Shown here: in pieces, positions 1 to 57,526 of the stretch
How positions within the stretch are numbered: the stretch's first letter is position 1
Layout of the letters: every line of letters begins with the position of its first letter
Origin: Dehalococcoidia bacterium
GTDB lineage: Bacteria > Chloroflexota > Dehalococcoidia > Lucifugimonadales > UBA3495
Assembly (NCBI GenBank): GCA_030740155.1
Contig: JASLXV010000059.1
Location: 1-57,526, forward strand
Direction: 5' to 3'
DNA length: 57,526 bases
Notes under the pieces: generated by a model
The model's database searches: none
What the model was told of the DNA's origin: nothing
The model's input: the letters and a program-made list of their open reading frames with translations, nothing else
Position numbers and translations under genes: made by a program

Positions 1-184
1 CGTGGACTGGGCCTTCGTGCTATCGCCAGGGAACTCGGTATCCATCGGAACACTGCCCGCAAGTATGCTGCGGCTACCATTCCGCCCACCTATCCTAAAC
101 ACCAGCCCAGCGTAACCACCGGAGTAAACGCAACTGACATAATCCCTTGACCGAAAACCCTGACATTTTCCCTTGACGGCGACA
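1..184 (+). mobile_element. Right end of an insertion sequence (ISNCY/IS1202-like, or IS21-like): transposase C-terminus plus terminal repeats
   Basis: Frame 1 reads RGLGLRAIARELGIHRNTARKY... (HTH) to TGA at 148-150. Two direct repeats, ctgacataatcccttgac (134-151) and ctgacattttcccttgac (160-177), are followed by an end in ...GACA (TGT on the other strand) at 184. Confidence 0.7.
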
Positions 185-718
185 AGTGGGGCGGAGCAAA
201 ACTATACCACTGAACGCCGCCCTTGACACCCACGGCTTCAAGGATTTGCCGGCCTCGGGAATCAGATCGTTGTTCCCTATCGTGGCGGACCGAAGCAAGC
301 CGGGCCGAGGCCGAGGGCGTTCTGGGCTATCAGACGGTCCGGGTGGAGGGCCTGAAAGCCCTCTTGGATGACTCGGGTATAATGGAGCGCGATACCTTGC
401 CGGGGTCCTCGGTCGATGGTATCGACGTCAAACCCCCTCGGAGGTCCGGCACTTGGGTAATTCCGGTGTAGACCTACAGAACGCCAACCGGCCTCGAATG
501 TGGCCGGAGCGTAATTTTTAGCGGATCGACCACCACCGCTCTGGAAACCTTCCGGGCTAGCCATGTCGTCAACTGTCGGCGCTTGACCCCGGTGGCTCGC
601 GCTGAAGGCTCTCCTCCATGGCGCCTCGGCGGACCCGGAGAGCTATCGCAAACCGTCTGATCCACGGCCTGGGCCGTCTCCTCCCAGGGAAATACGTTCG
701 GCTGAGAGGTGACCTGTT

Positions 719-3076
719 ATGGGGGCACTTTCCGGGGTACAAGTCCTGGAGATCGGCGAGGGCTGGACCGCGACCGCCCTGGCCGGGAAGCTTCTAGCCG
801 AACTGGGGGCGGAGGTCGTGAAACTGGAGCCCGAGGCGGGTGATTCGCTGCGCCTCCGCGGCCCCTTCGACTCAGACGGATCGAGCTACTCTTTTCAGCT
901 AGCCGCAGCCCTGAAGGACAGCATGGTCCTTCCTTCCGGAGGCGAGAAAGAGGCGCTGGAAGCCTTGGCTCGCCGGGCGGATGTGCTGCTGGTGGACGGA
1001 GAGGAGTGGTGGAAGCTCCACTCTCAAGGGATTACCGGGGAACGGCTGCTGGAGGACAATCCCCGTCTGGTGCTGTGCGTTCCCTCCCCCTTCGGGCTCT
1101 ACGGCCCCCTGAGCCGGTGGACCGGGTGCGAGCTGATACTTCAAAGCATGGCCGGGCTAATGGCCACCACGGGGTTTCCGGGAGACCCGCCGACCCGCAG
1201 CGGAGTCCCCGTCATCACCGGCATGACCGCCTTCTACTCCGCGACGGCAATCCAGGCCGCCCTGTACGAGCGGCGGCGGTCCGGCCTGGGCCAGGTTATT
1301 GACGTGGCGGGGTACGACGTGGCCATCACCACGTTGGTAAACCACGTCGTACCCTACTTCCGGTACGGCCAGTCTGCTCATGGGGTTGGCAACCGCCACC
1401 CGCTGATCGTTCCGTGGAACGCTTTCCAGGCATGTGACGGATGGATACAGGTCTGCACTGCGGGGGAACGCCTCTGGCCAATCCTGATGGAGGTCATCGG
1501 CCGTCCCGAGCTGAAAGAGGAGCCGAGGTACCAGACCACTTCCCAGCGGCTCCAGTACGTTGATGAGATCGATGCGATTATTGCGGCGTGGGTCCGGCCG
1601 CGCACGGTTGCCGAGGTGACCGATACTCTGACGAAGAACAACCTTCCCAGCGGCCCGGTGGTTCCCGTGGCCCAGCTCTTCCAGCAGCCCTACTTCCGGG
1701 AGCGGAACATGCTGATGGAGGTGCCTAAGGCTGAAGGCGGCAACGCGCTAACCACCGGCACCATGTTGAACCTCAGCGCCACCCCCGGCAGGGTAGACCG
1801 GAGCGCCCCCGGGTTGGGACCGCGTGCCCGGGGTTCTTCCGCCCCCCGGGGCGAGGCGCCGGCGCCCCGGACCCGGAACGGGCCAATGCCCAGGCACAAC
1901 GGCGACAAGCCCCTCTCGGGGGTGAGGGTGGTGGAAGTTGGGCAGTTCACCGCCGGCCCCTACGGGGTTCGGCTGCTGGGCTTGCTGGGCGCCGACGTGA
2001 TCAAGGTCGAGCCCATTGGCGGAGAGCCCATGCGCCAGATGGCGGTCCCCCTTGCCGGGGAAAGCGGGGACTCCTACGTGTTCCACCTGGTCAACGCCGA
2101 CAAGAAGAGTGTGACCCTTGACCTATCCAGCCCAAGGGGCAAAGAGCTATTCCTGGAGATTATCGAGCACGCCCATGTGTTCGCCGTGAACCTCTCCGCG
2201 GACTTCACCGCCCGGGTTGGCATCGACTATGCTTCATTGAAGAAGGTCAATCCCGGCCTCGTCTACTGCTCGGTCACCGGCTTCGGCTCCGAAGGGACCT
2301 GGCGCCAGCGCCGCGCCCTCGATACAGTTCTCCAGGCCTTGGGCGGGGTGATGGACCTGACAGGATTCCCGGAAAACCCTCCTTTGAAGGTGGGGGTCTC
2401 TCTGGTGGACCTGGCTGGGGGCCTCTTCGCCTCGGCGGCGGTCCTGGCGGCACTCCAGCACCAGGCCGACACCGGCGAGGGCCAACTGGTGGACGTAGCC
2501 ATGTCCGACGTTGCTGCCTGGTTCTCTGCCGAGGTCTGGCCGTTGCCGCTGGCCGGCCAGGAGGTGTCCCGAGTGGGGAACCACCACTGGTTTCACGCCC
2601 CCCACAACCTGTACCAGGCTCAGGACCGGCCAGTGGTGGTGGGGGTGGAGAAGGACGGGCAATGGCAGGCATTGCTCGGGGCCATGGGCCGGCGGGACCT
2701 CTTGGGAGACAGCCGTTACGCCACCTCTGAGGATAGGGTCCGGCAGATCGAAGAGGTGGACCGGTTGGTAGAGGAGTGGGCGAATTCCCTGAAGGCCGCG
2801 GATGTCGTCAGCCGGTGCCAGGCAGCGGGGGTGCCCGCGGCGCTGGTTCAGGAAATGGATGAGGTAGTGGAGCACCCGAACACCAGGGAGCGGGAGACCA
2901 TCATCGAGCGCTCCGGGTACCGGATATTTGGCGCTCCCATCAAATTCTCCCGCACCCCCCTCACTGTGGAGGACCTCGGACCGGCCCTCGGCCAGGATAA
3001 CGATGAGGTCTTGGGCGGACTGCTGGGGCTCAGCCGGGACCAGCGGGAGCATCTCAAGGCCGAGGGTGTGATTTAA
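719..3076 (+). CDS. Fused two-domain class III (CaiB/BaiF) CoA-transferase
   Basis: Two repeats of the family N-terminal motif (ALSGVQVLEI...LAELGAEVVKLEP and PLSGVRVVEV...LGLLGADVIKVEP), each with G-Q-x-I/V-D-V-A and C-terminal P-x-L-G motifs. RBS gagaggt. Confidence 0.9.
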   Translation: MGALSGVQVLEIGEGWTATALAGKLLAELGAEVVKLEPEAGDSLRLRGPFDSDGSSYSFQLAAALKDSMVLPSGGEKEALEALARRADVLLVDGEEWWKLHSQGITGERLLEDNPRLVLCVPSPFGLYGPLSRWTGCELILQSMAGLMATTGFPGDPPTRSGVPVITGMTAFYSATAIQAALYERRRSGLGQVIDVAGYDVAITTLVNHVVPYFRYGQSAHGVGNRHPLIVPWNAFQACDGWIQVCTAGERLWPILMEVIGRPELKEEPRYQTTSQRLQYVDEIDAIIAAWVRPRTVAEVTDTLTKNNLPSGPVVPVAQLFQQPYFRERNMLMEVPKAEGGNALTTGTMLNLSATPGRVDRSAPGLGPRARGSSAPRGEAPAPRTRNGPMPRHNGDKPLSGVRVVEVGQFTAGPYGVRLLGLLGADVIKVEPIGGEPMRQMAVPLAGESGDSYVFHLVNADKKSVTLDLSSPRGKELFLEIIEHAHVFAVNLSADFTARVGIDYASLKKVNPGLVYCSVTGFGSEGTWRQRRALDTVLQALGGVMDLTGFPENPPLKVGVSLVDLAGGLFASAAVLAALQHQADTGEGQLVDVAMSDVAAWFSAEVWPLPLAGQEVSRVGNHHWFHAPHNLYQAQDRPVVVGVEKDGQWQALLGAMGRRDLLGDSRYATSEDRVRQIEEVDRLVEEWANSLKAADVVSRCQAAGVPAALVQEMDEVVEHPNTRERETIIERSGYRIFGAPIKFSRTPLTVEDLGPALGQDNDEVLGGLLGLSRDQREHLKAEGVI

Positions 3077-3289
3077 GGGGTCGCTGGCAGCGTGATTGGG
3101 TCACCGGACGCCGCACCCGGGAGGCGCCAATCGGAGGACCCAGTGACCGCACGAGAGTACCAAATTCTCCAGGGGTGTGCTATCCTTGTTGATCGAGGCC
3201 AGTTTTGCGGCTAATCTGGTCGTTGCAAGAGCATTTCCCGCCTTGCGGTCAATACCTAGCGGACATTATCTTAGGACAGGCAATGGTAT

Positions 3290-3670
3290 ATGGACGCCCC
3301 TAGTTTGATTTCAACGGATAAGAACCCGAAGATAGAGCCCTTCGGCCCCGGCGACACCGTCCGGGTTAACTTCCGAATTCGGGAAGGTGAGCGGGAGCGG
3401 GTCCAGGCCTTTCAGGGCGTGGTGATCCGGCTGCAAAACGGCAAAGGCCCCGCCGCTAACTTCACGGTTCGGCGAATTACCGCCGGCATTGGGATCGAGC
3501 GGATCTTCCCGATTCACTCACCTCTGATCGACTCCCTGGAGGTTACCCGCCGCGGCGCCGTCCGGCGAGCCAAATTGTACTACCTTCGTGGCCTGCAAGG
3601 CCGAGCGGCTCGTATCAAAGAGAAGTCTACGCCCCGCCGCCCAAAGGGCCAGTCCCGTAACCAGGCCTAG
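3290..3670 (+). CDS. rplS: 50S ribosomal protein L19
   Basis: [24 protein letters not shown] and [10 protein letters not shown] signatures. Confidence 0.98.
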
Positions 3671-3757
3671 CCGGGCCTGCTAAGGGTTTCCCCCGGCGCC
3701 ATTGCCCAGGGTCACGATCCGCAAAGGCCCGCGGGGTTCCCGATGACGGGGGTTGGC

Positions 3758-6190
3758 ATGAGGTACGCGGAAGTGGCGGTGGACGCTCCGGTCGCCCACT
3801 CTCGCACCTTCTCCTATAGTGTTCCCAGACGGTTCTCGGTGGAGCCGGGACAGCTTGTCTGGGTACCCTTCGGCCGCCGGGTGGCCCAGGGCGTCGTCGT
3901 TGAGCTGGCGGCCTCCCCGCAGGTGGAGATCACCCGCGACATTCTTCAGCCGGTTGAGCCTGCTCCCCTCGTCAGTCCGGTTCATATCGACCTGGCCCGG
4001 TGGCTGAGCCGCTACTACCTTTGCTCCCTTTTCGCCGCGATGGGGCCGATGCTGCCGCCCGGCTTCGAGGCCCAAGTCCGCTCCCAGGTCATCTTTGTGC
4101 CCGCTCCGGAATTAGACCCAGCTTCCCTAGAACCCCAGACCCGTGACGCCTTGAAGGTCCTGGAGGGTAAGGCGGGACTTCGGGAGCGGGAGTTCGTCAA
4201 ACTCCTGGGGAAGGGCGGAGATCGTGAGCTGAAACGGTTGCTCGAAAAGGGGCTAATCCGCCGCCGGGTAGACCTGCCCCGGGCTAGGATCGTTCCCCGT
4301 TACCAGAGCTATCTACGGCCCCCCGGCCACTGGGGACCGGGCCGGGTCTGGCCGGGGCCGTTGGACGGTCTTCCCCGCCGGCAGCGGGACCTGCTCGGCG
4401 CCATCCGGGACCGAACCGGGTCGTACTTGACCTCGGAGGCAAACAAGCAGTTTGGGCATGGCGTCGCCGATGCTCTGGTCGAAAAAGGCCTTCTGGGGCA
4501 GGAGTGGGTCCGGATGGAAGCAAGCCCGGCCGGTGCTCCGGGCCCGGGAGTTGCCGGACCCCCGGTAACCTTGACCGCGGCGCAAAGCGACGCCCTGGCC
4601 TGCATCGCCGAGACTCTGGCTGATCGGGCACGAACCCCCCGCAGCTTCCTGCTGCACGGGGTTACGGGCAGCGGCAAGACCGAAGTGTACATCCGGGCCA
4701 TCCAGGAGGTGGTCCGGAGCGGGCAGCAAGCGGTCTTTCTGGTGCCGGAAATCGCCCTGACTCCTCAAACCCTGCAACGGGTCAACGCCCGCTTCCCCGG
4801 ACGGGTAGCCGTCCTCCACAGCGGTCTGACGCCCCGGCAGCAGTTCGACCAGTGGTGGAAGATCCGGGACGGCGACTACGACGTGGTGGTGGGTCCGCGG
4901 AGCGCCCTCTTCGCGCCACTGTCCAGGCTGGGGCTGATCGTCGTCGACGAGGAGCACGAGTGGACCTACAAACAGGAAGAGGCTCAGCCCCTGTACCATG
5001 CCCGCACTGCCGCGTTGCAGATATCCCGGCTCATCGGCGCGGTGGTGGTCATGGGCAGCGCGACGCCGGACGTGGAAACCTACTATCGGGCCCAACGGGG
5101 CCGGCACCGGCTCCTGGAGATGCCCCACCGGATTCGGGGAATCGGCCCCGGCGCCGGAACGGGGTTGGCCCAGGTGGAAATCTGCGACATGAGGCGGGAA
5201 CTGAGGGAGGGTAACCGGAGCATCTTCAGCCGCGGGCTGGCACAGGCGTTGAAAGAGTGCGTTCGTGACGGCCACCAGGCTATCTTGTTCCTCAACCGGC
5301 GGGGCAACTCTCCAATCGTCCAGTGCCGGGACTGTGGCTACGTCGCCGGCTGCTCGAGTTGCTCGGTATCGTTGACCTATCATTCCGTCGACGGGCGGCT
5401 CTGGTGCCATCGCTGCAACCGTCGCACTCGGCTGCCCAAGAGCTGCCGGAAGTGCGGCGGCGGACACATCCGCCAGCTTGGGATCGGCACCCAGCGGGTC
5501 GTGGAAGAGGTTTCCCAATTGCTGCCAGGGGTCCGCGTTGAGCGGTGGGACGCCGACACCACCCGGTTGGGGAGCGGCCCGGAGGAAACCATGCGGCGGC
5601 TGGCCGATGGCGAAACCCAGGTTCTGGTTGGCACCCAGATGGTGGCCAAGGGGTTGGACGTGCCCAACGTAACCCTGGTGGGGGTGGTGCTCGCCGACAT
5701 CGGCATGTATCTGCCAGACTTCCGGTCCGGTGAGCGCGCTTTTAGCCTGCTATGCCAGGTGGCGGGCCGGGCCGGACGGGGCGCCGCATCCGGGAAGGTC
5801 TTCGTTCAGACCTACACTCCGGAACACTACGCCATTGCCGCCGCCGCCAGCCAAGACTATTCCGCCATGTTCCGGCGGGAGATACAGGCCCGCCGCCAAA
5901 TGGGCAACCCGCCGTTCAACCAGATGGTCCACCTGGTATATCAGGACGCCGACGCCACCTTCTGCCAGAAGCAGGCCGACGCCACCGCCCGGCAGATGCG
6001 GCGGAGTTCCTATGCCCAGGGACTGACCGATATCGAGGTTATCGGCCCGGCTCCGGGCATTCCCGCCCGTTTGCGAGGCCGGTACCGGTGGCACCTGGTC
6101 CTGCGGGGGCGCAACCTCCAGCGGTTCCTGGAAAGCAGCGGCTTTCCCAAGGGTTGTACGGTGGATGTGGACCCGGCCCACCTGTTGTAG
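3758..6190 (+). CDS. priA: Primosomal protein N' (replication restart helicase)
   Basis: LLHGVTGSGKTEVY, DEEHE, SATP, four CxxC Zn motifs, GTQMVAKGLD, QVAGRAGR. Start is 3743 or 3758. Confidence 0.97.
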   Translation: MRYAEVAVDAPVAHSRTFSYSVPRRFSVEPGQLVWVPFGRRVAQGVVVELAASPQVEITRDILQPVEPAPLVSPVHIDLARWLSRYYLCSLFAAMGPMLPPGFEAQVRSQVIFVPAPELDPASLEPQTRDALKVLEGKAGLREREFVKLLGKGGDRELKRLLEKGLIRRRVDLPRARIVPRYQSYLRPPGHWGPGRVWPGPLDGLPRRQRDLLGAIRDRTGSYLTSEANKQFGHGVADALVEKGLLGQEWVRMEASPAGAPGPGVAGPPVTLTAAQSDALACIAETLADRARTPRSFLLHGVTGSGKTEVYIRAIQEVVRSGQQAVFLVPEIALTPQTLQRVNARFPGRVAVLHSGLTPRQQFDQWWKIRDGDYDVVVGPRSALFAPLSRLGLIVVDEEHEWTYKQEEAQPLYHARTAALQISRLIGAVVVMGSATPDVETYYRAQRGRHRLLEMPHRIRGIGPGAGTGLAQVEICDMRRELREGNRSIFSRGLAQALKECVRDGHQAILFLNRRGNSPIVQCRDCGYVAGCSSCSVSLTYHSVDGRLWCHRCNRRTRLPKSCRKCGGGHIRQLGIGTQRVVEEVSQLLPGVRVERWDADTTRLGSGPEETMRRLADGETQVLVGTQMVAKGLDVPNVTLVGVVLADIGMYLPDFRSGERAFSLLCQVAGRAGRGAASGKVFVQTYTPEHYAIAAAASQDYSAMFRREIQARRQMGNPPFNQMVHLVYQDADATFCQKQADATARQMRRSSYAQGLTDIEVIGPAPGIPARLRGRYRWHLVLRGRNLQRFLESSGFPKGCTVDVDPAHLL

Positions 6191-6310
6191 TCCGGCTTTA
6201 CACCCTCGAAGCGTCTTGAATATAATAGTCCGCCTGAAGGTTCTCTCAGAGGTTTTTCCCGAAGGGTTTTGAAGAGGGTCCCGCCCGAGGTGCGGGGGAG
6301 GTACACCAGA

Positions 6311-6868
6311 GTGACGGTAATGCGCATGCGGATCTTGCCGGACCCGGTCCTGCGGCGGAAGGCCAAGAAGATTGGGAAGATTCCCGCAACCATGAAGAAG
6401 TTCACCGCGGACATGATCGAGACCATGCATGCCGAATTTGGCGTGGGGGTGGCTGCCAACCAGGTGGGGTCGTTACAGAAAGTAGCGGTCATACAGCTTC
6501 CGGATTGGGAAGAGGCCATCGTGTTGATCAACCCGGAGATCGTGAAGCGGGAGGGGGAACGGGAGGTGGAGGAGGGTTGTTTGAGCATTCCTGGGTATCG
6601 GGGCACGGTCACGCGTTCGGTGAAGGTGCAGGCTCGGGCCACCGGCCTGGATGGCAAAACCGTCCGGTTCAAAGCCGAGGACCTGTTTGCCCAGGCCCTG
6701 GAGCACGAGACCGATCACCTCAACGGTATTCTGTATATCGACCACCTGGTCTCTCCGGACAGCCTCTGGAAAATAGTCTATGCGGCTGATGATGAGGATG
6801 AAGAGGCCGGCGATGAAGAGGCCGGTCATACCACAGCCAGCCTTGAGCTGGGTAACGAGGCGGAGTAA
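6311..6868 (+). CDS. def: Peptide deformylase with acidic C-terminal tail
   Basis: GVGVAANQVG, EGCLSIPG and HETDHLNG motifs. Start is GTG 6311 or ATG 6320. Confidence 0.95.
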   Translation: MTVMRMRILPDPVLRRKAKKIGKIPATMKKFTADMIETMHAEFGVGVAANQVGSLQKVAVIQLPDWEEAIVLINPEIVKREGEREVEEGCLSIPGYRGTVTRSVKVQARATGLDGKTVRFKAEDLFAQALEHETDHLNGILYIDHLVSPDSLWKIVYAADDEDEEAGDEEAGHTTASLELGNEAE

Positions 6869-6889
6869 CCGGCGGACGGCTCTCTGATC

Positions 6890-8359
6890 GTGCTTGCAAA
6901 GCTGAAAGAGTTCTTTTCCTCCCGCCAATACTCAGCCTACCTGGTTGGCGGCTACCTCCGTGACTCCCTGCTATCTAGGCCCCACGAACGGGACCTGGAC
7001 ATTGCGGTATTGGGGGACTCCCAGCGCATTGGACAGGAGCTAGCTCGGGTGCTGGGCGGTGTTTTCGTCCCCCTCAGCCCGGCCCACGGTGTCGCCCGGG
7101 TGGTGGTGGCGGACCCGGAGGCCGGAGCCGCGCCGCCGGGCGGCCGGTGGGCCGTCGACCTGGCCGGCTTCTCCGGCAGCATCGAAGAGGACCTGGCGCG
7201 GCGGGATTTCACGATCAACGCCCTGGCCCTTCCACTTGAGGGTTGGACGTTGCCGGCGCCATCGGACCTGGTCATCGACCCGTCCAACGGCCGGCAGGAC
7301 CTGGGCCGAAAAAGCATCCGGGCGGTCACTCCCCAGGTGTTTCGGGACGATCCGGGCCGGCTGATGCGGGCGGTCCGGCTGGCGGCGGGCCTGGGCTTCC
7401 GGTTGGAGCCGGAGACGGCCCGCCTGGTCCGGGCGGAAGCCGGCCGGGTGACCCAGGTTTCCGGAGAGAGGGTGCGGGACGAGCTGCTGGCCATTCTGGC
7501 CCTGGACGGCGCCCGAGGGCACCTGGAGGTGTTGGACCGGCTGGACCTTTTGTGCCGAATTATCCCGGAATTGGCCGAAACCAAGGGCGTGAGCCAGCCC
7601 AAGGAGCACTACTGGGACGTTTGGGGCCACCTGATCCATACGGTGGAAACGGCGGAGCGGATTACCAAGGGTCATCAGAATTCACCGGTTTACAGCCTGG
7701 TCCACTGGACGGCGGAAACGGACGCCTACTTCAGCCGGGAGATCAGCGACGGCCACAATCGCAAGACCTTCCTCAAGCTGACGGCCCTGTTTCATGACAT
7801 CGCCAAGCCCCAGGCCAAGCAAACGGATGAGACCGGCCGCACCCGGTTTCCAGCCCATTCCGAACTGGGCGCGGCCGTGGCCGCCCAGCGGCTGAGCCAG
7901 CTTCGAATTGGGTCCCGGGGCATCGCGCTGGTAGGGAAGATTATCGAACATCACCTGCGCCCGGGCCACATGATGCAAGGGGTAGAACGGCCCACCGGCC
8001 GCGCCATCTACAGATTTTTCCGGGACCTGGATGAGGCGGCCGTCGACACCCTGTACCTGTCCCTGGCGGACTATTTGGGTGCAAAAGGCCCTGAACTTGA
8101 TCTGGACGACTGGGGTAACCATGCTAGAATGGTGGCACACGTTTTACAGGTGGGCATGCAGCCGCCCACATCCAAGGAGGAAGGCTGCCCGGTCAACGGG
8201 CACGAACTTATGGAATACTTCAACCTGAATCCCGGACCGCTGATTGGTACGATTTTGGCAATCATCGACGAGGCGTGGGCCACGGGGGAGATCGCCACGC
8301 GCGAAGAAGCTCTGGCCTCGGCGGCCGAGGTGATAGAGCGTCACCGGGAGCGGGCCTAA
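6890..8359 (+). CDS. Class II tRNA nucleotidyltransferase with HD domain (probably CC-adding type)
   Basis: LVGGYLRD, DLD, EDLARRDFTINA, DDPGRLMRAVR, SGERVRDE, LFHDIAKP. Confidence 0.9.
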   Translation: MLAKLKEFFSSRQYSAYLVGGYLRDSLLSRPHERDLDIAVLGDSQRIGQELARVLGGVFVPLSPAHGVARVVVADPEAGAAPPGGRWAVDLAGFSGSIEEDLARRDFTINALALPLEGWTLPAPSDLVIDPSNGRQDLGRKSIRAVTPQVFRDDPGRLMRAVRLAAGLGFRLEPETARLVRAEAGRVTQVSGERVRDELLAILALDGARGHLEVLDRLDLLCRIIPELAETKGVSQPKEHYWDVWGHLIHTVETAERITKGHQNSPVYSLVHWTAETDAYFSREISDGHNRKTFLKLTALFHDIAKPQAKQTDETGRTRFPAHSELGAAVAAQRLSQLRIGSRGIALVGKIIEHHLRPGHMMQGVERPTGRAIYRFFRDLDEAAVDTLYLSLADYLGAKGPELDLDDWGNHARMVAHVLQVGMQPPTSKEEGCPVNGHELMEYFNLNPGPLIGTILAIIDEAWATGEIATREEALASAAEVIERHRERA

Positions 8360-8362
8360 GCG

Positions 8363-10195
8363 ATGCGAGCTAGGAGCATCCGGCTATCCATACTGATCCT
8401 CCTTCTTCTTGGTCTTGCCCTCCTTTCCCTGGGTTTCAAGGACATAAACGTCGACCTCCCAGGGTTTCCCGAGTTGAAACGTGGCGGTACCGGCCCCTTG
8501 GGCCTCAAGCTGGGCCTGGACCTCCGCGGAGGGGCCCACCTGGTCTACCAGGCCGATACGGGGACTCGGTTCGACGTAACCTTTTTGGACCCGATTTTCA
8601 CCCAGCAAGTAGAGAACGCCCTGGGTGAGTTGCGGTTCGGTGAACAGCAGTTGGCCTTCGAGAACTTTGCCGTCGACTCGCTGGGGGCCAGCAGAATCCG
8701 GATCAAGACCGGATTGCTGGACGGAAACGACCCCAGGCGAACCGAATTTCAGGAAACCATGGTGGAGGAGCTGGGATCCATCGAAGCCGTTACCATCACT
8801 GATACCGATGCACCGACCGTTGAGGAGATGGAAGGCGCACTGGACACAATCAACCGCCGGGTTAACCTGTTCGGCACCGAAGAGCCGATCATTCAGCGCT
8901 TCGGCGACGACCGAATCGTGGTTCAGCTACCGGGGGCCAGCGGCTCGGTGACGGAGATCGGGTTCCTGGAGCCGGTACCTGACGTTGCCGATGAAGCAAA
9001 CGCCGTGGAGATCGTGGGAAGCCTCCTGGAGGCCGTGGGCTTCGATGACGTTGAGGTTAAGCGCGAGTCCGACCGGACCTTCAGGGTAAATTCCGCCACC
9101 GTGGGCAACCTGAAACGTGAGGCGGCCAGACCGGCCCTTGAAGAGCGGCTGGGACCGGTCAGCCGGTTCCAGGTCTCCAGCGGCATCGATCAGGCCAAGG
9201 CCCTTATCGGGGGGACGGCCCAGTTGGAGTTCAAAGAGCGGACCTGCACCGACGTAACCTGCGTGCAGTTCACCGATGCCGATATTGGCCTGACCGGTGA
9301 TGACCTGTCCCGGGCCTACGCCAGGACCGATCAGGTGGGGTTCGGCTGGGTGGTGATAATCAACTTCAACGATCGGGGTACCGAGATATTTTCCGATTTG
9401 ACCCGCAAAATCGTCGGGCAGCCCGGCAAGCGAATCGCCTTCTTCATGGACGACGAGGAGCTTCTTGCCCCGGTGGCCCAGGCGTGGATACGGGACGGAG
9501 TCACCCGGATCACCGGCAATTTCACCCGGGAAGAAGCCCGGACCCTGGCGATTCAGCTGGAAGCGGGCCGCTTGCCCGTGCCCTTGAAGCTCATCCAGGA
9601 GAACGATGTTGACGCCCTGTTGGGCTCGGAGTCACTGCGCAACAGCCTCATCGCCGGTATCGTCGGGCTGGGGCTGGTCATCGTCTTCGTGCTCGCCTAC
9701 TACCGCATGGCCGGGGTGGTGGCGGCCGTGGCGCTGGTCTTTTACGCGATAGTCGTTCTGGCGATATTCAAGCTCATCCCGGTCACGCTCACCTTGTCCC
9801 ATATCGGCGGGTTCATTCTGTCCATTGGTATGGCGGTGGACGCAAACATTCTGATATTCGAGCGAATGAAAGAAGAAATGCGCATTGGGCGGACCCTCGC
9901 CTCCTCGATGGAGGTCGGGTTCAACCGGGCCTGGCCGGCCATCAGGGACGGCAACGTTTCCACCCTGTTCACGTGTCTCGTCCTGCTCTGGTTCGGTGAC
10001 CGGCTGGGAGGAGGGCTGGTTACCGGCTTCGCCATCAGCCTGGGCATCGGCGTACTGGCCAGCATGTTCACGGCGGTGGTGCTGAGCCGCAATCTGCTCC
10101 AATTACTGGCCTGGATCGGCCTGGGTAAGAACCTCGGCCTGTTCACACCGGAAGGGGTGCCGCGCACCGCCCAGATTAGCGGGGGGGGCAGGTAA
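8363..10195 (+). CDS. secD: Protein translocase subunit SecD
   Basis: LKLGLDLRGG, RIVVQLPG, GRLPVPL, IGMAVDANILIFERMKEE, AIRDGNVST and six TM segments. Confidence 0.97.
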   Translation: MRARSIRLSILILLLLGLALLSLGFKDINVDLPGFPELKRGGTGPLGLKLGLDLRGGAHLVYQADTGTRFDVTFLDPIFTQQVENALGELRFGEQQLAFENFAVDSLGASRIRIKTGLLDGNDPRRTEFQETMVEELGSIEAVTITDTDAPTVEEMEGALDTINRRVNLFGTEEPIIQRFGDDRIVVQLPGASGSVTEIGFLEPVPDVADEANAVEIVGSLLEAVGFDDVEVKRESDRTFRVNSATVGNLKREAARPALEERLGPVSRFQVSSGIDQAKALIGGTAQLEFKERTCTDVTCVQFTDADIGLTGDDLSRAYARTDQVGFGWVVIINFNDRGTEIFSDLTRKIVGQPGKRIAFFMDDEELLAPVAQAWIRDGVTRITGNFTREEARTLAIQLEAGRLPVPLKLIQENDVDALLGSESLRNSLIAGIVGLGLVIVFVLAYYRMAGVVAAVALVFYAIVVLAIFKLIPVTLTLSHIGGFILSIGMAVDANILIFERMKEEMRIGRTLASSMEVGFNRAWPAIRDGNVSTLFTCLVLLWFGDRLGGGLVTGFAISLGIGVLASMFTAVVLSRNLLQLLAWIGLGKNLGLFTPEGVPRTAQISGGGR

Positions 10196-10197
10196 AC

Positions 10198-11223
10198 GTG
10201 CTCGATATTGTAGGCAAGCGGGGCTGGTACTTCCTGGTCTCGGCCCTCATCATTCTTCCCGGACTTATCTCGTTGATTTATCCGCCCGGCTGGCTATCGC
10301 TGGAATCGGGGCTCAACGCCGGAATTGACTTCACCAGCGGGTCGGTGTTGAACATGACCTTCGAGGATCGCATCGACGAGGCGGATATCCAGGCGCGAAT
10401 GGATGAGCTGGGCTATCCGGAAGCGTTGATTCAGAAGATCGGCAGCCGGTCCGTGTTCATCCGCACCAAGTTGTTGGATGATGAGGATTCCAGTGACCGG
10501 GGTCCCTTCCGGCCCGAGTGCATCGAGGATGGCCGGTCCGAGCGCCAGTGCATTCAGGACGACCTGGACAAGTTTGTCGGTGCCGTTGAAAGCGTGGACT
10601 TCGCCTCGATCTCTCCGATCATCGCGAGGGAAACGGTCAAGAACGCGTTCTACGCGATGCTGGCGGCATCGGTGGTCATAATGCTCTACATCTGGTACGC
10701 CTTTCGCAAGGTCCCCAAGGCGTATCGCTACGGGTTCAGCGCGATCCTGGCCTTGGTCCACGATGTCCTGTTCGTCCTGGGGGTGTTCTCGATCCTGGGG
10801 AGGGTGGTCAACATGGAGGTCAACTCCATGTTCATCGTCGGCCTCCTGATCGTAGCCGGCTACAGCGTCAACGATACAATCGTGGTGTTCGATAGGATTC
10901 GGGAAAATGTGATGCGGCATCCGGATCGCCCCCTGGCCGGGCTGGTGAATCTGAGCATCCTGGATACCATGGGGCGGTCTCTGAACACCAGCTTCACCAC
11001 CCTGTTCGTGCTCCTGGCCATGCTGCTGATCGGCGGCCCCAGCATTCAGGGCATGCTGCTGGTGGTGGCCCTGGGCGCGGTGGTGGGGACCTACAGCTCC
11101 GTTTTCATTGCCAGCCAGTTCCTGATCATCTGGGACCGCGGCGAGATCGGAAAGCTGCTGCGCCGGGGCCGGCGCGGGCCGGCCGCCGCTGCCGCGGGTC
11201 TACTTCACCTCATCGGCCGCTAG
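10198..11223 (+). CDS. secF: Protein translocase subunit SecF
   Basis: GIDFTSGS, ALVHDV, GYSVNDTIVVFDRIREN, RSLNTS, GTYSSVFIA. Confidence 0.97.
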   Translation: MLDIVGKRGWYFLVSALIILPGLISLIYPPGWLSLESGLNAGIDFTSGSVLNMTFEDRIDEADIQARMDELGYPEALIQKIGSRSVFIRTKLLDDEDSSDRGPFRPECIEDGRSERQCIQDDLDKFVGAVESVDFASISPIIARETVKNAFYAMLAASVVIMLYIWYAFRKVPKAYRYGFSAILALVHDVLFVLGVFSILGRVVNMEVNSMFIVGLLIVAGYSVNDTIVVFDRIRENVMRHPDRPLAGLVNLSILDTMGRSLNTSFTTLFVLLAMLLIGGPSIQGMLLVVALGAVVGTYSSVFIASQFLIIWDRGEIGKLLRRGRRGPAAAAAGLLHLIGR

Positions 11224-11283
11224 CGTGCTGATAGGTAATTAGCGCTACATCACCGGAATCGCGCGACGTTCTCTCTCCGCCTT

Positions 11284-11865
11284 CGTCTTTCCGGCGAAGG
11301 CCGGAACCCAGCTAACCAAGCTCCTCATACAAGTCGCGCCATCGGGGATTCGATTCCTCAATTAGTGCGATCTTCCAGGACCGCTTCCAATCCTTGATTC
11401 TCTTCTCTCGCCCAATGGCACTTTCCATCGTAACGTGCGCTTCGTACCACACTAGCGCGTGCACGCCGTATCGCTGAGTGAACCCTTGGGCCAGGTCCCC
11501 TTTTTGTTGCCAGGCACGTTGGACGAGATTGGAGGTGACTCCCACGTACAGCGTGCCGTTTCGCCTGCTGGCCAGGAGGTAGACGCAAGGTTTTGCCGCC
11601 CTGGGTTCCGGCTTCCGCCGGAACGACGATGGTGATGCATAAGGGTGTTCCTCCTCGTTTCGGCGATGCTCCCCTCAACAATCCAGCACCCCTCCACGGC
11701 AGCTGCGACATTCCCCTTGTAACGGCGGCGCTCCTCTCGTCAATCCGGCACCCTTCCTCGGCAACGGCGACACTCCCCTCGCTAGGGCGACATTTTCTCG
11801 TCTTTCCGGCGAAGGCCGGAACCCAGGGAAGTTTCAACTGGATCCCGGCCTTCGCCGGGATGACG
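11284..11865. repeat. Four CGTC-type REP-like palindromes (28 bp) at 11284-11311, 11601-11628 (inverted), 11799-11826 and 11838-11865 (inverted)
   Basis: Consensus cgtctttccggcgaaggccggaacccag. Copies 1 and 3 are identical. Copies 3 and 4 form an inverted doublet with an 11-bp spacer. Confidence 0.85.
11312..11640 (-). pseudogene. Small GIY-YIG nuclease, lacking an in-frame start (frameshifted or 5'-disrupted)
   Basis: The frame reads KPCVYLLASRRNGTLYVGVTSNLVQRAWQQ...AIGREKRIKDWKRSWKIALIEESNP. The RBS-ATG (aggag..ATG at 11640) is in another frame, and the nuclease frame has a stop upstream. Confidence 0.75.
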
Positions 11866-11928
11866 GACCGGGCATCAAGCCGTTTCCGAGATGCCAGTGC
11901 CTGGTTTCGGGAATTGCGGTTAGGCTGA

Positions 11929-12099
11929 CTCGTCCGCCCGAGGCTTGTCGAAGCGCCTAGTGTCGGTGGTTCGACAAGCTCACCACGAACGGTGGAGGTG
12001 GATTCCTACCTGGTGCCGGTGGTTCGACAAGCTTGCCATGAACGGTGGAGGTGGATCCCACCTGGTGCCGGCGGTTCGACAAGCTTGCCACGAACGGTG
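11929..12099. repeat. Second REP-like family (ggttcgacaagctcaccacgaacgg): about 2.6 tandem copies of a 52-53 bp unit plus an inverted partial copy
   Basis: Units start at 11960, 12013 and 12065. The inverted copy gaggcttgtcgaag is at about 11940-11953. Confidence 0.85.
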
Positions 12100-12173
12100 T
12101 TGATAACGCCCATTATCGAAAAGGAAGTACTGGACCGGTCGAGGCCCGGCACAGCACCCGCCGCGCCGCTTCG

Positions 12174-13205
12174 TTAGCCCGGTAACAGGACCAGGCGGCC
12201 CAAGACGCTACGGCTGGAGAGGAGATCGAAGGCGGTTGCGGCCTGGTCCAAGGGAAGGCTCTGGCTCACCACCGGTCTGAGGGCGCCCCGGACGACCATG
12301 TCGGCGACCCGCCGGACCAGGGCGCGGGAGACCCCCGAGGAGCCCAGGATTCGAGCATCGCGGAAGATTACCTCCGCCAAGTCCAGACTCACCGGAACTC
12401 CGCTGATCTCCCCCAGCAGGACCAGGCGTCCGTACTGGCCCAGGCTGCGCCACGTGGCCGGAAACAGGGCTGAACCGACGGTGTCGATGACCACGCCGGC
12501 GCCCTCGTCCTCGGTCAAGGCCAGTACCATCTCGTCGAAGTCCAGAGGCGCGGTTTCCAGCACCTGCGACGCCCCCAGCAGCGTCAGGTCCGCCTCCTTT
12601 TCCGGTGAGGAGGTAACCGCCATCACCTGGCCCTCCATCGCCGCGCCGATCTGCACGGCATGGACTCCCAGGCCGCCCCCGGCGCCGGTAACCACCACGG
12701 TCTCACCGGGTTGGACCTTCGCCACTTGCTGGACCGCCTGTAGGGATACTCCCATGGGGCAGGCGAAGAGGGCGGCGCCGGTCAAGTCTACACTCTCGGG
12801 GATGGGGACCAGGCTGTGCTCGGAGACGGCCAGGAATTCAGCAAACCCACCGTCCCGGCCGTGGCCGATGCCCGTGCCCCGCCGGCAACGGTGCTCACGG
12901 CCTTGTTTGCAGCGGTCGCAACGGCCGCACGCGTCGGTCAGAATGTTTACCACCCGGTCTCCGGCCCGGAGCGTGCTGACACCTTCGCCCACTTGGACCA
13001 CCGTACCGGCCACCTCGTGTCCCAGAATCGATCCGGGCTTGACGCCCCGCCGGAGCACCCCTTTCATGACCAGCAGGTCGTGATGACAGAACCCGCAGGC
13101 GGCCACCCGCACTAGGGCTTCACCGGGGCCCGGAACCGGATCGGGCACCTGGGTAACGGATAGAACCGGGGGGTTGCCGGGTTTTTCCACAATCAACGCG
13201 CGCAT
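12174..13205 (-). CDS. Zinc-dependent (MDR family) alcohol dehydrogenase
   Basis: GFCHHD, GHE, structural Zn motif CGRCDRC...C, and VTGAGGGLG nucleotide-binding loop. Confidence 0.93.
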   Translation of the reverse strand: MRALIVEKPGNPPVLSVTQVPDPVPGPGEALVRVAACGFCHHDLLVMKGVLRRGVKPGSILGHEVAGTVVQVGEGVSTLRAGDRVVNILTDACGRCDRCKQGREHRCRRGTGIGHGRDGGFAEFLAVSEHSLVPIPESVDLTGAALFACPMGVSLQAVQQVAKVQPGETVVVTGAGGGLGVHAVQIGAAMEGQVMAVTSSPEKEADLTLLGASQVLETAPLDFDEMVLALTEDEGAGVVIDTVGSALFPATWRSLGQYGRLVLLGEISGVPVSLDLAEVIFRDARILGSSGVSRALVRRVADMVVRGALRPVVSQSLPLDQAATAFDLLSSRSVLGRLVLLPG

Positions 13206-13356
13206 AGTTGCTGGTATTATAGTCCGGCGTCGATGGTTGTCTAGCCGCCATTTGGCTTATAATTTGATAGAGGGTACAACTAATTGGGAAAGGTCTCAGG
13301 GCGCTCTTCCCAGAGAACCATCTCCCAGGTGCTAATCGATCCTGGAGGGAGAACCC

Positions 13357-14214
13357 ATGAAAATAGGCGCCCATGTGTCTACCGCGGGGGGAATCAGCAA
13401 GTCGGTGGGCCGCGCTGTGGAAATCGGAGCCGAGACCATTCAGATCTTCGGGTCGTCGCCCCAAGCCTGGGCCTTCAAGCCTATTTCCGGGGAGGAAGTG
13501 AAAGCTTTCCGGCAGAGTGCGGCCGAGGCGGGAATAGGGCCGGTGTTCCTCCACGCGATCTACCTGGTCAACCTGGGGACGCCCAAGCCGGAGTTGCTGG
13601 AAAAGGGAATCGAGTCGCTGGTGAACTATATGAATCTGGCCGCGGATATCGGCGCGGCGGGGGTCATCTTTCATCCGGGCAGCCACGGGGGCGCCGGCTA
13701 CGAGGCCGTCTACCCGCAAACCGTGTCGTCCATCCAGCGGGTGCTGGAGGGCTCTCCGGAGAACTCCACGCTGGTGCTGGAGAACATGGCGGGCATGGGC
13801 CAGCATATCGGCGCCAAGTTTGAGGAGTTGGGGCGCATTTTGGAAGGCGTGGGCAGCTCCAGGCTCCGGGTGTGCCTGGATACCCAACACTGCTTCGCGG
13901 CCGGTTACGACCTGACCAACCGTGATGGGATCGAATCGATGATAGCCGAGTTCGACAGGGACGTTGGCGTGGCCAACCTGGTAGCCGTTCACGCCAACGA
14001 CTCCAAGCGCGTCTGCGGTTCAGGCGTCGACCGCCACGACAACATCGGTGAAGGTTTCATTGGAGAAGACGGCTTCGCGGCGATCATGGAAAACCCGGCG
14101 TTCCGGGACGTGCCGTTCCTGCTGGAGGTGCCCGGTTTCGAGGGCAAGGGACCGGACCGGCAAAACATCGACCTGTTAAAAAGCCTACGCCAAAGGTTAG
14201 AGATCGCCAGTTGA
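13357..14214 (+). CDS. nfo: Endonuclease IV
   Basis: IGAHVSTAGG, HAIYLVNL, FHPGS, LENMAG, CLDTQH, HANDSK, DRHDNIGEG. Confidence 0.96.
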   Translation: MKIGAHVSTAGGISKSVGRAVEIGAETIQIFGSSPQAWAFKPISGEEVKAFRQSAAEAGIGPVFLHAIYLVNLGTPKPELLEKGIESLVNYMNLAADIGAAGVIFHPGSHGGAGYEAVYPQTVSSIQRVLEGSPENSTLVLENMAGMGQHIGAKFEELGRILEGVGSSRLRVCLDTQHCFAAGYDLTNRDGIESMIAEFDRDVGVANLVAVHANDSKRVCGSGVDRHDNIGEGFIGEDGFAAIMENPAFRDVPFLLEVPGFEGKGPDRQNIDLLKSLRQRLEIAS

Positions 14215-14579
14215 TTCACCTGTCCCGCCGAGAGTTCATCCGCCTGGTGCGCCAGGCGTACCGCCGGGTGCCGCCTGCCATGCGGGAGGCGATGCACAAC
14301 GTGGATATCGTGGTGGAGGAGAGGCCCCGCCCGGAGGATCTGGACCTGGCCGACGCGGGGGCCACGCTGTTCGGGATGTACACTGGGGTGCCGCTGCCCG
14401 AGCGGGAAGGCGGTGAGCCGCTGCTGCCCGACCGGATCGTCCTCTATCGCCGGCCAATTCTGGAAAGCTGCTCCACCCGCGCCGAGGCGGTGCGGGAGAT
14501 TCGCGTTACACTTTTGCATGAGGTGGGCCACTACTTGGGCATGAACGAGGAAGATTTGGATCGGCTGGGTTATGGTTAG
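14211..14579 (+). CDS. Zinicin-like metallopeptidase (DUF1025)
   Basis: LFGMYTGVP, PDRIVLYRRPI, TLLHEVGHYLG. Overlaps the nfo stop. Confidence 0.9.
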   Translation: MIHLSRREFIRLVRQAYRRVPPAMREAMHNVDIVVEERPRPEDLDLADAGATLFGMYTGVPLPEREGGEPLLPDRIVLYRRPILESCSTRAEAVREIRVTLLHEVGHYLGMNEEDLDRLGYG

Positions 14580-15072
14580 CCAGTTGCGGTCTACCATGAC
14601 GAGCCGCCTGGCCGCCATCATGGGCCCGCTGGGTTGGCTGGTGGGCACCGGGCTGGGAGCAGGTCTGGCCCCGGTCGCGCCGGCCACGGCGGGCAGCTTC
14701 GTGGCCCTGGTCATATACTACTATCTCCCCATCGACGGATACTCGGTAGCCCTGTACCTGATGATCGGGGTTGGCTTTTCCGCCGGGATTTGGGCAACGG
14801 GCAGCCTGAGCCGCCCCACCGACCCCGACCCCCGGCGGGCCGTCTGGGACGAGTTCGTGGGAGTATGGGCCACCTGCTTGTTTCTTCCCAAAACCCTCCC
14901 CTGGTTGGCCGCGGCCTTCATCTGCTTCCGCATTCTGGATATAGTGAAACCGTGGCCAATCCGCCGGCTGGAGCGTCTCCCCGGAGGGTGGGGAATAATG
15001 GCGGACGACCTGCTGGCGGGGGTATACGGCTTGACCCTGCTCAACGGCGTGAGGCTGATATTCTTCGACTGA
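14572..15072 (+). CDS. pgpA: Phosphatidylglycerophosphatase A
   Basis: DP..VWDEFVG, FRILDIVKPWPI, GGWGIMADDLLAG. Confidence 0.93.
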   Translation: MVSQLRSTMTSRLAAIMGPLGWLVGTGLGAGLAPVAPATAGSFVALVIYYYLPIDGYSVALYLMIGVGFSAGIWATGSLSRPTDPDPRRAVWDEFVGVWATCLFLPKTLPWLAAAFICFRILDIVKPWPIRRLERLPGGWGIMADDLLAGVYGLTLLNGVRLIFFD

Positions 15073-15134
15073 GCCGTCATTGCCGGGGCGGTAAATCTAG
15101 GCGGCGCGGACCGGTTTGGACCAGGCCTTCCGCG

Positions 15135-15163
15135 TTGCCCAGCTTCGGCGGCTGTGATATACT
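15135..15163 (+). promoter_or_regulatory. Sigma70-type promoter of the rpsB operon
   Basis: TTGCCC-17 bp-TATACT with an extended -10 TG. Confidence 0.65.
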
Positions 15164-15364
15164 CCACCTGATAATGCCTGCCTTATCGGGAACCGCTGGC
15201 CGGGAGAGAAGCAGAGGAGGCGGTTCTCAGCAGATGAGGGGGGTTTTTGTCGCTTGGGCCAAAGGCGCAGGGGCCCGAGGTTTAGCATGAGGTCCGGGTC
15301 TACCGGCATGTTTGAACGAAAACGGTATTAGAGCGAGGTAGGTAAGTTTGGAAAGGCAGGTCTT

Positions 15365-16411
15365 ATGGTGCAGTCCCTAGAGCGGCCGGTGGAGCCTCGA
15401 CCTGCTCCAATCAGGGAACCCCTAACCATGAAGTCGCTTCTGGAAGCAGGAGTCCACTTCGGGCACCAGACCCGGCGGTGGAACCCTCAGATGAAGCGCT
15501 ATATTTTCACCCAGCGTAACGGCATCCACATCATTGACCTGCAGCAGACGCTGGGCATGATTAACGATGCCTATCGGGCCATGGTGCAGTTGGTGGCCGA
15601 TGGCGGAAAGGTCCTTTTCGTCGGCACCAAGCGGCAAGCCCAAGACGTGGTGCTGGCCGAGGCCGAGCGTTGCGGCATGTGGTACGTCAACCAACGCTGG
15701 CTTGGGGGCACCCTCACCAATTACCAGACGATCCGCACGCGGATCAACTACATGCTCGAGTTGCAGCAAAAACGGGATCAAGGGTATTTCCGGGTCTTGC
15801 CCAAGAAGGAAGGGGTGAAGCTCAGGGACACCTTGGCCCGGCTTGAGAAGTACTTCCTGGGTATGCGGGAAATGAACCAAATACCCGCCGCCTTGTTCGT
15901 CATCGACATCGGCAAGGAAGATATCTGCATCGCCGAAGCCCAGCGCATGGGCGTGAAGATATTCGCCATCGTGGACACCGATTGCGACCCCGCGAAGGTC
16001 AGCCATCCGATGCCGGGCAATGACGACGCCGTTCGTTCCATCCGGCTTATTACCGGCAGAATGGCCACCGCGGTGTTGGAAGGCCTGGCCCAACGGGAAG
16101 CGTTGCTCGAAGCCGAGCGGGAAGAACTGGCCCTCGTGGAGGCGGCGCAAGCCGAGGAAGCCGAGGCGTTGGCTCTGTCGGAACGGGAAGAGCTAGCACT
16201 GTCCGAACAGGTGGGACAGGAAGGCCTGGACCAACTGGAGGATGAGTTGCTATCGGCGGGGCAATTCGAGGCGGCCGAATTCGACCAGGGGCCACCGCAA
16301 ACGGATACTGGTGTGTCGGAACTGCCGGGATCCAGCGCTTCGCTATCGAATGGTCAAGCCAATGGGGCGGATGACCGCGAGCCAGGCCCAACCCAGGCCG
16401 GCGCCGAGTAA
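15365..16411 (+). CDS. rpsB: 30S ribosomal protein S2 with long acidic C-terminal extension
   Basis: LLEAGVHFGH, RWLGGTLTN, PGNDDAVRSI. Confidence 0.98.
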   Translation: MVQSLERPVEPRPAPIREPLTMKSLLEAGVHFGHQTRRWNPQMKRYIFTQRNGIHIIDLQQTLGMINDAYRAMVQLVADGGKVLFVGTKRQAQDVVLAEAERCGMWYVNQRWLGGTLTNYQTIRTRINYMLELQQKRDQGYFRVLPKKEGVKLRDTLARLEKYFLGMREMNQIPAALFVIDIGKEDICIAEAQRMGVKIFAIVDTDCDPAKVSHPMPGNDDAVRSIRLITGRMATAVLEGLAQREALLEAEREELALVEAAQAEEAEALALSEREELALSEQVGQEGLDQLEDELLSAGQFEAAEFDQGPPQTDTGVSELPGSSASLSNGQANGADDREPGPTQAGAE

Positions 16412-16429
16412 TTCAGGAGGGCAATACTG

Positions 16430-18263
<1,834 letters not shown>

Positions 18264-18265
18264 CC

Positions 18266-19009
18266 ATGCAGGTTCGGACTGCCTCTTCTCAACCACCGTC
18301 GTCAGGACCCTCGAAGGTCCCCGTCCATGTGGCCATCATCATGGACGGCAACGGTCGCTGGGCTCAAAAGCGGGGCCTGCCTCGTCTGGACGGGCACCGG
18401 GCCGGAGTTGCCTGTATTCAAGAAGTGGTGAAGACCCTCTCGGCCAAAGGCGTAAAGTTCCTCACCCTGTACGCCTTTTCCACGGAGAACTGGAACCGCC
18501 CCACGCCAGAGGTGGAGGGCATTCTGGAAATTCTCTATGAAGCTCTGGCGGAGCGGACCCAAGCCCTGCACGAGAACAACGTCCACATCGTCCACGTTGG
18601 GAAGGCGGACCGGCTCAGCCGGGCACTGCAAGACGCGGTGTCCAGCGCCCAGGATCTGACCCGGCAAAACACCGGCATCACCCTGAACGTGGCCTTCGAT
18701 TACGGCGGGCGAGACGAAATCCTGGCCGCGGTAAAGAAGATCATCAGGGACGGGGTGCCGGCGGAAGAGGTGGATGAGGGGCTCTTTAGCAGCTATCTCT
18801 TTACGTCTCACTCCCCAGATCCAGACTTGATAATCCGCACCGGCGGCGAGTTGCGGATCAGCAACTTCTTGCTGTGGCAATCCGCCTATAGCGAGTACTA
18901 CCATACCCCCACCCTCTGGCCTGACCTGGACACGGCTGAACTGGAACGGGTCTTAGAGGCATTCAGTAACCGCCAGCGCCGTTTCGGCAGGTTAAGTCCC
19001 GAGGGCTGA
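18266..19009 (+). CDS. uppS: Undecaprenyl/polyprenyl diphosphate synthase
   Basis: HVAIIMDGNGRWA, YAFSTENW, DLIIRTGGELRISNFLLWQ. Confidence 0.97.
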   Translation: MQVRTASSQPPSSGPSKVPVHVAIIMDGNGRWAQKRGLPRLDGHRAGVACIQEVVKTLSAKGVKFLTLYAFSTENWNRPTPEVEGILEILYEALAERTQALHENNVHIVHVGKADRLSRALQDAVSSAQDLTRQNTGITLNVAFDYGGRDEILAAVKKIIRDGVPAEEVDEGLFSSYLFTSHSPDPDLIIRTGGELRISNFLLWQSAYSEYYHTPTLWPDLDTAELERVLEAFSNRQRRFGRLSPEG

Positions 19010-19834
19010 TTGTTGCTCCACCGGATGATCTCGGCCCTGGTGGGGATTCCGGTCGTGGTGGGGGCTATCTGGTTGGGGGCGCCGTGGCTCACCGTCCTGG
19101 TGGCCGCGGCCGCGGTCTTGGGGGTTCGCGAAGCCTATCGAATGTTACCCCCCGGTATCGGTCCTTTCCCCGTCGCTCTGGGAATACTGTGGGCCATCGC
19201 CCTGGTGGTGGGCGCCCAAGCCGGGTCCGGTCTCAGCAGCTTCCTGCTCATCTCCGCCGGCATACTAGCTGCCGGCGCCTTCGTTGCGATCCTCTGGTTC
19301 ATCGCCTTCTACTCCGGGGGCAGATATCTGGTTGCCGGGATCTTCCTGGTGGGCGGGCCGGTGTACGTCGCCTTTCTGCTGAGCCACAGCCTGCCCCTGC
19401 GGGAAATAGGGGGCGCCGGCGACCTGGGCCGGAACTGGCTCCTGTTTGCCCTTCTGGTGACCTTCGCCACCGACACCGGCGCTTTCCTTTCGGGCCGTTT
19501 GCTGGGCCGGCACTCCCTGGCGCCCAGCATCAGCCCCAACAAGACCTGGGAAGGAGCGGCCGGCGGTTTGATCTGGGCGGTGTTTGCCACAGTGGCTCTG
19601 GGCCTGATATTCGATCTGGCGATACCTCGCTGGCAGCAGGGAACCATCGGAGCCACGATTGGGGCGGTCTCCCAATGGGGCGATTTGTTCGAGTCCAAGA
19701 TCAAGCGCCTATCCCTGGTCAAGGACGCGGGCGGCATCGTCCCGGGACACGGCGGTATCCTGGACCGGCTGGACAGCGTTGTGGTCTCAGTTCCCGTGGT
19801 GTACTATCTTCTTGCCACGGTATTTAAGCCATGA
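19010..19834 (+). CDS. cdsA: Phosphatidate cytidylyltransferase
   Basis: SPNKTWEG, GDLFESKIKR, KDAGGIVPGHGGILDRLDS. Confidence 0.96.
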   Translation: MLLHRMISALVGIPVVVGAIWLGAPWLTVLVAAAAVLGVREAYRMLPPGIGPFPVALGILWAIALVVGAQAGSGLSSFLLISAGILAAGAFVAILWFIAFYSGGRYLVAGIFLVGGPVYVAFLLSHSLPLREIGGAGDLGRNWLLFALLVTFATDTGAFLSGRLLGRHSLAPSISPNKTWEGAAGGLIWAVFATVALGLIFDLAIPRWQQGTIGATIGAVSQWGDLFESKIKRLSLVKDAGGIVPGHGGILDRLDSVVVSVPVVYYLLATVFKP

Positions 19835-20949
19835 AGAAGATAGTTATTCTCGGCTCGACCGGTTCCATTGGCCGGCAGACGCTGGATGTCGTAAGGGTTT
19901 TCCCGGGCGAGTTTGAGGTGGTTGGCCTGGCCGCTGGTTCGAACTCAAACCTGCTTGTCCAGCAAATGGCGGAATTCCACCCCAAACACGTGTTCTGCCT
20001 GGATCCCCCCAAAAAGATACCGAAAGGCGTGACCTTTACCGAAATGGCCGAAATGGTGTGCCTGGAAGAGGTGGACCTGGTCATGGTGGCCACCACGGGC
20101 AGCGTCGGCCTGATCCCCACGCTCAACGCCCTGAAGCAAGGAAAATCGGTGGCTCTGTCGAACAAAGAGCCCATCGTGATGGCCGGTGGGTTGATCAAAG
20201 AGTACGAGGCGCTCTACGGCGGCGCGGTGCTGCCGGTGGATAGCGAGCCCAGCGCCATCTGGCAGTGCTTGCAAGGGGAAGACAGCACCATCCGCCGGCT
20301 GATGATCACCGCGTCCGGAGGGCCGTTTCGGACCACCCCCCTGGAAGAGCTGGCCCAAGTCACGGCGGTTCGCGCCCTGCACCATCCAACATGGAGCATG
20401 GGCCGCAAGATCACCATCGACTCGGCGACCATGATGAACAAAGCCTTCGAGGTCATCGAAGCGCACTGGTTATTCAATGTTCCCTGGGATAATATAGAAG
20501 TGGTGATTCATCCCCAGAGCACGATTCATTCGATGGTGGAGTTCGCGGACGGTTCGGTGAAGGCCCAACTGGGCCCACCCGATATGAGGCTGCCGATCCA
20601 GTACGCTCTCTTCTACCCGAAACGGGTTTCCAACGATATGATCCCAAAGCTAGATACAGGCATCTCTCACTCTCTGACCTTCGGGCCGATGGCTCCGGAG
20701 CGCTACCCGTGCTTCGATTTGGCCTTGGCCGCCGCACGGAAAGAAGGCACTCTGCCCACGGTGTTGAGCGCCGCCGATGAGGTAGCGGTCGAGGCCTTTT
20801 TGCAAGAGAAGATCGGGTTTACCGAGATCTACCGGGTGGTTGAAACGGTCCTCTCCGAACATCGGCTGCTGCCGGGCCGGGACGCCGAGGAGTTGATGGA
20901 AGCGGACCGGTGGGCAACCGTGCGAGCCCGCGAGATCATCCGGCATTAG
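19831..20949 (+). CDS. dxr: 1-deoxy-D-xylulose-5-phosphate reductoisomerase
   Basis: LGSTGSIG, PVDSE, TASGGPFR, HPTWSMGRKITIDSATMMNK. Confidence 0.97.
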   Translation: MKKIVILGSTGSIGRQTLDVVRVFPGEFEVVGLAAGSNSNLLVQQMAEFHPKHVFCLDPPKKIPKGVTFTEMAEMVCLEEVDLVMVATTGSVGLIPTLNALKQGKSVALSNKEPIVMAGGLIKEYEALYGGAVLPVDSEPSAIWQCLQGEDSTIRRLMITASGGPFRTTPLEELAQVTAVRALHHPTWSMGRKITIDSATMMNKAFEVIEAHWLFNVPWDNIEVVIHPQSTIHSMVEFADGSVKAQLGPPDMRLPIQYALFYPKRVSNDMIPKLDTGISHSLTFGPMAPERYPCFDLALAAARKEGTLPTVLSAADEVAVEAFLQEKIGFTEIYRVVETVLSEHRLLPGRDAEELMEADRWATVRAREIIRH

Positions 20950-20953
20950 CGGA

Positions 20954-22294
20954 ATGGAATCTGCTCTCATTGCCATCGGGACTTTGGTCCCAATGCTGTT
21001 GTTCCTGGTGGTCGTGCATGAGGCCGGCCACTTTTTCACGGCCCGCGCCTTGGGGGTAAAGGTCCTGGAGTTCGGTGTAGGCTTTCCACCCCGGGCCTTC
21101 GGCCTTTACACCGGCCGGACCAGGGTGCTCATCGACCCCGACACCTCTTTCGTCAACCTGGAAAGCCTGGCGGACCTGCGGCCGGGACAGATCGTGAAGG
21201 TCAGCTCCACCGAAGACACCCACGGCAACCTGGTGGCCCGGATCATCGAGGTGCCGGAATCCCGGCGAGGCCCGGTGAGCCGGGGCGCCGGCACGGAAGT
21301 CTTCCAAGAGAGCCTGGAACCCGAAGGGCTGCTCAAGCACGAGGGCAAGGTGCGGGCAGTGGAGGCCGGCTCCTTCATCCTGGCGGACATGCTCTACTCC
21401 GTGAACTGGACTCCGCTGGGAGGGTTCGTTCGAATGGCGGGAGAGAGCAACCCGGACGTGCCCCGCAGTCTGTCCGGCAAGGGAGTCGGGACCCGTTTCG
21501 TGGTGCTGGTGGCGGGACCGTTGATGAATGCCATCCTTCCCCTGGCCATCTTCACGGCGCTCTTCATGATCCCCCAGGACGTGACTGTTGGCCGGGTGCT
21601 GATTTCCGAGATTGTGGCGGAGTCTGCCGCTGAAGAGGCGAATGTTCAGCCCGGTGACCTGGTGGTGCTGGCCGGTGGACACGAGATCGAGACCCGGTTG
21701 GACCTGACCCGGGCCATCGCCCTCAACGGGGGCGCCGAGATGGAGTGGCTGATCATCCGCGATGGAGTGGAGCAGGTCACCTATGTGAAACCCAGGTTCA
21801 ATTCATCCGAGGGGCGGTGGCTGGTCGGCGTCTTGCCCACGCTGATCGACACGCGGATGGTGAGCCGCTCCCAGCCGATATGGGAGGCGGTCCCGGAAAG
21901 TTTCGTCAGCACCTGGGAACTCATGGTGCTGGTGAAACAGACGATCTTCGGTGCGATTTCCGAGGGTGGCACCCCGGAGCTGTCCGGTCCTATTGGTATC
22001 GCCCAACTCACCGGGGAGGTTACCCGGGAGGGAGGGCTGACCGGTTGGCTGGCCGTTACCATCCTATTGAGCATCAACCTAGCCATCCTGAACATCTTGC
22101 CCATCCCGATGCTGGATGGGGGACGGCTGGTGTTCGTGGTGATCGAGTGGCTGCGCCGGGGCAAGCGGGTGCCGCCGGAGAAGGAAGGGATGGTCCACCT
22201 GATCGGCTTCGCCCTGTTGGTCGCGGCCATCCTGGTAATCAGCGCCAACGACATCAACCGGCTGATCCAGGGAGAAAGCCTGCTGGGCGGGTGA
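20954..22294 (+). CDS. rseP: RIP metalloprotease RseP (M50) with PDZ domain and an extra insert
   Basis: HEAGH, PLGGFVRM, AGPLMN, SGPIGI, NILPIPMLDGG, and position after dxr. Confidence 0.93.
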   Translation: MESALIAIGTLVPMLLFLVVVHEAGHFFTARALGVKVLEFGVGFPPRAFGLYTGRTRVLIDPDTSFVNLESLADLRPGQIVKVSSTEDTHGNLVARIIEVPESRRGPVSRGAGTEVFQESLEPEGLLKHEGKVRAVEAGSFILADMLYSVNWTPLGGFVRMAGESNPDVPRSLSGKGVGTRFVVLVAGPLMNAILPLAIFTALFMIPQDVTVGRVLISEIVAESAAEEANVQPGDLVVLAGGHEIETRLDLTRAIALNGGAEMEWLIIRDGVEQVTYVKPRFNSSEGRWLVGVLPTLIDTRMVSRSQPIWEAVPESFVSTWELMVLVKQTIFGAISEGGTPELSGPIGIAQLTGEVTREGGLTGWLAVTILLSINLAILNILPIPMLDGGRLVFVVIEWLRRGKRVPPEKEGMVHLIGFALLVAAILVISANDINRLIQGESLLGG

Positions 22295-22557
22295 CCGGCC
22301 CTGCCTCTTCTCGCGGCCCCTTCGGCGCCTTGGCTAACCCCATTGCCATAACCCTTTCAGGGTCCACCTTTGCTTTCGCTTGCCGAGCTTTGATTCCTAC
22401 GGGTACGGTGGCGCGACCCTTTCGCTTTCGTGTACCATTACCCTGGTGTCCGGCGTCTGGCGGCACGTGTGACTTGGGGCGCCGGTGATATTGCGGCGAG
22501 ATTACCTGGAAGGCTGGGTTTCGCCCTTGGATTGTTGGATTGTGTTGAGAGCGAGTA

Positions 22558-23691
22558 ATGAATAAGCGCCGTCCCACCCGGCCGGTCTACGTGGGCGGCG
22601 TCAAGGTCGGCGGAGGGGCCGACATCACCGTCCAGTCGATGACCAAGACCGATACTCGGGACGTGGATGCCACCGTCCGCCAGATCCACGAGCTGGAGGA
22701 GGCGGGCTGCGAGATCATCCGGAGCGCCGTGCCCGATATGGAGGCGGCTCAGGCCATCGGCGAGATCAAGAAGCGGATTCACATCCCGCTGATCGCCGAC
22801 ATCCATTTCCACTACAAGTTGGCCCTGGAGTGCGTGAAGGGTGGCGTCGACTGCCTGCGCCTCAACCCCGGCAACCTGAGGGACGAAGGGCACGTGCGGG
22901 AGGTGGTTCGGGCCGCCAAGGAGCGGGGCATTCCCATCCGCATCGGCGTGAACTTCGGCAGTCTGCCCCCCGTGGGCGGCATCGGACGCACCAAAGGGTT
23001 TTCCCGGCACCTGGACCTGGTGAACAAGCTCCCCAAGGCCGGGGAAGGCCGGAAAGGTGAATACAGCGCCGTCGATCACATGCTGGCGACCGCATTGTGG
23101 GAGATCAGCCTGCTGGAGCAGCAGGACTTCGACCACATCAAGATCTCGATGAAGGCCTTCGACGTGCCGACCACCGTGGAGGCCTACCGGCGCCTGGCCG
23201 GGATGGTCCCCTATCCGCTGCACCTGGGCATTACCGAGGCCGGCACGGCCCAGGCGGGGTCCATTCGCACCGCGGTCGGTCTGGGCGTGCTTCTCTACGA
23301 GGGTATCGGCGACACCATTCGCGTGTCCCTGAGCAGTGACGCCAGGGACGAAGTCGAAGCCGGATACGATATCCTCAAATCCCTCAACTTGAGGCGGAAA
23401 GGCGCCGTCCTGGTGGCCTGCCCCAGTTGCGGCCGGGCCGACGTTGACGTGGTCAAGCTGGCCAACGAGGTGGATGCCCTGCTCAAGCGCAGCAAGAAGA
23501 GCGTCAAGGTGGCCGTCATGGGCTGCGAGGTCAACGGCCCCGGAGAAGCCAAGGATGCCGACGTGGGCATCGCCGCCGGGGCGGGCCGGGCCGTCATCTT
23601 CCGCAAGGGCGAGAAGGTGCGGGTGGTGCCCGGCGAGGAGATGCTTTCGGCGCTGATGGAAGAAGTGAATAATACCCCGGAGGCGCCATGA
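22558..23691 (+). CDS. ispG: HMBPP synthase
   Basis: VQSMT, ADIHF, RLNPGN, HLGITEAG, CPSCGR, MGCEVNGPGE. Confidence 0.97.
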   Translation: MNKRRPTRPVYVGGVKVGGGADITVQSMTKTDTRDVDATVRQIHELEEAGCEIIRSAVPDMEAAQAIGEIKKRIHIPLIADIHFHYKLALECVKGGVDCLRLNPGNLRDEGHVREVVRAAKERGIPIRIGVNFGSLPPVGGIGRTKGFSRHLDLVNKLPKAGEGRKGEYSAVDHMLATALWEISLLEQQDFDHIKISMKAFDVPTTVEAYRRLAGMVPYPLHLGITEAGTAQAGSIRTAVGLGVLLYEGIGDTIRVSLSSDARDEVEAGYDILKSLNLRRKGAVLVACPSCGRADVDVVKLANEVDALLKRSKKSVKVAVMGCEVNGPGEAKDADVGIAAGAGRAVIFRKGEKVRVVPGEEMLSALMEEVNNTPEAP

Positions 23692-25391
23692 GATTTACCC
23701 GTCTGGTATCCAAAACCCTCCGGGACGATCCCCCCGAGGCCGAGACAGCCAGCCATCGGCTGATGCTGAGGGCGGGCATGATCCACCAGGTGGCCGCGGG
23801 GGTCTACTCCTACCTGCCCCTGGCCTGGAGGTCCCTTCGCAAGATAGAAAACATCATCCGGGAGGAGATGGACGCCGCCGGGGGCCAGGAGTTGATGATG
23901 CCCAGCCTGCAGCCCGTGGAGCTGTGGGAGCACACCGGCCGGAAGGCCGCCTTCGGTGATAGCTTGTTCTCCCTTGAGGACCGGCGGGGACGCCCCATGG
24001 TCCTGGCCCCGACTCATGAAGAAGTGGTGACCGGCATCGTCAAAGCCCACGTCCAGAGCTACCGCGATCTGCCGCTGATCCTGTACCAGATACAGACCAA
24101 GTTCCGCGACGAACCCCGGCCCCGCGCCGGGCTGGTGCGAGTGCGGGAATTCGATATGAAGGATGCCTACAGTTTCAACGCCGACGACGATAGCCTGGAT
24201 GACAGCTACCAGGCGATGGCCCAGGCCTACCGCAACATCTACCGCCGGTCCGGATTGCCGGTCCTGATGGTCGAGGCGGACAGCGGGGCCATCGGCGGCA
24301 AGAACTCCCACGAGTTCATCCTGCCCGCTACGTCCGGCGAGGACACGGTCATCATCTGTTCCGGTTGCAGCTATGCCGCCAACGCCGAAAAAGCCGCGGC
24401 GAGCTATGTGGAGCTTCCTGCGGAGCCCGAGCAACCACTGGAGGAGGTCAGCACACCCGGGGTCAAGACCATCGCCGGTTTAGCCCAGTTTCTGGGCGTT
24501 CCGGAGGAGAAGACCTTCAAGGCGGTCTTCTACATGGCAGACGATGAACTGGCGTTCGTGACCATCAGGGGAGACCTGGAGGTCAATGAGATCAAGCTCA
24601 AGAACGTCCTGCATTGCAGCCAGTTGCGGCTGGCGGGCGACGAAGAGGTGAAAGCCGCCGGGCTGGTGGCCGGCTCCGCGTCAGCCATCGGGCTCAACGG
24701 GGTCCGGCGGGTCGCCGACCCGTCCATAACTCAGGGCAGCAACTTCGTGGTGGGCGCCAACAAGCCCGATACCCACCTGCGCGGCGCCAACTACCCCAGG
24801 GACTTCCAGGTGGATATCCTGGCCGACATCGCCCTGGCCCAGCCCGGCCAGCTTTGTCTCGAATGCGGCCGGAAGCTGGAATCCACCCGGGGCATCGAAG
24901 TCGGGCACATCTTCAAGCTGGGCACATTTTTCAGCGATTCCATGGGCGCGCAATACCTCGACCGGGATGGCCGTCAGCAGCCGATGACCATGGGGTGCTA
25001 TGGCATCGGGGTCGGCCGGCTGCTTGCCGCGGCCATCGAGCAGAACCACGATGAGCGGGGCATCGTCTTTCCAGCTCCCCTCGCTCCCTACCAGGTGCAC
25101 CTGGTGGGACTGAATCTGGCCCAAGAAGACGTCGCCGGCGCCGCCGACAGCCTGTACCAGGAGCTTTGGGAGCAGGGCTTCGAAACGCTCTACGACGACC
25201 GGCCCGACCAGGCCGCCGGGGTGAAGCTGAACGACGCCGACCTCATGGGTCTGCCGGTGCGTCTGGTGGTCAGCCCGCGCAACCTGAAGAATGGGGTGGT
25301 GGAGCTAAAAGGGCGCCAGGAGACCGAGGCCGTGACTGTCGCCGCGGACCAGGTGGTGGCCACCCTTCGGCAGTGGCTGAATTCTCACTGA
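23688..25391 (+). CDS. proS: Proline--tRNA ligase with INS editing domain
   Basis: LAPTHEE, KFRDEPRPRAG, IEVGHIFKLG, MGCYGIGVGR. Confidence 0.98.
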   Translation: MRFTRLVSKTLRDDPPEAETASHRLMLRAGMIHQVAAGVYSYLPLAWRSLRKIENIIREEMDAAGGQELMMPSLQPVELWEHTGRKAAFGDSLFSLEDRRGRPMVLAPTHEEVVTGIVKAHVQSYRDLPLILYQIQTKFRDEPRPRAGLVRVREFDMKDAYSFNADDDSLDDSYQAMAQAYRNIYRRSGLPVLMVEADSGAIGGKNSHEFILPATSGEDTVIICSGCSYAANAEKAAASYVELPAEPEQPLEEVSTPGVKTIAGLAQFLGVPEEKTFKAVFYMADDELAFVTIRGDLEVNEIKLKNVLHCSQLRLAGDEEVKAAGLVAGSASAIGLNGVRRVADPSITQGSNFVVGANKPDTHLRGANYPRDFQVDILADIALAQPGQLCLECGRKLESTRGIEVGHIFKLGTFFSDSMGAQYLDRDGRQQPMTMGCYGIGVGRLLAAAIEQNHDERGIVFPAPLAPYQVHLVGLNLAQEDVAGAADSLYQELWEQGFETLYDDRPDQAAGVKLNDADLMGLPVRLVVSPRNLKNGVVELKGRQETEAVTVAADQVVATLRQWLNSH

Positions 25392-25461
25392 CCTTTTCAC
25401 CCATCTCGCTGGATAGGCTCCTGGTAAGTATTCCAATACCCTGAGTGCCGGCTCCAGCGGT

Positions 25462-25530
25462 CCTTCGACGGGCTCAGGACGAACGGATAGGGCGCTCCTG
25501 CTCCGTTCGTGGTGAGCTTGTCGAACCACC
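25462..25530. repeat. Inverted pair of REP-like repeats, same family as 11929-12099
   Basis: ccttcgacgggctcaggacgaacgg ... ccgttcgtggtgagcttgtcgaacca. Confidence 0.8.
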
Positions 25531-25571
25531 TTTCGAGATAGGCTCTTAGTTCTGGTCAGCCTGGTTCCCGG

Positions 25572-25967
25572 CTAAGCCTCGGCCGTCGCTTCGATCTCCA
25601 CCAATAGCTCGGGGAATGCCAACCGGGTCACGCCCAGAAGAGTGCTGGCCGCGCGGCAGTCGGCCTTGCCGAGGCGGCGTCCCAGAACCTCGGCAGCTTC
25701 CATGAGCCCGTCCACGTCGGTAGTGTAATAGTTCAGGCGCATCACGTCCGACAGTTTGAAGCCTGCCCCGCTCAACACCGTTTCGAGATTGTCCAGCGCT
25801 TGATTGATCTGGCCGGCCATGTCGCCCGCCCGTACCGGGCTTCCGTCGGCGTCGACAGACGTTTGCCCGGAACAAATTAGCCTGCGCTGGACGCCACTCA
25901 CCTCGTTGGCCTGGACGAATCCGAGTTGGTCCTGCCAGGTCCATGGATTGATGATCCTCCGCTCCAT
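25572..25967 (-). CDS. Rid (YjgF/YER057c/UK114) family protein, copy 1
   Basis: MERRIINPWTWQ...ICSGQ...LDNLETVL...STLLGVTRLAFPELLVEIEATA. RBS aaggagg. Confidence 0.88.
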   Translation of the reverse strand: MERRIINPWTWQDQLGFVQANEVSGVQRRLICSGQTSVDADGSPVRAGDMAGQINQALDNLETVLSGAGFKLSDVMRLNYYTTDVDGLMEAAEVLGRRLGKADCRAASTLLGVTRLAFPELLVEIEATAEA

Positions 25968-26223
25968 GCGCGCCTCCTTCAAGGGGTCTGTTTCCCAACC
26001 ATCATGAAATTCCGGCCGCCCCGTGGGTCTTGGGAAATAGGCCCGCATTCCTGGCCCTGTGGCGTGGGCTGATCGGCGGAACACGAAAACGCTTTGGCCA
26101 ACCGGGAACTTGCGTTGGGTTTCTACAGTATCCCATTCGGGCGACGAATAAGGCAAGGCAGGGGTGCCTAGCGCAACGATTTCCGGGAGAGGTAGGAGTG
26201 CTCCCCCTTGGGCTGGATCCCGG

Positions 26224-26619
26224 TTACGCCTCGGCCGTCGCTTCGAGTTCTATCATGAACTCGGCGGACGCCAGCCGGACTACGCCCAGGAGGGTGCTGG
26301 CGGGCCGGCAGTTGGCGGCGGCCAGGCGGCGGCCCGACGCCCGTGCGGAGGCGAAAAAGAGATCCACGTCGGTCGTGTAGTAGTTCAGGCGCACCACGTC
26401 CGATAGGCTGAATCCAGCCTCACGGAGCACCGTTTCCAGGTTGTCGATCGCCTTATCGATCTGGCCGGCCATGTCTCCGACACATACCGGCTTGCCGTCG
26501 GCGTCGGTGGCGGTCTGTCCGGCGCAGATTAGGCGGCGCTGAACTCCGCTGACCTCATTGGCTTGGACGTAGCCGAACCGGTCCTGCCACGTCCACGGGT
26601 TGATAATCCTCCGCTCCAT
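26224..26619 (-). CDS. Rid family protein, copy 2 (tandem paralog)
   Basis: Same length as copy 1 (131 aa) with near-identical N-terminus and motifs. RBS aaggagg. Confidence 0.88.
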   Translation of the reverse strand: MERRIINPWTWQDRFGYVQANEVSGVQRRLICAGQTATDADGKPVCVGDMAGQIDKAIDNLETVLREAGFSLSDVVRLNYYTTDVDLFFASARASGRRLAAANCRPASTLLGVVRLASAEFMIELEATAEA

Positions 26620-26792
26620 GTTCGCCTCCTTCAGGGGGTCTGTTTTCCAACCAGCCAATCGGTGTTCCCACAGGTCTTGTGCTTGCTTTCTGTGATAGAC
26701 CCTCATTCCCTTACCGATGGCGTGGATCAGGATTCCCCCAAGTATCCCATGCCGGCGGCGGCCGGGGCCAGGCTGATGGCGTCGAGCGGAAG

Positions 26793-27269
26793 CTACTTCC
26801 GGGACAGGTGGTAGTGGCCGACGGCGATGGCCTCCCACTCGTGGACCGTCTTGGCCTGGCCGATCAACCCCAAGCTCACCATGACCTCGTAGGCCAGTTC
26901 GTCTTTGGAGGTGTTGGGGCGCCCGGTGATGGCCACGCGCACCTCTTGAGTGGTGTAGGAGTAGAGGCGAAGCAGGTGACTCTTGGACCATTGGATCAGC
27001 GCGCCGTCCAGCAGTTTCAGGGCGGGGACCGGCCAGTGGATACCCGAGGGCTGGCTGTGGGCCACCGCACCGGGGCGGCATTGCTCCACCAGACGGTCCA
27101 GGGCCTCGACCAGCCGGGAAACGCGGGTTGACGCGTCCAGGCCGCGCCGGCCCGCCGAGCCAATAGTCCCGGTGGTCACCGGCACGCCGTCGCGGAAAAT
27201 GGCCCACCCGGTCTCTCGCACTCCAGCCTCCAAAGCTAGCAGCGTGGCTGGTTGGTCCGAGGCGGTCAC
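26793..27269 (-). CDS. RuvC-like (RNase H fold) protein with altered catalytic residues
   Basis: LLALEAGVRETGWAI (cf. ILGIDPG..TGY), CRPGAVAHS, YSYTTQEVRVAITGRPNTSKDEL (cf. Y.P.qvK.aitG.G.A.K), HEWEAIAVG (cf. DaaDAlAiA). Confidence 0.75.
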   Translation of the reverse strand: MTASDQPATLLALEAGVRETGWAIFRDGVPVTTGTIGSAGRRGLDASTRVSRLVEALDRLVEQCRPGAVAHSQPSGIHWPVPALKLLDGALIQWSKSHLLRLYSYTTQEVRVAITGRPNTSKDELAYEVMVSLGLIGQAKTVHEWEAIAVGHYHLSRK

Positions 27270-27574
27270 GTTTGAAGCGCCAGGGAAATAGACCCAGCGA
27301 TCTGCCGGATGCCTGCCCCCGGATCGGGCCGGAGCAAGTCAGGAATCGGTGAGGAATCCTCGCTCCCAGCCCACGGCCCTCCGGAGACGCGGATTGCGGT
27401 TTTGATCTCTTCGTCTTGACGGTCCGGATGCTCGCCCGGCCAACACGGTGAGGCGGCCGGTCGGTACAGTCCCGTATAGTAATAAGTACCACATTGCAGG
27501 CAGAGCCAGTCGCCTTCGTCCAGCAACAGGTCTCCCCGGCATTTCGTGCAGGCTTTGAGACGAAACAAGTTCAT
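27266..27574 (-). CDS. Small Zn-ribbon protein
   Basis: MNLFRLKACTKCRGDLLLDEGDWLCLQCG (two CxxC). RBS gaggtg. GTGA overlap with the RuvC-like gene. Confidence 0.8.
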   Translation of the reverse strand: MNLFRLKACTKCRGDLLLDEGDWLCLQCGTYYYTGLYRPAASPCWPGEHPDRQDEEIKTAIRVSGGPWAGSEDSSPIPDLLRPDPGAGIRQIAGSISLALQT

Positions 27575-27795
27575 GCTCACCTCTTGGCGGAAGGTTGGTC
27601 CGGCTGGTCTGTCCGCCAGACATCCGAGACAGTGCAGTTGCCAGATGCCAAGCGCGGGGACCGTAGAGGGGAGCAAGGCGGGAACATTTCTTCGGCGCGG
27701 CCACGCTCCGCGCCGATCCGCGCCGTTGCCTTGCCCGTGGCAGACCTGGGAGGCGGCGCTGGAACAGTCGCGGCCCGCCTGGGTGGTTGAGTATC

Positions 27796-27824
27796 ACGTT
27801 AACAGAACAAACGTTCTAATTCAA
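27796..27824 (-). promoter_or_regulatory. Sigma70 promoter with a LexA (SOS) box at 27804-27817
   Basis: Minus strand reads TTGAAT-17 bp-TAACGT with an extended TG. The spacer contains AGAAC-N4-GTTCT. Confidence 0.8.
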
Positions 27825-27919
27825 GCTCTGGCTGTCAGTCTTGGGCTCGAAAGTGACGGGTCCGGGAGGTCTCGATTCTCCGGGACGGTGGGTCCCGGGG
27901 TTACCGGCGGGCAAGCGCC

Positions 27920-27948
27920 TTGACCCGCCTAGCTACGATTCCTATAAT
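27920..27948 (+). promoter_or_regulatory. Sigma70 promoter of pheST
   Basis: TTGACC-17 bp-TATAAT. Confidence 0.8.
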
Positions 27949-28009
27949 GGCGTGGCGGAACACAACTATGTTTTGTCACGGGAGTGACCAGAGAAGAGGG
28001 TGAACCACG

Positions 28010-29068
28010 GTGACCGACGGCACAACCCAATCATTTGAGGAGCTAACCCGGGCTGCGGTCTCCGAACTGGAGAGCATTGACAGCCCGGACTCGCTGGAGA
28101 CGTGGCGGGTGGCCTACCTGGGCCGCCGGGGCCGGTTGACTCTAATGCTGCGAAGCCTGGCCCAAATGGACCTGGACCAGCGGCGGACCGCCGGCGCTCT
28201 GGGCAACCAGGCGAAACGAACCCTCGAGGAACGGCTGGAGCTGCGGTCCCAGGAAATCAGTGAGGCCCGGCTGGCCCGCTCCGCGTCGGAAGATAGGCTC
28301 GACGTCACCCTGCCCGGCCGGCCGGTTACGATTGGGCGGCTGCATCCCACGACGCAGATCATCCGGGAAATCTGCGGCGCCTTCACGGCCATGGGGTTCT
28401 CGGTGGTCGAAGGCCCGGAGGTGGAGTGGGACCACTACAACTTCGAGATGCTCAACATCCCCCTGGGCCACCCGGCGCGAGACATGTGGAGCACGATGTG
28501 GATCGACTACAGCAACGCCGCCGGGGAGCACCCCATGCTGCTCCGCACCCATACCTCGCCCGTACAGGCCCGTGTGATGGAAAGCAGCCGGCCACCCATC
28601 CGGGTGGTGGTGCCGGGGAAATGCTACCGGTACGAGGCCACCGACGCCACCCACGAATGGCATTTCTACCAGGTGGAAGGTCTGGCCGTGGATGAGGGCA
28701 TCACTTTCGCCGACCTGAAGGGCACCCTGTACGAGTTCGCCCGCCGCCTTTTCGGCGAGGAGCGCAAGGTGCGTTTCCGGTGCGACTATTTCCCCTTCGT
28801 CGAGCCTGGGGTGGACATGTCCATCGACTGCTTCGCCTGCCGTGGCGAGGGGAACGGCTGCCGCATCTGCCGGGATAGCGGATGGATCGAGATCATGGGG
28901 GCTGGAATGGTGCACCCCAAGGTATTGGCCGGAGTGGGTTACGACCCGGACAAGTACACCGGGTTCGCCTTTGGCCTGGGTCCGGAGCGTATCGCAATGC
29001 TGAAGTACGGCATCGATGACATCCGCCTGTTCTACTCCAACGACCTCCGGTTTTTGCGGCAATTCTGA
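28010..29068 (+). CDS. pheS: Phenylalanine--tRNA ligase alpha subunit
   Basis: [39 protein letters not shown]. Confidence 0.98.
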
Positions 29069-29077
29069 TACAATCAT

Positions 29078-29248
29078 TTTGAGCCTTCAGCTTTCAGCCC
29101 TCAGCATTCAGCCCATACAGGGTGGAACCCGCTACCGGTCCTCCGATTTTGCCGGGGAAAGCACGTTAGATTTCGCTGCTTGTCTCTGGACTGCCGGTGC
29201 GGCAGTGAGACTGGTTGCTGACTGCGGACCGCGGACTACCGACCACTT
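29078..29248. repeat. Two degenerate heptamer tandem arrays between pheS and pheT
   Basis: tttgagc cttcagc tttcagc cctcagc attcagc (29078-29112) and gttgctg actgcgg accgcgg actaccg accactt (29214-29248). Confidence 0.55.
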
Positions 29249-29266
29249 GACACTGGCGAAAGGCCT

Positions 29267-31687
29267 ATGAAAATACCTTTGTCCTGGCTGCGAGATTACG
29301 TTGACCTGGAGCTGCCCACCCAGGAATTGACGCATCGGCTGACCATGGCCGGCGTTGAAGTTGGGGATATAGTCGAGATCGGAGACTGGGGCGAGGCCTT
29401 CGTGGGTCTGGTGCAGGAAGTTCGGCCCCACCCTCAGGCGGACCGCCTCAGGTTGTGCCAGGTGAGCACCGGAAGCGAGGAGCTTGAGGTGGTGTGCGGC
29501 GCTCCCAATGTCGCGGCCGGCCAGAAAATCTGCTTCGCCAAGGTGGGCGCCCGGCTGTTCAACACCCATAACGGGAAGCATGAGCCACTGAAAGAGGCCC
29601 GCATCCGGGGCGTGGTTTCCCAGGGAATGATCTGCTCCGAGTTGGAGTTGGGGCTTGGGGATAACCAGGACGGTATCATAGTGCTCCCCGGGGACGCCCC
29701 GGTGGGGACACCCCTCGACCGGTACCTGGGCGACACCATCCTGAACCTGGAGCTTACCCCCAACCGGCTGGACTGCCTATCCATCCTGGGGATCGCCCAC
29801 GAAGTCGCGGCCCTCACGGGCGCCGGCGTTCGAGAGCCGGATATCAGCTACCCCGAGGAGGGTCCGCCGGTGTCCGAGCAGATATCCGTCTCCGTCCCGG
29901 ACCCGGACCTGTGTCAACGGTATACCGCCAGCCTGATCCAGGGGGTGAAGATCGGTCCTTCCCCCCACTGGTTGCAGGAGCGGCTGATGCGGGCGGGGCA
30001 GCGGCCCATCAACAATGTGGTGGACGTGACCAACTACGTCATGCTGGAGTACAATCAGCCCCTCCACGCCTTCGATTACGACCTGCTTGATGACCGGACC
30101 ATCATCGTGCGGCGGGCCGGGCCCGGCGAGACCTTGGTCACCCTCGATGGCGTGGAGCGCCGGCTCAACGACCAGGTCCTGGTGATAGCCGACAGCCACC
30201 AGCCCATCGGTATCGGCGGTGTCATCGGCGGCGCGAACAGCGAGATCGGGCCGGGCACCACCAGCGTGCTTCTGGAGGCGGCCACCTTCAACGGATTCAA
30301 CAACCGCCAGACGGCCATCGCTTTCAGGCTGCGCACCGAGGCGACCCTGCGGTTCGAAAAGGGCCTGCAGCCGGAGTTGGCGCCCATCGCCCTGCGGCGG
30401 GCGACCCAACTCATCCATGCGGTGGCGGGCGGCCGGGTGGCCAAGGATATCATCGATGTCTATCCTGGCCGGAACCAGCCCAGCCCACCGGTGGTCCTCA
30501 CGGCCAGCCGGCTAAAAAAGGTCCTGGGCATGGATGTCGAGATGGAGACGGTGGCGCGGGTGCTGGGGTGTCTGGGTTTCCAGACCAAACGCAAGACACC
30601 AGACACGCTTGAGGTGACCGTCCCCTACTGGCGGAACGACATCAGCATCGAAGAAGATCTGGTGGAAGAGGTGGTGAGGATTATCGGCTATGACACCGTC
30701 CCCACCACCATGCTCTCCACGCCGATACCGAGCCATCGGCCCGACCTGAGGCGGCTACTGCGGGAGCAGGTGAAGGATGCCCTGGCCGGCACGGGGATGC
30801 AGGAGGTCATCAGCTACCCGCTCATCAGTCTGGGCGACCTGGAGAAGGTGAACCGGCTAGATGACGAAAAGCTTCCCTTGCGGGTAGCCAACCCGCTCAA
30901 CGCGGAACAGGAACGGCTGCGTCCGACGCTGAGGCCGAGCCTGCTGGGAACCCTGACCGCCAATCAAGGCCATGGCGAGGGCCCTTTTCTGATGTTCGAG
31001 GTCGGGAGCGTGTTCGAGGCACGGGCCGATGAACTACCCGACGAGTTGGATATGGTGGCCGGTGTTCTGGCGGGACGGCGCTGGGAGCTTTCCTGGCTGA
31101 TTCAGCCGGCCGGCACTCCTTCGGAGGCCCTTCTGGATTTCTATGACGCCAAGGGCATCGTGGAGGGCTTGCTGGGCAGTCTGGGATTGGCCGCGGACTA
31201 CGAGCCCGGGGATGATCCGTCTTTTCACCCCGGCCGGTGTGCCCAAATAGTGTTGGGTGGAGTCAAACTGGGCGTTGTCGGCGAATTGCACCCGGTAGTC
31301 AGAGAGAGGTTCGGCCTTCAAGAGCAATCGGTTGGCTACTTCGAGTTGCGCCTGGATGCCTTGTTGCAGGCGCTGCCCAAGGGCGAGCAGGTTTTCACGC
31401 CGGTTTCACGCTACCCCGAGGCCACCCGGGACCTGGCCCTGGTCATCCCGGCCGACGTTCCGGCAGGCAAAGTCCGGAGCATTATCTCTCGACACCGTGG
31501 GGTGACCGGAGTAGACTTGTTCGATATCTACACCGGCAAGAACATCGACCCGGGCACCAAGTCGCTGGCTTTTCATGTGCGATTCCAGGCTCGCGACCGT
31601 ACATTGACTACCGAAGAGGTCAACCGTTCCCTTCAGGGTCTGCTGCGCACCCTGGAGCGGCAGGTCCAGGCCTCCCTGCGGAGTTGA
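29267..31687 (+). CDS. pheT: Phenylalanine--tRNA ligase beta subunit
   Basis: MKIPLSWLRDYV, VCGAPN, TPNRLDCLS, INNVVDVTNYVM, DLVEEVVRIIGYD. Confidence 0.98.
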   Translation: MKIPLSWLRDYVDLELPTQELTHRLTMAGVEVGDIVEIGDWGEAFVGLVQEVRPHPQADRLRLCQVSTGSEELEVVCGAPNVAAGQKICFAKVGARLFNTHNGKHEPLKEARIRGVVSQGMICSELELGLGDNQDGIIVLPGDAPVGTPLDRYLGDTILNLELTPNRLDCLSILGIAHEVAALTGAGVREPDISYPEEGPPVSEQISVSVPDPDLCQRYTASLIQGVKIGPSPHWLQERLMRAGQRPINNVVDVTNYVMLEYNQPLHAFDYDLLDDRTIIVRRAGPGETLVTLDGVERRLNDQVLVIADSHQPIGIGGVIGGANSEIGPGTTSVLLEAATFNGFNNRQTAIAFRLRTEATLRFEKGLQPELAPIALRRATQLIHAVAGGRVAKDIIDVYPGRNQPSPPVVLTASRLKKVLGMDVEMETVARVLGCLGFQTKRKTPDTLEVTVPYWRNDISIEEDLVEEVVRIIGYDTVPTTMLSTPIPSHRPDLRRLLREQVKDALAGTGMQEVISYPLISLGDLEKVNRLDDEKLPLRVANPLNAEQERLRPTLRPSLLGTLTANQGHGEGPFLMFEVGSVFEARADELPDELDMVAGVLAGRRWELSWLIQPAGTPSEALLDFYDAKGIVEGLLGSLGLAADYEPGDDPSFHPGRCAQIVLGGVKLGVVGELHPVVRERFGLQEQSVGYFELRLDALLQALPKGEQVFTPVSRYPEATRDLALVIPADVPAGKVRSIISRHRGVTGVDLFDIYTGKNIDPGTKSLAFHVRFQARDRTLTTEEVNRSLQGLLRTLERQVQASLRS

Positions 31688-31696
31688 GGGGAGTCG

Positions 31697-33001
31697 ATGC
31701 GGAGTCACAGCCACGGCCATGGCCACGCGGAGCAAGGCATGCTGAGCGTGGAAGAGGCCTACGATCGGGTGATGGCCAGTTTCGGCCCGCTGGAGCCGGT
31801 GGCGACGCCCCTCATGGACGCCCTTGGCCTGGTCCTTGCCGTCGATGTGGACTCACCATTGGACCTCCCTCCGCTGGCCAACTCCGGCATGGACGGCTAT
31901 GCGGTGCGCTCGGAGGATATCCCCGATGCGTCCCCGGACTCGCCGAGGCAACTGAGGGTGATCGGCCTGGTGGCCGCGGGCCAGCGTCCTTCACAGGATG
32001 TAGGACCCGGCACCGCCATCCGCATCATGACGGGCGCCACGGTGCCCGGCGGGGCCGACACGGTGGTCCCCTTCGAGGAAACGGACGAGGTACAACGCCG
32101 GCAGGCAGGCCTTTCCCTGGATGAGATCGCCATCCTCTCCGGCCTTCCGGTGGGGCGCAACGTCCGGCCCGCCGGAGAAGATGTGGGCCGGGGACAGCGG
32201 GTGCTCGACGCGGGCACCGTGGTCAGGCCGGCGGAAATTGGGGTGATGGCCTCCCTGGGGCTGGAGAGGGTGAAGGTCATTCGCCGCCCCGTGGTGGCCA
32301 TACTGGCCACCGGGGACGAGTTGGTGGCCGCGGGCGGGGAACTGGATGGAGGCCAGATTTACGATAGCAACAGCTTTAGTGTTGCCGCCTCCGTAGTGGC
32401 CTGCGGCGGTGTCCCCAAGCATCTAGGTATTGCCCGGGACAATATGGAGGACCTAGAGAATAAGCTACGGGCGGTGGCCGGGTCCGACCTGGCCATCACC
32501 TCGGCGGGCGTCTCCCGGGGCGATTACGATATGGTGAAGGACGTCTTGACCAGCCAGGGGGACATGAATTTCTGGTCGGTGCGCATGAGGCCGGCCAAGC
32601 CCCTGGCCTTCGGCCACCTGCGGACCGGCGGCGACGAGAAAGTGCCCCTGTTGGGGCTGCCGGGGAACCCGGTTAGCGCCATGGTGGCCTTCGAGATGTT
32701 CGCCCGACCGGCGATCCGCACCATGCTGGGCCGGCGGCCGTCGCCCCGGCCGACCGTGGAAGGCGTACTCACCGGCCCGATCTACAATGAGGATGGACGC
32801 CGGGTGTACGCTAGAGTGCAAGTGGAAACCCGAAACGGGACCTACTACGCAACACCGACGGGGCCCCAGGGCTCCAATATCTTGACTTCTATGTCTCGGG
32901 CTAACGGACTGGCCATCTGCCCCGAGGATTTGCCCCATAAACAGGCCGGCGACAAAGTCCGGATTATTATGTTGGACTGGAACGAAGAGGTTTTTGTATG
33001 A
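31697..33001 (+). CDS. moeA: Molybdopterin molybdotransferase
   Basis: SGMDGYAV, IMTGA, TGDEL, IYDSN, GLPGNPVSA. Confidence 0.95.
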   Translation: MRSHSHGHGHAEQGMLSVEEAYDRVMASFGPLEPVATPLMDALGLVLAVDVDSPLDLPPLANSGMDGYAVRSEDIPDASPDSPRQLRVIGLVAAGQRPSQDVGPGTAIRIMTGATVPGGADTVVPFEETDEVQRRQAGLSLDEIAILSGLPVGRNVRPAGEDVGRGQRVLDAGTVVRPAEIGVMASLGLERVKVIRRPVVAILATGDELVAAGGELDGGQIYDSNSFSVAASVVACGGVPKHLGIARDNMEDLENKLRAVAGSDLAITSAGVSRGDYDMVKDVLTSQGDMNFWSVRMRPAKPLAFGHLRTGGDEKVPLLGLPGNPVSAMVAFEMFARPAIRTMLGRRPSPRPTVEGVLTGPIYNEDGRRVYARVQVETRNGTYYATPTGPQGSNILTSMSRANGLAICPEDLPHKQAGDKVRIIMLDWNEEVFV

Positions 33002-33426
33002 CCACTCCTGACCCAGAGGCGCCCGAACAGCAGGAGGAGCCTGCCATCTACAACGTAAGCTTCGATCGACTGGCGAAGCTCAAACGCTCCGCTGTTATGC
33101 TGGTTGCTGAACGCCGCGTTCCCTCCTGTCCGTCTCACGTGAAGGCGGATCATGAGCTGACCGACCCTCAGCAATTGGTGAACGAGATCGCCAAACACTG
33201 CGTCAATGAAGAGAGCTTCATCCGCACGGAAATGCCCATTCAAGAAATAGTGTTCCGCATCTTGCTGAGCCGCCGCAACGCGCCGACCCCTCTACACGAT
33301 CTGCACTACGAGCTGACTGAGCGGTGGGCGACTCCGATGCGGCCCATAAACATCTCCGAGGAAGGGCTCCGTAAGATACTCGATGCTGACACCTACTACG
33401 GGTTCCTCCAGCAAGTCCCCAAATAG
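32998..33426 (+). CDS. Hypothetical protein, possible winged-helix (HARE-HTH-like) C-terminus
   Basis: ATGA overlap with moeA and a plausible coding composition. Confidence 0.7.
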   Translation: MTTPDPEAPEQQEEPAIYNVSFDRLAKLKRSAVMLVAERRVPSCPSHVKADHELTDPQQLVNEIAKHCVNEESFIRTEMPIQEIVFRILLSRRNAPTPLHDLHYELTERWATPMRPINISEEGLRKILDADTYYGFLQQVPK

Positions 33427-33680
33427 GGGAGCCGGGTTGGTTCGCCTAATAGCCTCGGCGGACTTGCCCGCGGATAGCGATCAGCGCGGAAGTCGCCGGG
33501 CTCTAGGTTGCTCCCGCTGACTAGTGGTCGCAGGCAGATGTCACCACGATTCTGACAAGATGCTGAGGCGCGGCAACAGGGATCCGAGGGCCGCACCGCG
33601 CCGGCTTCATCTTGTTCCATGGTGAAAGGCCCGGACTGGGTTGGAACGTGGGGCCAGGCAGCCGTGGCGTGGCGGAACGC

Positions 33681-33715
33681 AAAAAAAACGGGTGGGGTCA
33701 TACCCCACTCGTTTC
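33681..33715 (-). terminator. Rho-independent terminator after rplT
   Basis: The hairpin acgggtgggg-tcata-ccccactcgt is preceded by A8, which is a U-tract on the minus strand. Confidence 0.8.
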
Positions 33716-33737
33716 TACTTGCGGCCTGGTGAAAGGT

Positions 33738-34097
33738 TCAGGCTTCCGCTTTCTGGTTGGCAATGCCGACCAGCTTCTCGAAAGCAGCTTGATCGCGAAC
33801 CGCCAGGTCTGCGAGGATCTTGCGATCCAACTCCAGACCCGCCAGCTTCAACCCATGGATGAACTGGCTGTAGGTGGTTCCCGCTTGGCGGCACGCCGCA
33901 CCGATGCGGATGATCCACAGTCGGCGGAAATCCCCTTTGCGCTCCCGCCGGTTGCGATAGGCGTGGTCCCAGGCGTGTATGAGGGCCTCTTTGGCCCATT
34001 TGTAGTTGCGATGGCTGGACCCGTGAAAGCCTCGGGCCGCTAGCAGCACTTTCTTGTGGCGGCGGTGCTTGGTCACCCCGCGTTTTACTCTAGACAA
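33738..34097 (-). CDS. rplT: 50S ribosomal protein L20
   Basis: [26 protein letters not shown]. Confidence 0.98.
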
Positions 34098-34129
34098 GGT
34101 GAGTCTCCAAATAACCAGAAGGTGTTGGG

Positions 34130-34327
34130 TTAGCCGTAAGGAAGCAGCCGTCTAAGCCGGGGGACATCTGCCCAGTCGACAGAAAGCTTCTGTGCGTACT
34201 TACGAGTAACCTTGTTGGGCTTCTTGCGCCGTAGGTGACTGTTCATCCGTTTGCGGCGCATCAATTTGCCCGTTCCAGTGATGTGAATGCGGGCTTTGGC
34301 GCCTTTGTGAGTCTTAAGTTTTGGCAT
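34130..34327 (-). CDS. rpmI: 50S ribosomal protein L35
   Basis: MPKLKTHKG...TGTGK...LLPYG. Confidence 0.97.
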
Positions 34328-34877
34328 CAGCTAGATCTTCTTCTTTCACTTCGGCCTTTTCGGGACGCTGCACGGTGGGAATCAGAATCATCGACAGCGC
34401 TCTACCTTCCAATGACGGGGGCTTTTCCAGCCGTACATCATCCTTCAAGTCGTCGGCCACCCGTTTGAGCACCAGCAGCCCCAACTGCTGGTGGGCGGCT
34501 TCCCGACCGCGGAAACGCACGGTCAGCTTAACCTTCGAACCTTCTAGGATCAACTCGCGGACCTTGCGAGTCTTAGCTTGCAGGTCGTGGGTCCCGATGT
34601 TGGGACGGAACCGTACTTCCCGGAGTTCCGTGCTTTTCTGACCCTTTCTGGACTCCCTCTCTTTTTTCGACGAGAGGTACCGCAGCTTGCCGTAGTCCAG
34701 TATCCGGCACACCGGCGGATCAGAGTTGGGCGCCACTTCTACCAGGTCGAGGTCGGACTCGCGCGCCAATTGCAACGCTTGCTGGAGGTCCATAACTCCG
34801 AGCTGCGACCCGTCCTCACCAATCAACCGGACCTTCGGAGTTGAAATCCGCTCGTTTACCCGATATTTCCTAGCTAT
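34314..34877 (-). CDS. infC: Translation initiation factor IF-3 (non-canonical ATA start)
   Basis: The frame extends upstream of the called ORF: ATA-ARKYRVNERISTPKVRLIG, with RBS ggagg before the ATA. Also LDLVEVAP and PVCRILDYGK. Confidence 0.95.
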   Translation of the reverse strand: MARKYRVNERISTPKVRLIGEDGSQLGVMDLQQALQLARESDLDLVEVAPNSDPPVCRILDYGKLRYLSSKKERESRKGQKSTELREVRFRPNIGTHDLQAKTRKVRELILEGSKVKLTVRFRGREAAHQQLGLLVLKRVADDLKDDVRLEKPPSLEGRALSMILIPTVQRPEKAEVKEEDLADAKT

Positions 34878-34930
34878 GCCCTTCTACCTCCGGGTGATTC
34901 CACACACTTCTGAGAGTAATTGTTCGATTT

Positions 34931-34959
34931 ACTCTAGCACAAGCCCAACCGAACGTCAA
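34931..34959 (-). promoter_or_regulatory. Sigma70 promoter of infC-rpmI-rplT
   Basis: TTGACG-17 bp-TAGAGT with an extended TG. Confidence 0.7.
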
Positions 34960-36407
34960 TCTGGACGTGAATTCCCAGGCTTGGCGCCGGAAAGCGGCCC
35001 ATCGACCGCAACTATGCGCCGGGACTGTGGGCCTGGCCCGGCCTGTCCTTCGCCAAATCGTCGTAGAAGCTTGTATATTCCGTCGCTACCGAAGGTAAGG
35101 GCTGCGATCGGGATCCTTTCATCTGGACCGTGGATGGTCTTGGCGAACTCGAAGTCCGGTGGCAGAGCCATGGGTAGGAACCCATAGGTCTGGATGCCCA
35201 ACCTGGAGAAAAAGCGGCCGTCGGTGGAGGCCGGCAGCAGCATGGGGACAGGCACCGCCTTCGGGTCGGCCTGGCGCAATACATCGGCCAACGTGTCAAA
35301 CAGCCCCAGGTCGGGCTCTTCGGGGCTGGGATCGTGGTAAACGACCTCCAGTTCCACCGCCCCGCCCAAGATGGGGCGCAGTTCGGATATCAGGTCGTCG
35401 GGCCCGTATCCAGGGAGCAGTCGGCAGTCCAGCCCGAGGCTGATCTCGCCGGGGACGACGTTGAACCCTTCGCCTCCCCGGACAACGGTGGCGGTGGCCG
35501 TGTTACGGAGTAGGGGCTCGAATATCCGGCGCCGGCCGCCCAGCAGCTTGAGCGTTAGGCCGGTCAGCGGTGGGTTCAGGAGCAGCCGGAGCAGGGCGCC
35601 CTGAGGAAAGGCTAGGTTCGAGACGATGGCGCGAAGCATCCGCCGGGTTGCCGGGGTGACGTGTACCGGCATCCGGCGGTTTTCCAGCCGAAGCAGCGCC
35701 CGGGCCAGTTGGGCCATCGCGCCGCCCTTGCTGGCGAGGGCGCCATGCCCCCCGGGCGCCCGGACGGATGCCCGCAGCACGCATATCTGTTTCTCGGTGA
35801 CCATGATGGGGTAGAACCGGCGGTTGCCCAGGGGGAAGCTGAACCCGCCAAACTCTCCGATGGCGTAGCGAATGCCCTGAAACAGGTGCCCCTGGCTCTC
35901 CACCAGGTACCTGGCGCCGTATTCGCCGCCCCTCTCTTCGTCGCTAACCAGCGCCAGGACGACGTCCCCCGGCAGGGGAAGGGCTTCCGCTTTCGCCCGC
36001 AGAAAGGCGGTCAGCATCATCGCGATGCCGCCTTTCATGTCCAGGGCGCCCCGGCCCCAGACGTAGCCATCCACTATCCTTCCCTCAAAAGGCGGGTGCC
36101 GCCATTCTCGCGGGTCTGCCGGCACCACGTCCACATGTCCCTGGAGCAGCAGGGGCGGCGCATCGCCCCGGCCCGAAAGCTTGGCGATCAAGTTGGGCCG
36201 GTCCGGAGAGCGACCGACGAGTTGGGCGTCGCAACCGGCGTCCGTCAGCAGCCGGTGAATGTAGGCGAGGCACTCCCTCTCGTTCCCGGGTGGGTTGGTG
36301 GTGTCGAAACGAATGAGGGTTTGCAGCAGTTCTGCTATCCGGTTGGGCCCGCCGGTGAGAGCGATCGGCGACGGGGTTGGCACTCCTGACTCTCCGCTAC
36401 TGAGCAT
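34956..36407 (-). CDS. M20/M25/M40 family metallo-hydrolase
   Basis: DTTNPPGNE, GHVDVVP, GRGALDMKG, DEERGG, GEFGG, STDGRFF, IHGPDERI. Start uncertain (36407 or 36383). Confidence 0.92.
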   Translation of the reverse strand: MLSSGESGVPTPSPIALTGGPNRIAELLQTLIRFDTTNPPGNERECLAYIHRLLTDAGCDAQLVGRSPDRPNLIAKLSGRGDAPPLLLQGHVDVVPADPREWRHPPFEGRIVDGYVWGRGALDMKGGIAMMLTAFLRAKAEALPLPGDVVLALVSDEERGGEYGARYLVESQGHLFQGIRYAIGEFGGFSFPLGNRRFYPIMVTEKQICVLRASVRAPGGHGALASKGGAMAQLARALLRLENRRMPVHVTPATRRMLRAIVSNLAFPQGALLRLLLNPPLTGLTLKLLGGRRRIFEPLLRNTATATVVRGGEGFNVVPGEISLGLDCRLLPGYGPDDLISELRPILGGAVELEVVYHDPSPEEPDLGLFDTLADVLRQADPKAVPVPMLLPASTDGRFFSRLGIQTYGFLPMALPPDFEFAKTIHGPDERIPIAALTFGSDGIYKLLRRFGEGQAGPGPQSRRIVAVDGPLSGAKPGNSRPD

Positions 36408-36604
36408 TGCTTGTAAAAAGCATATCAGCCCGGCGAGCCGGCCGCCATGTCGAGCGCCATTGTAGGCAGGGATCACCCTTACTCCGGATGGGCATTACCA
36501 TGAAAGCGCTCGGCCAAGGGGTGTCCGGGGGGTGCGAGAGACGGTCAGGCGGGACCCGCGCCGGAGGATAAGCCGGCCAGAGATGAGGGAAGACGGGGTA
36601 GTGA

Positions 36605-37486
36605 CTACTCGGGAGAGCCGAGGTCCCCGCCCAGTTCCCTCAGGAAATCCTCGACCTTGGAAGACAAGGGTGGCGGCGGCGGTTGATCTTGCTGCTGCTC
36701 CTTGTCGTAACGTTCCTCCAGTCGCTTGAGCAAGGACGAAACCTCTGAGGCGTCGGCGACGATGTTCTCGAGGGCGGCGTACTGCTGCTCGCCCCGCTGC
36801 CGGTCCACCAGACGGGTCGGCAGGTTGTAGAGGCCGCACAGGACCTCCATGAGCCTGGCCGTTCCGGTGAAGTCTTCGTCCACCTGGAAATACTGGGGTA
36901 GGTGGACTACGAAGGTCCGGGTCTCGATCCCAAGTTCCCTGGCTTGAAGCGTGGCCAGGTAGGTAATGGTAGTCGGTCCTTCGTAGGTGCTGGGGCGAAC
37001 CTGGACCGCGGGGGACCCTTCCGGCGTCTCGGGCCCGCCGCCGCTGCCGGAAACCAGCAGTGGCCTGGTGTGGGGGACCATGTCGTACATGGCGCCGATC
37101 AGGGAATACCGTTTGACCTGGAAGAACTTGAGCAACTCCAGGATCGACTCGGTGTAATCTTCGCCATACATGTGGGGTTCCAGCAGGTGGACGAAGATGA
37201 GGTCCGGAGCCTCTTCCCGTTTGGCGAAGCGGATTACAGTGTTGGGGATGGAGTACTCGCGTTGGCCCTTGTTGATGTAGGAACGGGGACGGTACCGCGT
37301 GAAGTCAAAGAAGCGGCCGGGGCGGGCCAGTTGGCCCATCTTTTCGGCGTGCAGGTGCCGCTCCAACCGGCTTAGACTCAGGGTGCCGACGCTTCCCACG
37401 TCGGTCCACGGCCTCAGGACGGCCAAGACATGGGGGTCTTTCAGCTCCGGGATCGGCTCGATAATTTCAAATTCACCCAATCGCAT
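36605..37486 (-). CDS. PAC2 family (proteasome assembly chaperone-like) protein
   Basis: PWTDVGSVG, FFDFTRYRP, VPHTRP, YEGPT, HLPQY. Confidence 0.85.
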   Translation of the reverse strand: MRLGEFEIIEPIPELKDPHVLAVLRPWTDVGSVGTLSLSRLERHLHAEKMGQLARPGRFFDFTRYRPRSYINKGQREYSIPNTVIRFAKREEAPDLIFVHLLEPHMYGEDYTESILELLKFFQVKRYSLIGAMYDMVPHTRPLLVSGSGGGPETPEGSPAVQVRPSTYEGPTTITYLATLQARELGIETRTFVVHLPQYFQVDEDFTGTARLMEVLCGLYNLPTRLVDRQRGEQQYAALENIVADASEVSSLLKRLEERYDKEQQQDQPPPPPLSSKVEDFLRELGGDLGSPE

Positions 37487-37822
37487 GCCACTAGTTTGAC
37501 AGCCCCTTGCGCCACTTACAAGCCTAGCCGCATACGGGCAAATGGGAATTTAACAGCTCGGTCCCGGTCTTCGGCCCGGCCCGGCATATCTTCTTCGGGC
37601 GCTCCCGTGTGTCGGGCCTGGGCTTTCTGGTATGATACCGTTTTAGACGCCTGGCCGACTGGGCAGCGTGGTTTTTTCATGTCCGGCCCGGCCAAAGGGT
37701 GAGGAACCTGTCGATGCCTCGCTGGGCGGCAGCGGATGGACCGGGGCTCGAAGGTGCGGCGTCTCCACCTAGCTTTCTGGGGCGGGCCGGTTGGGTGATC
37801 TAGAGAGAGTAGTGGACGAAGG

Positions 37823-38576
37823 AATGAGCAGGCCCTCGATAAACCGGGACCGGCATTGCCGGTCCGCCGGCGGGCTGCTCTGCTCCAGGGAAGCGGTCTC
37901 CAGGCTAGCTGGGCGGCGCGCCCGGCTGCTCGTAGCCTCTCTGGCAGCCCTCTTGCTTGCGGCGTGTGGCGGCGGGGCCACGGCGACCGCGCTACCTACT
38001 CCCACGCCCTCACCGGCGCCCACGGCCACACCTCGAATGACCCCGGCGATCACCCCTACCGGGCCTCCGGTCACCGCCGTGCCGGAAACCAGGGCTCCGG
38101 CGCTCCCCGCCTGGCGGTACGTCAACAGCGGCTGGGGGTTGCCCTCCGGTGATGCACCGGGCGGCGTCTTCGCCGAGCAACTGCGGGGCTTCGTCATCAC
38201 CAGCCAGGAAGCCTTGGACGCCTTTCAACTGGCTTTCTTGTTGAGGCGTTCCCTGGGATCAGCCACCAGCCTGGGGCGGGTGGATTTCCCCAACTCCATC
38301 CTGCTGGCCGCCTACTACCTCTGGCGGCCCCTCCGGGGCGATCCCCTCTCGGTCGTGGGTTTCTCCCTGGACGGGCGCCGGGCCGAGGTGCTCCTGGAGT
38401 TGGATGACTCGGCCCAGGGTAAAGAGTACCCCTTGCTGCTGGCGCCCATGGCGATGGTGGCCTTGGACCGGTCGCTGTTTCCGCAAGGAGAGCGCATCGA
38501 GTTTGTGTTTCGATTGACCGGGGGGTCGCAGGACGGGGAGCCGCCGGTGACGGTTTCAACTATCGTAACCCGATAG
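37823..38576 (+). CDS. Lipoprotein with Pro/Thr linker and PrcB-C-terminal-like domain
   Basis: Lipobox LLLAAC, a TPTPSPAPT linker and a VDF..ILLA...G..LSV pattern. Start uncertain. Confidence 0.65.
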
Positions 38577-38639
38577 TTGACCGGCGGCGGAGCGCCCGGA
38601 GTCCCGTTGGGGTTGGCGCCGGCCGTTCGGGATGGCTCC

Positions 38640-39821
38640 TCAGCACTCGCCCGTTTCGGTCAAGTGCCCTTCCCGCCACGCCACCGCGCCCTCGCGCACG
38701 GTGAGGTAGGGGTCCAAACGCATCTCGCCCTTCACGGTGTGCCCCGCCATGTCGTGCCAGGTGAAGTGGCCTTCCAGCGTGTCGAATACCGCGGCGTCGC
38801 CGGCCATCCCCTCGGCCAGTGAACCCAGGGAGTCCTGCAAGCCCAGCACCTGGGCGGGCCGGCTGGTGGCGGCAAATATCGCGTCCTTCAGAGGCAGGCC
38901 CAGGGCGTGGAACTGGCTCACCAGGTCATTCATCCGGTAGACGGTGCGCTCCGGCGGTGGAACGTGAATGTCGGTGCTGATGGTGTCTGGCAAGAATCCC
39001 TGGCTCAGGGCCGCTCTTACCACTTCGATGTCGCAGTGTACCCCGGCGTGGGCCACGTCCATGATCACCCCACGGTCGGCGGCGGCCCGCACCTCGGGGC
39101 GGATCTTCCCGCGTCCGTCGAGGATCGACTCGGGGTTCCCGTTGAAGGCGTGGGTGCAGATGTCCCCGGGACCCAGGTAATCCAGCACCTGGGGCAACGG
39201 AATCGGCGTGCCGCTCACGTGGACCATGAGGCGGCTCCCCGACTGGTCGACGGCGGCCCGGGCTGCCTGCATGGCCGCGGGGGCGTTCCAATAGGCCACG
39301 GCGTTGATGTGCATCCGGACCTTGACCCCGAAGCAGAACCCCGGGTTGCTCTTGACGGCGTCGGCGGTCTGGTCCACATCGATGATCCTCATGTCGTGCA
39401 ACCCGCCGCCCAGGAGCCGGTTGGCGGCCAAGCCTATCCCCGAGATGTGGAGAAAGGCCAGGAGCCGGGTGCGTTGGGTGGGGAACACGTAGTCCCGCAT
39501 CGCCACGTAGTTCTGAAACCCGGCGCTGCCGGCGTCGACACCGGTAGTGGTCCCCGACGCCAGGCATATGTTGTCGGGATGAACCCCGGAGGCGTTGCCT
39601 CCGTGGTAGAAATGACCGTGGAGGTCGATGAGGCCGGGGGTAATCAGCTTGCCCGGCACATCGATGGCCGTGGCCGCCGATGCCGGGTCGATGCGGTCCG
39701 CCACCCGGGCCACCAGTCCGTTTTTGAAAGCTACATCACGGCGGTCATTGATACCTTGGGCTGGGTCCAGCAGCGTGCCCCCGGTCAACAAGAGATCATA
39801 CACTGACGGTGCAGTCGTCAT
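38640..39821 (-). CDS. Amidohydrolase/deacetylase (dihydroorotase-like) metallohydrolase
   Basis: PGLIDLHGH, GTTTGVDAGSAG, GVKVR, MVH, TH, TISTD. Confidence 0.9.
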   Translation of the reverse strand: MTTAPSVYDLLLTGGTLLDPAQGINDRRDVAFKNGLVARVADRIDPASAATAIDVPGKLITPGLIDLHGHFYHGGNASGVHPDNICLASGTTTGVDAGSAGFQNYVAMRDYVFPTQRTRLLAFLHISGIGLAANRLLGGGLHDMRIIDVDQTADAVKSNPGFCFGVKVRMHINAVAYWNAPAAMQAARAAVDQSGSRLMVHVSGTPIPLPQVLDYLGPGDICTHAFNGNPESILDGRGKIRPEVRAAADRGVIMDVAHAGVHCDIEVVRAALSQGFLPDTISTDIHVPPPERTVYRMNDLVSQFHALGLPLKDAIFAATSRPAQVLGLQDSLGSLAEGMAGDAAVFDTLEGHFTWHDMAGHTVKGEMRLDPYLTVREGAVAWREGHLTETGEC

Positions 39822-40012
39822 GGCGCCCCCCCTTTTGCAGTCTGGTTGTCCGTCAAAAGAACTCACCTGATGCCGTCTTTCACCCGGCAGAAGGGTCCCT
39901 GACGGGCGTGAGGTCCAGCTCCAGGCACTTGCCGAGGTTCCCCGCGGGCGGAAAGGGACCGGAGCCGGGTGGTGGCGTTGCTAAGAGGGCGGCAGGCCGA
40001 ATCGGCGGGTGG

Positions 40013-40459
40013 CTACGAGGCCTCTTCGTCCGGCTCCGAGTACTCGAGACGGCGCAGCCGCGGATAGACCAGCTCTTTGGGGCGCTCCAGGTCTTCGTCC
40101 GAGATGTCGGCGGACTCCTGTACCGGCCGGCAGCCCCATTTCTCGATTGCCTTCTGGACCAGTAACCGGACCACCTGAGGTGACCGGCCTTCAAGCCGGC
40201 CCAACTGGTAAGCAAGGGTGACCGCCAGTTGGCTCCGGGCGATCTGGTCGAAGGCCGCAGGGTCGGTCAGGTCTTCGGGCATGTCCCCGCACTGCTCCAG
40301 AAAGTCGTCGAGCACCTGGCCGATGACGTCCGGCAGGTTGGCCAGTTCAATCTCCACCATGTACCCGGTGAGGGTGTCGGCCAGTTCTATTATGCCCTCG
40401 TCCGGCAAAACCTGGCCGTGGAGGTTTACGTGCCTGGCGTCAGTCTGGTCATCGGCCAT
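40013..40459 (-). CDS. Hypothetical acidic protein
   Basis: 148-aa ORF with RBS ggag and typical GC3 codon bias. Confidence 0.7.
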   Translation of the reverse strand: MADDQTDARHVNLHGQVLPDEGIIELADTLTGYMVEIELANLPDVIGQVLDDFLEQCGDMPEDLTDPAAFDQIARSQLAVTLAYQLGRLEGRSPQVVRLLVQKAIEKWGCRPVQESADISDEDLERPKELVYPRLRRLEYSEPDEEAS

Positions 40460-40622
40460 TTACCGTTGTCTCCCTGTCCAGCAAACTGAAGCTGACTCGA
40501 ATCCGAAATACAAGCCAGCGATTATTTTAACACGGCTGCTCAAGGGTGGAAGGCCGGCGGTGGGATGGAATAAAGGGATGCGAAACCAGGCTATTTCTTT
40601 AACCTTCGCGCCTGAGGCTCGA

Positions 40623-41324
40623 TCAGCTACCGATGGCGACGGTGGTCAGCCCCTGGACGACTGGCCCGATGATGCCCCAGAGGACTCCCACGCCGAAAGC
40701 GTAGTCGAGCATGACCAGCATTACCAGGAGCGCCGGGCCCTGTCGCTGAAACCGGGCGTAGGCCACCGCCCGGTCGGCGGGTATCAGGCCGGCCAGCACC
40801 TTGGAGCCGTCTAGAGGGGCCAGCGGTATCACGTTGAATACGGCCAGGAGCAAATTGAAGAAAATAACCAGCCCCAGGATATCCGCCAGGCCCTCCCGGA
40901 AGCCGCCGGTCATCACGTGGGTGATCCGGTGCAGGGCGGGATGAGTCGAGCCGAGCAGGCCGAGTTTGATGGGCAGAGCCAGCATAAACGCGAGCACCAG
41001 GTTGGACAACGGCCCCGCGGCGGCCACGAGGGCGTTCCCCGTCTTACCGTGGGCCAGACGGCCCGGATCGACTGGAACCGGCTTGCCCCAGCCGAACCCC
41101 GCCACCAGCAGCATCATCGTGCCGCCCGGGTCCAGGTGCCGGAGGGGGTTGAGACTGACGCGCCCCAGCCGCTTCGCTGTGCTGTCGCCCAGGCCGTTGG
41201 CCACCATGGCGTGGCTGAATTCGTGGACGGTGATGGCCACGATCAGGGAGAAGCTGACCAACACCGCCAGGCGCACGAAGCCGGCGGGGTCGTCGACGAT
41301 CAGCCGGTAAGAGCCGAGCAGCAT
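40623..41324 (-). CDS. Site-2 protease (M50) family protein
   Basis: HEFSH, LNPLRHLDP, GWGKPVP, AAGPLSN, FNVIPLAPLDG. Confidence 0.93.
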   Translation of the reverse strand: MLLGSYRLIVDDPAGFVRLAVLVSFSLIVAITVHEFSHAMVANGLGDSTAKRLGRVSLNPLRHLDPGGTMMLLVAGFGWGKPVPVDPGRLAHGKTGNALVAAAGPLSNLVLAFMLALPIKLGLLGSTHPALHRITHVMTGGFREGLADILGLVIFFNLLLAVFNVIPLAPLDGSKVLAGLIPADRAVAYARFQRQGPALLVMLVMLDYAFGVGVLWGIIGPVVQGLTTVAIGS

Positions 41325-41400
41325 TGGCGCTAGGGGCCGGCTGCCCGAGGCTCAGGGCCCCGGCGCCATCGCCGGGTCACGGCCGGTTGCCTTCCGGGCC

Positions 41401-42183
41401 TCATTCGTCCTCTTCGGGCGGTTCTTCCTCGTGCCCGGCCGCCGGTTCGGGGAAGAAGACGGAGCTGGGCAGAAGCGCGGCGGCCCGCCCCTTGGCCGGG
41501 GGACGCTGTTTGGGCATGTCCAGCAGCGCCGCCTTCAATTTGGCCAGGCTTTCGACGGCCACCGCACCCACATCGGCCACTAGGGCTTGGACCCCGACTT
41601 CGCGGATCGCCTCCAGGTCTTTGGCCCCCGGAAGCTGGGACACCCCCAGCAGCAGGTACTTGTCCACCCGCTGGCTAATCCCCGCGATGGTGGCCAGGTC
41701 CGCCAGGGTCCACGGCGCCGAAACCCCGGTCATGGACAGGAGCACCGCGTCGATGGGCAGGGCGTCTATGGCCCGTAATTGCTCGATTTCGATGCTGGGC
41801 TCGATGCAGAGGATCCGCGCCATGCCCTCGGACGCCAAGGCGGATATAGGCGTCCCCCCCAAGTTGAAGGCGAGCAGGTCGCTGCCCCCATCTTCATAGG
41901 TCCGGGCATCATCGTCGGTCAAAGAAGAAACACAGAGACCCCAGGGAATTGCCTCACCGAGCGACGAGCCTATTTCACTAAGTGGCGGCGACCCGCTGGC
42001 TAACGAGATCAGGGCGGCGTCTGGGGCCAGTCCGGCGAGGGCTCCCAGGCCGGCCGCGTAGTCGCCGGAAATCAGACCCACCAGGGCCATACCGGGTGTC
42101 TTTTGGGCGCGCGGCGCCCCAAATCCCATCGGAGCCGGCGCGCCAAGGCTGATCCGCTCTAAACGGTCTAGAAACTTGCTCAT
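41401..42183 (-). CDS. Hypothetical protein, possibly a degenerate HpcH/HpaI-like TIM barrel
   Basis: Alternating beta/alpha pattern, N-terminal PMGFG and an acidic tail. RBS aaggaa before ATG 42183. Confidence 0.6.
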   Translation of the reverse strand: MSKFLDRLERISLGAPAPMGFGAPRAQKTPGMALVGLISGDYAAGLGALAGLAPDAALISLASGSPPLSEIGSSLGEAIPWGLCVSSLTDDDARTYEDGGSDLLAFNLGGTPISALASEGMARILCIEPSIEIEQLRAIDALPIDAVLLSMTGVSAPWTLADLATIAGISQRVDKYLLLGVSQLPGAKDLEAIREVGVQALVADVGAVAVESLAKLKAALLDMPKQRPPAKGRAAALLPSSVFFPEPAAGHEEEPPEEDE

Positions 42184-42371
42184 CCATTCCTTCCACGTAT
42201 CAGATGTTGTATCTATTCGCGGCGTTCCATCCGTTCCCACCGCCGGTCTCCCGGAATTCTCCGGGCACCCCTCAAGGCCCCTGGCCGGCAGGTTGCTGGT
42301 AACGGGATGTCGTCACGGCTGATTATAAACCATGGAGACCGGTTTGTCGGCCCAGGCGGCCCGTGAGCCCG

Positions 42372-42440
42372 AGCCCTCACCCTCGGTCCCTCTCCCATTG
42401 GGAGAGGGATGCCCTGGCGCAGGCTGGGCTGGGTGAGGGC
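42372..42440. repeat. REP-like palindrome (ccctcaccc...cctctccc-att-gggagaggg...gggtgagggc)
   Basis: Nested inverted repeats in the divergent intergenic region. Confidence 0.6.
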
Positions 42441-42596
42441 GTCCCGCGGCGGGTTTCGGGCGTCGCTGGCCCATCATTCTAAGGAAACCGGTCAGGCCCA
42501 GGCGAAAACCAGCAGTACCCTCGGGTTACCTTCGTCAGATGGCCGTAGTACAATACGCTGGCCGGCAGGTCCGGCGACTTTAGCAGGCTGACTGGA

Positions 42597-43547
42597 GTGA
42601 ATATGACGGTCGAAGTCCGCAACCTATTGGCCAATCCGGAGACCATCCCCTTCTCCCGTTTGAAGTACCTGGCCCGAAATCCTGACGAGGACGTGGTCAA
42701 GTTCTTCAACGAGCTTTTCAACCTGGCGGCAGTGGCCAAGGATGAAGACGACTGGTCCCCCGTGGAGCAGTTCCTGGACCGGTGGGAAGACCTCCTGGTT
42801 TTGCGTCTCGAGCCACCGATGCGTTACGACAAAGCGCCCTGGGCCCCCTTCACCAAGCCGCTTTCCGAGGCCCGGATCGCCGTCCTGACCACCGGCGGCA
42901 TATACGTAGAGGGCCAAACCCCTTTCGACGTCAACGGTGACTGGAGCTTTCGGGAGATCCCCCTGGACTCCCCCGCCGGGGATTTCCGGGTGGCCCACAC
43001 CCACTACGACACCACCGGCGTCGCCGAGGACGTTGACGCCGTGCTGGCGATGCATCGCCTGGTGGAGCTGGAAGCCGAGGGGTTGATCGGCGAGGCCGTG
43101 AGCCCTGCCTACAGTTTCATGGGGTACATCCCCGATCCTTCCGGCCTCATCGAGGCTACGGCCCCGGAAGTGGGCGAGCGGTTGAAGGAGGCCAAGGTCG
43201 ACGGGGCCGTGATCGGCACCACTTGACCCCGGTGCCATCAGTCCGGCGGACTGATCGCCCGGGCCATCGAGGCAGCCGGCGTGCCCACCGTGGTGGTGAT
43301 GCTGGACCGGCGCAAGGCGGCAACCATGTCGGTCCCCCGAGGGTTGGTGCTCCGCTTCCCCTTCGGACGGCCCTTCGGCGCGCCGGGAAATCCGGACCAG
43401 CAGCGGGTGGTGCTGGAGGACGCCCTGGCGTTGCTCAGCTCGGCCCAGTTGCCGGGGGAGATACAGACCAAGCCCTATCGCTGGCGGCGTGAGGATTTCG
43501 GGCGGATTCTGGCGGAGCGGCGGGCGGCCCGGTCCGCGGGGAGCTAG
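42597..43547 (+). CDS. Selenoprotein of the D-proline/glycine reductase component B family (PrdB/GrdB-like), with UGA at 43224 read as Sec
   Basis: PLSEARIAVLTTGG, DWSFREIP and HTHYD are followed in frame by T-[UGA]-P-R-C-H-Q-S-G-G-L-I-A-R-A-I-E-A-A-G-V-P-T-V and PFGRPFGAPG. The two called ORFs are in the same frame. Confidence 0.9.
43227..43263 (+). promoter_or_regulatory. Bacterial SECIS-like hairpin
   Basis: Perfect stem atcagtcc-ggc-ggactgat (43237-43255) on a cccgg/ccggg base. The G-starting loop is 18 nt after the UGA. Confidence 0.8.
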
Positions 43548-43614
43548 TAGTCCGGTGGTGCGGCCGCCCCGCGTCTTACCCTTCACCCGAACAAAGTGAA
43601 GCGGAGGAAGGCCA

Positions 43615-45192
43615 ATGATTGACCTGCTGATCAAGAACGGGCTGATCGTCGACGGCACGGGCAGCCCCGGCTTCTACGGCGCGGCCGCCATAACCGGAGA
43701 CACGGTTCACATCCTGCGGGGAGACGTATCCGGCCTGGAGTCTGCCCGTACCATCGACGCCACCGGCAAGGTGGTCAGCCCCGGCTTTATCGATTTCCAC
43801 GCCCACTCCGCGCTGATGCCTCTGTGGGAACCACGGCACGAGCCGAAGGTGCGGCAGGGAATCACGACCGAGCTTATCGGGGTCGACGGAAACTCCTATG
43901 CCCCATTCAGCAGCGAGGAAGACCTCATCCAGTTCGCGGACCTGAACTCGGGGCTGGAGGGCAGCCTCCCTCTGCCCGGCCGGTGGTCCAGCGTCGCCGA
44001 GTACCTCGACCTGTTCGACGGGAAGGTTGCGGTCAACATCGCCTACATCATCGGTAACTCCGCCATCCGCATCGGCGCCATGGGCTGGAAGGATCGGCCG
44101 GCCTCTCCGGCCGATATACGGAGCATGCGGGCGATATTGCGAGAAGGAATGGAGGACGGGGCCTTCGGCATCTCCACCGGGCTGGACTACCCTCCCGGCT
44201 GCTATGCCGATACCGATGAGTTGGTTCAGCTCAGCGAAGAGGCGGCCCGGCTGGGAGGCATCTACCACACCCATCTCCGGAACACCCTGGGTGACCGGTT
44301 CCTTGATCCGATGCGGGAAGCGATCGAGATCGGACGGCGCTCCGGTATACCCTCTCACCTGACTCACCTGTACCAGCGGATTACCCATCCCGGAGGGGCT
44401 AGGAGGATGCTCCAGGTGGTGGAGGATGCCTATGATGAGGGTCTGGACGTGACGTTCGACACCTATCCTTACCTCCTCAGCAGCACCCGGGCCCTGATCG
44501 TCCTCCCTCTCTGGTGCCAGGAGGGCGGTCCCAAGCGGGTGAGGGAAGTCCTGGGCTCGGCCGAGGGCCGGGAACGGCTGCGCGCCGAGATGCGGCCCCG
44601 GGGCACCTCCTGGCACGACATGTGGTTGACCTACTTCAAACAGCCTGCCAACCACCGCTACGAGGGCTTGTCACTGGGCGAGATCGCCGAGGCGGCGGGC
44701 CAACACCCCGTGGACGTTCTCTGCGACTTTCTTCTGGAGGACGGCCTCCAGGTCTCCTACGTGACGCCCGGCGCCAACGGCCCCACCCTGCCCGAGTTCG
44801 TGACCCATCCGCTGTCCATGGTGGGCACCGATGGGGTGCTCGTGGGTGACTACCCAAGCCCCCGTACCTACGGCACCTTCCCGGCAATCCTCTCCGAGTA
44901 CGTCCGGGAGGAACGGTTGATGTCCCTGCCCTTCGCGATACGGAAGATGACCTCCTTCCCGGCCCAAAGGCTGGGACTGTCCGGCCGGGGGATTCTGCGC
45001 GACGGCTTCAAAGCGGACCTGGTGGTCTTCGACCTCGACACGGTCAGGTCACCGGCCACGCGGCGGGACCCCAAGCAGTTCCCGGTAGGGATCGATCACG
45101 TGATCATCAACGGCGCCCTAGTGATCGACGCCGGGTCCCACACCGGCGCCACTCCCGGTAGGGCCTTGCGGCGGGGACGCCCCGGCGGCTGA
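43615..45192 (+). CDS. N-acyl-D-amino-acid deacylase (D-aminoacylase) family amidohydrolase
   Basis: SPGFIDFHAHS, QGITTE, GAFGISTGLDY, THLR, DTYPY, GTDG, PRTYGTFP. Confidence 0.92.
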   Translation: MIDLLIKNGLIVDGTGSPGFYGAAAITGDTVHILRGDVSGLESARTIDATGKVVSPGFIDFHAHSALMPLWEPRHEPKVRQGITTELIGVDGNSYAPFSSEEDLIQFADLNSGLEGSLPLPGRWSSVAEYLDLFDGKVAVNIAYIIGNSAIRIGAMGWKDRPASPADIRSMRAILREGMEDGAFGISTGLDYPPGCYADTDELVQLSEEAARLGGIYHTHLRNTLGDRFLDPMREAIEIGRRSGIPSHLTHLYQRITHPGGARRMLQVVEDAYDEGLDVTFDTYPYLLSSTRALIVLPLWCQEGGPKRVREVLGSAEGRERLRAEMRPRGTSWHDMWLTYFKQPANHRYEGLSLGEIAEAAGQHPVDVLCDFLLEDGLQVSYVTPGANGPTLPEFVTHPLSMVGTDGVLVGDYPSPRTYGTFPAILSEYVREERLMSLPFAIRKMTSFPAQRLGLSGRGILRDGFKADLVVFDLDTVRSPATRRDPKQFPVGIDHVIINGALVIDAGSHTGATPGRALRRGRPGG

Positions 45193-45441
45193 ACCGGGCG
45201 GGTCCGCCAGGGGCTTCGCGCTTGCGATTTGTGGGGATCCGATCGTTGGAGCCCGCCGCCCGTCGCCGCGGGGGGACGATTTCGCGGGTTGGATGGCCCG
45301 GACGGACCGGCGAAAAGGGCGCGTTCAGACCGCACTGAAATACCTTTTCCCGCCACTCCGCGTCGCGCGATCCCTCGGTTACACGGTCTCCTAGGTGGTG
45401 GTACCCCCTTTTTGCGCACCATTTTCGAGTCCATGCAGGTG

Positions 45442-45470
45442 TTGCCAACGCGGCAAGAGGTGTTTATAAT
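45442..45470 (+). promoter_or_regulatory. Sigma70 promoter of the DUF1800-DUF1501 operon
   Basis: TTGCCA-17 bp-TATAAT. Confidence 0.75.
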
Positions 45471-45636
45471 GTGGTCGACCATTAAAGAATAATGGTTATT
45501 ATCAACAAGCCAAGGTGCAATAAAGCCGAAACTCCGTTGATCGGGCAATCTCCGGTTCACGTCTGTTTTCAGCAGCCCGGTTGATGGCGGAGCGGTTGCA
45601 CTGCGAAGGTTAATTCAAAGCGGAAGGAGGCGTCGC

Positions 45637-47037
45637 ATGTCACACAAAGACGATCTGGCCCTGATGGCCCACCTGATGCGCCGGGCAGGCTTCGGAGCGA
45701 CTCAGGAGGAACTCGAAGGGTATGTGGTCAAGGGGTATGAGGCCGTGGTTGATAACCTCATCGATCCCCCAGATGACCAGCCGGGCGGGAAAGCCTCGTT
45801 CATGTTGCGCTTTCACCCCGGTTGTTTGCTTCCCGGCGGCATCCCCACAATGGGTCAGGCCAGTTGGCTGTACAACATGATCAGTACCGAGCGCCCGCTG
45901 GAAGAGAAGATGGCCCTGTTCTGGCACCATGTTTTTGCCACCGGCAACGCCAAGGTGGACAACTGTGACCAGTTGCTGATCCAGCTCGACCTGTTCCGCC
46001 AGAACGGTATGGGCAACTATCGCGACATACTGGTCGATTTGGCCAAGGACCCGGCGATGCTTTTCTGGCTGGACAATAACGAGAATCACCGGGATGCGGT
46101 GAACGAAAACTGGGGCCGGGAGCTGCTGGAGCTGTTCTCCATGGGAGTCGCCAACTACACCGAAGTGGACGTGCGGGAAGCTTCCCGCGCTTTTACCGGA
46201 TGGACCGTTGGCAACAAACTTCCGCGCCTGCCTTACGGCCGCTTTCCCTGGAGTTTCGTGTACCGGGAGGAGGACCACGACGATACCGAGAAGACCTTCC
46301 TGGGACATACCGGCCGCCTCAACGGCGAGGACATAATCGACATCGTGGTCAAACAGCCGGCTACCGCCCGGTTCATTTGCCGCCACCTCTACAACTTCTT
46401 CGTCGCCGACGAGCCTCAGGTCCCCGCTTGGACCATTGAACCCGCCAACGATGAGGAGGCTCTCGAGGCGATGGTTTCCAGCTTCGTAGAGTCGGGCTAC
46501 GAGATGAAGGCCGTTCTCCGGACCATACTCACGTCCGACTTCTTCAAGAACGCCCGGTTCTCCAAGATCAAGAGCCCCGCGGAGGTTGTGGCTGGGACCT
46601 TGAAGCTGGTGGGCTCCTTCAAACTCCCCGAACCGGGGCTCGTGGCAGTCGCTTCCCAGCCGGGCTACATGGGCCAGTCGCTGCTCGACCCGCCCAGCGT
46701 CGAGGGCTGGCACACCGGGCCGGAGTGGATCAACAGCGGCTCATTGCTGGCCCGGGTCAACTTCGTGGCCGACCGGGTATCCGACCCCAACTTGCCTGGA
46801 ATAAAAAACATAATCAACAGCATGAAGGCCGCGGGGGTTTCCACCGCGGACGAGCTTCTTGATGCCGCCCTCGAAAGCATGGGGTACCTGGAACTCAGCC
46901 CCGAGACGAGAGAGCAACTCATCGGCTACGCCAAGACGACCGGCAACTTGGACTGGAATGACCAGGCCACCGCGGAAACTCGGGTCGGCGAGATGTTGGC
47001 CTTGATCGGCGCTACCACGGAATATCAATTCGGTTAA
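45637..47037 (+). CDS. DUF1800 family protein
   Basis: AHLMRRAGFG, LEEKMALFWHHVF, PAMLFWLDN, NENWGRELLELFSMG, RAFTGW, PPSVEGW. Confidence 0.92.
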   Translation: MSHKDDLALMAHLMRRAGFGATQEELEGYVVKGYEAVVDNLIDPPDDQPGGKASFMLRFHPGCLLPGGIPTMGQASWLYNMISTERPLEEKMALFWHHVFATGNAKVDNCDQLLIQLDLFRQNGMGNYRDILVDLAKDPAMLFWLDNNENHRDAVNENWGRELLELFSMGVANYTEVDVREASRAFTGWTVGNKLPRLPYGRFPWSFVYREEDHDDTEKTFLGHTGRLNGEDIIDIVVKQPATARFICRHLYNFFVADEPQVPAWTIEPANDEEALEAMVSSFVESGYEMKAVLRTILTSDFFKNARFSKIKSPAEVVAGTLKLVGSFKLPEPGLVAVASQPGYMGQSLLDPPSVEGWHTGPEWINSGSLLARVNFVADRVSDPNLPGIKNIINSMKAAGVSTADELLDAALESMGYLELSPETREQLIGYAKTTGNLDWNDQATAETRVGEMLALIGATTEYQFG

Positions 47038-47072
47038 CTCCCGGTGAAACCGGAGGAATGAGGAGATAGAAT

Positions 47073-48200
47073 ATGACCTCTACAAAGCGAGACCCGGTAA
47101 TCGTGATCTTGCAGCTTACCGGCGGCAACGACTACTTCAATACCGTCATACCGTACAACGACCCCCTCTATTACGACAACCGTCCGACCCTGGCCATTCC
47201 CCAGGAGCAGATGATCAAGGTCGATGATGAGATCGCCCTGAATCCCAACATGGGTCCCATCAAGGATCTGTATGACCAGGGGAAGGTGGCCATCATCCAC
47301 GGCATAGGCTATGCCAAGTCTCCCCGGTCCCATTTCCGCTCGATGGACATCTGGCACACCTGTGAGCCGGACTCGGTTGGTACCGAGGGTTGGGCCGGCC
47401 GCGTCACCCGAGAGTTGGACCCCGGTAAAGAGAATGTGCTTACCTCCATTAACTTCGGGCACGGGCTTCCCCGGGCGCTGACGGTCCCCGGCGTCCCCGT
47501 GGCCGCCATTGCCGACCTCAGCACCTACGGAGTGCTCACCAGCATCAATGACCAGGCGCAGCGGTCCAAGGCCCTGGACCTGTTCGCCCGGATGTACTCC
47601 CCGGCCATCGGCGCCGGCGCGGTGGGCGACTACCTGCGCAGCACCGGCATGGACGCCCTCAAGGGCGCCGACATCGTCAAGGTGGCGCCCGAGAGGTACT
47701 CCTCCAACGTGGAGTACCCTAGCACAGAGATCGGCGGTCACCTGCGCGACATCGCCCAAGTGTACTTGGCCGACCTGGGGACCCGGATCTTCTACACCCA
47801 GCAGCCCGGCTTCGACACCCATGCCGGGCAGGCGCCGATGCATCCGCAACTGTGGAAAGAGGTGTCCGAGGGTGTCACCGCTTTCTTCGACGATCTGCAC
47901 GAGCACGGCCGGGGCGACGATGTGGTCATGTACCTGTTCAGCGAGTTCGGCCGCCGTGTCCACGACAACGGGTCCGGCACGGACCACGGCGCCGCCGGCG
48001 TATCATTCGTCATCGGTGACCCGGTGAAGGGCGGCATGTACGGCGAGTACCCGTCCCGGAAGGCAGAGAACCTGGAGCAGGGTGACCTGGTCCCGAACTA
48101 CGACTTCCGCGGGGCCTACTCCACCATCATCGAAGACTGGCTCGGCCTGGACGCCAAGCCCATCGTCAACGGCAACTTCGAGAAGCTGTCCTTCCTGTAG
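47073..48200 (+). CDS. DUF1501 family protein
   Basis: QLTGGND, RSHFRSMDIW, GFDTH, SEFGRR, GTDHG. Confidence 0.92.
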   Translation: MTSTKRDPVIVILQLTGGNDYFNTVIPYNDPLYYDNRPTLAIPQEQMIKVDDEIALNPNMGPIKDLYDQGKVAIIHGIGYAKSPRSHFRSMDIWHTCEPDSVGTEGWAGRVTRELDPGKENVLTSINFGHGLPRALTVPGVPVAAIADLSTYGVLTSINDQAQRSKALDLFARMYSPAIGAGAVGDYLRSTGMDALKGADIVKVAPERYSSNVEYPSTEIGGHLRDIAQVYLADLGTRIFYTQQPGFDTHAGQAPMHPQLWKEVSEGVTAFFDDLHEHGRGDDVVMYLFSEFGRRVHDNGSGTDHGAAGVSFVIGDPVKGGMYGEYPSRKAENLEQGDLVPNYDFRGAYSTIIEDWLGLDAKPIVNGNFEKLSFL

Positions 48201-48446
48201 GTCAGCGCTCACACCGGTAGCGGCCCCATGCAGGGGCCGGTTACGGAAATGTTAGGCCGGCCGGAGGTTTCCCTCGCCGTGTTGCGGCGGGCAAGTCAAA
48301 GGCCCGTGGGAGCTGTGAGAACGGCCCGTTCGGGCAAGTTCGGAGCTTCCGGGGCAGCAGCCATCCGGGATGTTGACGGGTGTCGACAAAGGATCGCGGC
48401 ACGTGGCGGGGGAATCGGCCGGGAGATTACTCAAGGGGGATAGATC

Positions 48447-49472
48447 ATGGCACAGAATACTGTAGCCTCTGGGCGCGCCTGGATATACAGCCACAACGTG
48501 GGTCGTGGCGCAGCGGCGGGCAACGGGTTCCGATTGCCCGTCGGAGTCGCCGCAGCCAAGAACAATGTGCTGTTCGTGGCCAACCGGGGCCTCGCGGCTT
48601 CTGCCGGCGGCACGGTCGGGGTCCGGATCAGCAAGGTTACCTTGGACCACAAGTTCCTCGGTGAGTTCGGAGGGAACGGTGACAGCCCCGGGGAGTTCAC
48701 CTGGCTCACTTCCGTGGCCCTGGACCGGGCCGAGAATGTCTACACCACCGACGAATGGCTGGACCGAGTCACCGTCTTCGATAACGACGGAAAATTAATC
48801 AAGACTTGGGGCGAGTCGGGGGACGGTGAAGGGCAGCTTCGGGGACCTTCCGGCATGGTTTTCGACGCCGATGAAAACCTGCTCATCGTCAACGGCGGTA
48901 ACAGCCGCGTCCAGAAATTTACCAAGGACGGCAAGTACATCAGCGGATTCGGCAAGAAGGGCAGCGGCGAGGGCGAGCTGGACATGCCCTGGGGCATCAA
49001 TACCGACAAGGACGGCAACATATATGTCGCCGACTGGCTCAACAACCGGGTGCAGAAGTTTAGCCCCGATGGCGCATTCCTGCTCACCTTCGGCCAAGGC
49101 GGCAGCGGCCCCGGCTCCCTCGACCATCCCGCGGGGGTGGCGATCGACGGCGACGGAGACGTATACGTGGCCGACTCGGAGCACGAGCGGGTGGTCATCT
49201 ACGACCCCAGCGCCAAGCTCCTCGCCTACTTGACGGGAGACGCCGTCGAGGCGTCGCCGTGGGCCCAGATGTCCATCGACGCCAACCCGGACGTGGCGAA
49301 AGCCCGGAGGCGGGTCGATGATCTGGAGCAGCAGCAGCGGACCTTCCGGATTCCCACGAGTGTGGCCTTCGACCGCGAGAACAACCGCCTGATCGTCTGC
49401 GACACACAGCGGAGCCGGCTTCAGATTTACGAGAAGGACAACAGTTACCAGGACCCGCAGCTCAACCTGTAG
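48447..49472 (+). CDS. NHL-repeat six-bladed beta-propeller protein
   Basis: Repeated G..GE(F/L)..P.G...D..GN.YVAD..N.RVQKF. Confidence 0.92.
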   Translation: MAQNTVASGRAWIYSHNVGRGAAAGNGFRLPVGVAAAKNNVLFVANRGLAASAGGTVGVRISKVTLDHKFLGEFGGNGDSPGEFTWLTSVALDRAENVYTTDEWLDRVTVFDNDGKLIKTWGESGDGEGQLRGPSGMVFDADENLLIVNGGNSRVQKFTKDGKYISGFGKKGSGEGELDMPWGINTDKDGNIYVADWLNNRVQKFSPDGAFLLTFGQGGSGPGSLDHPAGVAIDGDGDVYVADSEHERVVIYDPSAKLLAYLTGDAVEASPWAQMSIDANPDVAKARRRVDDLEQQQRTFRIPTSVAFDRENNRLIVCDTQRSRLQIYEKDNSYQDPQLNL

Positions 49473-49501
49473 GGCAAACCCAGGCCCGCAACCGGTGCAG
49501 A

Positions 49502-49543
49502 AGACAACCGGCGTCCCGAAAAAGGACGCCGGTTGTCTGTTTT
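49502..49543 (+). terminator. Rho-independent terminator
   Basis: 15-bp perfect stem agacaaccggcgtcc/ggacgccggttgtct followed by gtttt. Confidence 0.8.
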
Positions 49544-49700
49544 GGCTGGGGAGAGCAGGACGGGCCGGCGTCAATTCTCGGATTCAAAGCCCTTTGGCTG
49601 GCGGCGTGGGTGAGCTGACCCCTCGGTCCCCGCTTTGTAAAGAGAAGATGTAGATGGCCTTGGCCGGCTATTTTCGTGGCCCCGGATAGCTGCGCCACGG

Positions 49701-50792
49701 CTAGTAGGAGATCCGATACTTCTCGCACGCCGCTTCGTCCAACTCCATGCCCAGGCCCGGAGCCTGGGGAGCGACCAAATGCCCGGCCTCCAGCGTCAGC
49801 CGGTTCTTGAGGATGGGGCCGGACCTGGGCAGGTATTCAACCAGGTGCCCGTTGGGCACGGCCGCCAGCAGGTGGACGCTGACCTCGGTCATGACGTGTC
49901 CCGCCACCGGTATCCCTCTGGCCTGAGCCAGGTTGGCCGCCTTCATCCACGGCGTGATACCGCCCACGCGTGGCAGGTCGATGATGGCGATGTCCACGGC
50001 TCGGGCCTCGAAGGTCTTCTGGAAAGCGTCCAGGCCGAACAGGTGCTCCCCCGCCGCGATGGGCACGTCCAGAACGTGGGCCAGGTGGGCCAGCCCGGCC
50101 AGGTTCTCGTGGGATACCGGGTCTTCCAGCCACACGATTCCCGCCTCTTGCAGGGCCCGGCCGGTTACCACCGCCTGGGCCTCGTTCCAGCTTTCGGTGG
50201 CGTCCACCATGATGCGGACGTCCGGGCCGGCGGCCTCGGTAGCGGCCCGCACCCGGGCCACCTCCTTGGCTGGGCTGTCCTCGTTCCCCACCCGGACCTT
50301 GAGCATGTCGTAACCCTCGGCCACGTGGGCCTGGGCCGACCGGGCCAGCTCATCCAGCGACAGGTTGTACCACAGGTTGTCGCTGGCGTAGGCCCGGACC
50401 CGGTCCCGGTAGCCGCCCAGGAGGCGGTAGAGAGGCTGCCCCACCGACTTGCCCGCGGCGTCCCAGAGGGCGATATCCAGGATCGAGATGGCCATGTTCA
50501 GCAGGCCGCCCGGCCCGGTCCAATCGCCGGCCCGTTCCATACGGGAGCGGGCCGCCTCGATCTCCATGACGTTCATCCCGATTAGCAACTTGCCCAGCTC
50601 GCTGGCCGCTTGGGCCAGGGATTTCAGCATGGTGGGCCGGAAAGACACGAGGAATCCGATGCCCTGAACGCCGCCGGCAGTGGACACGCGGGCCATGACG
50701 TGCCAGTTAGAGCTAACCGTGTGGCCGGTCGCCTTGTACTCTCGCTCCGCCGGTATATCCAAGACTTCAATGTCGACACGGGTTATCTTCAT
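49701..50792 (-). CDS. Mandelate racemase/muconate lactonizing enzyme family (enolase superfamily)
   Basis: DIALWD..GK, KVR, MVD, WLEDP, AAGE, GGIT, PGLG. Confidence 0.93.
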   Translation of the reverse strand: MKITRVDIEVLDIPAEREYKATGHTVSSNWHVMARVSTAGGVQGIGFLVSFRPTMLKSLAQAASELGKLLIGMNVMEIEAARSRMERAGDWTGPGGLLNMAISILDIALWDAAGKSVGQPLYRLLGGYRDRVRAYASDNLWYNLSLDELARSAQAHVAEGYDMLKVRVGNEDSPAKEVARVRAATEAAGPDVRIMVDATESWNEAQAVVTGRALQEAGIVWLEDPVSHENLAGLAHLAHVLDVPIAAGEHLFGLDAFQKTFEARAVDIAIIDLPRVGGITPWMKAANLAQARGIPVAGHVMTEVSVHLLAAVPNGHLVEYLPRSGPILKNRLTLEAGHLVAPQAPGLGMELDEAACEKYRISY

Positions 50793-51142
50793 GATGTCAC
50801 CCTTGACGCCTGGGCCGGGTTTGAGTTGGGCGAAGACCCGACCGGGCGTCCCCTGGACCGAAAACCGTCTTCGACGCCGGCGTCCCTCGATTCGGCTGTC
50901 CCGGAATTCAGCTCAATATTACTCTCATGGCGGCGGTGGGCGCCAGGCCGGGCCGCAATCACCTGGGAGGTAGGTTCGCCACCGGCCTACCCTGATCCGT
51001 AATTGGAAGCACTTTTCTCGCCCGCCCCGGCCCTTCGGCCGGCCCTCTGCTTGCGGCTGGTTCCCCCCTGCCGTTGCCCCGCTCACAGGCGTACCGTATA
51101 ATTGGGCACGGAAAGGTATTACGGAATGGTATCATTGACTCC

Positions 51143-51952
51143 ATGTTATTGACCATCGACATCGGCAACACCATGGTCACCATGGGCGTGTTCGACGGGA
51201 ACCGCCTGGCGACGACTTTGCGGGTAGCCACCGAGACCCGGCGGCTGGCCGATGAATATGGGCTGCTCCTCACCAACCTGCTGGGCGTCAACGGGGTCGA
51301 ACCGTCCCAGATCGACGCCGTCTGCATGTGCAGCGTGGCGCCCTCCCTCACGCTGGTCTTCGCCGAGGTCTGTGAAGTCTACTTCGGCGTGAAGCCGCTG
51401 ACGGTCTCGGCCGGTGTGCGGACCGGTCTGCGCATACTGTACGACAACCCCAAGGATGTGGGGGCCGACCGGATTGTCGACGCCGTGGCGGCCATCAGCT
51501 TGTACGGAACGCCGCTGATCGTCGTGGACTTCGGCACAGCCACCGTTTTCGACGCCATCTCCCGGGACGGCGTGTACCTCGGGGGCGCCATCGCCCCGGG
51601 GGTCAACGTGGCCGCCGAGGCACTGTTCCTGAACACCTCTCAGCTTCGCCGGGTGGAGTTGGTGGCCCCCAAGACGGCCGTCGGACAGAACACCTCCGCC
51701 GCGCTCCAGTCTGGTCTGGTGTTCGGCTACGCCGGGCTCGTGGACGGTATTGTGGGGCGGTTCAAAGACGAGCTTGGGAAGGATGCGAAGGTTATCGGCA
51801 CCGGCGGCCTGGCTGGGATCATATCCAAGGAAACGGATATCTTTGACGCCGTGAACGTCGACCTCACGCTCATCGGGCTGCGGCTCATCTACGAGATGAA
51901 CCAGCAAAGGCCCAGGACGTTGGAAGAGACACGTGGCCGCATCTCTAACTGA
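51143..51952 (+). CDS. coaX: Type III pantothenate kinase
   Basis: IDIGNT, VGADRI, VDFGTATVFD, GGAIAPG, GTGG. Confidence 0.96.
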   Translation: MLLTIDIGNTMVTMGVFDGNRLATTLRVATETRRLADEYGLLLTNLLGVNGVEPSQIDAVCMCSVAPSLTLVFAEVCEVYFGVKPLTVSAGVRTGLRILYDNPKDVGADRIVDAVAAISLYGTPLIVVDFGTATVFDAISRDGVYLGGAIAPGVNVAAEALFLNTSQLRRVELVAPKTAVGQNTSAALQSGLVFGYAGLVDGIVGRFKDELGKDAKVIGTGGLAGIISKETDIFDAVNVDLTLIGLRLIYEMNQQRPRTLEETRGRISN

Positions 51953-53129
51953 TAAACACATCGTCCTGGGAGTCACCGGGAGCATTGCCTGCTACAAGGC
52001 CGTGGACCTGGCCAGCAAGCTGGTCCAGGCGGGGGCCCTGGTGGACGTGGTGATGAGCTACGGGGCCACCCGGTTCGTCACGCCCCTTTCCTTTAGCGCC
52101 ATCACCCACCGGGAAGTGGTGACCGATGCTTTCGAGGCCAGCTCGGAGTACGGCAATGAGCATGTGGCACTGGCCCAGCGGGCCGGCATCATCGCCATCG
52201 CCCCGGCCACGGTGCACTGCATCGCCAAGCTGGCGGCGGGATTGGCCGACGATCCGCTGACCACCACCGTCTTGGCCGCAACCTGTCCCCTCCTCGTGGC
52301 CCCGGCCATGGACGGCAACATGTACAACCACCCGGCCACGCAGGAGAACCTGGCCAAGCTCCGGGGGCGGGGCGTCGTCATCGCCGGGCCGGCGCTGGGC
52401 CGGTTTTCCTCGGGGCTGGTTGGCATGGGCCGGCTCCTCGAGCCCTTAGACCTGATGGGCCACATCGCCGCCACCCTGGGGCGGGATGGCGACCTGGCCG
52501 GGCGTACCGTAGTGGTCAGCGCCGGCGGCACCATGGAGGCCATTGACCCGGTGCGGGTGATCACCAACCACTCGTCGGGAAGGATGGGCTACGCGTTGGC
52601 CGAGGCGGCCCGCGACCGGGGTGCGAAAGTGGTTCTGGTGGCGGCGCCGACCGGCCTGCCCGATCCCACCCTGGTCGAGGTAGTCCACGTCAGATCGGCC
52701 CAGGAGATGTGCGACGCTGTCCTGGGACACCTGGGGGGCGCCGACGCTCTGATCATGGCGGCCGCCGTAGCCGACTACCGGCCCGCCACCGAGGCGGCCC
52801 AAAAAATCAAGAAATCCAGCGACGATCTGACCATTTCCCTGGCCAAGACGGTGGATATTCTGGAGGCGGCCAAGGGCAGCTTCGTAAAGGTGGGCTTTGC
52901 CGCCGAGAGCCAGAATCTAGTGGAAAACGCCAAGGTGAAGGTGAAGAAGAAGGGCCTCGACCTGATCGTGGCTAACGACATCACCGACCCTCAGAGCGGT
53001 TTTGGCGTCGACACCAACAAGGTGTCGCTGATCGGCAGCGACTTGCGGGTGGAGGAGTTGCCCCTGCTGACCAAGTACGAGGTGAGCAACCGCATCTTGG
53101 ACCGGGTTATCCCCCTCTTTCGCGCCTAG
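51933..53129 (+). CDS. coaBC: Phosphopantothenoylcysteine decarboxylase/ligase
   Basis: GVTGSIACYK, APAM, IDPVRVITNHSSGRMG, AAAVADY, VGFAAE, DLIVAND. Confidence 0.97.
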   Translation: MAASLTDKHIVLGVTGSIACYKAVDLASKLVQAGALVDVVMSYGATRFVTPLSFSAITHREVVTDAFEASSEYGNEHVALAQRAGIIAIAPATVHCIAKLAAGLADDPLTTTVLAATCPLLVAPAMDGNMYNHPATQENLAKLRGRGVVIAGPALGRFSSGLVGMGRLLEPLDLMGHIAATLGRDGDLAGRTVVVSAGGTMEAIDPVRVITNHSSGRMGYALAEAARDRGAKVVLVAAPTGLPDPTLVEVVHVRSAQEMCDAVLGHLGGADALIMAAAVADYRPATEAAQKIKKSSDDLTISLAKTVDILEAAKGSFVKVGFAAESQNLVENAKVKVKKKGLDLIVANDITDPQSGFGVDTNKVSLIGSDLRVEELPLLTKYEVSNRILDRVIPLFRA

Positions 53130-53243
53130 ACCCACTGGCAGGGGTTCATTTCACCGCGGAGGCGCTTAGTTAAGAAGGGTGGTGTGGATTGGCGACGGGA
53201 GTCGGCCCTTTGAAGCCGGTGGATGCGGATTAACCCCCCTCTC

Positions 53244-53305
53244 AATCTCCCCCTTCGCATGATAGAAGAAACAGTCCTCTCTCTCTCTTGCGAAGGGGGA
53301 AGATC
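53244..53305. repeat. Inverted repeat (REP/MITE-like, or a bidirectional terminator) between convergent genes
   Basis: atctcccccttcgca ... tgcgaagggggaagat around a ct-rich loop. Confidence 0.55.
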
Positions 53306-53340
53306 AGGCTAGGGGCCCGTAGTACCAATTGGGAACGGTA

Positions 53341-54209
53341 CTAGCCGGAAACCGCCTCTTTGAACCGGCGTATGGCCTCGATATGCTGGTCCGGTCCTTC
53401 CAGCCCGGCCTTCATGGTGTTCACCGAGACGTGGGTGGCCCCCACCTCGGTCCAGGCCTGGGCTAATTTGTTCCACTCTTTTGGACCGTCCCCGTCGGCG
53501 AGACTGATTCGGCCTTCAATCCCAATTGAATTTGGGTCTCCCCCGCTTCCCTGGCGTACTCCCGCATTTGCTCGATGCGCGCTTGGCCGGCGCTGTCGGG
53601 CCGGAACTGGGGGAACCATCCGTCGCCCATGCGGCCCACGCGGCGTACCACCCGCTCGGCGCCGCCGCCGAACCAGATGGGAATGGGCCGCTGCACCGGC
53701 AAGGGGTTGATTCCAGCGTAGGTAACCCGGTGGTACCGGCCACTGAAGTCGACCACTTCCTGGGTCCACAGGGCGCGAAGTAGCTCTATCTGCTCCACGC
53801 TGCGCCGGCCTCGGTTGTTGAAATTCTCCCCCAGGGCCTAGTACTCCACCTCGTTCCAGCCGATTCCGATCCCAAGCCGGAGGCGTCCCCCGGAAAGGAC
53901 ATCTACCTCGGCGGCCTGCTTGGCCACCAGCGCCGTCTGACGCTGCCCGAGGATCAGCACCCCGGTGGTCAGCTCGATGCTCCGGGTTATTCCGGCCAGG
54001 TAGCCGAATAGCACGAAGGGCTCGTGGAACAGGCTCGTGTGCTGGTAGGGCCGGCTCCAGTTCTCCCGTTTGCTGGGGTCGGCGCCCAGGACGTGGTCAA
54101 ACACCAGCAGGTGGTCATAGCCCAGAGACTCGGCGGCCTGGGCAAAGTCGCGGACCGCGGCCGGGTCCGCCCCGATTTCGGTCTGAGGGAAGACTGCCCC
54201 TAGTCGCAT
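53341..54209 (-). pseudogene. LLM-class (F420-dependent type) oxidoreductase pseudogene
   Basis: MRLGAVFPQTEIG...DHVLG...LVAKQAAEVD...GIGWNEVEY, then TAG at 53838-53840, then in frame ALGENF..., then a 1-nt frameshift near 53540 into DPNSIGIEGR...GATHVSVNTM. Confidence 0.85.
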
Positions 54210-54472
54210 GGTAACCTCCTCGCATCAGAGAATAGGCTGCACCGGCGAACTGAATCGATTCCGCGGATTCAGCGCTACCGCCTCTTGGACCCAGGACTTA
54301 AACTGGCCGGCCCGGATGTCGCCCATCCGCTTGACTTTCACGTGGCGCGTCTTATTGCCCCGGCTCGATTGTAGCATGCGCCGGCCGGTGCGGACGGACG
54401 GGAAATCCGGCTTGCGATTCGGCGACGTGGTCAGATTCCGGGGATCGGTTCATAGGTTCGGCGCCTGAAACG

Positions 54473-54501
54473 TTGACAGCCTGGAGGCCCATCAATACAC
54501 T
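54473..54501 (+). promoter_or_regulatory. Sigma70 promoter
   Basis: TTGACA-17 bp-TACACT. Confidence 0.7.
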
Positions 54502-54609
54502 TTGGGATAGGCGGCGTCCCCTTCCGGAGCAGGACCGGCCGAGTGATACGAGCCGGGCAGGCACAGGCGGGCCGGATGGCCAATACTTTGCGAATGGCGT
54601 CGCCAAGGG

Positions 54610-56421
54610 ATGCGCGTGAGGACTCTTTTCTTAATAGTATCCGTAGTTCTCCTGGTTGGAGTCGCCTGCGGCCAAGAGCTTAGCACGCCCGGCCCGGCCG
54701 CTACGAGCACGGTTTCACCGGCGGCGGAGCCCGCCGCATCCACACCGGCGAAAACCCCGGACCGGGCTACCGGCACCGCGGCGAAGCCAACAGGCACGCC
54801 AAGGCCCAAAACCGCGGCGACGGCGCCGCCGGCTGCCGCCCCGGAGGCGGCTGCTGTCCCGGTGGCCCCGGAGGACCAAGCGGTGGAGGGCGCCACCCTG
54901 GTGAGAGTGGGCCGTGAGCCGCCTACCTTGGACCCTCACCTCACCGTGGATACCGACTCCGCGATGTACATCGTCGAAGTGTATGGCGGGCTGGTAACGA
55001 TCGAGCCCCAGAATCCCCATGACCTGTTCAACCCGCAGTTGGAAATCGTGGGAGACCTGGCCGAGGCCTGGGAGATTAGCGACGACGGCCGGACCTACAC
55101 CTTCCACCTGAGGGAAGAGGGCAGGTTCCACAACGGCAAGCCTGTCACCGCCCAGGATTTCAAATGGTCCGTCGAGCGAATCGGAGACCCCAGCACCGAG
55201 TCCCCCGTGGCGGCCGTTTTTCTGGGAGATGTCGTCGGATTCAATGACAAACTCGATAGCAAGACCACGGAAGTAAGCGGGGCTCAGGTCATCGACGAGC
55301 ATACCTTGGCTGTGACCGTCGACGCTCCAAAGGCTTACATCTTGGCCAAGCTCACCTATCCCACCGCGTTCGTGCTGGACCGGGACGATGTGGAAGGAGA
55401 TCCGTTCTGGTTTCGTGATCCCAACGGTACCGGGCCGTTCCGGCTGGCGGAGTACATCCCCGGGGAAGTGCTGAGGCTGGAGGGAAACGAGGCGTACCAC
55501 CTGGGGGCGCCCAAGCTGGAAGAGGTGCGGTACCTTCTCAGCGGCGGCGACTCGTTACTGATGTACCAAAACGATGAGATACACGTCACCGGCGTGAACC
55601 TTTTGAACCTGGAGGGGATGCTGGACCCGTCCCATCCGTTGAACCAACAGCTCCATCAGGCGCCTCCCAGCTTCGATCTGTCCTATATAGGGATGAATGC
55701 CAGCCTGGCGCCTTTTGACGATCCCAAGGTGCGGCAGGCCTTCAACTACGCGATAGATAAGGAAACACTGTCCAGCGCGCTCTACCAGGGCCTGGTGGCG
55801 CCGGCCAAGGGAATTCTTCCTCCCGGATTTCCTGGATACAACCTGGATATCCAGGGTTATGAATACGACCCGGCGAAGGCCAAGCAGCTTCTGCTGGAAT
55901 CGAAATACGGCGAAAACATGGACGAGTTCCCTCGCATCACCTTCACCCTCCCCGGATCCTTCGGCGCCCCGGTGAGCCCGGTCATGGAAGCGATCATGCA
56001 GATGTGGCGGCAGAGCATGGGAATCGACATGGAGATCTTGCAGACGGAGTGGGCCATATTCCTTCAGGACCTGCATCAGAACCGTTTCCAGATTTTCGGC
56101 GGCCTGGGCTGGATAGCCGACTACCCAGACCCGGAGAATTTCCTGGATGGCCTCTTTCACTCCGAAAGCGACAACAACAACACCGGGTATTCAAATCCGG
56201 AGGTGGACCGGCTGCTGGAAAAGGCCCGGTTGGAGCTGGACCAAGAGGCCCGGTTCGCCATCTACCACACGGTAGAGAAGATGATCATGGAAGACGCCCC
56301 ATGGGTGCCCCTGTGGCACGGTGAAAGCGGCTTCGTGCTGTGGAAGCCTTACGTGAAAGACTACTTCCTGTTCCCATTGATCATCCCAAAGCTGAGATAC
56401 GTGTACATGACGGAAAAGTAG
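54610..56421 (+). CDS. Family 5 (OppA/DppA-like) ABC substrate-binding lipoprotein
   Basis: Lipobox VGVAC, Pro/Ala linker, TLDPH, LAEAWEISDDGRTYTFHLR, GTGPF, VRQAFNYAID, WIADYPDP. Confidence 0.93.
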   Translation: MRVRTLFLIVSVVLLVGVACGQELSTPGPAATSTVSPAAEPAASTPAKTPDRATGTAAKPTGTPRPKTAATAPPAAAPEAAAVPVAPEDQAVEGATLVRVGREPPTLDPHLTVDTDSAMYIVEVYGGLVTIEPQNPHDLFNPQLEIVGDLAEAWEISDDGRTYTFHLREEGRFHNGKPVTAQDFKWSVERIGDPSTESPVAAVFLGDVVGFNDKLDSKTTEVSGAQVIDEHTLAVTVDAPKAYILAKLTYPTAFVLDRDDVEGDPFWFRDPNGTGPFRLAEYIPGEVLRLEGNEAYHLGAPKLEEVRYLLSGGDSLLMYQNDEIHVTGVNLLNLEGMLDPSHPLNQQLHQAPPSFDLSYIGMNASLAPFDDPKVRQAFNYAIDKETLSSALYQGLVAPAKGILPPGFPGYNLDIQGYEYDPAKAKQLLLESKYGENMDEFPRITFTLPGSFGAPVSPVMEAIMQMWRQSMGIDMEILQTEWAIFLQDLHQNRFQIFGGLGWIADYPDPENFLDGLFHSESDNNNTGYSNPEVDRLLEKARLELDQEARFAIYHTVEKMIMEDAPWVPLWHGESGFVLWKPYVKDYFLFPLIIPKLRYVYMTEK

Positions 56422-56545
56422 GCCCGGACAGCCGGTAGCAACTACTACCGCGCCGGCGCAAGCAGCCAGAACCAGGAGCGCTGAGCGGGTTGCCCGTAAA
56501 GTGCCGTTTGCATCACAATTTTTCGGCCGCTCCTCTAGGTGACTC

Positions 56546-57004
56546 ATGGAAAGTGGGGAGAACAAAGGCTCCGAAATCGCCGAGTTCCTAGCCGGCGTCG
56601 ATCTGTTCAGGTATGTGAAGCCCGACGCCCTGGAGAGTCTGGCGCCCCGGATAAGGCTTGTCTACCTTCCGGAGGGGCCGATCGTCAAAGAATCCGACCC
56701 GGTGGACGGGCTCTACATCATCAAGTCGGGGATGGCGAAAGTGACCAAGTCGGCGGAGCGATGGGAAGCGGAGGCGGTACTGGCCATCCTTCGCCCGGGA
56801 CAGTGTTTTGGCGAAATCGGCCTGATTGACGGTCTGTCCCGTTCGGCCAACGTGACCGCCATGGAGCCCACCCAATGCTACTTCCTGCCCAGGGAGGCCT
56901 TTCTCCAAGCCCTGGAGGAAAGCCCTGAAATCGGCGCCGGAATGCCGCCGGCCCTGGCCGCCATGGTCCGGAGCGCCGACCGGTGGGTAGCCCAGCTTCT
57001 CTGA
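56546..57004 (+). CDS. Stand-alone cyclic nucleotide-binding domain protein
   Basis: LYIIKSG, FGEIGLIDGLSRSANVTA. No HTH. Confidence 0.88.
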   Translation: MESGENKGSEIAEFLAGVDLFRYVKPDALESLAPRIRLVYLPEGPIVKESDPVDGLYIIKSGMAKVTKSAERWEAEAVLAILRPGQCFGEIGLIDGLSRSANVTAMEPTQCYFLPREAFLQALEESPEIGAGMPPALAAMVRSADRWVAQLL

Positions 57005-57183
57005 AGAACACCGGGAGGAACACCAGCAGCCGCTCGGCTATTGCCCGGTGGCCCCGGCCGGCAGACCCCTGTTGCCCCATCTCGATGCCCCTCGCCCGGC
57101 AGGTCCCGCCGACGCTGCCTCTCACGTAAGACCCGTGCAGACCCGGCCGGGCCACGCGGCCGATTATTGCCCTGCCGCCTACG

Positions 57184-57526
57184 CTACGGCGTAATCTGGC
57201 CGGCGGCGGATATCTGGACCGTCTTCAGGAAACCGTCGGAGCCGTTACCGGAGTAGGCTATGGCGTATATCGTGCCTGAGATGGGAATTATGTTGGGGGT
57301 CTTGCCCTTCACTGTATCAAACTCCAGGGTGTCGATTGCCGCATCGGTAATCTGACCGCTGGTGGCAATCGTGATGGTCTTCAGGAACCCGTCATCTCCA
57401 TTACCAGCAGAGGCGATGGCGTAGACGTTGCCCGAGATGGGGATGATGTTGGGGGTCTTGCCCTTCAATGTATCAAACTCCAGGGTGTCGATTGCCGCAT
57501 CGGTAATCTGACCGCTGGTGGCAATC
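57184..57526 (-). CDS. C-terminus of a protein with 52-aa tandem repeats (partial, likely secreted beta-rich protein)
   Basis: 156-bp near-identical repeats encoding IDTLEFDTxKGKTPNIIPISGxxYAIAxxGNGxDGFLKT. The frame is open to the window end. Confidence 0.8.
   Translation of the reverse strand, partial: IATSGQITDAAIDTLEFDTLKGKTPNIIPISGNVYAIASAGNGDDGFLKTITIATSGQITDAAIDTLEFDTVKGKTPNIIPISGTIYAIAYSGNGSDGFLKTVQISAAGQITP

Follow-up and report, generated by a model that had tools for sequence, protein, structure and literature searches.

The window, that is, the whole stretch of 57,526 nucleotides analysed here, contains at 42597–43547 on the forward strand a frame whose sole in-frame stop is TGA 43224–43226. 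Translation with TGA read as selenocysteine (Sec, U) gives the context T-T-U-P-R-C-H-Q-S. The original prediction described this region as two listed open reading frames of 209 and 88 residues that lie in frame across a single TGA, and both the split and the shared frame are borne out by the translation. It joined the two pieces into one Sec protein of about 315 residues, in a range that begins at 42597. The size is sustained, with 314 residues counted from ATG 42603, and the start is corrected: judging from the sequence, ATG 42603 is more likely to be the start codon than GTG 42597, because GGAG is found 5 nt upstream and because the homologous database proteins are exactly 207 residues long in 106 of the 120 cases among the matches listed. 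The gene was also expected to have been missed by standard annotation. This holds by half, since the truncated 207-residue piece is already deposited as ‘PrdB’ or ‘reductase selenoprotein B family’.

Table 1. Parts of the selenoprotein gene and associated sequence elements in the window.
Feature	Position	Strand	Remarks
Whole gene	42603–43547	+	314 residues with TGA read as Sec; TAG stop at 43545–43547
Shine-Dalgarno-like GGAG	42594–42597	+	Putative function, from sequence; 5 nt before ATG 42603
N-terminal helical domain, residues 1–72	42603–42818	+	Predicted helices 5–9, 16–25, 28–48 and 52–67
PrdB-like core, residues 73–296	42819–43490	+	PF07355, TIGR04483; predicted Rossmann-like alpha/beta fold
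In-frame TGA, predicted Sec208 of U-P-R-C	43224–43226	+	Homolog comparison
Cys211, predicted resolving cysteine	43233–43235	+	Invariant in 33 of 33 long forms
SECIS-type hairpin, 8 bp, GGC loop	43237–43255	+	Outer imperfect stem 43229–43262
Predicted C-terminal helix, residues 299–313	43497–43541	+	Follows a Y-R-W-R-R-E-D motif; helix kept in most long forms

Two genes on the reverse strand, 41401–42240 and 40013–40459, encode conserved proteins of 279 and 148 residues that have no Pfam match. In 10 of 14 close loci, the window being one of them, this pair is found upstream in divergent orientation, and a sigma-70-like site at 42350–42322 on the reverse strand points at it. That site was the one promoter-like site that the scan returned on the reverse strand near the selenoprotein gene; on the forward strand it returned no promoter or terminator site. 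Downstream, a block of about 7.5 kb (43615–50792) with genes for an amidohydrolase, DUF1800 and DUF1501 proteins, an NHL-repeat protein and an enolase-superfamily member separates the selenoprotein gene from coaX-coaBC, which follows the selenoprotein gene directly in most close relatives. Long near-identical contigs cover the DUF1800–DUF1501 pair in three metatranscriptome runs.

The host genome measures 3.6 Mb with 62.6% GC; its completeness is 93.7% and its contamination 7.65%. Because the nearest named records are those of Dehalococcoidia, Chloroflexota and SAR202 cluster bacteria, a SAR202-type host is likely.

The in-frame TGA and its hairpin

We place at about 97% the probability that TGA 43224 is recoded as the predicted Sec208, which would make the two database fragments a single 314-residue protein. 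In 44 loci, every match that extends over at least 120 query residues (45 of 45) has a TGA at the site, followed by x-x-C; one locus, whose match is short, was left out. A profile of the N-terminal domain led to 28 loci that were examined, of which 20 were new; the site is TGA in 19 of these and Ser (TCG) in one, L085. As anticipated, relatives other than L085 carry TGA or Cys at this position: TGA in homologs that include those with the N-terminal domain (long forms), and Cys in two distant alphaproteobacterial proteins. The mean identity of 32 homologs to the window protein is 0.33 over residues 1–72, 0.50 over residues 73–207 and 0.58 over residues 209–300; the part behind the TGA is therefore the best conserved.

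Ten nucleotides past the TGA begins a perfect 8-bp stem, AUCAGUCC/GGACUGAU, in which 43237–43244 pair with 43248–43255 around a GGC loop, nested in a longer imperfect stem. The original prediction of a perfect 8-bp hairpin with a G-starting loop is thereby confirmed, except that it had been placed immediately after the TGA, without the 10-nt gap. The minimum free energy of the hairpin is −21.2 kcal/mol, with z-scores of −3.4 in a 39-nt window, −1.4 in 57 nt and −1.1 in 97 nt. In an alignment of 16 rows, 98.4% of 128 cells are paired and two of the pairs show two-sided changes; slid controls reach 13–47%. Across 52 long-form TGA loci, which are related and in many cases from one genus, all eight pairs form in 44 and seven of eight in the other 8; four form in the Ser variant. 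The six GrdB paralogs of the genome display a hairpin at the same offset with different stem letters. In a control for chance, whose filter was designed after the window site had been seen, such a perfect hairpin was found in 7 of 2578 TGA-ended reading frames of at least 150 residues in the genome. Five of the seven also stay open for at least 70 codons past the TGA, and these are the window gene and four of the GrdB paralogs.

The Sec machinery that was to be looked for is present in the genome: selA, selB and selD score above curated cut-offs, and tRNA-Sec(UCA) is there too, all on other contigs of a bin with the contamination given above. The selD gene itself carries an in-frame TGA. A UGA site, a 3′ SECIS-type hairpin and a sel gene set, the marks by which a bacterial selenoprotein is predicted, were thus all found. 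A genuine stop at the TGA, with the pieces on either side being separate proteins or remnants of a pseudogene, is hardly credible: every protein among the 120 matches listed covers at most 66% of the read-through protein, and the contamination and the separate contigs of the sel genes leave this reading some room, but the stop codon at the Sec site of the family is always TGA and never TAA or TAG, the frame downstream of it is the best conserved part, the hairpin covaries and decays in the sole Ser variant, and the joined chain models as a single fold (pLDDT 91).

Co-occurrence with selA was discarded as evidence. Of 42 carrier genomes, 39 have selA, which is no enrichment, since in the order as a whole 135 of 151 genomes have it (90 of 97 among those of high quality); the background is too high to be informative. 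The Sec trait looks near-universal in the order.

The Ser variant (L085:5849–6841, genome G445) is a long form whose hairpin has decayed; its genome carries selA and seven PF09338 genes. The variant is possibly inactive or repurposed.

Five short metatranscriptome contigs from four runs lie on the gene, four of them at least 99% alike and at a depth of 2–4, in runs that were chosen for holding this stretch and that come without a strand or DNA control; none of the five bridges the TGA.

The PrdB-like core and the N-terminal domain

The protein had been assigned to the PrdB/GrdB family, and an alignment to the GRDB family had been proposed as a check. The core exceeds the gathering cut-off of PF07355 (GRDB; 40.6 bits against 22) over profile positions 211–347 only. 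The best NCBIfam match is TIGR04483 (PrdB), to which the core aligns over positions 17–236 of 238 with 161.4 bits, under the equivalog cut-off of 300. All full-length GrdB-type models also score under their cut-offs (TIGR01917, 52.7/602; NF040794, 47.7/800; NF040795, 52.6/775; TIGR01918, 59/65.45 bits), and their matches begin only at profile position 208. The assignment is therefore upheld for the family core, which is closest to PrdB; the protein is no orthologue of PrdB or GrdB, judging by the scores under the cut-offs, a position outside the PrdB clade and the lack of a partner gene. When matches of any length are counted, 118 of 301 genomes in the class have a PrdB-like protein; one of the 118, G244, is marked unpublished, and no other result given here draws on it.

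The invariant residues of the core are G98, D113, R117, H132, Y135, D136, D143, F172, G174, C211 and S214. The H-x-x-Y-D motif, D113, R117, D143 and F-x-G are common to the core and annotated PrdB. The identity to annotated PrdB from plasmids is 31–37% over about 215 residues. As in PrdB (TIGR04483; WP_228110000.1 and WP_081630564.1), the Sec of a U-x-x-C motif occupies the same site. By contrast with the short N-terminus of PrdB, the window protein has a 72-residue helical domain and additionally a C-terminal helix. The motif itself differs: it is U-G-T-C in these PrdBs and, more generally, U-G-T/S-x in PrdB and GrdB, whereas most long forms read U-P-x-C, three read U-A/T-x-C and the Cys homologs read C-P-x-C. 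With GrdB, GrdF and GrdH (PF07355, TIGR01918) the protein shares the Sec site and the SECIS geometry seen in the six GrdB paralogs of the genome; it lacks the first 210 profile positions, and no grdE or grdA gene is its neighbour.

In a tree of 57 cores, which includes only four PrdB rows and to which the GrdB outgroup attaches on a long branch at an open fork, the four annotated PrdBs form a clade of their own (support 100/100). A 100/97 branch splits 33 long forms from PrdB, from nine short forms and from the two alphaproteobacterial Cys homologs, and three short paralogs without the N-terminal domain are nested among the 33. The Cys homologs (WP_207415257.1 and WP_035710215.1, named ‘glycine/sarcosine/betaine reductase selenoprotein B family protein’ in the database) resemble the window protein in being solitary, with no prdA or grdE within 4 kb, in their C-P-x-C motif and in about 29% identity. 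They differ in carrying Cys for Sec and no hairpin (4–5 of 8 pairs), in their other N- and C-terminal extensions and in their long separate branch. The nearest neighbour of the PrdB clade (support 91/91) is a short-form PrdB-like selenoprotein from a genome of the same family as the host (L059), whose sequence bears a C-terminal extension of about 100 residues predicted to be helical. Among the four annotated PrdB loci, three show the order prdA-prdH-prdB. The fourth, from Peptoclostridium acidaminophilum (L096:3935–4648; NZ_CP007453.1), has neither prdA nor prdH within 4 kb, and the N-terminus of its PrdB is divergent.

A search for solved relatives of the core found none by sequence and none by Foldseek at E ≤0.001. 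In the predicted model, the core adopts a Rossmann-like alpha/beta fold in which Sec208 follows a strand and opens the helix 209–224. VIA-align returned only generic alpha/beta matches, the best being a sugar-binding regulator domain (Z 9.4, rmsd 6.1, 147 residues aligned), and no thioredoxin-fold chain is found among the structural matches listed for the core.

The extension in front of the core had been described as acidic, probably helical and not recognised, and this description is supported. It comprises 72 residues, with 15 D/E against 8 K/R and no Cys or His. Whether modelled within the full chain (pLDDT 91.4) or alone (82.6), it is predicted to form short helices and a long helical hairpin. 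No Pfam match was obtained for the domain of the window, and the best match of a family member has E 0.006, in 1 of 19. The structural matches are generic helical hairpins, with a best Z of 5.0 (rmsd 2.6, 49 residues aligned). In an alignment of 35 rows, F34 is invariant and S18 and L38 are nearly so. A predicted homodimer of the domain scored 0.24 against a mark of 0.42, which speaks neither for nor against dimerisation.

The profile of the N-terminal domain matches 30 genomes out of 401 in the class and 30 out of 151 in the order, where the three lowest-scoring matches are candidates; in a phylum sample, 4 of 301 genomes have a match, and the two outside the class are marginal (E about 4e-4 and 6e-4). 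The domain is fused to a PrdB-like core in 28 of 28 loci examined, which include 20 of the 27 strong non-self matches in the order. Other fusions were found in 0 of 65 candidates scored (proteins of 364–2000 residues), a weak test. Twelve short database matches that were considered as free-standing copies look like long forms with a truncation or a frameshift. In family f11, a tandem paralog (L046:652–1497 and L047:2617–3462, both on the reverse strand) carries a short hydrophobic Trp/Arg-rich N-terminus on the same Sec core, which indicates that the N-terminal extension is exchangeable, and the three close paralogs without the domain indicate that it is dispensable in some members. The Sec core of L056 has neither the helical domain nor the hydrophobic N-terminus.

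Partner genes and neighbours

A PrdA/GrdE-type gene was sought with the GrdE profile and Prd proteins, and none was found in 39 flanking loci and the window. The genes prdA, prdH and prdF were not found in the host genome at its 93.7% completeness. In tblastn searches, for which three PrdA and three PrdH proteins were used against the genome and 40 loci, the PrdA queries gave only weak matches, to GrdE paralogs; PrdH, PrdE, a racemase and a PrdC fragment gave no match in the genome at E 0.001. PF09338, the PrdA/GrdE family, is absent from 21 of 42 carrier genomes and from 13 of 32 high-quality ones, and five of the negative carriers are single-contig genomes that are 93–96% complete. GrdA is absent from 22 of the 42.

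The host genome itself has one GrdA and, elsewhere, eight matches to PF09338; six of these adjoin a full-length GrdB of their own, and two lie at contig starts. The six full-length GrdB genes (contigs C69, C17, C54, C79 with two loci, and C91; L004–L017 and L063) each adjoin a GrdE/PrdA-family gene, and two of them read U-G-T-G or U-G-T-S, without the cysteine of UxxC. In the six aligned GrdE-like proteins, the Cys of the PrdA T-C-I-G-P site seems, by eye, to be absent, as in FarE and GrdI. The sequences suggest that the host genome may hold an expanded set of pyruvoyl-free reductases.

In 34 loci, no neighbouring gene recurs from lineage to lineage, and no transporter or catabolic gene is conserved. 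Only close kin share a divergent block of hypothetical, M50 and amidohydrolase genes upstream and coaX-coaBC downstream. A link to CoA metabolism was considered from coaX-coaBC downstream in close relatives, panBC upstream in one locus (L034) and acyl-CoA enzymes flanking one clade, and was rejected because no such neighbour recurs across lineages. A functional link to the amidohydrolase gene at 43615 was likewise rejected, as the gene is not at that place in relatives.

Proposed function and its implications

The known enzymes use Sec to attack the substrate carbon, and cleavage of the selenoether gives a selenenylsulfide, a Sec–carbon chemistry that a 2023 review describes as undocumented in organic chemistry (PMC10298544). 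D-proline reductase needs the pyruvoyl group of PrdA, which is made by PrdH, and the U151C variant of PrdB is inactive, so that Sec is needed for activity (PMC11229817). A Schiff base activates the C–N bond of glycine and proline, whereas no pyruvoyl group arises in the partner subunits that serve betaine and fluoroacetate (PMC10838667).

We consider the chances about even that the protein is a Sec/Cys reductase that works alone, with no PrdA/GrdE partner, on a small molecule whose leaving group is built in. SelB would read the hairpin, and Sec would most probably be inserted at residue 208. By analogy with PrdB and GrdB, the Sec208 selenolate may attack the substrate and Cys211 may resolve the resulting adduct, leaving a selenenylsulfide that a thioredoxin or small thiol may recycle. 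With the pyruvoyl subunit missing, the substrate would presumably need no Schiff-base activation, as for a quaternary amine, a sulfonium, a halo-acid or an S–S or S–O bond. The N-terminal domain might conceivably cover the surface that PrdA or the N-terminal domain of GrdB covers, as a lid or as a module for assembly; with no Cys or His, the domain is itself unlikely to take part in redox chemistry.

The absence of a PrdA/GrdE-type gene at the loci and of PF09338 from half of the carriers argues for such a reductase, as do the putative pocket residues shared with annotated PrdB. Precedents for a GrdB-type Sec attack without pyruvoyl are described for FarB/FarE, where it is predicted, and for betaine GrdI (PMC10838667). 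These precedents still employ a GrdE-like subunit: the fluoroacetate reductase of Synergistota, as described in that source, has a full-length GrdB and a GrdE-like partner in an operon and lacks CxxC. In addition, no neighbour indicates a substrate, the host genome has its PF09338 matches elsewhere, and U-P-x-C at a helix start suits a general thiol oxidoreductase equally. A solitary gene is also no proof of a solitary protein, because the annotated prdB of Peptoclostridium lacks a prdA within 4 kb as well. The more specific version, in which the N-terminal domain replaces PrdA/GrdE in a single-chain, pyruvoyl-free reductase and Sec208/Cys211 cleave a C–N, C–S or C–halogen bond of a marine molecule in SAR202-type hosts, is doubtful.

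The main rival is an upkeep enzyme, a general oxidoreductase of the thiol-disulfide, peroxide or sulfoxide type, which would have lost C–N cleavage and whose N-terminal domain would bind a client or reductant; we regard it as possible, if on the unlikely side. Its predicted U-P-x-C motif comes after a strand and opens a helix, as do the motifs of glutaredoxin and DsbA, and PrdB and GrdB have U-G-T/S-x instead. The gene is a single copy that often lies among housekeeping genes, ‘PrdB’ is reported as abundant in surface-ocean selenoproteomes alongside Prx/Trx-like families, and Table 1 of PMC1794560 puts proline reductase among homologs of thiol oxidoreductases. This reading is weakened by the lack of a thioredoxin fold among the structural matches listed for the core, by the invariant polar residues common with PrdB, as expected of a small-molecule pocket, and by a distribution (30 of 151 genomes in the order) patchier than that of a core upkeep gene.

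Pairing in trans, in which the protein would be a selenoprotein B subunit that joins a GrdE/PrdA-like protein encoded elsewhere and feeds GrdA, is improbable. The PF09338 matches and the GrdA of the host, the 21 of 42 carriers that have PF09338 and the existence of a prdB without a near prdA would allow for it, but six of the eight host matches adjoin their own GrdB and the other two lie at contig starts; the other 21 carriers have no PF09338, and 16 of the 21 positives belong to one family. Several database names, including those from JGI, make the protein the PrdB subunit of a genuine D-proline reductase, which is very improbable: the best NCBIfam match and the identity to annotated PrdB point that way, but the score stays far under the equivalog cut-off, the 100/97 branch lies between the PrdB clade and the long forms, the Prd partners gave no match beyond the weak ones to GrdE paralogs, and D-proline reductase activity is described as needing pyruvoyl-PrdA (PMC11229817).

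Marine U-P-x-C ‘PrdB’ selenoproteins are already known and were catalogued in 2005–2008. The Sargasso Sea data contained 42 PrdB selenoprotein genes; ‘PrdB’ was the third most abundant selenoprotein family there, and it was ascribed to proline reduction (PMC1088965). The GOS survey counted 235 PrdB sequences, and its sequence file labels U-P-x-C forms ‘Proline reductase’ (PMC2398784). The consulted parts of these two papers contain no functional test of marine ‘PrdB’, and those of PMC2398784 on fusions contain no PrdB fusion. ‘Proline reductase’ is also listed in Anaeromyxobacter and Geobacter (PMC1794560), and a 2026 review covers D-proline reductase and GrdB with no mention of Chloroflexi or Dehalococcoidia in the parts consulted (PMC13188914). 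The marine proteins resemble the window protein as U-x-x-C PrdB-like selenoproteins from sea water. They differ in that the long-subfamily motifs CNRSGG, CHQSGG, CNQSGG, CNRSV, WRRE, AAFSR and PFSKL have 0 matches in GOS Dataset S1; single matches there to CNRS and PFSRL are unrelated proteins. A literature search, which left most subscription papers outside its reach, found no publication on a SAR202/Dehalococcoidia selenoprotein or PrdB-like subfamily. What appears to be new is the long Dehalococcoidia (SAR202-type) subfamily, together with the evidence that it can occur in genomes without any PrdA/GrdE gene; both are seemingly undescribed in the searchable literature.

The gene in the window is very probably a real selenoprotein gene; it is conserved, is cut short in databases and belongs to a known wider family. 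Databases cut the subfamily at the Sec codon, and several entries give D-proline reductase, which the partner-gene tests contradict; proline reduction should not be inferred from this gene in metabolic models of these Dehalococcoidia. A soluble 314-residue protein from genomes without PrdA/GrdE makes the function of such proteins testable, and lets one ask whether Sec–carbon chemistry can run without a pyruvoyl subunit. If the single-chain reductase is true, it would be the first function for the partnerless marine ‘PrdB’ selenoproteins and would provide a minimal system for the poorly understood chemistry of selenium–carbon bonds.
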